The notes beneath the pieces are model-generated. The model saw only the letters and a program-made list of their open reading frames with translations. It was not told the origin of the DNA and searched no databases. The position numbers and the translations under genes were made by a program. Shown here one piece after another: positions 1 through 39,316 of a DNA stretch of 39,316 bases. The DNA is from a virus. The DNA lies in IMG/VR virus record IMGVR_UViG_3300029868_000026; one strand, written 5' to 3'. The stretch's first letter is position 1, and each line of letters starts with the position of its first letter.

Positions 1-119
1 TTATAGGTTTCAACATTATCATCCGCATCAATGTTTCTAATCCGTGATGTGTCGGTGATCGCGCCATGTGTTTCACGGCTCCAATCACCGCCGCCATTCA
101 CCTTTTGATTAACGCCGTT
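1..119. repeat. Terminal overlap copy A (identical to 39198-39316)
   Basis: Direct reading: ttataggtttcaacattatc...ttgattaacgccgtt occurs at both window ends. Confidence 0.97.
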
Positions 120-479
120 ACTGTGTGCCCACAACATATCACCGGTGGCAAGTTCTGGCATGCCCAACCCGTTGCCAAGGATAGAGCGGATAAATAACAA
201 ATCCGGTTTGCCATAACCAAACGCAATTTCAACAATGGTGCCCGGTTCTGGAAAACCAAAGTGCCCGCGTTCTATGCCAGCACATGCCACCGGCAACGGA
301 ACGGCGCGGTATATGTCCAACGCGGTATCATCATCACCATTAGCCAATAACACTTGTATATCGACGGCATAGCGCGGCCTGAAAGCTTCGCTTAATCCTG
401 GTTGTGTTAAAGGATCGGATACAGCAACCACCCGCGCAAACATGGGTAAATGATAATTACCCGATAACGCGGGAAACAT
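1..479 (-). CDS. V: Baseplate central spike (P2 gpV / Mu gp45-like), N-terminal part; continues across the circular junction into 39197..38711 (321 aa in total)
   Basis: ATG at 479-477 (MFPALSGNYHLPMFARVVAV...) is in frame with the 38711..39298 ORF once 1 is equated with 39198 (479+487 nt = 322 codons). OB-fold-like segment PEPGTIVEIAFGYGKPDLLFIRSILG resembles the gpV/gp45 family. Confidence 0.8.
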   Translation of the reverse strand, partial: MFPALSGNYHLPMFARVVAVSDPLTQPGLSEAFRPRYAVDIQVLLANGDDDTALDIYRAVPLPVACAGIERGHFGFPEPGTIVEIAFGYGKPDLLFIRSILGNGLGMPELATGDMLWAHSNGVNQKVNGGGDWSRETHGAITDTSRIRNIDADDNVETY

Positions 480-496
480 CCGCAACACAATTTTTT

Positions 497-1204
497 TTAT
501 CGCATTTTCCAAGGGTTCTTGCTCCACTTTATATTTAGATGCACACCATCCAATTGAACATGGGTGATGATGTTGCCATCATCCAACATCACACCGGGGC
601 GCAATCGCGGAAAAACCGGCACCCTTGCCGAATTATTAACACCGTGGTTGGTTTTCCATTTCACCGGCAAATTCACCGGGCTTTTACTCGCCCAAAAACT
701 ATGCGCCCAACTACCAACAAAAATTTGGCCGTTGCCTTGTTGTTGCCAAATCAATTGATCAATAGAGAAAACATCCGCAAACGAATCAAGGCAATGATAA
801 CCCCCGGCCATCGAATAGAACGCCGGGGCTTTTGTTTTTGTGTATGGCTCATTGGGCACAACAAAATCAACGCCGGTTTTCTGATTAATGGCGTTCAACA
901 CCTCCACCATAGTTACATTGCGTAAACTTAACGGGATTTTGTCGCTAAGAACGGCGGAAATCTCCCTACAAAATATTTTTTGTTGAAAGTTATCAACCGT
1001 CATGCTGCTTTCCACGATTCCAACAAAAAACCGTTGCAAATTATCACTATCATAACCAAGACTAAAACGAACAAGACCAGATAAAACAACATTCGATTGC
1101 ACCACAAAAACAGCTCTACCAGGGGTGAATAAATCCAACTGAACATCATCCGCCACAATTTTCTTGTCATCGCCGCCCACCTCTAAAACCTTAAACAGCC
1201 TCAT
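497..1204 (-). CDS. Baseplate-associated protein, possibly hub (gpD/gp27-like); function uncertain
   Basis: 235-aa ORF whose start overlaps the upstream gene by 4 nt; it ends 17 nt upstream of the spike start. Position suggests a baseplate role; no motif recognised with certainty. Confidence 0.55.
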   Translation of the reverse strand: MRLFKVLEVGGDDKKIVADDVQLDLFTPGRAVFVVQSNVVLSGLVRFSLGYDSDNLQRFFVGIVESSMTVDNFQQKIFCREISAVLSDKIPLSLRNVTMVEVLNAINQKTGVDFVVPNEPYTKTKAPAFYSMAGGYHCLDSFADVFSIDQLIWQQQGNGQIFVGSWAHSFWASKSPVNLPVKWKTNHGVNNSARVPVFPRLRPGVMLDDGNIITHVQLDGVHLNIKWSKNPWKMR

Positions 1205-1728
1205 TTCAGTTTATCTTCAAAAAATTGCAGTACGGTTTCAAACCCGGTCAACTCCACCGCAGGTTCATCTTGTGTGGTGGATGCCACAGGGCCAACCGAT
1301 TCCCCATCGGCTTGTTGTTCTTCAATGATCGGTTCATCTTGTCGCAAAAGGTTTTTTTCGGATGTGCTTAAATGTTCCGTTAACACAAAATAAACCCGCC
1401 ATGCTCTTTTGTGTTCAATCTCGCTAACATTGAAATTGTCGGTGAATTTTACCTGTCGAATCTTTAGTGCTTTTGCTAAGGGTTCCACAAGGTCAAAAAC
1501 TTTCATCCCCCCCTTATCATCAATGGTTTCAGAAATCGCCACCAATTCAGTTAATAAATGCGCCTCATTCATATCTATTTGTAATGATACGGATAATGAT
1601 TTGGGTTTTATGCCTTTGTTCACTCTATCGGTGGCACTGGTTTGGCCGCTGATATTTTCAGTTTCAAAACGAAAATATACCGATACTTGGCGTTCTTTTT
1701 CTGGCACTTCAAATTCGTCTAAGGTCAT
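1201..1728 (-). CDS. Hypothetical tail/baseplate protein
   Basis: 175-aa ORF with 4-nt overlaps to both neighbours in the late operon. Confidence 0.6.
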   Translation of the reverse strand: MTLDEFEVPEKERQVSVYFRFETENISGQTSATDRVNKGIKPKSLSVSLQIDMNEAHLLTELVAISETIDDKGGMKVFDLVEPLAKALKIRQVKFTDNFNVSEIEHKRAWRVYFVLTEHLSTSEKNLLRQDEPIIEEQQADGESVGPVASTTQDEPAVELTGFETVLQFFEDKLK

Positions 1729-2630
1729 AGCCCTAACACCTCTTTTAAAAACGTCAATTCACCCGCATCAGCCACCACTAACACCGCCGCACATAAATTG
1801 TTTTCATGGCCGCCTGTTTCCGTTGTTCTAAGTAGGTTGGCTATGCTGGAAAGTGGGCGCGCTGATACAAACGCAGCATGGCCGGTATCACCAGAAAATG
1901 AGGATAGCAACGCATCACTAATCGTTTTGCTGTCTTGTATGTGTTGCTGTTTTTTAGCAATCAATGTTTGTAATTCGCTTACCGGGTCGGTGTTTTCTGC
2001 ATCGTACCCCACCGCAATGGCCAACCGTTTGCCAACCACTGACAACACATTGTTGGTGGTGGATTGCTGCAATGTATTGGATAACACCCACCGGCTATTT
2101 TTTGCGGGTTGGGGTAATAGGATTTTTTCAGCGTCTAAATTAAATAGCTGTTTGGCGCGGCGTTGTACCATCTGAAATTCCGCCACGGGAAAGACCGCAT
2201 TGAATGCGGCCAATTGACTTTCAAAATTATCTAATGTTGATGAATACACCATTATAGCAACGGCTTCTTTTTCGCCACCTGGCAAACTCGCATCATTGGC
2301 ATCAACCAATTTATCCGCCAATGCATTCACCGCATTTTGTGGAGACAAATTCCGAAACACCCCACCACCTTGCCCGACATCGGCAACCCACGGATGCACC
2401 GCAACCACATGAGTATTAGCATTAATAGCATCAACCAATTGCGCCCAACTTGAACCGACACCGGAAACATCAGAGGCAACCGTATTGGCAACAAAATTAT
2501 GGGATACCGAAACCAACCGGCCATTGGCGTTTGTCAATTCACCGCCTGCATTGGCAAGCATGATATCAACATCATTGGCCGCATCGGTTGCGATACTTGG
2601 TGCGCTAAAATTTGTGGGTTGCCAATTCAT
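1725..2630 (-). CDS. Hypothetical protein downstream of the tail fibre gene
   Basis: 301-aa ORF, co-oriented with the late operon and coupled to the next gene. No recognisable motif. Confidence 0.6.
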   Translation of the reverse strand: MNWQPTNFSAPSIATDAANDVDIMLANAGGELTNANGRLVSVSHNFVANTVASDVSGVGSSWAQLVDAINANTHVVAVHPWVADVGQGGGVFRNLSPQNAVNALADKLVDANDASLPGGEKEAVAIMVYSSTLDNFESQLAAFNAVFPVAEFQMVQRRAKQLFNLDAEKILLPQPAKNSRWVLSNTLQQSTTNNVLSVVGKRLAIAVGYDAENTDPVSELQTLIAKKQQHIQDSKTISDALLSSFSGDTGHAAFVSARPLSSIANLLRTTETGGHENNLCAAVLVVADAGELTFLKEVLGL

Positions 2631-2719
2631 ATTAATATCCCAACGGTTCGGCGGTTTTAATGGCAGTTAAAATAGAATGAAGATTCATTTTAGTAACGCG
2701 AATATCAAAGGCCATTTTC

Positions 2720-4753
2720 TTATGCATTTTCTAAAGCTTCTATTCTGCTAATAAGGCCATCGATTACATTATCACGTTCCAATATCATGCCGTTTAATTC
2801 CTGTACCGATTTTATAAGTGGGCCAATGAATTCCTCATAACCTATACTCTTAAAATCCGCACCACCACCAATAGAATGATCCTGATACCCAGCGAAATCT
2901 ATATTCAGTTTATCCATCAAAGCTTTGATTTCATCTGCAATTACACCCTGATGAAAACGGTTTCGCTTCTTGCTACCATCTCGCGGTATCAGTGTGACAA
3001 CTTGTTTTCCATCATCGTCTTCAGTGACCTGTACATAGTCCTCGCGGTAATCCAAACGATATTCGACTGGGCGAACTTCCAAAAGGAAACTTAATCCTAA
3101 AGTGGTATCAATTATGTCTGCTTTATCTCGTACATCAGAACGGTTTTGTACGGCACCATAGGCAAAAGTAGTGGAGTTAGAATTGCCTAATTGCACCTGA
3201 TTATCCGCAGTGACGTTACAGTAATCACCGAGACACGTAGCACTATCAAAAGCACCAGAACTAAATCCAGCACCTACGCCAAGATTAATACTACGAATAC
3301 CAGAACCAGAACCACCAGCATGAGCGCCTATGTTCACCGCGTCTTCAGAAGTACCAAAATCACCCGCGAACTCACCTATACAAACACTGCCGTGACCTTG
3401 ATTGTTTTGTCCCGCGTTTTGCCCTATCGCTATAGCAGTAGTTTCTTGCCCAGTGACTCCAGCATTCGGGCCTATAGCTATAGCGGCAAGTCCCTGACCA
3501 GCATTTCCCGCGAAACTACCAATACCTATGCTAAGAATCCCCGCGTCAGCATTGCCATTGGCACCATCACCAATATGAACTTCAGCACCTGTTAACGATG
3601 CGATTATGTTATTAGCGGTAGTTTGTGCCGTTACCGCTTTACCATCTGCGGTGTTAGCCGCAGTTTGTGCCGTTACCGCTTTACCATCTGCGGTATTAGC
3701 CGCAGTTTGTGCCGTTACCGCTTTACCATCTGCGGTATTAGCCGCAGTTTGTGCCGTTACTGCTTTACCATCTGCGGTATTAGCCGCAGTTTGTGCCGTT
3801 ACCGCTTTTCCATCTGCGGTATTAGCCGCAGCTTGTGCCGTTACCGCTTTACCATCTGCGGTATTAGCCGCAGTTTGTGCGGCAACGGTTTCATTAATCA
3901 AATATTCAAAAACGGTGCCACCGATATTATGGGAGGTGCGCTCATCGGTAACCACACCGCCACCATCGATGCTGGCAACCTTAACCAAATAATGTTGGCG
4001 GTTGTTGCTGTCGATATAGTCGCTTTGCACCGCTGCATCATAAACCATAGAAACCACATCATTAACGCCGCCAGCGTGGCCCAACAAATGCACATCCAAC
4101 CAAACATCGGTTGGCAATGCGCCGGGGGTTATGGTGTGGGTTGTGTCGTTTTCAACTCTTAAACCTTTGACATAACCAACACCGGCTAACAGGGTAAAAA
4201 CACTGGCGTTATTTTCAACTAAAAACCCATCATCTAAAAATGCATCATCACCATAAAAATCATTAGCCACGGCGTTGGCGCGTTCGTCTTGTCCATCAAA
4301 GCGCCCCATAAAATCCATTTGCCAGGCTTCCGCCGCCACGGTTATTTGTGTTGTTGCTTGCGCATCCACATAAGCCGTGACAAAGTTTTTTGCAATCGTA
4401 TCACCCGCGACATTGCCAACGGTTTTTGTTTTTTGGATAACTTCACTATAACTAACACCCACCAACGTGTTGTCTTCTGCCTGAATACCAACCCAATTGA
4501 ATTGAAAATCTCCATCATCTGGCCCTAACACCAAAGAATAGACCACTTGATCAGGGTTTATATATCCTTGACTAGTCACCGCCCCTTCAAAAACAATATC
4601 CCCGGCATCGGGTATCACTTCCAACAAATCCACCGGGGTGGTTGGGTCTAGTCCGTCGATGTAAGCCAAAATAAATCTATCCACCACAAAAGGTTCCGAC
4701 AACCCTTGTTTTTGCGCAATTAGCGCGCGTCCCGCCGTTAATACTTGTGACAT
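2720..4753 (-). CDS. Tail fibre with YadA-like Gly-rich repeats and a C-terminal peptidase S74 intramolecular chaperone domain
   Basis: The N-terminus (MSQVLTAGRALIAQKQG...) resembles P2/HP1-type fibre N-termini. There are six TAANTADGKAVTAQ repeats and AIAIGxNAG-type repeats. The last 139 aa (SDVRDKADI...GVIADEI...IGYEEFIGPLIKSVQEL...IEALE) match the S74 chaperone-of-endosialidase pattern. Confidence 0.9.
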   Translation of the reverse strand: MSQVLTAGRALIAQKQGLSEPFVVDRFILAYIDGLDPTTPVDLLEVIPDAGDIVFEGAVTSQGYINPDQVVYSLVLGPDDGDFQFNWVGIQAEDNTLVGVSYSEVIQKTKTVGNVAGDTIAKNFVTAYVDAQATTQITVAAEAWQMDFMGRFDGQDERANAVANDFYGDDAFLDDGFLVENNASVFTLLAGVGYVKGLRVENDTTHTITPGALPTDVWLDVHLLGHAGGVNDVVSMVYDAAVQSDYIDSNNRQHYLVKVASIDGGGVVTDERTSHNIGGTVFEYLINETVAAQTAANTADGKAVTAQAAANTADGKAVTAQTAANTADGKAVTAQTAANTADGKAVTAQTAANTADGKAVTAQTAANTADGKAVTAQTTANNIIASLTGAEVHIGDGANGNADAGILSIGIGSFAGNAGQGLAAIAIGPNAGVTGQETTAIAIGQNAGQNNQGHGSVCIGEFAGDFGTSEDAVNIGAHAGGSGSGIRSINLGVGAGFSSGAFDSATCLGDYCNVTADNQVQLGNSNSTTFAYGAVQNRSDVRDKADIIDTTLGLSFLLEVRPVEYRLDYREDYVQVTEDDDGKQVVTLIPRDGSKKRNRFHQGVIADEIKALMDKLNIDFAGYQDHSIGGGADFKSIGYEEFIGPLIKSVQELNGMILERDNVIDGLISRIEALENA
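2723..3139 (-). other. S74 intramolecular chaperone / autoproteolytic domain portion of the tail fibre
   Basis: The domain starts at the conserved S-D-x-R-x-K motif (Ser codon at 3139-3137). Confidence 0.8.
3621..3872 (-). repeat. 6 x 42-bp in-frame tandem repeat inside the tail fibre gene
   Basis: The unit gtttgtgccgttaccgctttaccatctgcggt(g/a)ttagccgca is repeated head to tail and encodes TAANTADGKAVTAQ. Confidence 0.95.
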
Positions 4754-4767
4754 AATATTTTATCCTT

Positions 4768-5289
4768 TTAAAATTGAGCAATATCGGTGGAGTATCGACA
4801 ATGAGAACTACCACAACCAATTCCAACTTGTGAGAAATCGTTTGTGGTTATCTCATAACGGCGGCATGTTCGACCATACTTTGTCATTAACAACCGTATC
4901 AATTCAGGGTTTTGTGATAGCTGGTTGTCATCCATATTTATCACGATAACATCCCAATCTTTGCCGGGTGCGCGTTCTTGAATTTGTATGAAACCGATAC
5001 CCAACCGTATAAAAATCTTTTTAATGCCAGCAATAGAACCGGAATCAACAGAATTGATAAAGGCATGTTTTACACGTAATCGATAAAGCGCCAAATCTTC
5101 ACCATCAAAACGTTCTATATTGCGCTGATATGCTAATAAATCCAAAATGCCTTCAACGCACGTTTCAGCATCCATTTGGGTTAATGGCCAGGATAACCAA
5201 CCGGCTATGGTATCCCAATAACTTTGCCCGGCTGCGCGCAATTTTTCGATTTCTACTTTTGCCAACCATGCTGGTAATGTTAATTTCAT
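4768..5289 (-). CDS. I: Baseplate wedge protein, P2 gpI-like
   Basis: LLAYQRNIERFDGEDLALYRLRVKHAF...GSIAGIKKIFIRLGI follows the gpI pattern (LLPWLAWAFSVDRW...KGT.GA....LG). It sits directly after the J-like gene. Confidence 0.75.
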   Translation of the reverse strand: MKLTLPAWLAKVEIEKLRAAGQSYWDTIAGWLSWPLTQMDAETCVEGILDLLAYQRNIERFDGEDLALYRLRVKHAFINSVDSGSIAGIKKIFIRLGIGFIQIQERAPGKDWDVIVINMDDNQLSQNPELIRLLMTKYGRTCRRYEITTNDFSQVGIGCGSSHCRYSTDIAQF

Positions 5290-6467
5290 AACATATTCAC
5301 CGTTAAAGTATCGATTCTTGGCAATTCTAAATTACTAACAATATCAACCTGGATAAAATCAACAGAATACAAATCTGAAAATTGCTTGTGTAATTCACAA
5401 CCCAGCTTGCTAAATGAGAATTGCGACAATGGGAAAGTTAGGGTTGGTGAATAACCTACGTTTTCCCTAAATGCGCACCGAATAAAATTAATCACATCAT
5501 TTTCAAGGTCGGTTTTTTTTGCGTCCGTTAAATTTTTCTGAGGCCAAACATCTACCGTTAATACGTGTAAACTTTCAGGCATGGCAAACAACACTAAATC
5601 ATCGCCATGGCCGTGGTTTCCATTGTCGGTTATTTCTGCCTGTATGTTGGCAATAAATTGGGCGTCCGGTGTACCTATATCCAACATAATAAAGCCGTTT
5701 GCAGTACCAGGGCCGCGTGGGGCATTATGTTCAAAAAATACGTTGCGAGCTTTCACACCATCAAAGCTTGAAATTATCGCAGTATAAACCGCGTCCGTAT
5801 GCCATTGGCCAACCGCTCCAAATTGATTTTGTACCCGTTCGCGCAAATCATCATCCAATTCAACATCGGCACCAGGAACCAACAACCAATCGGCTAAATT
5901 GGTAACCGATGACACCCCCGGCACTGCGGTGGGTAAAATTGAATAATACCCCGCCGCCAAATTGTAATTACTGTAATTACTACCCGTATCAATCGCATCA
6001 ACGGCAACCAATGCGGTGGTTTCACCGTCTAACATGGTTTTTTCCTCTGTTGTCACAACCTCATAGATAACGCCATTAATAGCCACGGTTTGCACTGTCA
6101 CACCCACGGGAATAATTAGCGTGCCGCTACCATCAAACCTAGTAAACTGTAATTTACCGCTTGCGGTTACTGCCTGCTTTCGTTCGATATCAACCGCCCA
6201 TGCCAGCAATTCCAAATAAACGCCGCTTGCGGTTTTAACGTAGGCATTAGGCAACACATGAGTTATCAACAAATCAATCATCCACAGCGCCGGGGCGGAA
6301 ATCAGCGCCGACACTAAACGCCAAAAGGGCGAATACTTAGAATCATTGTTTATGGCTGAACCTTGCGCGGCGGCCTCTTCATTCCACTTTGTTTTTAACC
6401 CATCTTGTGTAGTGGGTATCCCGGCATCTTCAATCATCGCGGTAAATTTTTCAGTTTCATCATTCAC
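5286..6467 (-). CDS. J: Baseplate wedge protein, gpJ / Baseplate_J-like
   Basis: 393-aa ORF between the W-like and I-like genes with 4-nt overlaps. Size and position fit the gpJ/gp47 family. Confidence 0.75.
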   Translation of the reverse strand: MNDETEKFTAMIEDAGIPTTQDGLKTKWNEEAAAQGSAINNDSKYSPFWRLVSALISAPALWMIDLLITHVLPNAYVKTASGVYLELLAWAVDIERKQAVTASGKLQFTRFDGSGTLIIPVGVTVQTVAINGVIYEVVTTEEKTMLDGETTALVAVDAIDTGSNYSNYNLAAGYYSILPTAVPGVSSVTNLADWLLVPGADVELDDDLRERVQNQFGAVGQWHTDAVYTAIISSFDGVKARNVFFEHNAPRGPGTANGFIMLDIGTPDAQFIANIQAEITDNGNHGHGDDLVLFAMPESLHVLTVDVWPQKNLTDAKKTDLENDVINFIRCAFRENVGYSPTLTFPLSQFSFSKLGCELHKQFSDLYSVDFIQVDIVSNLELPRIDTLTVNML

Positions 6468-6790
6468 AATAATAACTCCATCGCCCCAAATTCAATTGTT
6501 GTGGCTTTCAGATAATAAGTATCACCGACTTTTTCAATGTTCGCGGTGCCGGGCTTTATCCTTAAATCGTTTTCAATTTCAATTTCCATTCGATTAATAT
6601 TTATGTTTATTTTTGATATGCTTCGTTCACCAATTAACGCAACCAACAAACCGGTTTCACGAATCATGTGCTTTATATCTTGCGCTATCGTTGCGCGCCC
6701 TATGATGCTTTCAGGCACGTTGACGGCATCCAATACCACATCATCATCTACCACCAACAAATCTAAATAATTTTGCAATTCATTCGACAT
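6464..6790 (-). CDS. W: Possible nested/independent gpW (gp25-like) baseplate wedge protein, 108 aa, in frame with the giant ORF
   Basis: Internal ATG at 6790-6788 is preceded by ggggaagaaaaaa (RBS-like). The sequence ...SIIGRATIAQDIKHMIRETGLLVALIGERS... resembles the W/gp25 core. It sits immediately upstream of J, as in the P2 V-W-J-I order. Confidence 0.5.
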   Translation of the reverse strand: MSNELQNYLDLLVVDDDVVLDAVNVPESIIGRATIAQDIKHMIRETGLLVALIGERSISKINININRMEIEIENDLRIKPGTANIEKVGDTYYLKATTIEFGAMELLL

Positions 6791-9700
6791 TTTTTTCTTC
6801 CCCGGTTGGTACACCGATAATTTTTTAATAGGTTTAGAGGTAGGGGGGGTATATTTCCAAATTTCACGTGATGGAGAAACAGCAGTAAATAGGTTTAATT
6901 CCGCAACAAACACGCCGCCATCGCTTGAATCCGTGGCAAGCATAAATGTTCTTGATAAAGGTAAACTTAAAATTTCACCTACTGTTTCACGATTGTATTC
7001 AAACAATCTTGCGGAAGTATATTCTTGATCAGATGGATCATATACAACACCGTAAATATATTTTGTTAATGCATTAATTGTAATTGATACAACCGTTACG
7101 ATTGAAGAATCACCAAAAACATTCCCTAGATTTACCCATAGACCACTAGCAAGAACATAGTGCCAAAGCTCTTGCTGTTGTGTTTGCTGATTAGCATCAA
7201 CAAAATACAAATCCCCATTTATTTCATCAACCGTTCCCAATGTAAATAATACAAGTGGAAAAGGAGTATCGGAATACATCGGTATTTCAATGGGATTACT
7301 TCCATCATTTTCAACGGTAAATAATTTGAATTCGGATGTCTGAGTATTAATAGCAACAATCCACAAAAACCCTTTCGCATCACATTGATATATTTCATAA
7401 ACAAGATAACCCCCCAAGAATGTATCATCTATAACATCCCAGGTAGAAAAATCATCAGTGGAAACAACAAGCGAACTTGTATTAGTCCCACCATTAATGA
7501 TATTTCCCCACACTTGCCCCGTGATTTCATTCACAGCTACAGAGGCGGCGGCTATACCATTTGTATTTACCATGCCTTGGCTAACTAACTGTTGCGCTAT
7601 GTTCTCATAAACCCCACTTACAACATTCAGTTTTCCAATTGTCGAACTGTCTCCACTAACAACGTATAATCCAACATACAAATTCTTTGTGATGCTGTTA
7701 AAATCCATGCTATAGGGGCCAACTGTCGATTCTTCGGTTATCATCTCACCCTGAAAAGACCAAACGCCACCTTCTACTATGTCTACTACTACTCTTTCTA
7801 CTACGGAAAAATGCCAAATTTCATTTCCAATTTGTCCCGAACTATCCGCCAGTGTAGTAATCACTACTTCATAAGGCCCGCCCACGGGAATAAATTCCGG
7901 TAACGCACTGACATCAACAATGATATCTATCGAACCATCCCTAGAATCCATCGCGTCAGGTATCAAAGCATAAGCTTTTGATTCAACTTCACTACGTTCT
8001 ACACCACTAGAATCTTGCTCGATGACAAACGTGTAATCATTCGGTAAATTTATAACCGGTGGATAATCTATCCGAGCAGGGGCGGTAAACTCTTCAAATT
8101 GTATGATGGGGTTTTCATCTTTAAGCCCCATATAATAATAAAACCGGTAAACGGTATCATCCCATTCATAAGGCAAATATTGTGTGTGTATACTTCCATA
8201 GGGTAGCCCATTTCCTTCTATAACTTTAAAACTTACCGGACTACCCCAACCATGATAAACCTGTTCATCAGTGGGAATATTATCCGCACGATAAATAAAG
8301 GTATGCAAATCTCCTTCGCCATTTGCACTTATACCAACCGCAATGCTTGATTCAGTTATATTATGTAAATTAACGGATGTTATTTCCGGTGCATCATAAG
8401 TAGTTTGTACGAGTTGATAAACCCATTCATCACCCGTAACATTATCAACCAATACAAAATATACATCATAGGCTGTATTATTTTGCAGCCCTTCTAAACG
8501 TACCCCCGCAAGTGAACCGTTGCTAATAGCTGAAAAAAATGATGTGGCGGGGGCTGCCCCACCACTTGCGGTTCTAGCTAATATTTCTGGAATTGTTGGC
8601 GTAGGATCACCCGCTGGAACAACCACCGTTGTCCAACTAGCATCAATATCTACATCAACCCATAAAGAAAATTGATACCTACCTAGTGTATCTATAAATG
8701 GGTAACCGTCAGCAAAAACGGGAATGGAAGAAACCACCGGCACCGAACCAACAAGAGAAATCATCCCCGTTGGAATATTTACGGATTTATTACCCGGTGC
8801 ATCTACAGTAAGAACTTCACCGGTTAACGCGATTGAACCAGTAGGCACATCAACGGATTTATCATCCGTTGTATTTACAGTAAGAACTTCACCGGTTAAC
8901 GCGATTAATCCAGTAGGCAATTCAACTGCTTTTTCATTCGTTGTATTTACAGTAAGAACTTCACCGCTTAACGCAATTGAACCAGTAGGCACTTCAACTG
9001 CTTTATCATCCGTGGTATCTACAGTAAGAACTTCACCCGTTAACGCTATGGAACCGCTTGGCACATCAACGGATTTATCATCCGTTGCATCTACAGTAAG
9101 AACTTCACCGCTTAACGCGATTAATCCAGTAGGCACATCAACGGCTTTATCATTCGTTGCATCTACAGCAAGAACTTCACCGCTTAACGCGATTGAACCA
9201 GCAGGCACATCAACGGCTTTATCATCTGTTGTATCTACAGTGAGAACTTCACCGCTTAACGCGATGGAACCAGTAGGCACTTCAACGGCTTTATCATCCG
9301 TTGTATCTACAGTAAGAACTTCACCGCTTAACGCGATTAATCCAGTAGGCACATCAACGGCTTTATCATCCGTTGCACCTACAGTAAGAACTTCACCGCT
9401 TAACGCGATTGAACCAGTAGGCACATCAACGGCTTTATCATCCGTTGCACCTACAGTAAGAACTTCACCGCTTAACGCGATTGAACCAGTAGGCACTTCA
9501 ACGGCTTTATCATCCGCTGTATTTACAGTAAGAACTTCACCCGTTAACGCGATGGAACCGCTAGGCACTTCAACGGCTTTATCATCCGTTGCATCTACTG
9601 TAAGAACTTCACCGGTTAAGGTAATGACACCGACTGGTATTGAAACTTCTTTATTATCAGTGACGGTAATGCTTGGCACTTGCCCTGTGAGGGTAATCGA

Positions 9701-9847
9701 GCCATCTGGTATGGATACGTCCACATCTGTAGTAACGCCACCACTATCAACAGTAGCCTGGTAGATGATGCCACCAACATTTACCGTGCGCTCGTCCGAC
9801 TCTTCGTATATCTGGCCGTTGGGCAGTATTACCAGGCGATTAGCCAT
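6464..9847 (-). CDS. Giant 1127-aa protein: N-terminal 24-aa repeat array, FN3/Ig-like and propeller-like regions, and a C-terminal gpW/gp25-like baseplate wedge domain
   Basis: Single uninterrupted ORF. Its start codon abuts the upstream stop (9847/9848) and its end overlaps the J start by 4 nt. Confidence 0.75.
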   Translation of the reverse strand: MANRLVILPNGQIYEESDERTVNVGGIIYQATVDSGGVTTDVDVSIPDGSITLTGQVPSITVTDNKEVSIPVGVITLTGEVLTVDATDDKAVEVPSGSIALTGEVLTVNTADDKAVEVPTGSIALSGEVLTVGATDDKAVDVPTGSIALSGEVLTVGATDDKAVDVPTGLIALSGEVLTVDTTDDKAVEVPTGSIALSGEVLTVDTTDDKAVDVPAGSIALSGEVLAVDATNDKAVDVPTGLIALSGEVLTVDATDDKSVDVPSGSIALTGEVLTVDTTDDKAVEVPTGSIALSGEVLTVNTTNEKAVELPTGLIALTGEVLTVNTTDDKSVDVPTGSIALTGEVLTVDAPGNKSVNIPTGMISLVGSVPVVSSIPVFADGYPFIDTLGRYQFSLWVDVDIDASWTTVVVPAGDPTPTIPEILARTASGGAAPATSFFSAISNGSLAGVRLEGLQNNTAYDVYFVLVDNVTGDEWVYQLVQTTYDAPEITSVNLHNITESSIAVGISANGEGDLHTFIYRADNIPTDEQVYHGWGSPVSFKVIEGNGLPYGSIHTQYLPYEWDDTVYRFYYYMGLKDENPIIQFEEFTAPARIDYPPVINLPNDYTFVIEQDSSGVERSEVESKAYALIPDAMDSRDGSIDIIVDVSALPEFIPVGGPYEVVITTLADSSGQIGNEIWHFSVVERVVVDIVEGGVWSFQGEMITEESTVGPYSMDFNSITKNLYVGLYVVSGDSSTIGKLNVVSGVYENIAQQLVSQGMVNTNGIAAASVAVNEITGQVWGNIINGGTNTSSLVVSTDDFSTWDVIDDTFLGGYLVYEIYQCDAKGFLWIVAINTQTSEFKLFTVENDGSNPIEIPMYSDTPFPLVLFTLGTVDEINGDLYFVDANQQTQQQELWHYVLASGLWVNLGNVFGDSSIVTVVSITINALTKYIYGVVYDPSDQEYTSARLFEYNRETVGEILSLPLSRTFMLATDSSDGGVFVAELNLFTAVSPSREIWKYTPPTSKPIKKLSVYQPGKKKMSNELQNYLDLLVVDDDVVLDAVNVPESIIGRATIAQDIKHMIRETGLLVALIGERSISKINININRMEIEIENDLRIKPGTANIEKVGDTYYLKATTIEFGAMELLL
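8717..9724 (-). repeat. About 14 x 72-bp in-frame tandem repeat (24-aa unit K-A-V-[DE]-V-P-T-G-S-I-A-L-[ST]-G-E-V-L-T-V-[DN]-[TA]-T-D-D)
   Basis: The periodicity is directly visible in the translated ORF (residues about 42-377) and in the DNA. Units 3-13 are highly similar; the end units are degenerate. Confidence 0.95.
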
Positions 9848-11230
9848 TTACGCCACCAGTGAGATAGTCGGGCAGTAATTTACGGTTACAGACGGCTTAG
9901 TAATATATGCGGTAATATCTGGTATGCCGTCCGACCCCACATCTACTGAAGTATCAATGTCGACGTAGTACTCATTGTACCCGGTAAGGTCTGCCGCGCC
10001 GTTTTTCCACGTCGAGCCGGTGTCCGCCGTTAACTCTGTTCCGCCCGTCAAAAAATTACTATTTCTAGTACTCAGAAAATTAGATACGTTTCGGGTCGTT
10101 CCGTCGGGATACGTCAACGTGAAGTAAATATCTGAGCCTGTTAGGGTGTCGGTTGATGCCAGGTGAATCCGCAGTATTCCAGTAGTGGTTAGCGTTGCTC
10201 GAAGCGTTGGAAAATCAAACCAAAAAGGGTTAATGACTGAACATAGCGCAGACGTTATGCACTCTAGGCTTGTTTTTGTTCCAGAGTTAAACGGTGTGGA
10301 ATCGTTTCTGTGTACGCCCGAATCGTCTTGATCCATAACAGTACATCCGTTCGATATTACTGTAAATTGGTACTCTGAGTGCGCCGCATTATCCGAACTA
10401 CCAGTAATAACCATGCGCTTATCTGCGGCAGGTAACAGGTTGTCCGTGAAGATAACACCGCTTTTTAGGGCGCAATTCTTTATGCGCATGTCAAGCCCGT
10501 GGTAGCTGTGAGTATCGTTGTAGAGGATTTTGTCAGCATGCGTTAAGTCCACGCCGGTAAAATGCGCCCTCCCGCCCCCACCGCCAAACCCATACCCAAA
10601 AATCCCGTTAATCGACCCGCCCACCGAGTTATAGACTCTGCCACCTGTCATACACAGTGTGGCTCCGCCCTGCACGTTAAGACGCCCGCCAACGTCCTGT
10701 ATGTCTATGTCACTATTAATTAGTTTTAGGATGCACCCGTCTTTAGATGCCAAGCTCATTATGTCGGAATTTCCCGTAAGGATTAGCGTGCATAGTTCGG
10801 CTACTATCGCACTGTTTGTTGTGCCAGAGTTAAAGTTGTCCTTTGGCTGTAGCGTCAAGCCGAACAAGAACAAATCTCCGCGCAGGTAGTAACTCGCGTT
10901 ACTATCACCGCTTAAAATTATCTCAGACGCGCCGGGGCTAGGTGTGTCCGCATTAGAACTGCTAACAGAAATTATAGCCCTTGGGCTGCCCCCGCTTTCC
11001 TCACCATAATACGTTATGCTGCCGCTATCGGTCTTAACATAAGCGTGAGTGTCTGCCAACAATATAATATCGCCCGCCGCGTATGGCGTAGATGGTATGC
11101 TGTAAACGTCTTCTATTTTATTGTAATACGCACTGGCACCCATCGCAGCAAAAGAACCCGTTCTAAGCGTTGTAGAACGCCCCGCGTCTAAGGCCGCCGT
11201 TCCACCTAATAGCACATAAAAAAAATTCAT
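9848..11230 (-). CDS. Hypothetical protein, possibly a beta-helix (tailspike/depolymerase-like) structural protein
   Basis: 460-aa ORF with repetitive short strand-turn segments (LILTGNSDIM, LINSDIDIQDVGG, LCMTGGRVYN, GGGGGRAHFTGVDL, IKNCALKSGVIF). Tightly packed in the tail operon. Confidence 0.6.
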   Translation of the reverse strand: MNFFYVLLGGTAALDAGRSTTLRTGSFAAMGASAYYNKIEDVYSIPSTPYAAGDIILLADTHAYVKTDSGSITYYGEESGGSPRAIISVSSSNADTPSPGASEIILSGDSNASYYLRGDLFLFGLTLQPKDNFNSGTTNSAIVAELCTLILTGNSDIMSLASKDGCILKLINSDIDIQDVGGRLNVQGGATLCMTGGRVYNSVGGSINGIFGYGFGGGGGRAHFTGVDLTHADKILYNDTHSYHGLDMRIKNCALKSGVIFTDNLLPAADKRMVITGSSDNAAHSEYQFTVISNGCTVMDQDDSGVHRNDSTPFNSGTKTSLECITSALCSVINPFWFDFPTLRATLTTTGILRIHLASTDTLTGSDIYFTLTYPDGTTRNVSNFLSTRNSNFLTGGTELTADTGSTWKNGAADLTGYNEYYVDIDTSVDVGSDGIPDITAYITKPSVTVNYCPTISLVA

Positions 11231-11703
11231 TACACAATCCCCACATATGCAGAAATCACCGCTGCATTCGTTTCAAGTTCTGCCCACTTGGCTTTTGCTG
11301 CGACCACGTCCTCAATTGAGCAATTAAGGGCAATTGCGTACTGTTCATCAGTAAGCCCCATAGACAACAAAGTAGGGCCGATGTCTTTCATCTTCTCATA
11401 AGCCTCATAAGGCTCTACAGAGTCGAAACCCTCTTTTACCCATGCATACTGTACCTGTGCTTGTGTGGCTTCTTTGTGCGCCGATTGTATCCCTAAGCTA
11501 ACCGCCTCTTTTGCGTCCAGGTCTTGGACGCTAGACAGCACATCAGCCTCCAATTCGATTAACTTTGTGTCGGCATCTTCTGGCGTTGGGACAAACAGCG
11601 CACGTTGAAACTTTCGCCCATCATCTAGCACAAACAAAAACCGCGCTCGATAGCGCCCAGAATGGGGTTTCATACTAAGAACGCTTTTATTCGCTACTGG
11701 CAT
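11230..11703 (-). CDS. Hypothetical protein
   Basis: 157-aa ORF abutting or overlapping both neighbours. Confidence 0.6.
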   Translation of the reverse strand: MPVANKSVLSMKPHSGRYRARFLFVLDDGRKFQRALFVPTPEDADTKLIELEADVLSSVQDLDAKEAVSLGIQSAHKEATQAQVQYAWVKEGFDSVEPYEAYEKMKDIGPTLLSMGLTDEQYAIALNCSIEDVVAAKAKWAELETNAAVISAYVGIV

Positions 11704-11985
11704 CTAAGACCCACCCTCTCTATCATTTTTCGATTCTTTCACTGCATTAGAACAATGGTGTTCATCCATAGCATGTAACCCTAAACAAAATATTCGGCAT
11801 AAATTACAATGATGTTTATTTCTACCGAATACTTCAGAAAGCGTTACACCCTTTTCTCCAAACTCATCATCTAAACGAAACAACCAGTTCAACTGCGGGC
11901 CGAATTTAAAGTTTACCCACTCATCAAACAAAACCAATTTCAACCAGGTACTATCTGAAATAAGGCTCCGTATGAATTTGAACAT
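11704..11985 (-). CDS. Small Cys/His-rich hypothetical protein
   Basis: 93-aa ORF with C-terminal HHCNLCRIFCLGLHAMDEHHC, a possible metal-binding cluster. Confidence 0.55.
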   Translation of the reverse strand: MFKFIRSLISDSTWLKLVLFDEWVNFKFGPQLNWLFRLDDEFGEKGVTLSEVFGRNKHHCNLCRIFCLGLHAMDEHHCSNAVKESKNDREGGS

Positions 11986-11987
11986 GA

Positions 11988-12194
11988 TTAGGTACCATCT
12001 AATGCAGTTTTAACTTCATCAATAGCACCTTGAACACCATCTAATTCCGCTTGCAAACGTGCGGTGGTATCTTTGGTGGTGGTTGATTTTGCAATTGAAT
12101 ATTTAAGCCGTTTTGCACGCTGAATTAAACGCACGATATCGGCGGCGGGTTTGGTGCCGGTTGGGGTTATTGTAAAACCTTTATTTTTAGCCAT
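11988..12194 (-). CDS. Small basic/coiled-coil hypothetical protein
   Basis: 68-aa ORF located 2 nt upstream of the next gene. Confidence 0.5.
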   Translation of the reverse strand: MAKNKGFTITPTGTKPAADIVRLIQRAKRLKYSIAKSTTTKDTTARLQAELDGVQGAIDEVKTALDGT

Positions 12195-12207
12195 GGTTTT
12201 TATTCTC

Positions 12208-12636
12208 CTAAGATTCTACAAAAACGCCGTTCGCGTTCATGTTGAGGGTGAGTGTGTTGGTGTCGGTAACGGTGACATCATCCGGTGTATCATCTAACAA
12301 AGCATGACAACACACCTCATCCGGTGTGGTGCTTGTGCAAACGATAGCGGCATAATGCCCAGTAATTGGACCACCCGCCGCATCAAATGCCGGGTCATTC
12401 ACATCAAACGTGACATCACCGCCCGAACGAGACCACGTTGGCGTTAGTGGTTGCGCTGCATAACCATTGCCTGATAGTTCATTGGTGGCGGTGGTGGCAT
12501 CACCCACGGAAGTGGTGGCGATATTTGATGCGACTGTATAAAGCCGCATTTCAAAAACGGAATTATCCATGTCAATGGTGTTATCGCCTTTAAATTCTTT
12601 GAACCTGTCGTGTGGTACCCAAGCTAATGCGCCCAT
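12208..12636 (-). CDS. Hypothetical protein immediately downstream of the tape measure
   Basis: 142-aa ORF in the late operon. Confidence 0.6.
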   Translation of the reverse strand: MGALAWVPHDRFKEFKGDNTIDMDNSVFEMRLYTVASNIATTSVGDATTATNELSGNGYAAQPLTPTWSRSGGDVTFDVNDPAFDAAGGPITGHYAAIVCTSTTPDEVCCHALLDDTPDDVTVTDTNTLTLNMNANGVFVES

Positions 12637-12670
12637 TTTTTTATCCTCTGTGATTGTTAAACGTAATCTA

Positions 12671-14464
12671 TTAACCGGCGGCCAATGCTAAATGGTCTGC
12701 CAGCGATACCGCATCAACGTGCTGAGCGTGGATTTCAACTTTTCCTATTCTGGCTCCGCTGTTGTTGTTGCTGGTTGCGTTGGTAATTTGTGATAACAAC
12801 CCACCCGCCGCCACCCGGCTTGTTTTGTTGCTGGTTAGGTTGGGCGGTGCTGGCATGTTAACGTTGCCGCCACCGATAACCCCAAGCTTTTCAAGAACAA
12901 TCGATACACCGGAAGTAAGCAGGCCAAACGGATTTAACATTTTTAACCAGGGTTTGAAATCGATAAACCATTGTTTGATTTTATCGAAATTATCAATCAC
13001 CCATCCCACCGCATCCACTACCGCCAAAAGCGGTGTGTATAGAAAATTTGTAATAAAATTGGATTCAATCATTTTTCGCAAACTGGAAAATTTATTGCCC
13101 ATAAAAGTCATGGCGGTATCCCAGTTTTTATATAACCAAACTGCACCTACTCCCAACGCCACCACGGCGGCTATAATGCCCATCACGGGGGTAAATACCA
13201 TTCCAGCACTAAAGGCCACGGCAATCCATAAACCCTTGAACAGTAAAAGAGTACCGCCCAACATGGTTAAAGCCCCAACCGCTGCAATTAACGCAATCAC
13301 CCCAAGCGTTGCAAAACCAATCACCCTGGTAACGTTGGGAAACATGGTTGACCAGCGCACCAATTTATCGGTGAAATCCGCCACCATGTTCATTAATGGA
13401 TTCAACACCACCATCAATTGTTCACCAATTCTTGTTTTTATCGCGGTGAAACCTGAACTCATCCGCTCCCATGAATTGGTCATTTGTAGCGCCATCAATG
13501 TGGCATTTTCCATGCCCTTAATGTTGCTCAATTCTTCCATCGAATTTTTGAGGTTGGTGGTTTTGCCTGATAACGATAGGATTAATGCAAGCGCCTCTTT
13601 GGAGCCAAACGCTTTATGTATAGCGCCTTTTTCCGCTAGGGTATCCAATGCCCCATATTTGCCGCGAATCTTCGCTAGAACCTCTAGCATCGGCAACAAT
13701 CGCCCATGTGAATCGGTAAACTGTAAACCTAGTGCTTTTTGTGCTTTCCCGGCACCGGCTAAGAAAGCTTTGTATTTAGTTGCGGCCTCTGAACCTGACA
13801 TGCTGGCACCCAATGTGCCCATGATGGCCATTTGGTTGGCCATGGATACACCACTTACTGTTGCCATCTCTCCCAAATTGGAGAATGATTCCGCCATTTT
13901 TGACCCGGTGGTTTTAAATATTTCAACCGCTTTTGCAGTTTGCCCCGCCACCATTTCCACCCAATTGGATTTGCCCATTTTAATGGCCGTTTTCTCGAAA
14001 ACGGAATACATGGTGCCCATATAATCGGTGATGGTGGCAACGTTGGATTTTGTGGCTTTAGCGAGTACGGCACTTGCGTTGGTGAACTTTGCCAGTTGAT
14101 TGCCTTCTAGGCCGCCAATCGCGGATTGTATATCATATGAGGCGCGCGCAAAGGCCGCCGCGTTTTCTCCAAATTTAATTGAAGAACGCAACGCGGTGTT
14201 TTGAAGGTTTTTTAATACGGTTTCAGTGACTCCAAGGCTTCTAACTTCGCCCAGTGCAGACATCATATCTTTTATGGGGTTTAGCAACCCCCCAAGCAAT
14301 CGACCGGCACCGGCTATTCCTGCAATGCCTATGCCTAACTTCAAAAAACCCGAGCTGGTATGTCTTGTCATGCGGTCAACGTTGCGCATAATTTTACCGA
14401 CCGGGCCGGAAACTTTATCGATAAGGGACACGCTAAATAATAATTTTTCAAGTTTTGATATCAT
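12671..14464 (-). CDS. Tail tape measure protein
   Basis: 597 aa, Ala/Gly/Met-rich helical protein with a hydrophobic C-terminal segment. It sits directly after the frameshifted chaperone pair, and its start overlaps the frameshift-product stop (taATG). Confidence 0.9.
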   Translation of the reverse strand: MISKLEKLLFSVSLIDKVSGPVGKIMRNVDRMTRHTSSGFLKLGIGIAGIAGAGRLLGGLLNPIKDMMSALGEVRSLGVTETVLKNLQNTALRSSIKFGENAAAFARASYDIQSAIGGLEGNQLAKFTNASAVLAKATKSNVATITDYMGTMYSVFEKTAIKMGKSNWVEMVAGQTAKAVEIFKTTGSKMAESFSNLGEMATVSGVSMANQMAIMGTLGASMSGSEAATKYKAFLAGAGKAQKALGLQFTDSHGRLLPMLEVLAKIRGKYGALDTLAEKGAIHKAFGSKEALALILSLSGKTTNLKNSMEELSNIKGMENATLMALQMTNSWERMSSGFTAIKTRIGEQLMVVLNPLMNMVADFTDKLVRWSTMFPNVTRVIGFATLGVIALIAAVGALTMLGGTLLLFKGLWIAVAFSAGMVFTPVMGIIAAVVALGVGAVWLYKNWDTAMTFMGNKFSSLRKMIESNFITNFLYTPLLAVVDAVGWVIDNFDKIKQWFIDFKPWLKMLNPFGLLTSGVSIVLEKLGVIGGGNVNMPAPPNLTSNKTSRVAAGGLLSQITNATSNNNSGARIGKVEIHAQHVDAVSLADHLALAAG

Positions 14465-14963
14465 TACCCTGTCCCATTAAACGCATTACTAATGCCGTTG
14501 CCCAATGAAAGTTCAAAGCGGTTCCAGTATTCGTTTTCTAAATACAACGCCTTGCCTAATTCATCATCATCTATCGGTTGGCCCGGAAACCATTTCGCGG
14601 CTAACAGTCTTAAACGGTCGTAACCGTTGGCCGCGATTTGTTCCGCTAGGGCTTCCGCTTTTTTACAACAATGTCCAAATCTGGCACATATTCTTCAACC
14701 ACAAGTTGAACAATTTCCATTTCAGCGCCCGGTGTGTTTCGCATCAAATGAACTAACTGAGTCCGTTTGTCTGTTTCCACGGTGGCGGTTAAGAAATTAA
14801 ACGCGGGGCCAACCTTTTGCGCGCCCACCTTGTTAACAAAACCATTGTATTCTTCACGGGTAACATTGAATGTGTAATCAATGCCACTAATGCATAATAC
14901 AATTGCCTGTTTGTTTTTATCTTCCGTTTCTGTTCTTTCTTCTGTTTCTTTGTTCTTCTCCAT
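14464..14963 (-). CDS. Tail assembly chaperone -1 frameshift product (gpGT / gpE+E'-like)
   Basis: A -1 slip at 14664..14658 opens a 63-codon stop-free extension (AEALAEQIAANGYDRLRLLAAKWFPGQ...NAFNGTG*). It ends at 14464, overlapping the tape measure ATG. Confidence 0.8.
14646..14963 (-). CDS. Tail assembly chaperone (gpG/gpE-like), zero-frame product
   Basis: 105-aa acidic ORF upstream of the tape measure, ending ...VVKKRKP* across an A_AAA_AAG slippery site. Confidence 0.85.
   Translation of the reverse strand: MEKNKETEERTETEDKNKQAIVLCISGIDYTFNVTREEYNGFVNKVGAQKVGPAFNFLTATVETDKRTQLVHLMRNTPGAEMEIVQLVVEEYVPDLDIVVKKRKP
14658..14664 (-). promoter_or_regulatory. Programmed -1 ribosomal frameshift heptamer A_AAA_AAG
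   Basis: The minus strand reads gtA AAA AAG cgg in the zero frame. This is the same heptamer as the E. coli dnaX slippery site, and it sits at the chaperone position where tailed phages conserve a programmed frameshift. Confidence 0.8.
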
Positions 14964-15243
14964 TTTCCCGCTCCGCGTGCTGTTGTTGTAAAAGCTTATA
15001 TTTAGCTTTTAGTGTTGTGAAATCTTCGCGGCCTTGTTCCCGCAAATCCCGCTTTCGCTTAAAATACAAATCAGTCCAATAGGTGGCAAAGATTGACGTA
15101 ATACCAAAAATGGTTAGCCAATCGCTAAGTTCCCAACCTGCAACAATCCCAATTAATGATGTGATATAAGCTATTAACCCGGTGATGTTGTCTTGCATTT
15201 TAAATTCCCAGTTTTCATGGATTATTTTCAATTGCCCGATCAC
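14917..15243 (-). CDS. Putative class II holin / small membrane lysis protein
   Basis: Two hydrophobic helices (ITGLIAYITSLIGIVAGW, WLTIFGITSIFATYW) followed by a highly charged tail. It lies in the lysis cassette. The start is ambiguous (GTG at 15243 or ATG at 15198). Confidence 0.55.
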   Translation of the reverse strand: MIGQLKIIHENWEFKMQDNITGLIAYITSLIGIVAGWELSDWLTIFGITSIFATYWTDLYFKRKRDLREQGREDFTTLKAKYKLLQQQHAERENGEEQRNRRKNRNGR

Positions 15244-15785
15244 TTCACGGGATTAAAATTAAATGCATCTTTCTCTTTGCTGCCCATGGATGAACCAAAG
15301 AAAAAGCTAATTATCTGTAACCGCTCTTGCCATAACGACGAAATACTACCGCCAATGAGATTGCCAAGCGCCACCGCTATAATGGGGTTTGTGATAAAGT
15401 GCGCAACCGCAAGGTTTGCGATAAGCAGCAACAACACCGCCCACAAGTTCCATTTTATTATCCGCTCTGCGATCTTATCGGCCATTGTGTTTTTCTTGGC
15501 ATAAAGTTCACGCGCCCCGGCAACATCAGCAAGGTATAATTTTTTTAATTCATGTTCTTGTTTTACTATTTCTTGTTTAACTTGATTGCTAAAACTCTTG
15601 TTTGCCACTACTAGTTCAACGGCTCTTTGTGGGTCATTTTCACCGGTAACAATTTGCGCAATTTGGGTAATCTTTTGCGCGGTTTGTTCACCGAAGTTAT
15701 CCCCGATTTTTTCACTTATCCACGAGCCAAGCCCGGTGTGTTTAATTACAGTACTTGCCAGTGTGATTGCTGCTAACACTCCCAT
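15240..15785 (-). CDS. Putative holin-like membrane protein (coiled-coil segment plus C-terminal TM helices)
   Basis: 181 aa, placed right after the endolysin-like gene (13-nt overlap). TM segments WNLWAVLLLLIANLAVAHFI and IIAVALGNLIGGSI. The architecture resembles 3-TM GTA-type holins; this is a judgement from memory only. Confidence 0.45.
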   Translation of the reverse strand: MGVLAAITLASTVIKHTGLGSWISEKIGDNFGEQTAQKITQIAQIVTGENDPQRAVELVVANKSFSNQVKQEIVKQEHELKKLYLADVAGARELYAKKNTMADKIAERIIKWNLWAVLLLLIANLAVAHFITNPIIAVALGNLIGGSISSLWQERLQIISFFFGSSMGSKEKDAFNFNPVK

Positions 15786-16363
15786 AAATCCGCCTTATTT
15801 ATTAATGTGTAAGTGAAACTGTTACCCGTTAACGATGCCGCTTTGTAACACAGCGCCATGAAAATATTAAAATCCAACGGGTCTGCAAATACTTGGCACC
15901 CGGCGCTCCATTTATTAACTTGGATAGATTTGCGTTTCTCATTCGCCCGGTGGCAATTGATGCCAAACCACCCGTGGTATTCTTCACCGGCTGCGGTTGG
16001 TATGTTGTCGGCGTCTTTGTCGCGGTAAACGGTAATCATCCGCCGTTGCACAAGTGCGTCATAACCTTTATGTTGGCCAATTTTCCACAATGATGGATAT
16101 TGACCCGGTTTAACAATGGCGGTGCCTTCCTCAACCATCGGATTTTCCAAATAGTATTTTCCAGGCACGGTGGTAATAGGAAAACAAATTGCGTTTTGCT
16201 CACCCTTCACCAGATACAACACATACAACGAATCAACAAACCGGTTGCTTGCGGTGTCATGGCTACGGACACCCACAATATTTAGGTTGTATTCGCCTTT
16301 GTTAAAAAACTTGAAACCCTTTTGGCGGAAAACAGATTGCATTCGTTTATACATTGTGCTCAT
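15773..16363 (-). CDS. Putative endolysin with a YkuD-like (L,D-peptidase fold) His...Ser-x-Gly-Cys motif
   Basis: GINCHRANEKRKSIQVNKWSAGCQV has the spacing H-x14-S-x-G-C typical of L,D-transpeptidase-fold enzymes. It is adjacent to holin-like genes. Start chosen at the internal ATG 16363 (15 nt after the upstream stop, RBS-like ggggg). Confidence 0.5.
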   Translation of the reverse strand: MSTMYKRMQSVFRQKGFKFFNKGEYNLNIVGVRSHDTASNRFVDSLYVLYLVKGEQNAICFPITTVPGKYYLENPMVEEGTAIVKPGQYPSLWKIGQHKGYDALVQRRMITVYRDKDADNIPTAAGEEYHGWFGINCHRANEKRKSIQVNKWSAGCQVFADPLDFNIFMALCYKAASLTGNSFTYTLINKADLWEC

Positions 16364-16380
16364 TTCCAACCCCCGTTGCT

Positions 16381-16593
16381 TTATCGTTGTTGCTGCTTTT
16401 CTAAATCGGTTTGACAATCCACACACAACGTTACCCCACCCAATTTTTGCCGTGCCGGGGGTATCTTTGCCCCGCATTCACACCATGCTTTGCTCGCACG
16501 GGAAAAATTGCTTGTTGCCAACTGGGCTTGCAATGAACTTGCATTTAGCAAGGTTTGCAAATCCGTGGCGTTGTCTATCTGGTCGGCTGCCAT
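16381..16593 (-). CDS. TraR/DksA-family C4 zinc-finger protein
   Basis: 70 aa with the C-terminal motif WCECGAKIPPARQKLGGVTLCVDCQ. I recall small zinc-finger genes at this position in P2/HP1-like phages (from memory, unverified). Confidence 0.75.
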   Translation of the reverse strand: MAADQIDNATDLQTLLNASSLQAQLATSNFSRASKAWCECGAKIPPARQKLGGVTLCVDCQTDLEKQQQR

Positions 16594-16595
16594 GA

Positions 16596-17051
16596 TTACA
16601 GTATGAAAGTTTCAGCCAACAACGTATCAATGTAAGGCACGCCATTTATACGGATAAAATCTTTGCCGGTGACATCAAAGGGTAGTGTGTGCATCACCTG
16701 TTCACCGCCCGTTGATTTGGCACTGAGCAAATCAGATATACGCAATTTGCACTCGAACGCCTCAATGTTCAAAATATCCGTTGGTGTTGCACCATTAAAC
16801 ACAAAATCAAAAGCAGACAATGATTGAAACGAACCGGCTGCTTTTGCCGCTGCCAATATCAAATTGAAATTGGTTGTATCAACTTTAATTTCACCACTTG
16901 CTGAAACATCGCCCGTGGTATATCCGTTTGGTTGGCCTCGTGTTTTTGCAACCGCTGTATTGTCTTCAATGCTTACACTCACCTCATCAACATGGATTAT
17001 CATGTAGCCAATGAAAACATTGATATCTTTGCCGGTTAATCGTCTGGACAT
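16596..17051 (-). CDS. Tail tube protein
   Basis: 151-aa ORF directly after the sheath gene. Size and position fit a tube protein. Confidence 0.7.
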   Translation of the reverse strand: MSRRLTGKDINVFIGYMIIHVDEVSVSIEDNTAVAKTRGQPNGYTTGDVSASGEIKVDTTNFNLILAAAKAAGSFQSLSAFDFVFNGATPTDILNIEAFECKLRISDLLSAKSTGGEQVMHTLPFDVTGKDFIRINGVPYIDTLLAETFIL

Positions 17052-17106
17052 TTTTATAACTCCACTTTAAAAATTTGTTGTCGGGTTTTTCTGCAACCTG
17101 CGTTTT

Positions 17107-18213
17107 TTAGCTTTGGCTAGAATCAAGAATCACATTGGCTATAATTGTTTTTGGTGAATTGTAGGGCTGAACAGCAACAAATATATTCACCTCGTTTGAA
17201 TTTTTCCAAGTGAACACAATGCTTTCATCGGTCGGGCTTTTGATGTCACCCGGTATTGTAATGCTGTTAAATTCCGTGGCTTCTGCCATTTCCCGAAGCG
17301 GTTTCATAAAATAGGTTTTGTGTTGTGCGATGCTGCCAGAGGTGCTGTTAAGTGATCGGTCGGCAACTTTGCTAATAGCTTTTAATCGAACCTTTCGACA
17401 GGCTTTGTCGACCACCCGCAGATTTTCAATGACTTGATAATCACCGCCATCAATATCCAAACAATTTGCATCGCCCCAATAGGTTCCCGCAACATCAACA
17501 TACTTATAGATACAGCTAAGGCGCTGCCCATCTAACGCGGCGAGTGTTGCCGATGGCAATTCAATAGCAGCTGAATCAACCGGGGTTTCACCCAAGCCAA
17601 CCACCGGGCCGGTGGCAAAACGCATTGGTGAATCCGCTATTGATATAGAACGCTTACAAAGCCGCCCAACCAATACACCCAAATCATTGCCGTGCAACAG
17701 TGGCACAACAACCACCCTATACGCTGCAACACCGTTGGTGATGGCCGTTTGTGCCGCCAAATATTCCGCCCAGGTTTGGGTTGAATCGTTGATGGTTTCG
17801 GATGCGGTTAAAATGACTATGCGCCGCCCCAATGATGTGCGGATTGATTCCGCTTTGGTTTGCATCGCTTCCAAATCGGCGCTTGCTGTGGCTGGATCAC
17901 ACAACACCACTAATTCTGGCGAGCAACCAAGCATCGCGGAATCTAGCGTATCCTTCCAATCATCACCGTTGGTGATAGGCACGGCCCAAGCTTTCCAATT
18001 AGATCCGCCGTTTGATTGGGCAGCTTCAACTTGATCTTTGATAGCACTTGATATCGTACCAAGCGCATCATCTAAATCACTTTGCGCATCCAATGGAATT
18101 AGGCTGTCAGTATTGGTTGCACCCTCTCCGATAAATAACGCGGCGCGCTCGATTTCGTCGGTTTCACCTTGCGCCAAATTTAGGTTATTTACTGCTATTT
18201 GTGGTTGTGCCAT
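17107..18213 (-). CDS. Tail sheath protein
   Basis: 368-aa ORF between tail completion S and the tube. The N-terminus MAQPQIAVNNLNLAQGETDEIERAALFIGEG resembles the short DUF2586-type sheath family, recalled from memory. Confidence 0.7.
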   Translation of the reverse strand: MAQPQIAVNNLNLAQGETDEIERAALFIGEGATNTDSLIPLDAQSDLDDALGTISSAIKDQVEAAQSNGGSNWKAWAVPITNGDDWKDTLDSAMLGCSPELVVLCDPATASADLEAMQTKAESIRTSLGRRIVILTASETINDSTQTWAEYLAAQTAITNGVAAYRVVVVPLLHGNDLGVLVGRLCKRSISIADSPMRFATGPVVGLGETPVDSAAIELPSATLAALDGQRLSCIYKYVDVAGTYWGDANCLDIDGGDYQVIENLRVVDKACRKVRLKAISKVADRSLNSTSGSIAQHKTYFMKPLREMAEATEFNSITIPGDIKSPTDESIVFTWKNSNEVNIFVAVQPYNSPKTIIANVILDSSQS

Positions 18214-18905
18214 TATTTTGCCCTTTTGATTTGTTGCAAGGTTTGATCGAAAATTATTTGGGTAAATTCATTTACGTCTTTTTGGGTTGCCCCTAAAAAA
18301 CTACGAATCGGTGTTGGTACTACCCAACGTTTCACGCTGTCTTCATCCCGTAAAATTCTAAGCACTAAACCGGCTTGCTTCATCGTCATGTTTTGTACAA
18401 CATGTTTAAGGCTGGTAAGCTTCCAACCCTTGCCGTTTTTGCGCCGTATCTTATAACCCGCATCCCTTAATGCCCGTGCTTGTGCGCGGGTGGCGGGTTC
18501 GTCTTCATCGGTTGACCCGTTTTGGGCCATCACTTTGGCCGCTGTCATCACCTCTTCAATACCTTCTTGGTGCTGGCGTGCAATCTTGCCGGTGGATGGG
18601 CTGGCAAAGGTTATATCCACTTTGCGCGGCGTACTGAATACCGCTATTTTTTTTCCCAACTCCTTCAACATTTTGCGTTTAACTTGTTTGTTTTTCCGTG
18701 GCTCCCAAGCCTTACCATCCAACCCCTTTTGGGCGCGGATGCGTTTTCTTGAAAGGCTTCTTACCCTTCGCCCCACTTGCGCCAACAATCGTTTACGCCG
18801 CATCGCTGGCATCTTTAATAATTTCATTTGTTGCATCACGGTGAATTGACCACCGGCAACAAATCTAACCGACATGAACGGCATCGGTTGGTTTTTGGCT
18901 GTCAT
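18213..18905 (-). CDS. S: Tail completion / virion morphogenesis protein (P2 gpS-like)
   Basis: Basic segment RRKRLLAQVGRRVRSLSRKRIRAQKGLDGKAWEPRK fits the virion morphogenesis family. The start is uncertain (overlaps the R-like gene by 41 nt; alternative ATGs at 18884, 18875 and 18836). Confidence 0.7.
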   Translation of the reverse strand: MTAKNQPMPFMSVRFVAGGQFTVMQQMKLLKMPAMRRKRLLAQVGRRVRSLSRKRIRAQKGLDGKAWEPRKNKQVKRKMLKELGKKIAVFSTPRKVDITFASPSTGKIARQHQEGIEEVMTAAKVMAQNGSTDEDEPATRAQARALRDAGYKIRRKNGKGWKLTSLKHVVQNMTMKQAGLVLRILRDEDSVKRWVVPTPIRSFLGATQKDVNEFTQIIFDQTLQQIKRAK

Positions 18906-19350
18906 CGCCTACGCCAATTGCATCCACCACGGTGCCCGCTGCATCATCTGATAAACTCCACGTTTCACCGAGAAAATCAATCAAACCATCGGCATCTTTT
19001 TTAATGCTAATATCTTCAATAAATTGAATACTTATACTCACCTCTGCGGTTTTGTTATCGACTTCATCAACCTCTATGCTGGGCGGTAGTAAATCGTCAC
19101 TATCCCGGCAGGCATCATTTTCATATAACCACGTTGATATAAACGCAAATAACAAATGGGCATCACCGGCAAAATCTTCAATGAATAAAATGGCGGTGTA
19201 TTCAAATCGGCAAATCAACAACCCATTGCCCAAATCTTTAAAACCCTTGGCAAGTGTTGCGCCTTCAACATAGGGGGTTAATTTTCTAGCCGCGCAAATC
19301 TTTTTATCTAATAGATAACTGGTTAGGTCTTTTAATTTTTGTGCGGCCAT
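18865..19350 (-). CDS. R: Tail completion protein (P2 gpR-like)
   Basis: YTAILFIEDFAGDAHLLFAFISTWLYEND...AEVSISIQFIE parallels P2 gpR (YTLNVIVTDFTGDFDLLIVPVLAWLRENQ...FDISISLMLTE). Confidence 0.75.
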   Translation of the reverse strand: MAAQKLKDLTSYLLDKKICAARKLTPYVEGATLAKGFKDLGNGLLICRFEYTAILFIEDFAGDAHLLFAFISTWLYENDACRDSDDLLPPSIEVDEVDNKTAEVSISIQFIEDISIKKDADGLIDFLGETWSLSDDAAGTVVDAIGVGDDSQKPTDAVHVG

Positions 19351-19352
19351 AG

Positions 19353-19823
19353 CTATAACAACTCCACGGTGATGGTGGTTTCTATGCCCTTTAATTTACG
19401 CACTGCTCTATTACTTAGGGTTTTCCAAGGCGCGGCCAAATCAATGGTGGATTCATCCAAAGACATGGCCGAATCTTTACGGTTAAGTGATGCAAATTCT
19501 GGAATCAATAGGGCTTTCGCGCGAGAAAATACGGCTTGAATATAATGCATTTCCATTTTATTCACGCCGTTGTGTTCTGTCGTGTCAACCTCTGCCAATG
19601 TGGTTGCCCCGTCCAATTCCCAATCATCTTGAATAACGGCCAATTGATCATTGATGTTAACCATTGCCAATAATATTTTATTGGTGACGGTTTCAATTTC
19701 ATATTTGGCCGGTATGTTGTAATCACGCTGGAAATCACCCAACACAACATTGGGATAAAACCCGTTGTTAGTGATCACGGTGTTTAGGTAGTCTTCTGTC
19801 TTGCCGCTAAAATCTGACATCAA
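19353..19823 (-). CDS. L: Head completion/stabilization protein (P2 gpL-like)
   Basis: N-terminal ITNNGFYPNVVLGDFQRDYNIP...LLAMVNINDQL matches the gpL signature (N.GFWPDI.L.DFR...RI). Confidence 0.85.
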   Translation of the reverse strand: MMSDFSGKTEDYLNTVITNNGFYPNVVLGDFQRDYNIPAKYEIETVTNKILLAMVNINDQLAVIQDDWELDGATTLAEVDTTEHNGVNKMEMHYIQAVFSRAKALLIPEFASLNRKDSAMSLDESTIDLAAPWKTLSNRAVRKLKGIETTITVELL

Positions 19824-19939
19824 GAGTTTCCAACGTGGTTGCTGTATCCGAAGCGGCCATGAACTTGTTTGAAATTCTGGAATGTTTCACAATCCACATT
19901 TTTCACAAGACAGGCCGCGACGCGGGGTAGACGGTTTAT

Positions 19940-20767
19940 TTATGTATCTGGTGTTTCTGGTGTTTCTGGTGTTTCTGGTGTATCTGGTGTATCTGGTGTA
20001 TCTGGTGTTTCTGGTGTTTCTGGTGTTTCTGGTGTATCCGGTGTATCCGGTGTATTTGTTTCAGCCATACGTTCAATCACCTTGGCGCGTTTCTTGGCAA
20101 TACCGTGGCGTTCTGGGTTTACATCAATACACTTGTCGTACCATTCAAGCGCGGTTTCATCATCGCCATCACGTTCCGCAAACATTGCCGCCAACTTGTA
20201 TATTTTGTTATGAACAATGATTTGTTCAACATGCCAGGCATCGGTTGCGAGTATCTGTGTAATCTGTTCAAAATAGGGGTAGGCGCTTTGTTTTAATCGG
20301 TATTGCTCATTGGCCCAATCAAACACAGTTTCCGCCACCACCGTGGCTAGGTCGCGTTTAAAGCGTTCCGGCATCGGTTGATCCTGTTCAACCGCAACCA
20401 TTGCAAGTTCTAGCGCGGATTCAAAATCCTCAGTATCCAACAACCAAATAATGATGGTGACCAATACAAGGTTTAAATAATTTTCACCGTTCTTGATGTA
20501 ACCTTTAATAAATTCTATGTACTGAGGAATAAAGGCTTTTTTCAGCTCGCGCTTTTCGCTCTTGTTCTTGCCCTTTAACACGGTGTTGTTGTTTTCAAGT
20601 GCAATCAATGCGGTTTCGTAATCGCCTGGAATCGTTCCCAACTTGACAACCTCCGGCACGTCTAACAATTCTTGTGCCGCTGTTTCCAGCTCACGTTTTT
20701 TATTTTCTGCTGCTATTCGGCGTTTGTGCGCCATTACCGGTGATAAAGCCATGTTAATAAACCCCAA
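19940..20767 (-). CDS. M: Terminase small/endonuclease subunit (P2 gpM-like) with a C-terminal (P-[DE]-T)12 repeat tail
   Basis: MALSPVMAHKRRIAAE... and ...VTIIIWLLDTEDFESALELAMVAVEQDQPMPERFKRDLATVVAE parallel P2 gpM (MTSPAQRHMMRV..., MLWRLDTGDIAGALEIARYALKYGLTMP). Confidence 0.85.
   Translation of the reverse strand: MGFINMALSPVMAHKRRIAAENKKRELETAAQELLDVPEVVKLGTIPGDYETALIALENNNTVLKGKNKSEKRELKKAFIPQYIEFIKGYIKNGENYLNLVLVTIIIWLLDTEDFESALELAMVAVEQDQPMPERFKRDLATVVAETVFDWANEQYRLKQSAYPYFEQITQILATDAWHVEQIIVHNKIYKLAAMFAERDGDDETALEWYDKCIDVNPERHGIAKKRAKVIERMAETNTPDTPDTPETPETPETPDTPDTPDTPETPETPETPDT
19943..20050 (-). repeat. 12 x 9-bp in-frame tandem repeat with 27-bp block alternation (DD EEE DDD EEE D)
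   Basis: tgt(a/t)tc(t/c)gg units read directly; they encode the PDT/PET repeats at the extreme C-terminus of the gpM-like protein. Confidence 0.95.
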
Positions 20768-20797
20768 GCGTTTTTTTAAAATACTGTTGTTAATGAA

Positions 20798-20818
20798 AGC
20801 CCACCCAACGGATGGGCT
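20798..20818. terminator. Hairpin between the capsid and small terminase genes (possible partial/bidirectional terminator)
   Basis: agcccacc-caac-ggatgggct stem-loop. It is flanked by T runs on the plus strand and by only a weak T tract in the gene (minus) direction. Confidence 0.4.
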
Positions 20819-20867
20819 ATCTTTTTTACTGCTTTTTTCTAATGTTGTTGTGACTGGTTAACCGGGA

Positions 20868-21908
20868 TTAAGACCAGCCTGTACCATCCCACAATTGCAC
20901 ATTGTCAGATTCAGCAGCGCCGACTTTCTCGAAATCCTCAACCACATAACATTCATTGACTGAATTGTAATGCTCAACGCGGCTGCGCTTGGAATTGTCT
21001 TCGATGTTTTGGCGAATAGAACCATCTTGGTAATAAACAGATATATTTCTAAATGGCGTAATGAATAAGCCACGGGCTGGAAAAAATGGAATCTGGTGTG
21101 CAGGTAACCCGGCATAAGTGCGCGTAACTGTTGCCAGTTCAATCCGCTCTTTTTCCGATGGCGTCGAACCTTGCGCGGCGTATAACTGCGCCTTGTCGTC
21201 ACCCAATAATTCTGAACCGATGATAGCGACTAAATCCGAGCTTTCACGGAATAGCGGTGAAACCATGCCTTTAACATCTTGAACAAAGCTGTCTAGGTTT
21301 GGATAATCCGCACCGGCACCCTCACCCATTTTAATCGCACCGGATGCGGCTACACCTTCTGCCAACATATGAGAACCACCATCAAAATTTCGGATGTGTT
21401 GCAACCAACCAATGTTGGTATCTTCGCCCAATGGATAGGTGACGGAATCTGTCACCGTGGCGGCGGTTATACCTAACCAACCGGTGCGGATGCGGGAATG
21501 GGCTTGTGCTAAACGGCTATACTCCATGAATTTTTCGTGCAAGTTAGGAAACTTGCTCCATGCATCCATAGTTTTCCATTTCATGTGGACATCGTATTCT
21601 GTGAATTTACAGTGGTAAAGTGTGCCGTCAAGATTCAACGGGTCACTGGTTGAACGGTCGGTGGTGTCGGTGTCGGTGCGCTTGCCCAAAATAGTTGACA
21701 CGCTACCCAAGACCTTTTCACCCGACATATCATCCACGGCTAAAATATTGATTTGTTTTAAGAACGCGATAGATTCAACAATTTGATCCATCAAAATCTG
21801 TTGAATCGTGGCGCTTGCGGCAAATTCAGTGGATACACTGTCGACGCCGTAAGTTTTCGCCATTGCCGCACACATGGCATTAAATTGATCTCTTGCTAAT
21901 TTACGCAT
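20868..21908 (-). CDS. N: Major capsid protein (P2 gpN family)
   Basis: MRKLARDQFNAMCAAMAKTYGVD...QQILMDQIVESIAFLKQINILAVDDMSGEKV parallels P2 gpN (MRQETRFKFNAYLSRVAELNGID...QTLMNTMQESSDFLTRINIVPVSEMKGEKI). Confidence 0.92.
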   Translation of the reverse strand: MRKLARDQFNAMCAAMAKTYGVDSVSTEFAASATIQQILMDQIVESIAFLKQINILAVDDMSGEKVLGSVSTILGKRTDTDTTDRSTSDPLNLDGTLYHCKFTEYDVHMKWKTMDAWSKFPNLHEKFMEYSRLAQAHSRIRTGWLGITAATVTDSVTYPLGEDTNIGWLQHIRNFDGGSHMLAEGVAASGAIKMGEGAGADYPNLDSFVQDVKGMVSPLFRESSDLVAIIGSELLGDDKAQLYAAQGSTPSEKERIELATVTRTYAGLPAHQIPFFPARGLFITPFRNISVYYQDGSIRQNIEDNSKRSRVEHYNSVNECYVVEDFEKVGAAESDNVQLWDGTGWS

Positions 21909-21985
21909 TTTCTAATCTCCGGCAAATGGCCTTTTTTTTGGGGGGGTAAATGGGTTAAACGTGTTTTTTGGTTTTGTGTTTTTTC

Positions 21986-22879
21986 TTAATAAACCGGTGG
22001 GTGATCATCGCCACCTGCATCGTCACCCGCTGGCGTTTTCTTTCCGTCAGGCTCTTTTAGGAGTGCTTCAAATTTCGCATCAAGTGCGGTGAATTTTCCT
22101 TCCAATGTCTTGTTGGATTCTGTCAATGCAGTGTTGGCAGTTACCAAAGTTTCATTGGATGCTTTAAGCGCGGCAAACTCTGTTGAAAGTTTTTCGCTGT
22201 TTTCATCATCCGCTTTAGGTGCGACTTTTGCCGCTTCAGTGATGGCGAGTTGCATGGCTGAAAACTTCGCATCAAATGATGCGCCAAGGCTTTCTTGTAA
22301 TGCTGCTAGTTGTTCTGGGGTCATGTCGTCATCATCCTGGTTGGGTTGGGTTATTTTCTTAAAAAAACGTTTTAATAAATTCGGTTCTTGTGTTTCAAGG
22401 TTTGCGGAATAATCGATTTTATGGCCGCTGAAAAACTCGCTTGGTTGTTCTGGTGTACTGGATTGACTGGAATATTTTAATTCATGGCAACCGGCGCTTG
22501 CGGGGTCATTGGTTGCACCAAGGCCGCCAAGGTAGGTGAAACCCTTGCCCATAAAATTATGTTTAAGTTCGATTGATGAAAATAAAAATTGACCTTCTTC
22601 GTTGGCCCGAATTAATGAATTGTTGGGGGCTGTGATGGCGTATAAATGTATTTCGCCTTCAAATTCTTCTTCCTTGGAATGTTCCCATTTCAGCGCGTTA
22701 ACTCTCCCGCCACAATAATCCCTGTCGTGGTCTGGCCAAATCATAGCGGTGTAAACTTTCGGATTGTAATTATCCGCCATCTGTTTTATCCAAGATTTCT
22801 TAATAACCCGGCCACTACCATCAACAGTAGGCCCACTAGTTGCGACAATTACCCAACCGGTTTTCAAATTTCTCGCCAT
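21986..22879 (-). CDS. O: Capsid scaffolding protein (P2 gpO family)
   Basis: WVIVATSGPTVDGSGRVIKKSWIKQMADNYNPKVYTAMIWPDH...LGGLGATNDPASAG matches the GPO pattern (IATEGATTDGR.I...WI.QMA.TYDP..YGA.I..EH...LAVTDSPASLG). Confidence 0.9.
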   Translation of the reverse strand: MARNLKTGWVIVATSGPTVDGSGRVIKKSWIKQMADNYNPKVYTAMIWPDHDRDYCGGRVNALKWEHSKEEEFEGEIHLYAITAPNNSLIRANEEGQFLFSSIELKHNFMGKGFTYLGGLGATNDPASAGCHELKYSSQSSTPEQPSEFFSGHKIDYSANLETQEPNLLKRFFKKITQPNQDDDDMTPEQLAALQESLGASFDAKFSAMQLAITEAAKVAPKADDENSEKLSTEFAALKASNETLVTANTALTESNKTLEGKFTALDAKFEALLKEPDGKKTPAGDDAGGDDHPPVY

Positions 22880-22970
22880 AACAAAAACACCATGTTTGAT
22901 TTTTGGTTTGTTCTTTTATTTCGTTATTGCAAATCTACAACCGGTTTTTAATCTTTTCAAAGAAAACAAA

Positions 22971-23011
22971 TCCTAGAAATTCCTATTTTGCGTTTATAGG
23001 AATATCTAGGA
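22971..23011. promoter_or_regulatory. 16-bp imperfect inverted repeat (tcctagaaattcctat N9 ataggaatatctagga) in the divergent O/P late control region
   Basis: Read directly. One mismatch between the arms, and a further TAGGAAT copy at 23007-23013. Confidence 0.5.
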
Positions 23012-23055
23012 ATCAAATGTGCGGTTTGTTAAAAAATAGCCCGTATTATTGGAAC

Positions 23056-24810
23056 ATGGCATCAAAGATTGCGGATGAAATAAAAGAGGCGGCCAAACTT
23101 CTCTACCTTAAAAAGTGGACGCCAAAAGAAATAAAAAACCAGCTCAACTTAAACAGTGAACGGGTGGTGTATCAGTGGGCGGCGAAATATAGCTGGGCAT
23201 CGATGTTGCAACATGAAACCGTGGAACAAGCAATTTCACGGCGGTTGGTACTTCTGGCAGAAAAAGAAGAATTAACCGAGAACGATTTAAAAATTATGGA
23301 TCGGTTGATGGGGCAACTGGATAAAATAGCCAACATCGATCTAAAAAAAGCCCGCATCCTAAAAGAGAAGGCACGCACCCAAAGAGAATTGGACGGGATA
23401 GAGAGCGGCGGCGGTAATAAACCAGGTAAACGCAAAAAATCCAATGACATATCCGGCATCACCAAAGAACAATTGGAAAAAGTGCGCCTTGATTTATTTT
23501 ATGGTTACCAACAACGCTGGCATGATAACTTATTAGAACGCATCCGGTTTATTTTAAAATCCCGCCAAATTGGTGCCACCTATTATTTTGCCTATGAGGC
23601 GTTTGAAAACGCGGTGTTAACGGGTGATAACCAAGTATTTTTATCTGCCTCCCGTAATCAGTCCAATATTTTCAAAGCCTACATTATTAAATTTGCCCGC
23701 GAATATTTTGGTGTTGAATTAAAAGGCGAAGTTATCACCCTATCCAATGGCGCGGAATTGCGCTTTGTGTCTACCAACGCAAGAACCGCCCAGGGTTTTA
23801 ATGGTCACCTTTATATTGATGAAGTGTTTTGGATAGCGAACTTCAAACAAATTAATGATTTAGCGGGGGGCATGGCATCACATAAAAAATGGCGCAAAAC
23901 CTATTTTTCCACCCCATCGATTAAATCCCACGGCGCGTTTCCGTTGTGGTCTGGTCAAAAATACAATGATGATAAAGGTAAGGAATATGAATTTGACCTA
24001 AGCCATGCCAGCCTAAAACACGGGGTAAAAGGTAAAGATAATATTTGGCGCAATGTGGTCACGGTGGTTGATGCCCAAGAACAAGGCTGTGATTTGTTCG
24101 ACATCGACACGTTAAAGGATGAAAATTCCGAATCCACCTTTAACAATTTGTTTATGTGTCACTTTTTAGAGGCGGGTTTATCCGTTTTTAATCTTAATGA
24201 TTTGTTAGCTTGTGCGGTTGATTCCAACGTGGTGTGGGTTGATTTTAAAAAGAAAGAGCAACGCCCCTTTGGCAACAAACATGTGTGGCTGGGCTATGAT
24301 CCCGCCCGCCACGGTGACAAAAGCACCTTGGTTGTGTTGGCACCGCCCGACCCTGAAAATCCAAAATTCCGGCTGTTAGAGAAAATGCAGCTAAAGGGGT
24401 CATTTCAATTTCAGGCCAACACCATTGAAAAATTATTTGATCGTTACAACGTGCAATTTTTAGGAATCGATTGCACCGGGGTTGGGTTGGGTGTGTTTGA
24501 ACTCGTGCAAGCGTTTTATAGACGCGCCACACCTATCCACTATGGTATTGAATCCAAAACCAACCTTGTATTAAAAGCCATTGATGTGATCGAATCGCGG
24601 CGGATGCAATGGGATGAAGAACACACCGACATGGCACCGGCATTTTTACAGGTTCAACAAACCACCACCGGACAGGACAAAATCACCTATGTGGCGGATA
24701 GAACCTCTGAATTGGGACACGCGGATGTGGCGTTTGCAATGATGCACGCCATGTCAAACGAACCGCTAAACCGTAAACAACGTAAAGTTTCTTTAGGCAT
24801 CGCTAGTTAG
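23056..24810 (+). CDS. P: Terminase large (ATPase) subunit (P2 gpP family)
   Basis: 584 aa, divergent from O and followed by the portal gene, as in P2. Start chosen at ATG 23056 (MASKIADEIKEAAKLLYLKKW..., HTH-like N-terminus). The ORF is open from 22903, but that extension looks non-coding. Confidence 0.88.
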   Translation: MASKIADEIKEAAKLLYLKKWTPKEIKNQLNLNSERVVYQWAAKYSWASMLQHETVEQAISRRLVLLAEKEELTENDLKIMDRLMGQLDKIANIDLKKARILKEKARTQRELDGIESGGGNKPGKRKKSNDISGITKEQLEKVRLDLFYGYQQRWHDNLLERIRFILKSRQIGATYYFAYEAFENAVLTGDNQVFLSASRNQSNIFKAYIIKFAREYFGVELKGEVITLSNGAELRFVSTNARTAQGFNGHLYIDEVFWIANFKQINDLAGGMASHKKWRKTYFSTPSIKSHGAFPLWSGQKYNDDKGKEYEFDLSHASLKHGVKGKDNIWRNVVTVVDAQEQGCDLFDIDTLKDENSESTFNNLFMCHFLEAGLSVFNLNDLLACAVDSNVVWVDFKKKEQRPFGNKHVWLGYDPARHGDKSTLVVLAPPDPENPKFRLLEKMQLKGSFQFQANTIEKLFDRYNVQFLGIDCTGVGLGVFELVQAFYRRATPIHYGIESKTNLVLKAIDVIESRRMQWDEEHTDMAPAFLQVQQTTTGQDKITYVADRTSELGHADVAFAMMHAMSNEPLNRKQRKVSLGIAS

Positions 24811-24819
24811 GGTCAAATT

Positions 24820-25884
24820 ATGAAAGCAATAACACGCCGCGCATTCTCCAACAATCACACCGAAAGTGGCATGGTGTCAAAACGCCAACAACAAGGCGCA
24901 AAAGGCCGGGGGCCATTGGCGTTTTCTTTTGGTGATCCTGAACCTGTATTGGGTAACAACATCACCAATTATTTGGGGGTTTTTGTTGATACTGGTGGGG
25001 AATTTTACGTGCCACCGGTTTCCATGTCGGGGCTTGCTGACATCATCAGCGCCAACGCGCACCATGAATCTGCTTTGCATTTTAAGCGCAACCAAGTGTT
25101 AAAATGGTATATCGATAACACTATTTTAACGCGCAAAGAATTGGCAAAAGTGGTGTTTGATCGGTTTGTTTTTGGTAATTGTTATTTGCAAAAAATCTAT
25201 AACCGTTTTGATATGGTCATTGGATTGAAACACTTGCCCGCGTTATATATGCGCAAAATGAAAAAAAACGATAACCAATATTGCAAACTGCAAAACGGTG
25301 GCCGCCCCCCTATTCCGTTCAAAGTGGGCGAAGTAATCCACCTAAAGGATTATTGTGTTAAGCAACAAATTTATGGTATTCCTGAATATTTGGGCGGGGT
25401 TCAATCCATTATGTTAAACGAATCCGCCACCCTGTTCCGGCGCAAATACTATGATAATGGTGCCCACATGGGGTATATATTTTATACGGCGGATGCTGAT
25501 TTTGATGAAGAGGATGAAAAAGCCCTAAAAGAACAGATTGCACAAAGTAAAGGCGCGGGTAATTTCCGGTCTATGTTTTTGAACATTCCAGGGGGTAAAC
25601 CGGATTCCGTTAAAATTATACCGGTGGGTGATATTGCCACCAAAGATGAATTTGAGAGAATCAAAAACACCACCCGTTCCGATATCATCAGTATTCACCG
25701 CATCAATCCGGCATTGGCTGGGGTTATGTCTGAGGCAAGCGGCGGATTTGGTGACATCGAAAAAATAAGCCGAATTCAATATGAAAATGAAACCGTCCCG
25801 GCACAATTCATATTTAAGGAAGTAAACCAATATTTACGCACCCAAGATGCCATTGGTTTCACAATTCCAGAATTTGCCGACTAA
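24820..25884 (+). CDS. Q: Portal protein (P2 gpQ family)
   Basis: LAFSFGDPEPVL...YVPPVSMSGLADIISANAHHESALHFKRNQVL parallels P2 gpQ (EAFTFGEPVPVL...YEPPVSFTGLAKSLRAAVHHSSPIYVKRNIL). Confidence 0.92.
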   Translation: MKAITRRAFSNNHTESGMVSKRQQQGAKGRGPLAFSFGDPEPVLGNNITNYLGVFVDTGGEFYVPPVSMSGLADIISANAHHESALHFKRNQVLKWYIDNTILTRKELAKVVFDRFVFGNCYLQKIYNRFDMVIGLKHLPALYMRKMKKNDNQYCKLQNGGRPPIPFKVGEVIHLKDYCVKQQIYGIPEYLGGVQSIMLNESATLFRRKYYDNGAHMGYIFYTADADFDEEDEKALKEQIAQSKGAGNFRSMFLNIPGGKPDSVKIIPVGDIATKDEFERIKNTTRSDIISIHRINPALAGVMSEASGGFGDIEKISRIQYENETVPAQFIFKEVNQYLRTQDAIGFTIPEFAD

Positions 25885-25920
25885 TACAGAAACAAGCCCA
25901 TTAAACCCTCCAAAACTCAA

Positions 25921-25958
25921 TAACGCGAAAATTCACAATAGTGCGAATTTTCGCGTTA
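25921..25958. promoter_or_regulatory. Perfect 14-bp inverted repeat (taacgcgaaaattc N10 gaattttcgcgtta) just downstream of the portal gene, in the region where P2-like phages carry cos
   Basis: Read directly. No T tract follows it, so it is not a classical terminator. Confidence 0.5.
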
Positions 25959-25999
25959 GGTGCTATTATTCCCTCAACCAAAAATAACGGGGGTTGTTT

Positions 26000-26266
26000 A
26001 TGCGGTGTAAATGTCGATTTTGTGGAAGTGTGGCGCGGATTACGTCAAGCAATGAAATATCATTAGAAGTTACCCACCTATATTGCCAATGCACAAACCC
26101 AAAGTGTAACGCGGTAACGGTTCGGGATAATTCCTATTCTCACTGTTTGCGCCCCCCTATCGATGATATTGATACCCTGTTTTTAGACCGGTTCAATTCC
26201 ATGGGAAAGGAGCAACAACAACAATTATTGCGTCAAATGACCGGCAACAATACCCCCCTCAACTAG
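26000..26266 (+). CDS. ogr: Ogr/Delta-family zinc-finger late transcription activator
   Basis: MRCKCRFCG...(22 residues)...C-TNPK-C reproduces the Ogr C-x2-C-x22-C-x4-C spacing. There is an RBS-like aacggggg upstream. Confidence 0.85.
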   Translation: MRCKCRFCGSVARITSSNEISLEVTHLYCQCTNPKCNAVTVRDNSYSHCLRPPIDDIDTLFLDRFNSMGKEQQQQLLRQMTGNNTPLN

Positions 26267-26596
26267 ACCCAATTGTTTATCCATATCATCCAGAATCAAA
26301 AATAACCCTGCCAAATCACTGGCATTCAATTGCAACACATCATCCGTTTGGCGTTGGGTGATCACGGTTTGTAAAAAACTGATTTTCTTGCGTACTGCGT
26401 TAATACTTTTCATTACTACATCCCAAAAATGTACGGCGTCCCCGCCGAATTCCAATATTCTAATGTCCGTTTTATTACTTTTTCTTGGTTTTTTCTTGTT
26501 TGTTTCTTGTCTATCAATGATCGCTTGGTTGGTGGTCGATTCAGTGTAGGAGACAATGCAAAAAATAAAAGTCATTATAAAAGACCAAACCAGCAA
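26225..26596 (-). CDS. Hypothetical small protein divergent from the XRE gene (start uncertain; a 62-aa version starts at MKSINAVRKK)
   Basis: This is the only sizeable ORF in the 438-bp ogr-XRE gap. Its 3' end overlaps the ogr 3' end by 42 bp. Coding status is unproven. Confidence 0.35.
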   Translation of the reverse strand: MLVWSFIMTFIFCIVSYTESTTNQAIIDRQETNKKKPRKSNKTDIRILEFGGDAVHFWDVVMKSINAVRKKISFLQTVITQRQTDDVLQLNASDLAGLFLILDDMDKQLGLVEGGIVAGHLTQ

Positions 26597-26703
26597 GAAA
26601 TTGCCGGTTTTCCTAATGGCCGCCTTTACTCTGCAAATTTTTGCCGATACGGTTACTAACTAACAGTTTTCAACACATCTTGTTTCAACTTGTTCTGGGG
26701 TTT

Positions 26704-27117
26704 ATGCAATTACCTACCGATTTTGACAAGACGGATTTTGTAAAGAAACTAAAGCAAGCACGGAAAAAACAGCAGCTCACAAAAAAACAATTAGCGCAGC
26801 TAATAAATGTTAGCGAGCGCACCTATTCAAGCTATGAAAATATCAAAGATAACCGATTGCCGCGCATCGATACGGCGCGTTTAATGTCAACCATCTTGCA
26901 CATCAGTTTGGAACAATTAATTTTAAAACAGGACAATATCACCTTGGATGATACAGAAAAGGAATTACAACGCTCACTTGAAAAACGTATAGCCAGTGAT
27001 CCCATGTTTGGCTTATACCTGCGGTGGGTGGTGCATTACAGTGATGCGCGGATAAAAAATTTATTGGATGCGCAATTGCTGGATATCACCGAAGGATCAA
27101 CCCCATCGACCAAGTGA
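26704..27117 (+). CDS. XRE-family helix-turn-helix transcriptional regulator
   Basis: FVKKLKQARKKQQLTKKQLAQLINVSERTYSSYENIKDNRLPRIDTARLMSTILHISLEQL is a classical HTH_3/XRE pattern. ATG at 26704. Confidence 0.85.
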   Translation: MQLPTDFDKTDFVKKLKQARKKQQLTKKQLAQLINVSERTYSSYENIKDNRLPRIDTARLMSTILHISLEQLILKQDNITLDDTEKELQRSLEKRIASDPMFGLYLRWVVHYSDARIKNLLDAQLLDITEGSTPSTK

Positions 27118-27495
27118 GCTGTTTCGTATCGCGTCGATGGCTCGGGTGATGGCCTCGATGTTGCTGGTGGGATTTAGTTGTTTGATGATGTAAGAATGCA
27201 CGCCCAAATCAAATGCGGCATCGATGGTGGTTTGGTGGTTGTGGTGGGTGTAGATAACAACGGGGCAATAATCGGCGGATGATATGCGGTGTAAATCCTT
27301 AATCAGTTCAAGACCGGTGCCATCCGTGCTGATATCAAAAATGACCGCATCCAGAGTGTCAACACCCTTGATGCAGTCAAGTAAACTACCGACATCATCA
27401 AAAAAAATAACGCTGTCGTTTTCTATCATGCTGGAAAAAATGGCCTGCAAAAAAACCTTGTCATGTACATTATTTTCTAAAATGTAAATATCCAT
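27097..27495 (-). CDS. Stand-alone CheY-like response-regulator receiver (REC) domain protein
   Basis: Aligns by eye to CheY: YILENN (D12/D13 position reads E-N), AVIFDISTDGTGLELIKDL (D57), PVVIYT (T87), SYIIKQ (K109). RBS aaggaa lies upstream of ATG 27495. Confidence 0.8.
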   Translation of the reverse strand: MDIYILENNVHDKVFLQAIFSSMIENDSVIFFDDVGSLLDCIKGVDTLDAVIFDISTDGTGLELIKDLHRISSADYCPVVIYTHHNHQTTIDAAFDLGVHSYIIKQLNPTSNIEAITRAIDAIRNSSLGRWG

Positions 27496-27523
27496 GACGT
27501 TCCTTGTGTTTGGGGCTTTGTGC

Positions 27524-27754
27524 TTACCCCACAGCATAGCCCCCTACCACTAAACACACAAACACCCAACCTAAGGTGCCAACCATCAACGCCAATCCTA
27601 GTGCCATGTACCACAATAATTTTGTCGCTATCCGGTAATAGAAATAAAAGTAAACGATACCTAACAACAAGTTGTCCCAATAAACGAAAAATATCCAATC
27701 CAACCACACCACAAAAAATGGCAATTTTTCAATATCAATATAATCAATTAACAT
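27524..27754 (-). CDS. Small two-TM membrane protein
   Basis: 76 aa, aromatic-rich with hydrophobic helices. Its start overlaps the upstream stop by 7 nt. Confidence 0.6.
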   Translation of the reverse strand: MLIDYIDIEKLPFFVVWLDWIFFVYWDNLLLGIVYFYFYYRIATKLLWYMALGLALMVGTLGWVFVCLVVGGYAVG

Positions 27755-28134
27755 GATGTTTTTCCCACTAGTGTTAGGTGTGGTGTTTGTCGGTGTGGTC
27801 TTTTAGGTTGTTTGGCTTGCATTGGTTGCTCACGTCGAATCACCGCCCACACATGGTAGGGAGCGCATTGATTACCAAATTCTAAATAGGTTTTGTTAGT
27901 TCCCCCTAAGTATCGATAAGCCTTTGCGGTGGAAGGTTTTGGGCAATCGTAAACACTCTTGTTAATTTCGATAGAAATCTTCTCCGCTGCATCATCAACA
28001 GTGTGAAAATATTCACCCATAAAACCCGCTAAATTATCCACCCGCCCGGTGATAACCTTGCCAGTGCCTTGATGATATAACACATCGTGCATGAATAATT
28101 TCCAGGATGCGGTTTTTTTAAATTCGCTATTCAT
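27748..28134 (-). CDS. Hypothetical protein
   Basis: 128-aa ORF with an ATGA overlap to the upstream 439-aa gene. Confidence 0.65.
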   Translation of the reverse strand: MNSEFKKTASWKLFMHDVLYHQGTGKVITGRVDNLAGFMGEYFHTVDDAAEKISIEINKSVYDCPKPSTAKAYRYLGGTNKTYLEFGNQCAPYHVWAVIRREQPMQAKQPKRPHRQTPHLTLVGKTSC

Positions 28135-29450
28135 GCGATCACCTGTTGACGTAATAAATAAAATTTACCTTTTTTAACCACATGGTTCTCATCAATCAAC
28201 TGTTCTAATAAATGCCTTAAATGTTCATAGCGTAATTTTAAGTTAGGCCAATCACTACAAATGGGTTTTATGGAAAGTTTATCGCCATAGCACCCAGCCA
28301 ACATCTTTTCAACCACAGGCCGCAAGTTCAAACCGTTAATTGGGCTTATATATTTTTGGTCAAATTCTTTCATGTCAATACCTTGTTGCGGGGTTAATAA
28401 TGGGTTGTCGATGGCGGTGGGTTTATCAACATAACCCACTAATTCGTTGCCATTGTAGACCGGTTCACGTTCCACAATGTTGCCCTTGGTATCGAATAAC
28501 ATGGGTTTATCCGCAAGTTTTACCGGTTCATCAAACGAGCTGGTTTGGTCGGTTGCTTTTGATATTTTTATAGCCGCGCCTTTTTCCCTTAATCTGGCCA
28601 ATCCCGCCCAATCAATAAAACTTTTTTCATTTGCTGGCGGTTTGCATCCGCCATACATTTTTTCAATTTCACGGTCAAAATGACGTATCAATTTATCATT
28701 TTCTGTTTCGTTTTCTGTTTCGTCTTTTGGTTTTGGTGGTTTGATGTCGGCCAATAGCGGGGTATTTCCTTGCACCAATAACAACGCATAAATGCCACAC
28801 ACATCAATCAATATCGCCACCGCGATAAATGACCAGTGCCGCACCGTTCCCATATCTATACCCGTGACATTGCTTATCACTAAAAACGCCGCCGAGGTGT
28901 TAACGCTGGAAACTGCTGGGGTGTTTCGTGCGTTCAATAACAGTCGCTCTTTTTCCGCCCGTAATTCACTGAGGGGTTTTAAGTGAATAGCGGCGTTTTT
29001 TCTAAAGTTGTTATCCGCATCCCCCTCTGCCACCGTGTTAATCGTGTTCATTTGTCTATCGATTGATTCCAGGCTTTGTTTTAATGCTTTGTGTTCAAAG
29101 CTTTCGTTTGTTTGCCGTGTTGAAAATGTGGCGCTGGCGGATTCAAAAAAACCAACGCTGGCACAAATCGACACTGTCAACAAAACACACCCCAATAAAA
29201 TGGTAACGAAACTGGCCGCCCGTTTCTTGTAACCGTACTGACAATACAACGCCACCCCAACCGGAAAAAATGCAAATTTGCATAACTCCAAGCTAGTGGC
29301 AAACACACCCGCTAACACTTGCCCAACCGGGGTGCTTTGCTCCAACACAAACAGCGCCACCGAACATACCAAACTACCACCGCACGCCAACAACGCGGCC
29401 AAACAAATAACGCCTCTGTATAACTTATTAATCACCATGATTTTATTCAT
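28131..29450 (-). CDS. Multi-pass membrane protein with a central coiled coil and a soluble C-terminal domain (possible winged-helix end)
   Basis: 439 aa. It has three N-terminal TM helices, a coiled-coil segment (FEHKALKQSLESIDRQMNTIN...LSELRAEKERLLL), another TM (WSFIAVAILIDVCGIYALLLV), then about 200 aa soluble. Confidence 0.7.
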   Translation of the reverse strand: MNKIMVINKLYRGVICLAALLACGGSLVCSVALFVLEQSTPVGQVLAGVFATSLELCKFAFFPVGVALYCQYGYKKRAASFVTILLGCVLLTVSICASVGFFESASATFSTRQTNESFEHKALKQSLESIDRQMNTINTVAEGDADNNFRKNAAIHLKPLSELRAEKERLLLNARNTPAVSSVNTSAAFLVISNVTGIDMGTVRHWSFIAVAILIDVCGIYALLLVQGNTPLLADIKPPKPKDETENETENDKLIRHFDREIEKMYGGCKPPANEKSFIDWAGLARLREKGAAIKISKATDQTSSFDEPVKLADKPMLFDTKGNIVEREPVYNGNELVGYVDKPTAIDNPLLTPQQGIDMKEFDQKYISPINGLNLRPVVEKMLAGCYGDKLSIKPICSDWPNLKLRYEHLRHLLEQLIDENHVVKKGKFYLLRQQVIA

Positions 29451-29498
29451 CCCTTTTAACCTTTTATAATTTTGTGTTTTTAATTCTTTGGTTTTCTT

Positions 29499-29744
29499 TT
29501 AATGGTACGGCACACCAACAATTTTTATCATTCCATCAACAAATTCATTGACTTCTTTTTGGTGTCGTTCAATCAAATGTAATTGAATATAAACAAGTAA
29601 ATCTTTTATCTCCCTTCTTTTTACCACATCATCTTTTGCATCATCGTAAGAGAGCAACAAAAGATCATTAAGGAAAAACAACTTTTGCTTATAGTTGCCA
29701 GGGTTCCTTTTCAATTCTGTATCAATGTTTTTTTTGGTAATCAT
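29499..29744 (-). CDS. Hypothetical protein (81 aa from the internal ATG)
   Basis: ATG at 29744 forms an ATGA overlap with the upstream ORF stop. The longer 119-aa version would overlap the neighbour by 118 nt. Confidence 0.55.
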   Translation of the reverse strand: MITKKNIDTELKRNPGNYKQKLFFLNDLLLLSYDDAKDDVVKRREIKDLLVYIQLHLIERHQKEVNEFVDGMIKIVGVPYH

Positions 29745-29920
29745 GATGATTTCCGTAAATGTTGGTTTTTTCCGTAGCTTTCCTGTAATGCGCTTAATAC
29801 TTCCCGGCAATGTATCAAACAATCTTGTGCATCCCCGTAGGCTTTCATGTAAATGCAATGTTCTTCGCTGGCAATCAATAAAAGGTTTTCAATAGTTAAG
29901 ATAACCGCCAATTTTTCCAT
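29741..29920 (-). CDS. Hypothetical small protein (59 aa)
   Basis: ATG at 29920 is preceded by gaggtggtaggg. The longer version starting at 29968 overlaps the DUF3850-like gene. Confidence 0.45.
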   Translation of the reverse strand: MEKLAVILTIENLLLIASEEHCIYMKAYGDAQDCLIHCREVLSALQESYGKNQHLRKSS

Positions 29921-29933
29921 CCCTACCACCTCA

Positions 29934-30236
29934 TTAATGCATAAGTCTATTATTCGTGGGGTTATCAAAATATTTTACCTCGCTTATATCTAACAATGAG
30001 AACACAACAAAACCCGCTTGTTGCTGGTAGTTGGTGACAAAACCAATAACGGCGCAAACAAAACGCCCGGTATAGCGGTGTAAATGTTCATCCACCGGTT
30101 CCACCTCTAACAACTGTATATAATCCCCGGTTATATAATCTCTATCGTTGCGGCGGATTTCAAAATTCTTTTTTCCATTAACCACTTCTTGAAAATACGG
30201 TTTCTCTGTTTTTAGTAGCTGAACATAAAACATCAT
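29934..30236 (-). CDS. ASCH-like DUF3850 family protein
   Basis: KPYFQEVVNGKKNFEIRRNDRDYITGDYIQLLEV...YTGRF matches the DUF3850 pattern (yF..v..G.KtfEiRkNDRdf.vGD.l.L.E...yTGr). Confidence 0.75.
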   Translation of the reverse strand: MMFYVQLLKTEKPYFQEVVNGKKNFEIRRNDRDYITGDYIQLLEVEPVDEHLHRYTGRFVCAVIGFVTNYQQQAGFVVFSLLDISEVKYFDNPTNNRLMH

Positions 30237-30652
30237 TTTACCCCCTGCTGATAAAATCCTTTATCCCAAATTGCATACCGTGCCACATAACCATTGGCCC
30301 GGCATTGCTTGGCAATAATTTCAAACTCTACACCAAAGGCCACCACCTTGCGGTTTTTGGCGGGGGTTAATGATTCCACATGACAATTCATTCCCTTTGA
30401 TACACTCACCATCAACCTGTCACATGAGTTTGAAAAATGAATAGTCAATGTATAGCCGCTAACTAATCGGAAACGATCACCAGAACTAAGCCACACAATT
30501 GGCCCAGGCCATTTGGCTTTTTTCTTGTCGGTATCAAATCGTGTTTCAATAAAGGTGGACGCCATTTTTTTGCGGTTGAATAAAGACACGTTAGAAAATA
30601 TTACCGGTGGTTGTGGTGCTGCTGGTGTTGAAAATGTGATTGCTGGTTTCAT
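30233..30652 (-). CDS. Hypothetical protein
   Basis: 139-aa ORF in the early operon. RBS-like aaggga upstream. Confidence 0.6.
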   Translation of the reverse strand: MKPAITFSTPAAPQPPVIFSNVSLFNRKKMASTFIETRFDTDKKKAKWPGPIVWLSSGDRFRLVSGYTLTIHFSNSCDRLMVSVSKGMNCHVESLTPAKNRKVVAFGVEFEIIAKQCRANGYVARYAIWDKGFYQQGVK

Positions 30653-30697
30653 AATATCTATCCCTTTTTTTATGATTAGTTTTTATTGCTGGTTTTG

Positions 30698-31030
30698 TTA
30701 AAGGCCAAACTGTGTAGAAAGCGGCGGGTTATCGATTTTTTCTTGTGCCTCTTTCTTGCGCCGTACCTGTCTAAGCTCTTGATGAATGTTCATTCGCTCT
30801 TTCCAGGCTTGCGGGTCGGGTTGTTGGTTGATGTATTCCATTGTTTTGTCTCGATCCCAGCTAGAGAGCATCATTTTTGCCTGCCATTCCCTATCAATGC
30901 GGGTTTTCATATCCACTTTGTAGTTGTCTCTCTGGTCTTCTAACCACACCAACACATCATCCATTTTTCGGGTATATACCAGGCTGCGGGCAACCGAATC
31001 ACGGCGAAATTGCTCTTGATCAATGGTCAT
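30698..31030 (-). CDS. Hypothetical protein (110 aa from ATG 31030)
   Basis: The internal ATG is preceded by cgaggctacaaa (GAGG RBS). The upstream extension of the ORF runs into the iteron cluster. Confidence 0.55.
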   Translation of the reverse strand: MTIDQEQFRRDSVARSLVYTRKMDDVLVWLEDQRDNYKVDMKTRIDREWQAKMMLSSWDRDKTMEYINQQPDPQAWKERMNIHQELRQVRRKKEAQEKIDNPPLSTQFGL

Positions 31031-31087
31031 TTTGTAGCCTCGATTTTGTTGGAAAACATGCGTTGTGCGGGGGTAGGGGTTGAAACA

Positions 31088-31326
31088 CCGGAACAACTGG
31101 AACACACCAGATAAATCGACCTGTAGACCACTGCAACACTGAAAAAAGGTTGTTCCGGCGCTACCGGAACATGCCGGAACAGGTTTTTTGACCGATTGCC
31201 TGCGGCGTAGTAACGGTGTGGGCTGCGGACTGTTCCGGCAATATTGCTGTACCGGAACATTACTAGAACACGGCAGAACAAAGCCGTTCCGGTGCGTTCC
31301 AGTAAATGCATGTAGAGATGGAACGG
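31088..31326. repeat. Iteron cluster: about 12 copies of a GGAAC-core octamer (CCGGAACA / TGTTCCGG and variants) in both orientations
   Basis: Exact CCGGAACA at 31088, 31164, 31174 and 31252. TGTTCCGG at 31151 and 31231. Variants at 31097, 31263, 31273, 31285, 31295 and 31319. An AT-rich stretch follows at 31327-31480. Confidence 0.85.
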
Positions 31327-31480
31327 ATAAGTTATTGATTTAGTTAGTGGTATATAGTGATAAAGTGATATGTTCTGTTTATTCTCCTTATCTTTAGCCT
31401 TCCCCCCCATTTCTAATTCAATTAATAGGATTAGACCCACCACACATTTTTTGAGTACTGCCAATTTTTTTGAAATCATC

Positions 31481-34171
31481 TTAAACCGCCGAAAATAGCC
31501 AACAATTAATGGATGTCTGCGTAAGGCAAGACCGGTATTTTTTCAATCCAATAAAGGGGTAACGCTTGGAGTCCTTCAACATCGAACGCAGCACATGCAA
31601 CGGCGCGATTTTTTGGTGTTTCTCCACACACGCTTGTTGAAACTCGTTTAATGAAATGGCAACCAAGCCTTTTTCTTTAGAGTGGTTATACCGTGGCTGT
31701 TTAATGACTTCCTTGCTGCCATCGGGTTTATGCACCTCAATCACCCCGCCGTTCAAATAAATGAACGCTTCCCAAAATTCATCAATCACCGGGTGATCGC
31801 TTGCCAATCGGCCTTGTCGATCCAAGGCGCGTTCGTGCATGTGGTCATATAACGGGTTTAGCTGTTTATCATCCAATTGAGGAAACAACACTTTTAATGC
31901 CGTGGTGCTTGCCATCACTTGTGCATGAAAATTGGTGATGCGATCGGATGTCAAACCGCCGCGTTGTCTTAGCTCATCAACATGTTTTGGATAGGCATCA
32001 AACAGGGCTTTTAAATAGGCTTTCTCATTGGCTAGCACTAACCGCAAATAACCGCCCAACTGTTTTGCCTTGAGTTGGGTAAAACGTTTGGCAATGCCTT
32101 TGTTTTCTTGTTTCTTATGGGCGGTGGTGCAATGAAAATGCACGATGCGCGATAACATCGGCGGGCTGGCTTGTACCGTGGCGTTTTGGGTGATGACAAT
32201 GGCACCCCTAAAAATCAAATCCGCCGAATCCAAACCGTTGTTTTTTACCCCTCTCGATGAAATCACCCCGTTTAAATCGGTACACTTTTTGTAAACATCC
32301 CAGTTCACCTGGTTTGGGGTGCGGGCTGATCTGCCATCACCATCCACCGATTCCCTATCCGATTCCAAAAATACCACGGGTAAATTACTGGCTTGTGCCA
32401 AGCCTCGATCTTTACCGGATGCAGTGCCGGATAATAAGTCGGTGCCCTCCCAATCATCGCGGCCCAACATTTTCCACAGGGTTCTAATGAGGGTGGATTT
32501 TCCCGCCTCTGGATCACCGGTTAATTCTGCAAACGGCATTTGGCCCAATTCGGTTTTTATTTGGTGGGTGAATAAGGTGGATGTCCAAAACCCCAGCATG
32601 CCCAACCCGTTTAAATGAAACACCTTGATAAAATCATTTAGCAACCCGGTATCGAATTCATCGCCGTAAATATAGTGGGCAGATTTTAAAATGGTTTTAA
32701 CCTGAACATCCGGCGCTGAAATATAGCCGTGGTCATTCACTAAAATTTCTTTTTCGTTTTTAAAACCAAATTCATTAAACACATAGGTTTCGGTCACTTG
32801 ATCATAACCAATGAAAGGAATCGCCCGTACATAATCCATTTTGCGATCAAACCACTTACCGCGAAGGGTGCGCAAATCACCAGCCGAACCTTCAAAGCGT
32901 CCACCGGGGGTTTTGTTTAATAATGCATTGTTAAAGGATCGCGGGTCACTGGGGGCGGTGGATTCTAACGCCGCTAAAACCGATTGATCAGAATAGGCCA
33001 TATCAATATGAAAAAAATACTTTTGGCCCTCTTCTTGTTCCGGGTTTTTCTCGATGTATAAAAAGCGGGGTACACAGTTGGAAATACTTTCGGTTGAGAC
33101 ATGACTTTTAAACACGTCAAAATCCCGGCCATACTTAAATTCTAAACCATCTTTTTCCAACGCCTTATCCATCGCGCCTTTGTTAACGGTAAAACGCCAC
33201 AGTTGGTTGCCGCATTCCTCTAACATGTAGGTTTTCTTTTTCCAGCCAAACAATTCATAGGCCATTTTTTTCATACTGTCGGCCATGAATACCCTACCGC
33301 GCCAAATGCATTGTTTAATAAACTTTTCGTTCAATTGGTCAACCCGAAAAATGTCATCCCAATCTGCACTGCTACCGCGCCCAGTAATTGCCACCTCAAA
33401 TTTCTGTTCCATGTCTTGCAGTTTTTCGGCGTAACCTTTGACATGTTGTAGCGGTTTGGGTTCGTCGTCATAGGCCAACACCCAAGTGATATCATCATCC
33501 TTGTGTTGCTCGATCAAATCCCAAGGAAAGTTGCCACAGGCCATAGCGGAAACGGCTTTTTTCTTCGCATGTAAAAATGCGATCGCATGAAAAATTCCCT
33601 CAGTGATAAACACCGTATCGCCCTTTTTAATGACCTGATTTTTCGGTTGCCAACATTTGTTGCCGTATTGAATACCAAATTTAAAATTGGATTTTTTCCC
33701 GGCGTCTTTGCTGGCGGTTTTATCAATGACTTTTTCCCAAAACCACAGCCCATCACCGAACATATCAAAGCGCACCGTATCCACAAATTTCTTGGTGCCC
33801 TTGATCGTCATTTTGCCTTGTGAATACAAACCGTTGATGTGGATGGCTTGAAACTTGCGGTTTTGGGTGAGATAGGCGCGGGCTGTTATATCGGGGTCTT
33901 TTTCGGTGGCTGGAAAACGCTTTGAAAATTCCTCGAATATTTCAGGATATCGTGCGCGCACCGATTCTGTGTAACAACATTTGGTTTCGTTGTTACAACG
34001 CAGCACACCGGGTTTATCGTGTCCAATCCATAAATTGGGTGTGTTGCAATCTGGGCACTTGCCCCGGTAAATACCGCCCACCAACTTTAGTTTTAACGTG
34101 TGATCACCCAACAAGGTTTGCCGGATTTCATCATCCAATGACAAATCAATCATTACGCGTTCCCCGTGCAA
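31481..34171 (-). CDS. Replication protein: zinc-finger + TOPRIM primase + P-loop helicase (P4 alpha-like primase-helicase)
   Basis: CPDCNTPNLW...LRCNNETKC (Zn), VFITEGIFHAIA...AYDDE (TOPRIM-like E and DxD), LTGDPEAGKSTLIRTL (Walker A), PVVFLESD (Walker B-like). An alternative start at ATG 34153 overlaps the upstream stop (taATG). Confidence 0.8.
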   Translation of the reverse strand: MHGERVMIDLSLDDEIRQTLLGDHTLKLKLVGGIYRGKCPDCNTPNLWIGHDKPGVLRCNNETKCCYTESVRARYPEIFEEFSKRFPATEKDPDITARAYLTQNRKFQAIHINGLYSQGKMTIKGTKKFVDTVRFDMFGDGLWFWEKVIDKTASKDAGKKSNFKFGIQYGNKCWQPKNQVIKKGDTVFITEGIFHAIAFLHAKKKAVSAMACGNFPWDLIEQHKDDDITWVLAYDDEPKPLQHVKGYAEKLQDMEQKFEVAITGRGSSADWDDIFRVDQLNEKFIKQCIWRGRVFMADSMKKMAYELFGWKKKTYMLEECGNQLWRFTVNKGAMDKALEKDGLEFKYGRDFDVFKSHVSTESISNCVPRFLYIEKNPEQEEGQKYFFHIDMAYSDQSVLAALESTAPSDPRSFNNALLNKTPGGRFEGSAGDLRTLRGKWFDRKMDYVRAIPFIGYDQVTETYVFNEFGFKNEKEILVNDHGYISAPDVQVKTILKSAHYIYGDEFDTGLLNDFIKVFHLNGLGMLGFWTSTLFTHQIKTELGQMPFAELTGDPEAGKSTLIRTLWKMLGRDDWEGTDLLSGTASGKDRGLAQASNLPVVFLESDRESVDGDGRSARTPNQVNWDVYKKCTDLNGVISSRGVKNNGLDSADLIFRGAIVITQNATVQASPPMLSRIVHFHCTTAHKKQENKGIAKRFTQLKAKQLGGYLRLVLANEKAYLKALFDAYPKHVDELRQRGGLTSDRITNFHAQVMASTTALKVLFPQLDDKQLNPLYDHMHERALDRQGRLASDHPVIDEFWEAFIYLNGGVIEVHKPDGSKEVIKQPRYNHSKEKGLVAISLNEFQQACVEKHQKIAPLHVLRSMLKDSKRYPFIGLKKYRSCLTQTSINCWLFSAV

Positions 34172-34506
34172 ACCTGTTGTGCTTTAACGATCAACGCTTC
34201 TAGTTCGGCCTTAATCGCTGCGGGGTGGTTGGTGGTGGGGTTTAGTTTTAAGGCTTTGGCTCTGGCATCGGCGGCGGCGGCCAACACCTTATCGGCGTTG
34301 TTTAAATGCGGGTTGAGTTTAATCACATAGTTAGTGATGGCGCTTGAATTAAACAACACCCGCAAACCGCCGTTGCTAATAGGGATGGGGCCACCGCCAT
34401 CCTTGCGCAATTTCTCAAAGCTGGATTTGCTCATATTCAGCTTGGCGGCGGTTTGTTCAATGGTATAGATGGGGTCATTTTCTATATCAAATGCGGGTTT
34501 ATTCAT
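34153..34506 (-). CDS. Cox/Cro-position HTH protein (excisionase/AlpA-like helix-turn-helix)
   Basis: YTIEQTAAKLNMSKSSFEKLRKDGGGPIPISNGGLRVLFNSSAITNYV fits the HTH_17/AlpA pattern. It is the first gene of the early operon, divergent from the repressor. ATG at 34506 has an AGGTG RBS. Confidence 0.7.
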   Translation of the reverse strand: MNKPAFDIENDPIYTIEQTAAKLNMSKSSFEKLRKDGGGPIPISNGGLRVLFNSSAITNYVIKLNPHLNNADKVLAAAADARAKALKLNPTTNHPAAIKAELEALIVKAQQVCTGNA

Positions 34507-34610
34507 GTTCAACACCTATTTTTGTAGTTTTTGTAATTAAAATTTACCAGTTTATGGAAATCTCGCCCCATTTGGGCGATACTGTCTTTTAGTGGCCGTA
34601 AATCAACGTA

Positions 34611-34643
34611 AAACGGCACAATTCAGCGTTAAACTGCACAAAT
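34611..34643. promoter_or_regulatory. Two direct repeats AAAC(G/T)GCACAA(T/A)T spaced 20 bp apart (candidate operator half-sites)
   Basis: Read directly at 34611-34623 and 34631-34643, in the CI/Cox intergenic region. Confidence 0.35.
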
Positions 34644-34663
34644 GTGTTTAGTTTTTCGCGCTA

Positions 34664-34693
34664 TTGGAATATAGGCGTGAATGTGAGTATTAT
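34664..34693 (+). promoter_or_regulatory. Candidate repressor promoter (TTGGAA-N18-TATTAT)
   Basis: The hexamers were read directly, about 50 nt upstream of the CI-like ATG, which has a GGGAG RBS. Confidence 0.45.
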
Positions 34694-34696
34694 CAA
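34668..34696 (-). promoter_or_regulatory. Candidate early promoter (TTGATA-N17-TATATT), back-to-back and interdigitated with the repressor promoter
   Basis: Reverse complement of 34668-34696. Its -10 overlaps the -35 of the plus-strand promoter and vice versa. Confidence 0.45.
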
Positions 34697-34741
34697 GCAA
34701 TTGCGCCGATTTATTTTACATAACGGAATAGGGAGCAAAAC

Positions 34742-35335
34742 ATGCTCAATTTGGATACATACACGCAACGCATCGCGCATGTGATTGATGCCGTTGGCAT
34801 TGATGTGGTCACGGACGTTTTTAATACCTCGCAATCTCAGGTATATAGAATAAAGAAAGACGCCAGCACGCTAAGTTTTAACCGGGTGGTTGAGTTGGCA
34901 AAAGTGGCGGGCATAAATACCCAATGGATAAGCACCGGGTTAGGGGATGTCGAAAGCATCGGAAATTATTCGGTTGAAATCCCGCATCTGTTTGAAACGG
35001 ATGCCGCGCCGTTTATTTTGGATCGGTATTTTTTCCATGCCGAACAAAACATGGATACCCTGTTTTCCCAAGCGGTGTTGGATGATGCCATGGAAAATTT
35101 GATGTGCTCAGGTTCCATGGTAGTCATTGATAAAAGCATCATCACCGGGAACGGGATTTTTGGCTTGATGGTGGGCGGTGTGTTTACCTTGCGCAATATC
35201 AAAGCCCAAGTGGATGGTTCAATAAAAATCAGCGCGTTAAAAGCTAATTATGATGATATGACGTTGCCAAAAGAGAGTTTGAACCTAGTAGATATTGTTG
35301 GGCGGGTGATATGGTCGGGGCAAAATCATGGCTAG
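34742..35335 (+). CDS. CI-like repressor: N-terminal HTH plus S24(LexA)-like C-terminal domain with apparently degenerate catalytic residues
   Basis: HTH-like TSQSQVYRIKKDASTLSFNRVVELAKVAGINTQWISTG. The C-terminal LDDAMENLMCSGSMVVID...VFTLRNIK...IVGRVIW aligns to the S24 pattern G-D-S-M-E-P...K-R-L, with Ala at the Ser position and Arg at the Lys position. Confidence 0.75.
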   Translation: MLNLDTYTQRIAHVIDAVGIDVVTDVFNTSQSQVYRIKKDASTLSFNRVVELAKVAGINTQWISTGLGDVESIGNYSVEIPHLFETDAAPFILDRYFFHAEQNMDTLFSQAVLDDAMENLMCSGSMVVIDKSIITGNGIFGLMVGGVFTLRNIKAQVDGSIKISALKANYDDMTLPKESLNLVDIVGRVIWSGQNHG

Positions 35336-36578
35336 AAAATCCATTTTTTTCGATGATAAACGCAATACCTATGTGGGTGAATTTCCCCGTGATGCGCTGG
35401 TGGGCTTTGAAAAAGACCGCCGTGGTATTCGCCGCACCCTTTGCAAACAACGTGATTTGGTCGGTTTAACAGAGATTCAAATAAACCAACATCTATCCAA
35501 TTTGTACAGCATCAAACAACAAGAGTTCAGCAACGAGAAAAGCCACAAGGAAGCTGCAAAAAAACAAGCCAAACGCCAGAAAAAGACCTATACCATACGC
35601 CAGGCCAATAAATTATGGATGGCTGAAATGAAGGTAACCCGCGCCAAAAAAACCGTGGGGCAATACCAAAACACCATCGATTATTATTTGGATGCCAACG
35701 GCAACCATGTGGTGAATGATTTCACCTTGGATCACTCCACCGAATTTTGGAACCATTTACAGACACGCGAGAAACAAGGCGGCGGTTTCTTTTCGTTAGA
35801 AAATCAAGCCACCCATATCCGCAAATTCAATACCTTTTTAAACTGGTGTTATGACCATGAAATCATGGATAGGATGCACCGGCTAAAACGGCCAAAGGTG
35901 CCTAAGCGGGACATGCAAACCTATGATGTTGAGGAATTGCTAAGACTAGGCCAACACATTCAAACCAAAATTATTGAAACCACCGACACCGCCCGCAAGC
36001 GCGGATACATCAATATATTCCGTGCCTTTATGCTCGCCACCAATACGGCGCTTCGTTTGGGGCCAATTTGGGCGCTAAAAATCGACAACATTGAACTGGA
36101 TAAACGCTTGGTGCAAATCCGCGACAATAAAGAATTGGACTGGCAAAACAAAGGGGTTAAGTGGCCAGATAAACCCATCAATGAGGATTTGTATAATTTT
36201 CTGGTAAAGGATTTGGCGTTGCGGGATCCGCAAGAGCGCTATTTTTTGGATAACGGCAAAGGCAAACCGTGGCGGGCTGATCGTAGCGACATTTCCAAAT
36301 GGATGTCGACGTTATGCCAGGACATTGGGCTTGCCAAAATCAAGCCGTTTCACTGGGGTATGCGGGCCACCATTATCACCGAATTATTAACCCGTGGTGT
36401 TGACGTTCACGCCGTGCAAAAGTTAGCGGATCACGAAAGCATTGAAACCACCATGCTCTATTTTAATGATAGAAAAGTGCAACAACGTAGAGCATCGGAT
36501 GCTATTCTAAACGCCTTTAGCGGTGTTGAAAATGTCACAAAAATGTCACATGTGCCGGAAAAAAACACACCCCATTGA
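35328..36578 (+). CDS. int: Tyrosine integrase
   Basis: C-terminal catalytic signature ...LRLGPIWALK (R), HWGMRATIIT (H-x-x-R), LADHESIETTMLYF (H...Y). Adjacent to the attP-like region. Confidence 0.9.
   Translation: MARKSIFFDDKRNTYVGEFPRDALVGFEKDRRGIRRTLCKQRDLVGLTEIQINQHLSNLYSIKQQEFSNEKSHKEAAKKQAKRQKKTYTIRQANKLWMAEMKVTRAKKTVGQYQNTIDYYLDANGNHVVNDFTLDHSTEFWNHLQTREKQGGGFFSLENQATHIRKFNTFLNWCYDHEIMDRMHRLKRPKVPKRDMQTYDVEELLRLGQHIQTKIIETTDTARKRGYINIFRAFMLATNTALRLGPIWALKIDNIELDKRLVQIRDNKELDWQNKGVKWPDKPINEDLYNFLVKDLALRDPQERYFLDNGKGKPWRADRSDISKWMSTLCQDIGLAKIKPFHWGMRATIITELLTRGVDVHAVQKLADHESIETTMLYFNDRKVQQRRASDAILNAFSGVENVTKMSHVPEKNTPH
36532..36550 (+). repeat. Arm-type repeat pair 1 (ATGTCACA x2, 11-bp spacing), inside the int 3' end
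   Basis: aatgtcacaaaaatgtcaca read directly. Confidence 0.7.
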
Positions 36579-36627
36579 TTTGATTGAAGTTTTTAGCCTA
36601 TGCCTTTGTACTCCTAAGGGGTAGGCC

Positions 36628-36655
36628 GGACGTTCGAATCGTCTCCGGGGCACCA
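36628..36655 (+). other. tRNA 3'-end-like segment (T-arm + acceptor 3' strand + ACCA): probable attP core
   Basis: ggacg-ttcgaat-cgtct (T stem-loop containing the conserved TTCGAAT) followed by ccggggc-a-cca. No matching 5' acceptor strand lies upstream, so this is a fragment and not a tRNA gene. Confidence 0.6.
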
Positions 36656-36699
36656 TCAAAAAAGCGTTAGAGCCTACAAATACAGGCTTTAACGCGCCC

Positions 36700-36718
36700 C
36701 ATCTAGAAAATGTCACAA
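36700..36718 (+). repeat. Arm-type repeat pair 2 (ATGTCACA x2, 11-bp spacing)
   Basis: aaaatgtcacaacaatgtcacaag read directly. Confidence 0.7.
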
Positions 36719-36747
36719 CAATGTCACAAGCCAAAAAACACCCACTT

Positions 36748-36766
36748 TCGGGCAAAAATGTCACAA
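36748..36766 (+). repeat. Arm-type repeat pair 3 (ATGTCACA x2, 11-bp spacing)
   Basis: aaaatgtcacaaaaatgtcacaaaa read directly. Confidence 0.7.
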
Positions 36767-36780
36767 AAATGTCACAAAAA

Positions 36781-36806
36781 AGCCCGGCATAGGCCAGGCT
36801 TTATTT
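36781..36806. terminator. Candidate bidirectional terminator between int/attP and the moron operon
   Basis: agcc-c-ggc atag gcc-a-ggct hairpin (7 bp with one mismatch). An A run precedes it and ttattt follows it. Confidence 0.4.
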
Positions 36807-36830
36807 GCTAAAGAATTTACAACAAAATAC

Positions 36831-37061
36831 TTAATGTTTGTAGGCTATAACCTGATCTTCAGTCAATTTGATGTAACCCGTGCATGTAATTGGTTCATTG
36901 TTCTCATTTAGAATATTTTGGATATCATTATTCACAAGCATTCCTAGTTCGCAGTAACCCCGCTGAAAACTCATTAACCCCCTTTCCGTTTCTATGTATG
37001 TATCTGGTGATGTTTTACACCCAGTTAGAAACACCGCCAAAATTATTGCAATTAATTTCAT
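36831..37061 (-). CDS. Small lipoprotein (moron; possible superinfection-exclusion-type function)
   Basis: MKLIAIILAVFLTGC has a signal peptide plus an L-T-G-C lipobox. It is the last gene before attP. Confidence 0.75.
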   Translation of the reverse strand: MKLIAIILAVFLTGCKTSPDTYIETERGLMSFQRGYCELGMLVNNDIQNILNENNEPITCTGYIKLTEDQVIAYKH

Positions 37062-37072
37062 AGATCACCCCG

Positions 37073-37324
37073 TTATTTAGCGTTAGATTCAATTCTTATT
37101 TCGGTGTTAAAAGGCAATTGCCCGCCGTTATGGGTCATGTGCCCGAAAGTATTCATCAAGCAATGCAATTGCCATTTAGACCAACCGTTTTTATCTTCAA
37201 CCTTTTTGGCTTGTGGGCTTAATTTGGGGAAAGTTTCCCTTAATTCATCATGTTGACGTTTTATTTCTTCACGCCCTGCATCGGTCAACTGAACAAAAAC
37301 ACATTCATTTATATTAAATTTCAT
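37073..37324 (-). CDS. Hypothetical protein
   Basis: 83-aa ORF. Its ATG overlaps the stop of the upstream 53-aa ORF (ATGA). Confidence 0.55.
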   Translation of the reverse strand: MKFNINECVFVQLTDAGREEIKRQHDELRETFPKLSPQAKKVEDKNGWSKWQLHCLMNTFGHMTHNGGQLPFNTEIRIESNAK

Positions 37325-37482
37325 AATGCACCAGCAATATTACTTCTAACAATGTTCCGTGCTTCGCTGCTGAACATTGGGTCTGGATCAAATGACATTG
37401 CCATATATTGCATTTTTTCCATTAAGGTATCGAATCTACCCAACTGCTTTTCCATGATTTTTATTTGATCTTCAATCGACAT
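37321..37482 (-). CDS. Small hypothetical protein (53 aa; below the ORF-track cutoff)
   Basis: Hand translation gives MSIEDQIKIMEKQLGRFDTLMEKMQYMAMSFDPDPMFSSEARNIVRSNIAGAL*. ATGA coupling to the next gene. Confidence 0.45.
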   Translation of the reverse strand: MSIEDQIKIMEKQLGRFDTLMEKMQYMAMSFDPDPMFSSEARNIVRSNIAGAL

Positions 37483-37522
37483 AATTACACCCCTTTAATT
37501 AAATTGAAAAAACGACACAAAT

Positions 37523-37699
37523 TCACGATTTAGGCACTAACTTGTAGTTGCCCATTACGGATTTTAAAGCGGCTTCTACTGCTCTGCGGTGATTCTCTCT
37601 ACCAGCTTCGCCCCATGGTTCACCGTCCCAACGTGAAGGGTGCCGCTTCTCCGAATATGCTTTTGAAGCAGTTTCCACCATCTCTTTAGTGATACGCAT
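37523..37699 (-). CDS. Small hypothetical protein (58 aa; below the ORF-track cutoff)
   Basis: Hand translation gives MRITKEMVETASKAYSEKRHPSRWDGEPWGEAGRENHRRAVEAALKSVMGNYKLVPKS*. It fills an otherwise empty gap in the operon. Confidence 0.4.
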   Translation of the reverse strand: MRITKEMVETASKAYSEKRHPSRWDGEPWGEAGRENHRRAVEAALKSVMGNYKLVPKS

Positions 37700-37734
37700 A
37701 TAACCCTCTAAAAATAAATTGTAATAACGAAATA

Positions 37735-38013
37735 TCAGCGTTTAAGACCTTCGATTATGGTTAACGCTTCATCTAGTGCGGCGTCTAGGTCGTAGTGGTA
37801 CACAACATGAAACCCTACCGGAGTATCCGGGTAGAATTGTATCTCTATGATAAAATCCCGCCCCACCATCACGTCAATAACGTCAGGTATTGCCGCGTCT
37901 ACGTTTAGATATTGCTCAACTGATTGGTACACGCTCCGGTGCAAGTTGAATGATATTTCAACCGAAGCACTGCACGCCTCTACTAGCTTCTTGATTTTTT
38001 CGTTAGTGCTCAA
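37735..38013 (-). CDS. Hypothetical protein (TTG start)
   Basis: 92-aa ORF with agggag upstream. Confidence 0.5.
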   Translation of the reverse strand: MSTNEKIKKLVEACSASVEISFNLHRSVYQSVEQYLNVDAAIPDVIDVMVGRDFIIEIQFYPDTPVGFHVVYHYDLDAALDEALTIIEGLKR

Positions 38014-38040
38014 AACTATATCTCCCTACATATCTTAAAA

Positions 38041-38244
38041 TTAATGTGCCTTAGATTTTGCCGCTTTGGCGTTAGCTTTTGCTACAAAAGGTTGAAGTTT
38101 TGCTATAGTTTCGGTCTGAACTTTTAAAGTAATACAATCAAGCGTTGGCCCCTTAAACTGTTCATACTTAAAGCCAGCGTTATCCAGAATTTTCGTAAAT
38201 ATTGATAGCTTCCATTCGTCTATAACTACAGCTGCTTTTTTCAT
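38041..38244 (-). CDS. Hypothetical small protein, first gene of the moron operon
   Basis: 67-aa ORF with a strong RBS (gaggtgg) and a candidate promoter upstream. Confidence 0.6.
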   Translation of the reverse strand: MKKAAVVIDEWKLSIFTKILDNAGFKYEQFKGPTLDCITLKVQTETIAKLQPFVAKANAKAAKSKAH

Positions 38245-38291
38245 TTGTTATTTCCACCTCTGATAATTGTATTTTTTAAAACGTCCCACTT

Positions 38292-38319
38292 ATTATAGAA
38301 AATCTACCGATTTAAACAA
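38292..38319 (-). promoter_or_regulatory. Candidate sigma70 promoter (TTGTTT-N16-TATAAT) for the moron operon
   Basis: Reverse complement reads cTTGTTTaaatcggtagattttcTATAATaag, about 45 nt upstream of ATG 38244. Confidence 0.5.
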
Positions 38320-38645
38320 GCATTAAAACACGCTACAGGCCACGTTTTTAAAGGGCTTCAAGAATATTAACAACCCGCAAAACCACAAAAATACTCGCCG
38401 CATTTTCAACGCCGTTTTAAAGCCCATACGCTACGTTCACGGCGCTCTATTTTATTCCAACCTATGCATTCCATGAAAACCGAAACAGCCACACAGGCCA
38501 CGGAATCCGGGCCTATGCCTATATAGTTCATTTCCGTAACCATAAAAACACGAAAACGCGGCAGGCGTGGGGTGGAGTGACCGCCCCTGAAATTGTATTT
38601 ATAGCGGGTTGATTTCGTCTTGCTGGGGGCCATATTTAGGGGGCT

Positions 38646-38683
38646 GTGGCGGCGTTGGTTGTTTACCTGTACCAACGCGCCAC
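38646..38683. terminator. Strong 13-bp hairpin 28 nt downstream of the spike stop (candidate late-operon terminator, no U tract)
   Basis: gtggcg(g)cgttggt - tgtttacctgt - accaacgcgccac. Confidence 0.4.
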
Positions 38684-38710
38684 TAAAAATAGAGATGAAT
38701 AGAATTGAAT

Positions 38711-39316
38711 CTAGGGGTCAGTAGAAGGCATCAGCGTTTTAAGCTTGGTTTGTAAAGTGGTGGCGTTGGTTGCTGTGGTTACAAAACCAACGGTTTGAAC
38801 CACGGCTGTCGTTGTTCCTGCTAGCCCGGCATGGGTGTGGCTGTGGGTTGATAATGCGGTTGCCAAATCATTTACTAGCGCGAGCAAATCAGAGAACAAC
38901 GCCAACACATCATTGGTTTCATCCCCCATTGTTATCGCGGTGGATTTTAGTTCCAGTGTTGCCGCCTCGATCTTTTTCAATTGGGTTATGGTCTCGACAT
39001 CATCACCCGCCACCGTTGTTTTCTTGTCACGGCAAACCACTTGGTTTAAATCACTGCCAGTGGTTAAGTTAAGGTTATCAACCGCCGATAAGTTAGCAGC
39101 GCCACCGCTCACCAATTTGAGCGCGCCCATTGCCTCAATAAGCTTTACGCCTGCAACCAATTCAATCGAATGTTCATCCACCTTTTGTGTGCTGTTGTTA
39201 TAGGTTTCAACATTATCATCCGCATCAATGTTTCTAATCCGTGATGTGTCGGTGATCGCGCCATGTGTTTCACGGCTCCAATCACCGCCGCCATTCACCT
39301 TTTGATTAACGCCGTT
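38711..39316 (-). CDS. V: Baseplate central spike (gpV-like), C-terminal part; the ORF is open at the right window edge and is the continuation of 479..1
   Basis: The C-terminal LSTHSHTHAGLAG resembles the P2 gpV apex motif LHTHKHPGD (His-x-His metal site). The upstream beta-helix-like segment is repetitive. Confidence 0.8.
   Translation of the reverse strand, partial: NGVNQKVNGGGDWSRETHGAITDTSRIRNIDADDNVETYNNSTQKVDEHSIELVAGVKLIEAMGALKLVSGGAANLSAVDNLNLTTGSDLNQVVCRDKKTTVAGDDVETITQLKKIEAATLELKSTAITMGDETNDVLALFSDLLALVNDLATALSTHSHTHAGLAGTTTAVVQTVGFVTTATNATTLQTKLKTLMPSTDP
39198..39316. repeat. Terminal overlap copy B (identical to 1-119)
   Basis: Same 119-nt string as 1-119. It lies inside an ORF, so it is a circular-contig overlap rather than a biological terminal repeat. 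Confidence 0.97.

Follow-up and report, generated by a model that had tools for sequence, protein, structure and literature searches.

A very large repeat- and Ig-type extension lies in frame with a W-position baseplate protein in a deep-subseafloor phage

Introduction

In this article, I describe a phage open reading frame (ORF) in which a very large repeat- and Ig-type N-terminal part runs in frame into a baseplate protein that occupies the position of gpW, with a nested start at an A-tract where the two parts meet. This anatomy, first proposed in a sequence-only reading, is confirmed, and the fusion is most likely genuine: on the best reading, it is present in the DNA of the phage population and joins two formerly adjacent genes in frame. 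As for how it arose and what it does, I would give an even chance to a recent stop-loss that fused an accessory gene to W and tethered an adhesin-like arm to the baseplate, with free W probably kept; the stop-loss origin, the incorporation into the virion, the adhesion function and the internal initiation are what I infer from the observations below. The window, meaning the whole stretch of 39,316 nucleotides that was analysed (IMG/VR record IMGVR_UViG_3300029868_000026), comes from a P2/HP1-type phage of the deep subseafloor.

Anatomy and genomic setting

The predicted 1127-aa ORF with an ATG start is present on the minus strand as claimed, and gene callers give one 1127-aa gene there in three assemblies (L003, L004 and L005). 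Its ATG adjoins the TAA of a 460-aa gene upstream and its TGA stop (6464-6466) shares bases with the GTG that begins J (GTGA). The 14 tandem 24-aa repeats that had been read from the letters were found at residues 41-376, and the in-frame ATG at 6790-6788 is indeed codon 1020, preceded by GGGGAAG (6803-6797) and by a run of seven A (A7). From the N-terminus onward, the features are:

6464..9847, minus strand: fused ORF, 1127 codons, ATG start, consisting of accessory extension, linker and DUF2590 domain
9728..9847, minus strand: N-terminal 40 residues, ahead of the repeats
8720..9727, minus strand: 14 repeats of 24 aa, residues 41-376, consensus DKAVDVPTGSIALSGEVLTVDATD
8435..8719, minus strand: FN3-type domain, residues ~377-471, containing LEGLQNNTAYDVYFVLVD
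8072..8434, minus strand: strand-rich segment, uncharacterised, residues 472-592
7796..8071, minus strand: candidate Ig-like module, residues 593-684, YPPVINLPND...FSVVE
6851..7768, minus strand: orphan region with ~50-aa internal repeats, residues 694-999
6791..6850, minus strand: Pro/Lys-rich linker read off the sequence, residues 1000-1019, TPPTSKPIKKLSVYQPGKKK
6797..6803, minus strand: Shine-Dalgarno-like GGGGAAG, 6 nt 5' of the internal ATG
6790..6796, minus strand: A7 homopolymer, its last A being the A of the internal ATG
6467..6790, minus strand: DUF2590 domain, residues 1020-1127, complete from its native start

Inserted between the tape measure gene and W is a lineage-specific set of accessory genes, a cassette of ~6 kb in which the extension comes last. 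The remaining genes of the neighbourhood are:

12671..14464, minus strand: tape measure, which W follows directly in other relatives
9848..12636, minus strand: remaining cassette, genes of 460, 157, 93, 68 and 142 aa
5286-6467, minus strand: J, baseplate gene downstream of the fused ORF
4768-5289, minus strand: I, baseplate gene, downstream
2720-4753, minus strand: tail fibre gene, downstream

Segment-wise Pfam, NCBIfam and PDB sequence searches with the extension and the cassette genes returned nothing significant, and the only family that could be assigned to a cassette gene is phrog_644, for the 142-aa gene. Comparison with a variant strain (L094) shows purifying selection on the genes of 157 and 460 aa (pN/pS 0.12 and 0.15).

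The C-terminal domain

Judged by profile match, the C-terminal domain is DUF2590 and not GPW_gp25, its likeness to gp25 coming from synteny together with moderate fold similarity. Pfam DUF2590 (PF10761) matches residues 1028-1125 over profile positions 1-99 of 100 with 105 bits against a cut-off of 27 (2.5e-30), the domain also matches phrog_1237, and in an alignment with free-standing DUF2590 proteins, their native N-terminus falls at M1020. The AF2 model of the domain is confident (pLDDT 94.7) and has a two-helix plus three-strand topology; in a BFVD fold search, it gave six matches at E < 1e-3 with TM 0.6-0.79, and entries named baseplate wedge, Mu gp46, DUF2634 and sheath initiation protein appear among its weaker matches, while Foldseek against the PDB returned none at E <= 1e-3, the best TM being 0.50 for a phiCD508 baseplate chain. 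There are also weak profile matches to E217 gp34-type sheath initiators, and in phi3 and Canoevirus the DUF2590 gene lies directly before J, as it does here. The earlier label of gp25/W-like is partly borne out: the position before J and the fold matches from a viral structure library are compatible with the fold of a sheath initiator, and Pfam GPW_gp25 (PF04965) has no match in the ORF at E <= 0.01. The domain is most likely a sheath-initiator-type protein in the gpW/gp25 position of HP1-like Peduoviridae.

Over its full length, the C-terminal 108 aa share 44-64% identity with DUF2590 proteins of HP1-like Peduoviridae such as gp28 of Pseudomonas phage phi3 and gp35 of Vibrio phage 1.202.O, whose genes likewise stand directly ahead of those for J, I and the fibre; however, proteins of that type are free-standing, 103-127 aa long and encoded directly after the tape measure, whereas the domain here ends a protein of 1127 aa and its gene segment lies ~6 kb from the tape measure. 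Similarly, T4 gp25, P2 gpW, XM1 gp15 and E217 gp34 are encoded upstream of the J-type wedge protein and have a core domain of the same size, but members of the gp25/gpW/TssE class are small, single-domain proteins, in contrast to the present fusion.

The N-terminal modules

The 24-aa repeats probably form a solenoid with one coil per repeat and have a look reminiscent of leucine-rich repeats (LRR). Among PDB sequences, designed LRR proteins with 24-residue units match them best, at an E-value of 1.5e-6 that is inflated by the periodicity; Asp replaces the conserved Asn, and no Pfam LRR match occurs in the fused ORF. At the DNA level, a 72-bp array at 8781-9619 comprises 11.7 copies with 89% matches. 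Homologous repeat proteins do exist, and a homolog search with the full-length ORF found matches to the repeat region only.

The next module had been called FN3-like, a description that finds partial support in homologs, although a segment-wise search gives residues ~377-471 no direct Pfam match: residues 375-471 are homologous to a domain of which giant proteins carry as many as 28 copies, and these homologs score Pfam fn3 at 2.5e-13 and 1e-12. Similarity to the FN3 domain of DCC is non-significant (E 0.75). Beyond this domain, residues ~475-1019 had no homolog in an exhaustive phmmer search with residues 374-1127 against 1.84 billion representative proteins, and a metagenome scan with the last 298 aa of the ORF found no other copy of the orphan region. 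The candidate Ig-like module at residues 593-684, in which Pfam finds nothing, aligns at 24.7% identity with residues 227-315 of the 421-aa product of the gene that comes before W in a sister phage (L006), a weak match from a small search (E 6e-4).

The suggestion of a beta-propeller fared less well, in that internal repeats are there and the propeller itself was not confirmed. Smith-Waterman self-alignment of residues 694-999 reaches a maximum of 60 against 33.6+-4.3 in shuffles, and residues 694-740 align with 902-948 at an offset of 208 residues, which is about 4 x 52, and the region may consist of six beta-repeat units; when the extension was compared with itself by BLAST in search of blades, the result was empty, the candidate region has no Pfam or PDB sequence match, and the AF2 single-sequence model of residues 376-1019 is unusable (pLDDT 31.8).

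Rarity and relatives

A fusion of this kind had been called unusual for the family, and the relatives bear this out strongly: in about 155 related loci, W is a separate gene of 103-153 aa that nearly always comes right after the tape measure, so the fusion is rare. No second copy of it was found among those loci and 1.84 billion representative proteins. N-terminal additions do occur in nature and lengthen the DUF2590 protein to 139 aa (L006), 153 aa (L098) and 265 aa (L008), and the last of these, P0017, is the sole other real domain fusion found. Like the present ORF, P0017 has an N-terminal Ig-type domain (Pfam Bact_surface_Ig-like), a Pro-rich linker and DUF2590, followed directly by J; unlike it, the addition is one domain of 70 aa, with no internal Met kept at the domain boundary, as against ~1000 aa of four module types here. 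Several long DUF2590 ORFs in IMG/VR (L082, L051, L086, L029, L034, L037, L072 and L016) were rejected as real fusions because they are Arg/Pro-rich off-frame readings over the 3' end of the tape measure gene in genomes of high GC, or a frameshifted tape measure.

The two closest relatives have a cassette of this sort, with a large FN3/Ig-type accessory gene at or just before a separate W. In the sister phages L006/L015 and L098/L009, whose marine samples are the same or comparable, and which have core tail genes at 50-64% identity to those of the window, FN3/TIG-type proteins of at least 321-480 aa are encoded between the tape measure and W, and in L006 and L098 these large genes abut W. Their accessory sequences are unrelated to the cassette of the window, bar the one weak Ig-like match, and in contrast to the fused ORF, the last accessory gene stops at or before W, which is extended N-terminally by only 31-64 aa.

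The junction and its products

One base more or less in the A-tract would leave two genes with an ordinary overlap in place of the single ORF, and the early stops claimed for the alternative frames are where they should be: adding an A brings a stop after 3 codons (...KKKNVE*) and removing one brings a stop after 8. The Shine-Dalgarno (SD) duplex of the internal ATG with the anti-SD is computed at -5.7 kcal/mol, compared with a median of -5.0 for 28 real starts, which is the best value among the 12 in-frame internal Met codons (the next best being -3.2), and the RNA around this start is less structured than shuffles (z +1.3). Matches in a search for an internal promoter or terminator stayed at chance level. 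Since W keeps its native SD and ATG, both intact and free of structure, this internal start probably still yields free W, and a displayed appendage and two products from one frame are not mutually exclusive.

Given that homopolymers are classic indel sites and that the tandem repeats of the fused ORF do often break assemblies, one could suppose a sequencing or assembly artefact. Checked in public data for an indel at the A-tract, the fusion survived: A7 and the open frame are found in four assemblies (L003, L004, L005 and L093). These are near-identical sequences from one site, built with different pipelines out of Illumina HiSeq data for two physical samples (BioProject PRJNA280201, U1383C shallow and deep), and one of the four has SNPs relative to the window. 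The trouble with the repeats, moreover, lies ~2 kb away from the junction. In an NCBI MAG record, which may differ from these assemblies, the 460-aa gene and J seem to be separated by two CDSs, JKY52_19990 and JKY52_19995 (accessions MBL4755861-MBL4755864 and locus tags JKY52_19985 to JKY52_20000 for the four genes); these could be the split version, or a scaffold gap in the repeats. Such a gap within the repeats is seen in L003. Neither a +A or -A product nor a stand-alone 108-aa W was found among ~15 billion proteins. An artefact is unlikely on these observations, and I regard it as extremely improbable that the true genome has two genes and that one A was lost from the consensus.

The junction could also be read as an incidental fusion of what are functionally still two genes, in which one A was recently lost from A8, the full-length protein is a tolerated by-product and no regular component of the virion, and the phage remains viable thanks to W translated from the ribosome-binding site and ATG that it has kept; slippage on the A-run may then occasionally restore the native end of the accessory protein. 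Codon 1020 with its native start, strong SD and unstructured context is consistent with this, as are the homopolymer placed exactly at the junction, a +A frame that yields a textbook 11-nt gene overlap, a separate W in all relatives, the confinement of the fused form to near-identical sequences from a single site and the possibility that the NCBI record contains two CDSs. Against it, the fused allele was assembled in both samples, including from the contig with SNPs elsewhere, and is thus the majority allele at the least and not strongly deleterious; DUF2590 also gains N-terminal domains in nature, which makes a fused product not implausible; and no split product is recorded among the ~15 billion proteins. 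I consider the incidental fusion rather unlikely.

Programmed recoding is very unlikely and was rejected. Here, frameshifting or transcriptional slippage on the A-tract would fix how much unfused accessory protein (-1 frame, KKKNVE*) is made relative to the accessory-W fusion, as in the G/GT pair of tail chaperones. Runs such as A7 with Lys codons are prone to slippage (PMC5009743) and a stop lies 3 codons into the shifted frame, but the zero frame reads AAG AAA AAA ATG and offers no canonical X XXY YYZ heptamer for tandem slippage, a stimulatory structure is absent downstream (z -0.02 and -0.56), and the site is conserved in no relative because the fusion is absent from every one of them.

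Discussion

In the stop-loss reading to which I give an even chance, the ancestral state would have been two adjacent genes, an accessory gene and then the DUF2590 gene, with a reconstructed junction ...AAA AAA AAT GTC GAA TGA that overlapped the ATG of W, and a one-base change in the A-tract would have removed the stop of the accessory gene. The DUF2590 protein would cap each baseplate wedge as the sheath initiator, in six copies per tail, and its new upstream partner would be of adhesin type, comprising a 14-coil solenoid of 24-aa units, an FN3 domain, an Ig-like module and some six beta repeats of ~50 aa. Translation from the 5' start would yield a roughly 120-kDa protein whose C-terminal W domain assembles into the wedge, while the appendage would extend from the baseplate on its Pro/Lys linker and serve as an additional arm binding the cell surface, probably glycans. 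If free W is made as well, baseplates could mix plain and arm-bearing sheath initiators.

Such an arrangement has precedents in principle. Ig-like modules move to places beside phage structural genes or within them, with the reading frame kept or not, and Ig-like/FN3 decorations on phage structural proteins are promiscuous adhesion modules grafted on a conserved protein to give weak surface binding (PMC5009743); the same grafting principle is described for carbohydrate-binding insertions in siphophage Dit and Tal proteins (PMC9128512, PMC7291167). Unlike in these cases, the carrier here would be an inner-baseplate sheath initiator, and the graft is N-terminal and ten times the size of its carrier. 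In solved baseplates, the sheath initiator is buried, with the inner ring on one side and the first sheath ring on the other (PMC13250141; PMC10457771), and an N-terminal load of 1019 aa may be hard to accommodate. Also speaking against the stop-loss reading with its arm, the uniqueness of the fusion is expected of a recent and possibly non-adaptive indel too, and the junction has the hallmarks of ordinary overlapping genes, with native start, SD, homopolymer and a stop soon after the frame is shifted. A bolder version, that the sheath initiator carries the primary receptor-binding arm on all or most of the six W copies, that binding is mechanically coupled to the holder of the first sheath ring, bypassing fibre-to-wedge signalling, and that A7 and the nested start tune the proportion of armed to plain W, seems to me distinctly unlikely.

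If all that happened is an incidental stop-loss for which internal initiation compensates, it is a neat case of nested starts buffering indels and no more. However, few parts of contractile injection machines are as small and as conserved as the gp25-class sheath initiators, which are treated as purely internal assembly factors, and if an arm of roughly 110 kDa is displayed after all, the N-terminus of a sheath initiator can reach the outside of the baseplate and anchor host-recognition modules there, which would bear on how receptor binding is wired to contraction and on the retargeting of phage tails, pyocins and eCIS. Furthermore, the fusion may serve as a "Rosetta stone", suggesting that the unannotatable genes in the slot between tape measure and W of deep-sea phages encode baseplate-associated structural proteins.

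Architecture of the fused gene

Taken whole, the window is the genome of a P2-family phage (Peduoviridae) of HP1/Canoevirus type; it is complete and circularly permuted, with genes for portal, terminase, scaffold, capsid, adaptor, sheath, tube, lysis, chaperone, tape measure, the baseplate proteins J and I, fibre and hub-type proteins. The long frame described by the sequence-only reading does run through 1127 codons, from an ATG adjoining the stop of an upstream 460-aa gene to a TGA that shares bases with the GTG start of Baseplate_J.

Parts of the fused gene
6464-9847 (-): fused ORF, a single frame of 1127 codons
Residues 41-376: 14 repeats of 24 aa
Residues ~377-471: FN3-type; giant proteins scoring Pfam fn3 carry up to 28 copies of a homologous domain
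Residues 593-684: weak Ig-like candidate, matching a 421-aa protein of the relative L006
Residues 1000-1019: Pro/Lys-rich linker

The 14 tandem repeats are as first described, and in the PDB they come closest to designed 24-residue LRR solenoids (E 1.5e-6), a score that periodicity inflates, so we read the region only as solenoid-like and no more. The FN3-like stretches proposed at the same time stand in part: the homology of residues ~377-471 is real, but the fn3 score is that of the homologs. Residues 694-999 found no homolog among 1.84 billion representatives and contain internal repeats (694-740 align with 902-948, score 60 vs 33.6±4.3 in shuffles) whose signal fits units of ~52 aa, and a single-sequence model of residues 376-1019 reached a pLDDT of 31.8, too low to bear out the putative beta-propeller.

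A 346-aa antisense ORF across the tandem repeats (8724-9764, +) is perfectly periodic too; it almost certainly exists only because of the repeat and is no gene. Inside the fused ORF, at about codons 428-437, there is a terminator-like hairpin (8544-8565, -; 9 bp, 7 of them G-C, then ATCATTTTTT), and such sites occur in this region at chance level. The tail-fibre gene (2720-4753, -) carries a 42-bp tandem repeat at 3610-3880 (6.5 copies, 95% identity; 14-aa unit, TAANTADGKAVTAQ), and because an ENA scaffold shows a gap of 100 N at this very place (L003 14187-14284), the number of copies is uncertain or differs from assembly to assembly.

At the other end of the protein, residues 1028-1125 match Pfam DUF2590 end to end (105 bits against a cut-off of 27) and the domain also matches phrog_1237, while the Pfam search gave no GPW_gp25 match; by profile, then, the domain is classed as DUF2590 and not GPW_gp25. 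Modelled separately from a 69-sequence alignment, it is predicted with a pLDDT of 94.7 as two long helices packed on a three-stranded sheet. This model has no significant fold match among solved structures (the best being a phiCD508 baseplate chain, TM 0.50) and six matches among predicted viral structures at E < 1e-3 (TM 0.6-0.79), with lower-ranked named matches to a "baseplate wedge protein", DUF2634, Mu gp46, a "sheath initiation protein" and a Pvc entry; in a profile search of PDB sequences two "sheath initiator" chains rank top, at an E of only ~0.3. In the cultured relatives Pseudomonas phage phi3 and Vibrio phage 1.202.O, the DUF2590 gene (106-115 aa) lies directly between tape measure and J, the position that gpW occupies in P2. 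Because of this synteny and the moderate fold evidence we accept that the domain would work like gpW/gp25, so that the original description of the last 108 codons holds for the likely role and not for the Pfam family.

The junction and how it may have arisen

An in-frame ATG at 6790 forms codon 1020, and in an alignment its methionine coincides with the residue at which free-standing DUF2590 proteins natively begin (MSNELQNYLDLL vs MSNIDLL and MSDYYDLL). Directly upstream lie GGGGAAG and a run of seven A (A7), and the RBS-like character suspected of this motif is borne out by the pairing energy of the upstream 17 nt with the anti-Shine-Dalgarno sequence (-5.7 kcal/mol), which exceeds the median of -5.0 kcal/mol for 28 real starts of the genome and is the best among 12 in-frame internal Met codons (next -3.2 kcal/mol), in RNA that is less structured than shuffles (z +1.3). 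Both alternative frames close quickly, as had been noted: one added A gives ...KKKNVE-stop, with the TGA inside ATGTCGAATGA and an ordinary 11-nt gene overlap, and one A fewer gives a stop after 8 codons. To judge from the bases themselves, the junction looks exactly like two adjacent genes whose separation was lost through one base.

A sequencing or assembly error could in principle have made such a junction, and here it is very improbable, since gene calling yields the identical 1127-aa protein from three contigs, A7 is present in four of four contigs from two samples, the data are Illumina HiSeq reads of crustal fluids from the shallow and deep horizons of IODP Hole U1383C, North Pond (PMC4776111), and neither a stand-alone 108-aa W (the DUF2590 protein) nor the upstream protein in its +A or -A form occurs in a collection of ~15 billion proteins. 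The fourth contig, from a second BioSample, keeps the frame open for 986 codons into J and has SNPs relative to the window at other sites, with 17 mismatches over 3.75 kb. Several assemblies break in the 72-bp repeats of the fused ORF. In NCBI, the 460-aa gene (MBL4755861, JKY52_19985) and J (MBL4755864, JKY52_20000) share a contig of 9,185 bp in a MAG that bears the label Flavobacteriales, and judging by the gap in accessions and locus tags, two CDSs (JKY52_19990, JKY52_19995) seem to stand in place of the one ORF of the window, a difference that either a break of the scaffold within the 72-bp repeats or a split allele might account for. A programmed frameshift at the A tract is also improbable, for the site has no canonical heptamer in the zero frame, no downstream stimulator and no conservation in relatives.

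The reading that we prefer, with middling confidence, is a real stop-loss fusion, in which loss of a stop would have joined an upstream accessory gene to W, so that every wedge would bear a tethered adhesin-type protein where its sheath initiator sits, while free W is probably still translated from its retained start. In other myophage baseplate structures the inner ring and the first sheath ring flank the sheath initiator (PMC13250141; PMC10457771), so display of the ~110-kDa arm would need the linker to thread outward, and this is the weakest step of the proposal. The main rival, somewhat doubtful, takes the same DNA event to be without adaptive meaning, with internal initiation keeping the function and the fused protein a by-product.

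Relatives and the accessory slot

When 1.84 billion representatives were searched exhaustively with HMMER, DUF2590 turned up almost exclusively in proteins of 86-143 aa, and the largest protein extended at the N-terminus has 265 aa. Across the loci examined (80 viral plus phi3, Canoevirus, L006 and L008; six metagenome; 65 bacterial-genome), W is a separate gene of 103-127 aa directly after the tape measure, except in three relatives, the only ones with real N-terminal additions: L008, whose 265-aa protein P0017 has a Bact_surface_Ig-like domain (3e-18) and a Pro-rich linker; L006/L015, a sister phage from the same metagenome (W of 139 aa); and L098/L009 (153 aa). The DUF2590 N-terminus thus tolerates additions, with none found near 1019 aa, and the arrangement is as unusual for the family as first supposed. 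Apparently long W ORFs in a high-GC Pseudomonas group were all off-frame junk or frameshifted tape measures. One on a Pseudomonas-type contig (L082 1836-4457, IMGVR_UViG_3300031372_000111), where the tape measure reads via an off-frame stretch into DUF2590 (873-codon frame, 871-aa ORF from ATG), is an apparent frameshift, either error or mutation, and illustrates how spurious "giant W" ORFs originate in high-GC relatives.

Only the window phage and L006/L015 have a several-kb insertion between tape measure and W; an accessory gene also occupies this place in L098/L009, whose contig is cut upstream.

Accessory genes between tape measure and W
Window: genes of 142, 68, 93, 157 and 460 aa, then the 1019-codon extension
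L006 locus 4955-8992: 480-, 439- and 421-aa genes, an 8-nt gap, then W
L098: gene of at least 321 aa with an FN3-type domain, its stop overlapping the W ATG by one base

These cassettes show no sequence relation apart from the weak match of residues 593-684, and from the completely different three-gene cassette at the same place in L006/L007/L015 the slot behaves like a hypervariable accessory locus. L006/L007/L015 represent a second HP1-like phage of the same crustal-fluid sample, with core tail genes 50-63% identical to those of the window. A variant strain in the same samples (L094, ERZ23497142 scaffold_3624, and MBL4755872, JKY52_20045; ~84-93% nucleotide identity) shares the 157-aa gene, the 460-aa gene and the start of the big ORF. 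Against L094 (roughly 90% identical) the 157- and 460-aa genes are under purifying selection (pN/pS 0.12 and 0.15) and the repeat region stays in frame; no contig of this strain across the W junction was found. Phage genes from 9848-11230 and its neighbours are filed in a "Flavobacteriales bacterium" MAG (MBL4755860-MBL4755866). J finds its closest relatives in Hahella and Pseudomonas prophages, and a "Gammaproteobacteria bacterium" MAG contains the sister phage; the Flavobacteriales bin is probably wrong and the host a marine gammaproteobacterium.

Meaning of the fusion

Conceptually, the closest precedent is that phage structural proteins acquire Ig-like, FN3 or carbohydrate-binding modules, either in frame or through a frameshift (PMC5009743), and the nearest concrete relative is P0017. 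As far as these searches reach, a gp25-position protein carrying a ~1000-aa multi-domain arm is without described counterpart. Two uncharacterised proteins of uncultured phages, BFVD A0A6J7WX90 (514 aa) and A0A6J5NAE6 (1041 aa), have a region that matches the DUF2590 model (TM 0.70 and 0.56); they may be sheath-initiator fusions too, a hint from predicted folds that other large gp25-fold fusions may exist.

Follow-up and report, generated by a model that had tools for sequence, protein, structure and literature searches.

What are four closely packed minus-strand genes doing between the replication gene and the late-activator and portal genes of a P2-like phage, and do they form one unit? The window, by which we mean the whole stretch of 39,316 nucleotides analysed here, is a complete P2-like (Peduoviridae) genome. 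From its sequence alone the four genes, coding for a membrane protein of 439 aa with several transmembrane segments, proteins of 128 and 76 aa and a CheY-like receiver, had been proposed to make up a single coupled accessory cassette at the place taken in P2 by tin and old. All four ORFs were found at the predicted positions (Table 1), in each of them the codon usage of the true frame scores above that of both shifted frames, and the junctions can be read directly in the sequence: ATGA between the first two genes, a 7-nt overlap (ATGTTAA, 27748-27754) between the next two and a 28-nt gap with AAGGAA before the ATG of the receiver. The tight packing in this original prediction stands, but the single unit does not, as the genes fall into three modules that are inherited separately.

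On the minus strand the replication gene is followed by the four-gene block and then by ogr (on the plus strand) and the portal gene (24820-25884), and the order is the same in relatives. Homologues of the replication protein were found in 80 IMG/VR loci with identities of 33-47%; Toprim matches were detected in its relatives, and the annotated DNA primase of Pseudomonas phage phi3 is 39% identical to it. At the other border, an ogr homologue adjoins the portal gene in 68 of the 80 loci recovered with the replication protein. The last occupant of the interval is the 123-aa ORF, which had no family match in Pfam, PHROGs, PADLOC or NCBIfam and no significant similarity to the ORF at the equivalent position of the related locus L009.

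Table 1 Features of the four-gene block and its surroundings, in positions of the window
Feature	Position	Strand	Remarks
Best promoter-like site of the early operon	34668..34696	-	TTGATA-17-TATATT, 10/12 consensus matches
896-aa replication protein, Toprim primase type	31481..34171	-	Conserved border on one side of the variable interval
439-aa polytopic membrane protein with C-terminal winged helix	28131..29450	-	ORF; AlphaFold mean pLDDT 82.7
N-terminal membrane domain, aa 1-228	28767..29450	-	TM1-3, helical hairpin loop of ~100 aa, TM4
Variable low-confidence linker, aa 229-370	28341..28766	-	pLDDT mostly <60
C-terminal GntR-like winged helix-turn-helix, aa 371-439	28134..28340	-	pLDDT about 90-96
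ATGA stop/start junction	28131..28134	-	Swap point of the downstream gene
128-aa soluble ORFan	27748..28134	-	Translationally coupled to the membrane gene; codon usage favours the frame
76-aa small hydrophobic ORFan	27524..27754	-	At least 2 membrane segments; 7-nt overlap with the 128-aa gene
Stand-alone receiver (REC) protein	27097..27495	-	132 aa from the RBS-preceded ATG; longest ORF reaches 27537
XRE-family HTH regulator	26641..27117	+	137 aa from the ATG at 26704; Pfam HTH_3, 38.7 bits
123-aa ORF, hydrophobic N-terminus	26225..26596	-	Divergent from the XRE gene; overlaps the 3' end of ogr
ogr/delta late activator	25994..26266	+	Pfam Ogr_Delta; other conserved border of the variable interval

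The interval between gpA and gpQ in P2, where tin and old are found, is a defence hotspot of P2-like phages (Rousset et al. 2022, PMC9122126; PMC13586616), and the window interval is its counterpart, as the predicted tin/old-equivalent position implied. Each is bounded by a replication gene and, towards the cos end, by the portal gene, and the content of the window interval varies widely from relative to relative, Drt4 and a toxin being included. Among relatives of the window the length of the interval goes from 1.9 to 7.6 kb and its genes are unrelated from one relative to another, in agreement with the expectation of a variable locus with conserved flanks. Known defence genes occupy the equivalent site in some of them: the interval of L013 contains the bona fide defence gene Drt4 (653 bits), that of L024 a YafO toxin and that of L025 a SUKH-1 immunity protein, while an HNH nuclease, a methylase and a glyoxalase make up further cargo. 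The 128-aa, 76-aa, receiver and 123-aa genes had no homologue in the 80 related loci, and these loci show that all four genes of the block are dispensable for this type of phage, as had been anticipated.

The two hotspots also differ. The replication gene is of the Toprim primase type in the window and not gpA, ogr falls within the interval, beside the portal gene, and the occupants in the window match no known defence system; the 439-aa, 128-aa and 76-aa proteins had no match in PADLOC (PADLOC-DB 2.0), Pfam, PHROGs or NCBIfam, which bears out what had been suspected, and the receiver gave only chance-level matches in PADLOC-DB 2.0 (E>0.01). Besides, the cargo of the window is apparently read from the early lytic operon and not from promoters of its own active in the prophage, whereas tin and old are expressed in the P2 lysogen. 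No sigma-70-like promoter was predicted just upstream of 29450, again as first noticed, and the best site on the same strand (34696-34668), a consensus match only, stands upstream of a Cox-like HTH_17 gene (34153-34515). From this arrangement the four-gene block appears to close the early lytic operon without a separate predicted promoter. Neither iterons nor repeated candidate binding sites were found near the block.

The 439-aa protein belongs to a large family that is unnamed in Pfam and has no assigned function in PHROGs. Only four close homologues were found, but an exhaustive profile search (E<=1e-3) recovered 366 cluster representatives, spread over diverse temperate phages with differing neighbours; no cultured phage carries a member. 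In P2-like phages the gene is located downstream of the Toprim primase gene, in L016 and L017 it is directly upstream of a DEAD/SNF2 helicase and VRR_NUC, and in L015 and L026 it closes the early operon beside the integrase and not beside the replication genes. Homologues were found in L006, L009, L013, L014, L015, L016, L017 and L023-L028, none of which has homologues of the 128-aa or 76-aa genes, and among loci with the 439-aa gene only L009/L010 have one of the receiver. The gene thus recurs in many phages and always without the other three together, which tells against one four-gene cassette.

Separation of the modules can be located to the nucleotide at the ATGA junction. The membrane gene ends in ...GTGATCnCATGA in the window, L018, L009 and L034, and in GTGTGATCAATGA in L006, and in all five a different, non-homologous ORF begins at the ATG of the junction. 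The nucleotide similarity between the window and L018 ends exactly at 28131, and the gene right after the 439-aa gene differs in every relative, even where the homologue is 75% identical. The 128-aa gene, for which neither related loci nor the metagenome scan gave a homologue and the PDB no match to its protein, was seen only in identical copies of the window phage. Its overlapping neighbour codes for a 76-aa protein that is hydrophobic almost throughout, with at least two hydrophobic segments, in agreement with the original prediction of a small membrane protein.

Assignment of the last protein of the block as a CheY-like receiver held, with 36 bits against Pfam Response_reg (PF00072; gathering cutoff 30.2) and PDB receiver matches down to E=2e-5. 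Like CheY-like single-domain response regulators it consists of the receiver domain alone, with the phospho-acceptor Asp and the Thr/Tyr/Lys switch residues: D54, T83, Y102 and K105 align with D57, T87, Y106 and K109 of CheY and are conserved in the L009 homologue. It differs from them in being phage-encoded, very divergent, paired with an XRE gene and without a kinase among the 20 ORFs of the window that were scanned. It also differs in its second acidic residue, which is Asn in the most natural register. In this register, common to L009 (E-D there), the first acidic pair is E7-N8; a global alignment to CheY puts D12 at the acidic-pair position instead. As the pair reads E-N, and not D-D or E-D, the protein may not be phosphorylated. 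No close homologue was found among 5.8 billion proteins, the only relative being that of L009/L010 with 26% identity.

The conserved partner of the receiver was left out by the original prediction. An XRE-family regulator, whose best NCBIfam match is RstR-like but below cutoff, is encoded convergently just outside the coordinates considered there and overlaps the 3' end of the receiver gene by 21 nt. An HTH_3 gene in the same convergent overlap with the receiver is found in L009 (34% identity), where a 151-aa gene, an N6_N4 methylase and an HTH_31 gene stand between the membrane gene and the pair, and where the receiver is preceded by a 205-nt region of its own and is divergent from the HTH_31 gene. 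Judging from gene order, the receiver is inherited with the XRE regulator, as a pair that recurs in one other lineage, and not as a member of the cassette.

The 439-aa protein has four long transmembrane helices and a helical hairpin, in both hydropathy and the AlphaFold model, in line with the several transmembrane segments of the original prediction. In the model the membrane domain is made of helices 9-37, 41-71, 74-116, 118-146, 150-176 and 200-227 with pLDDT >90. Its topology we infer by the positive-inside rule only, applied to the sequence and to the family consensus, and by this rule the hairpin of ~100 aa probably faces the periplasm. Several polar residues within the membrane are strongly conserved in 144 representatives: K58 in 123, S94 and S/T98 in 142 each, and D/E/H216 in 143. 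No relative of this domain with a solved structure was found either by fold or by sequence. The linker that follows includes a 12-nt tandem repeat encoding ETENETEN; it is missing or replaced in homologues, and its 28414-28737 segment has no nucleotide similarity to the 75%-identical relative.

At the C-terminus, the model matched PhnF (3f8m) in Foldseek with a probability of 0.95 and an rmsd of 2.7 A over 60 residues, and a profile of 40 C-termini of the family matched the DNA-binding domain of YvoA (E=1.2e-5) and PhnF (7e-5), with FtsK gamma structures further down (E=0.004-0.011). Only domains of the GntR and FtsK-gamma types were returned when the family was searched against the PDB by profile. 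Weak Pfam matches in relatives were to GntR, HTH_45, DeoR and FtsK_gamma, those to GntR in only 4 of 76 relatives (best E=0.0013); the window protein itself has no Pfam match and does not reach the GntR gathering score. A structure search of BFVD (E<=1e-3) gave seven matches, all of them uncharacterised phage proteins of similar size. From the profile and the modelled fold we infer that the C-terminal domain would bind DNA.

This architecture can be set beside several known ones. The 65 C-terminal residues match the winged helices of GntR regulators (YvoA/NagR, PhnF, FadR) by profile and fold and have the PsvR and G-R-G-Y motifs in common with them. However, GntR regulators have the DNA-binding domain at the N-terminus, with a soluble effector domain fused to it, while in the 439-aa protein it is at the C-terminus, tethered to a membrane domain with several transmembrane helices. 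The overall plan of an N-terminal polytopic membrane domain (four helices in the 439-aa protein), a long variable linker and a C-terminal winged helix is that of FtsK, and one family member matches Pfam FtsK_gamma at 9e-5; but the membrane domains are unrelated, the similarity to gamma is weaker than that to GntR, and neither Pfam nor the AlphaFold model shows an FtsK/SpoIIIE translocase motor domain. In the membrane-bound one-component regulators ToxR, CadC and BcrR, as in the 439-aa protein, a DNA-binding domain is fused directly to a membrane domain, through which a membrane or periplasmic cue could control DNA binding. Their DNA-binding domains are N-terminal and of the OmpR or XRE type, in contrast to the C-terminal GntR-like one described here, and Pfam, Foldseek and PDB profile searches found no homology to any of the three. 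Finally, p16.7 of phi29, which organises the replication of phage DNA at the membrane, is built on a similar principle, with a membrane anchor, a region that is helical or coiled, and DNA binding at the C-terminus; it too is encoded among early genes, and by analogy the 439-aa protein could offer an anchoring point for viral DNA at the membrane. The p16.7 protein has a single transmembrane helix, in contrast to four helices with conserved buried polar residues, host and phage types differ, and no p16.7 entry was returned by profile or Foldseek searches of the PDB.

How should the block then be read? The four genes might work as a single novel system of phage defence or exclusion, built from a sensor in the membrane, a soluble partner, a small effector that is also a membrane protein, and the receiver. 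This is suggested by their overlaps and the short RBS-bearing gap, by the Drt4, toxin and immunity genes of the hotspot in relatives and by published tests in which many hotspot genes of unknown function proved defensive. We nevertheless consider it improbable: all four genes have never been seen together outside the window phage, the neighbours of the membrane gene change in every lineage, the receiver keeps company with the XRE gene and not with the genes upstream, and there is neither a PADLOC match nor a predicted promoter for expression in the prophage. Even further from what we observe is a 439-aa protein that serves as a core replication or membrane-anchoring component with a fixed function in all related phages. 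The gene does follow the replication gene in every locus found using the 439-aa protein as query, and it is present in 6 of 6 members of the clade nearest to the window by replication protein. However, this fixed place is an artefact of ascertainment, because 72 of the 80 loci recovered with the replication protein lack the gene. It was found in only 8 of 80, in none of the 56 loci that form the large phi3-like cluster (nor does phi3, a cultured relative, carry it) and in 5 of 20 other deep lineages, and in many of the loci without it the interval is devoid of any polytopic membrane ORF. There are also signs of exchange between lineages, with identity among family members following that of the replication protein only loosely (Spearman 0.40). 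The 439-aa gene is accessory and not a core gene of this phage group, and since most phages that share this replication protein do without it, any role in replication must be optional.

The smaller modules have readings of their own. A small novel exclusion or abortive-infection module, in which the soluble protein would control a small membrane-disrupting effector, might be made up of the 128-aa and 76-aa genes with or without the 123-aa ORF. The two genes do sit at the swap position of a proven cargo hotspot, for which published predictions put about 15-32% of the P2 proteins of unknown function as antiviral, and the nearly complete hydrophobicity of the 76-aa protein would suit an effector. 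But the pair has no homologues, hence no handle on selection or co-occurrence, it matches no defence model, its expression is coupled to the early lytic operon, and it could equally be made of host-takeover or anti-defence genes, so that we regard this module as unlikely. At the opposite extreme both could be chance ORFs in a spacer, with no homologue in any database searched and codon-usage scores that exceed zero only slightly, with 0.09 and 0.10 bits per codon. Here the true frame is still clearly above both shifted ones, the start codons lie where translational coupling needs them, the available space is filled without gaps, and a coupled ORF is found at the same position in relatives too; we give this little credence. 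As for the receiver and the XRE regulator, they may be a phage switch that taps a host two-component kinase, adjusts the expression of phage genes and has nothing to do with the membrane protein, which is compatible with the explanation preferred below. The same convergent overlapping layout has been kept in two lineages despite the low identities, the switch residues are canonical, and the L009 receiver has an upstream region of its own. The second lineage is, however, the only other one known, the scanned ORFs include no kinase, the second acidic residue is Asn in the window, and neither operator nor promoter was identified, leaving the switch a possible but doubtful reading.

The explanation that we prefer, and hold to be reasonably probable, is an early-operon tail of three independently inherited accessory modules: a membrane-tethered DNA-binding protein, a cargo pair and the receiver/XRE pair. 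The 2.35-kb block would be the tail of the early lytic operon within the variable interval from the replication gene to ogr and the portal gene. In the 439-aa protein a four-helix core with buried Lys, Ser and acidic residues would be joined to a GntR-like winged helix in the cytoplasm by a flexible linker whose length varies, and early in the lytic cycle the protein would hold or read DNA at the inner membrane. As for the 128-aa and 76-aa genes, they would be lineage-specific cargo plugged in at the ATGA junction and translated through coupling to the membrane gene, and the receiver, probably phosphorylated by a host kinase, would team up with the XRE regulator convergent with it in a small regulatory module. 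Still, that the 439-aa, 128-aa and 76-aa genes are so tightly coupled could reflect a functional link in the window phage.

Among the roles that the 439-aa protein may have, judged from its architecture and genomic context, we tentatively rank first that of an organiser anchoring phage DNA or the replisome to the membrane. A membrane-bound one-component regulator is a less favoured candidate, and so, to a like degree, is the exclusion of incoming DNA. The idea of a simple tether is weakened because the near-invariant polar residues in the bilayer suggest that the membrane domain does more than anchor. More speculatively, the family might be an undescribed class of phage one-component membrane proteins that turn an envelope cue into DNA capture or gene control, encoded by an optional early gene whose ATGA is a plug-in point for exchangeable cargo translated through coupling. 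Entry of another phage's DNA and the state of the membrane are examples of such cues.

These results extend the P2 defence hotspot to a distant, marine-type branch of the Peduoviridae with a different replication gene, in which it bears Drt4, toxin and immunity genes. The conserved ATGA junction suggests a simple route by which new cargo may be inserted and expressed without a promoter or ribosome-binding site of its own. Of more use is the family to which the 439-aa protein belongs, which counts at least 366 sequence clusters and for which the structural model is confident. It provides a concrete experimental target, a putative DNA-touching membrane protein that many temperate phages would make early, and it could bear on phage DNA positioning, envelope sensing or the exclusion of rivals.

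All four minus-strand ORFs that the original prediction had grouped into one coupled accessory cassette at 27097-29450 (a 439-aa polytopic membrane protein, proteins of 128 and 76 aa and a CheY-like receiver) were recovered by ORF calling exactly where it had placed them, and the strand read-out bore out the three junctions described, an ATGA overlap, a 7-nt overlap and a 28-nt spacer with a ribosome-binding site. Read in frame, but not in either shifted frame, the four ORFs agree in codon usage with the confident genes of the phage, and their GC content shows nothing unusual. The gene set of the genome is P2-like, with P2-type capsid, GPO scaffold, terminase, portal, Ogr/Delta, an S24 CI-type repressor, an integrase and a Cox-like HTH gene. 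Contigs from metagenomes, 99.97-100% identical to the window, run across its ends; the window therefore appears to represent a whole phage genome of ~39.2 kb, circularly permuted and with a short overlap of its termini. One source assigns its proteins to a Flavobacteriales MAG; this label looks like a binning error. The relatives belong to P2-like phages of Microbulbifer and Pseudomonas type. Neither Pfam nor NCBIfam has a match at E<=1e-3 for the 896-aa replication protein; its homologues match Toprim domains, and the nearest cultured relatives by this protein are Pseudomonas phage phi3 (Peduoviridae, Phitrevirus) and phiCTX, whose primases are 39% and 30% identical to it.

The genes are accessory and their location, predicted to be equivalent to that of P2 tin and old, agrees with the gpA-gpQ hotspot published for P2-like phages (PMC9122126), the site of these two genes in P2 itself. 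What did not stand is the single cassette. The region consists of three independent modules: the 439-aa gene, the pair of 128-aa and 76-aa ORFs, and the receiver together with a convergent XRE gene. The three proteins other than the receiver had no match in Pfam, PHROGs, NCBIfam or PADLOC, where no defence model was hit. Neither the region nor the 439-aa protein, nor the consensus or two distant members of its family, had a match in 50,697 cultured phage genomes searched at the DNA and protein level.

Among the related loci compared with the window (L numbers), the family gene of the 439-aa protein lies one or two small genes downstream of the Toprim-type replication gene in the P2-like ones (the window, L009, L013, a Microbulbifer sp. 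2304DJ12-6 prophage with the gene at 9938-11110, L023, L024, L025 and L028), and is followed by a variable stretch and then by ogr, portal and terminase. In L016 and L017 it is the first gene of an operon that also encodes a DEAD/SNF2 helicase and VRR_NUC, and in L015 and L026 it is the last gene of the early operon, adjoining the integrase. The identical synteny was at first read as that of a conserved backbone gene. These loci had been retrieved with the 439-aa protein itself and are therefore uninformative on its universality. In a census of 80 IMG/VR loci seeded on the replication protein alone, 72 were without a family member, and the backbone reading was dropped for this reason; with the gene in 8 of 80 relatives, it is not the universal core gene that the original prediction had considered as an alternative. 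A large replication-protein cluster, probably phi3-like, has it in none of 56 loci, and it is absent from phage phi3. The clade nearest to the window has it in all six (window counted) and other deep lineages in 5 of 20. L009 carries the gene but L092 and L096, its sister loci, are without it, and in many of the loci that lack it the interval contains no polytopic membrane ORF of any kind. Furthermore, pairwise identities of family members and replication proteins are only loosely correlated (Spearman 0.40), with clear outliers such as L013 and L074 (51% and 40%, respectively). Given this patchy distribution and loose tracking, the family gene is a recurrent, clade-enriched accessory early gene and not a core one. 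The Microbulbifer genome that contains L013 has a second element (L014), whose replication protein shares 94% identity with the L013 one. In L014 the membrane gene and ogr are present, but RHS-repeat genes follow ogr in place of portal and terminase; the element may be satellite-like or a prophage in decay.

Between the family gene and ogr the content is unrelated from one relative to another and spans 1.9-7.6 kb, the variability that the original prediction had anticipated at this locus. The hotspot itself is an already known kind of feature, and later published work found that P2-like hotspot genes of no assigned function are often defensive. The cargo found in the relatives is listed in the table. 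One cargo gene is common to the hotspots of the distant lineages L009 and L013 (E ~1e-15), which shows that these phages exchange cargo.

Coordinates of the features in the window and in the related loci
Locus	Coordinates	Feature	Observation
Window	1-252 and 39198-39316	Window ends	Crossed by near-identical contigs
Window	25921-25958	Hairpin between portal and ogr	17 bp, near-perfect, then T-rich run
Window	26225-26266	ogr and 123-aa ORF 3' ends	Convergent overlap, 42 nt
Window	26641-27117	XRE gene	Convergent with receiver
Window	27097-27117	XRE gene and receiver 3' ends	Convergent overlap, 21 nt
Window	27495	Receiver ATG	AAGGAA in preceding spacer
Window	27748-27754	7-nt overlap	ATGTTAA
Window	28131-28134	ATGA overlap	
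Window	28131-28145	Membrane gene end and ATGA	Conserved at nucleotide level; equivalents in L006, L009, L018, L034
Window	28131-29450	439-aa membrane gene	
Window	28699-28734	12-nt tandem repeat	Encodes ETENETEN
Window	29934-30236	ASCH/DUF3850 protein	PHROG label 'RNA-binding protein'
Window	31481-34171	Replication gene	896 aa
Window	34696-34668	Sigma-70-like site	Top minus-strand site
L009	11596-12051	Common cargo gene	151 aa
L009	13516-13546	In-frame codons upstream of called receiver ATG	Encode IKVYFVED, which supplies the first strand and acidic pair otherwise missing; preceded by AGGGGG; ATT sole plausible start codon
L009		N6_N4 methylase and HTH_31 gene	Interval
L013	11367-11762	Common cargo gene	131 aa
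L013	14244-15857	Drt4-type defence reverse transcriptase	Interval; PADLOC 653 bits; followed by a 447-aa ORF without match
L014	5990-17629	Second element	Glyoxalase in interval
L023		HNH nuclease	Interval
L024		YafO toxin	Interval
L025		SUKH-1 immunity protein	Interval
L034	2086-3099	Split family gene	Two ORFs, 157 and 143 aa in protein collection

The 128-aa and 76-aa genes occur solely in identical copies of this phage, no homologue being found in the related loci, the 80 replication-seeded loci or a metagenome scan. The membrane protein of L018 is 75% identical to that of the window, and nucleotide similarity ends exactly at the stop codon (28131), where a different ORF starts. The 3' end of the membrane gene reads ...GTGATCnCATGA in the window, L018, L009 and L034 and GTGTGATCAATGA in L006, and the ORF starting at the junction ATG is different and non-homologous in each lineage; homology among these small downstream ORFs had been considered and was rejected. 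The conserved site may be a recombination or coupling junction. Since the gene end is conserved and an unrelated ORF begins at the ATG in each lineage, the junction seems to behave as a swap point, and it is predicted to give translational coupling to any gene landing there.

The CheY-like receiver is a genuine one by Pfam (36 bits, threshold 30.2), as predicted, with canonical D54, T83, Y102 and K105. Its sole relative, in L009/L010, is 26% identical, and no further relatives of the receiver or of the XRE gene were found in IMG/VR. The L009 receiver is also convergent with, and overlaps, an XRE-family gene, 34% identical to that of the window; this pair has its own 205-nt upstream region, and the methylase module lies between it and the membrane gene. 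The recurrence of the pair apart from the membrane gene argues that the receiver belongs with the XRE gene, which was not among the four genes of the prediction. In the register common to both receivers the acidic pair is E7-N8 in the window and E-D in L009, provided that the L009 ORF begins upstream of its called ATG, as the codons there make it seem to do. No kinase was found among the 20 window ORFs scanned, and a literature search on phage-encoded stand-alone receivers found nothing relevant. The 123-aa ORF and the ORF that occupies the corresponding place in L009 showed no significant similarity, and homology between the two was rejected.

Word-indexed homology searching was insensitive, with four matches for the 439-aa protein, eight for a 76-sequence alignment and only itself for the receiver. 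By exhaustive profile search the family comprises 366 cluster representatives at E<=1e-3 (127 at E<=1e-10), mostly of 300-350 aa, with a conserved N-terminal part of ~230 residues, a linker that differs among members both in length and in sequence, and a C-terminal part of ~65 residues that is again conserved. The AlphaFold model from the 76-sequence alignment (mean pLDDT 82.7; an earlier one from four sequences, pLDDT 52, was discarded) comprises four long membrane helices, the last two of them separated by a helical hairpin, and then a low-confidence linker and a compact winged helix, which is C-terminal also in longer members. In the window protein and the family consensus alike, positive residues are located at the N-terminus, in the loop joining TM2 to TM3 and beyond TM4, which suggests that the two termini are cytoplasmic and the hairpin periplasmic. 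Among 144 family representatives, S94 and S/T98 are each present in 142, K58 in 123 and the hairpin residue R150 in 105, and position 216 is D, E or H in 143. For the membrane domain, searching the PDB with Foldseek and with profiles found no relative, only generic long-helix proteins (E>0.2). The C-terminal domain is GntR-like, matching the YvoA DNA-binding domain (E=1.2e-5) and PhnF (7e-5) by family profile and PhnF by Foldseek (probability 0.95, rmsd 2.7 A); FtsK gamma was a weaker match. All seven BFVD matches at E<=1e-3 are uncharacterised phage proteins. The variable linker, within which the tandem repeat lies, is the segment replaced in L018. The split of the family gene in L034 is due either to a sequencing error or to a frameshift that has made it a pseudogene.

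In a consensus scan the top minus-strand sigma-70-like site was upstream of the Cox-like gene and none was predicted ahead of 29450; the caveat of the original prediction, that the block may be expressed with the early operon, therefore holds. An ASCH/DUF3850 gene stands in this operon immediately upstream of the block. No Rfam families or tRNA were found, nor did a repeat search find iterons or other notable repeats. Two convergent overlaps follow in succession, one between ogr and the 123-aa ORF, the other between the XRE gene and the receiver; no terminator was predicted within either pair, and transcriptional interference is therefore possible at both. The hairpin between portal and ogr was scored as minus-strand terminator-like by consensus scan, but its stem is almost palindromic; it may end the terminase-portal transcript and may also lie near the cos site.

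The 439-aa protein would carry its DNA-binding domain on a flexible tether at the inner side of the membrane, and its strongly conserved membrane core with buried polar residues is probably more than an anchor. The gene occurs in an early or replication-module setting in four genome layouts that are unrelated, and on this basis we rank its possible roles. An optional organiser that keeps phage DNA or the replisome bound to the membrane, resembling phi29 p16.7 in concept, would come first, a membrane-bound one-component regulator second, and exclusion of incoming DNA third. The two ORFans would be cargo, and the receiver with its XRE partner probably forms an added regulatory module that draws on a host kinase. 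What makes the region worth following is the unnamed family of membrane-tethered winged-helix proteins and the conserved plug-in junction at the end of its gene.
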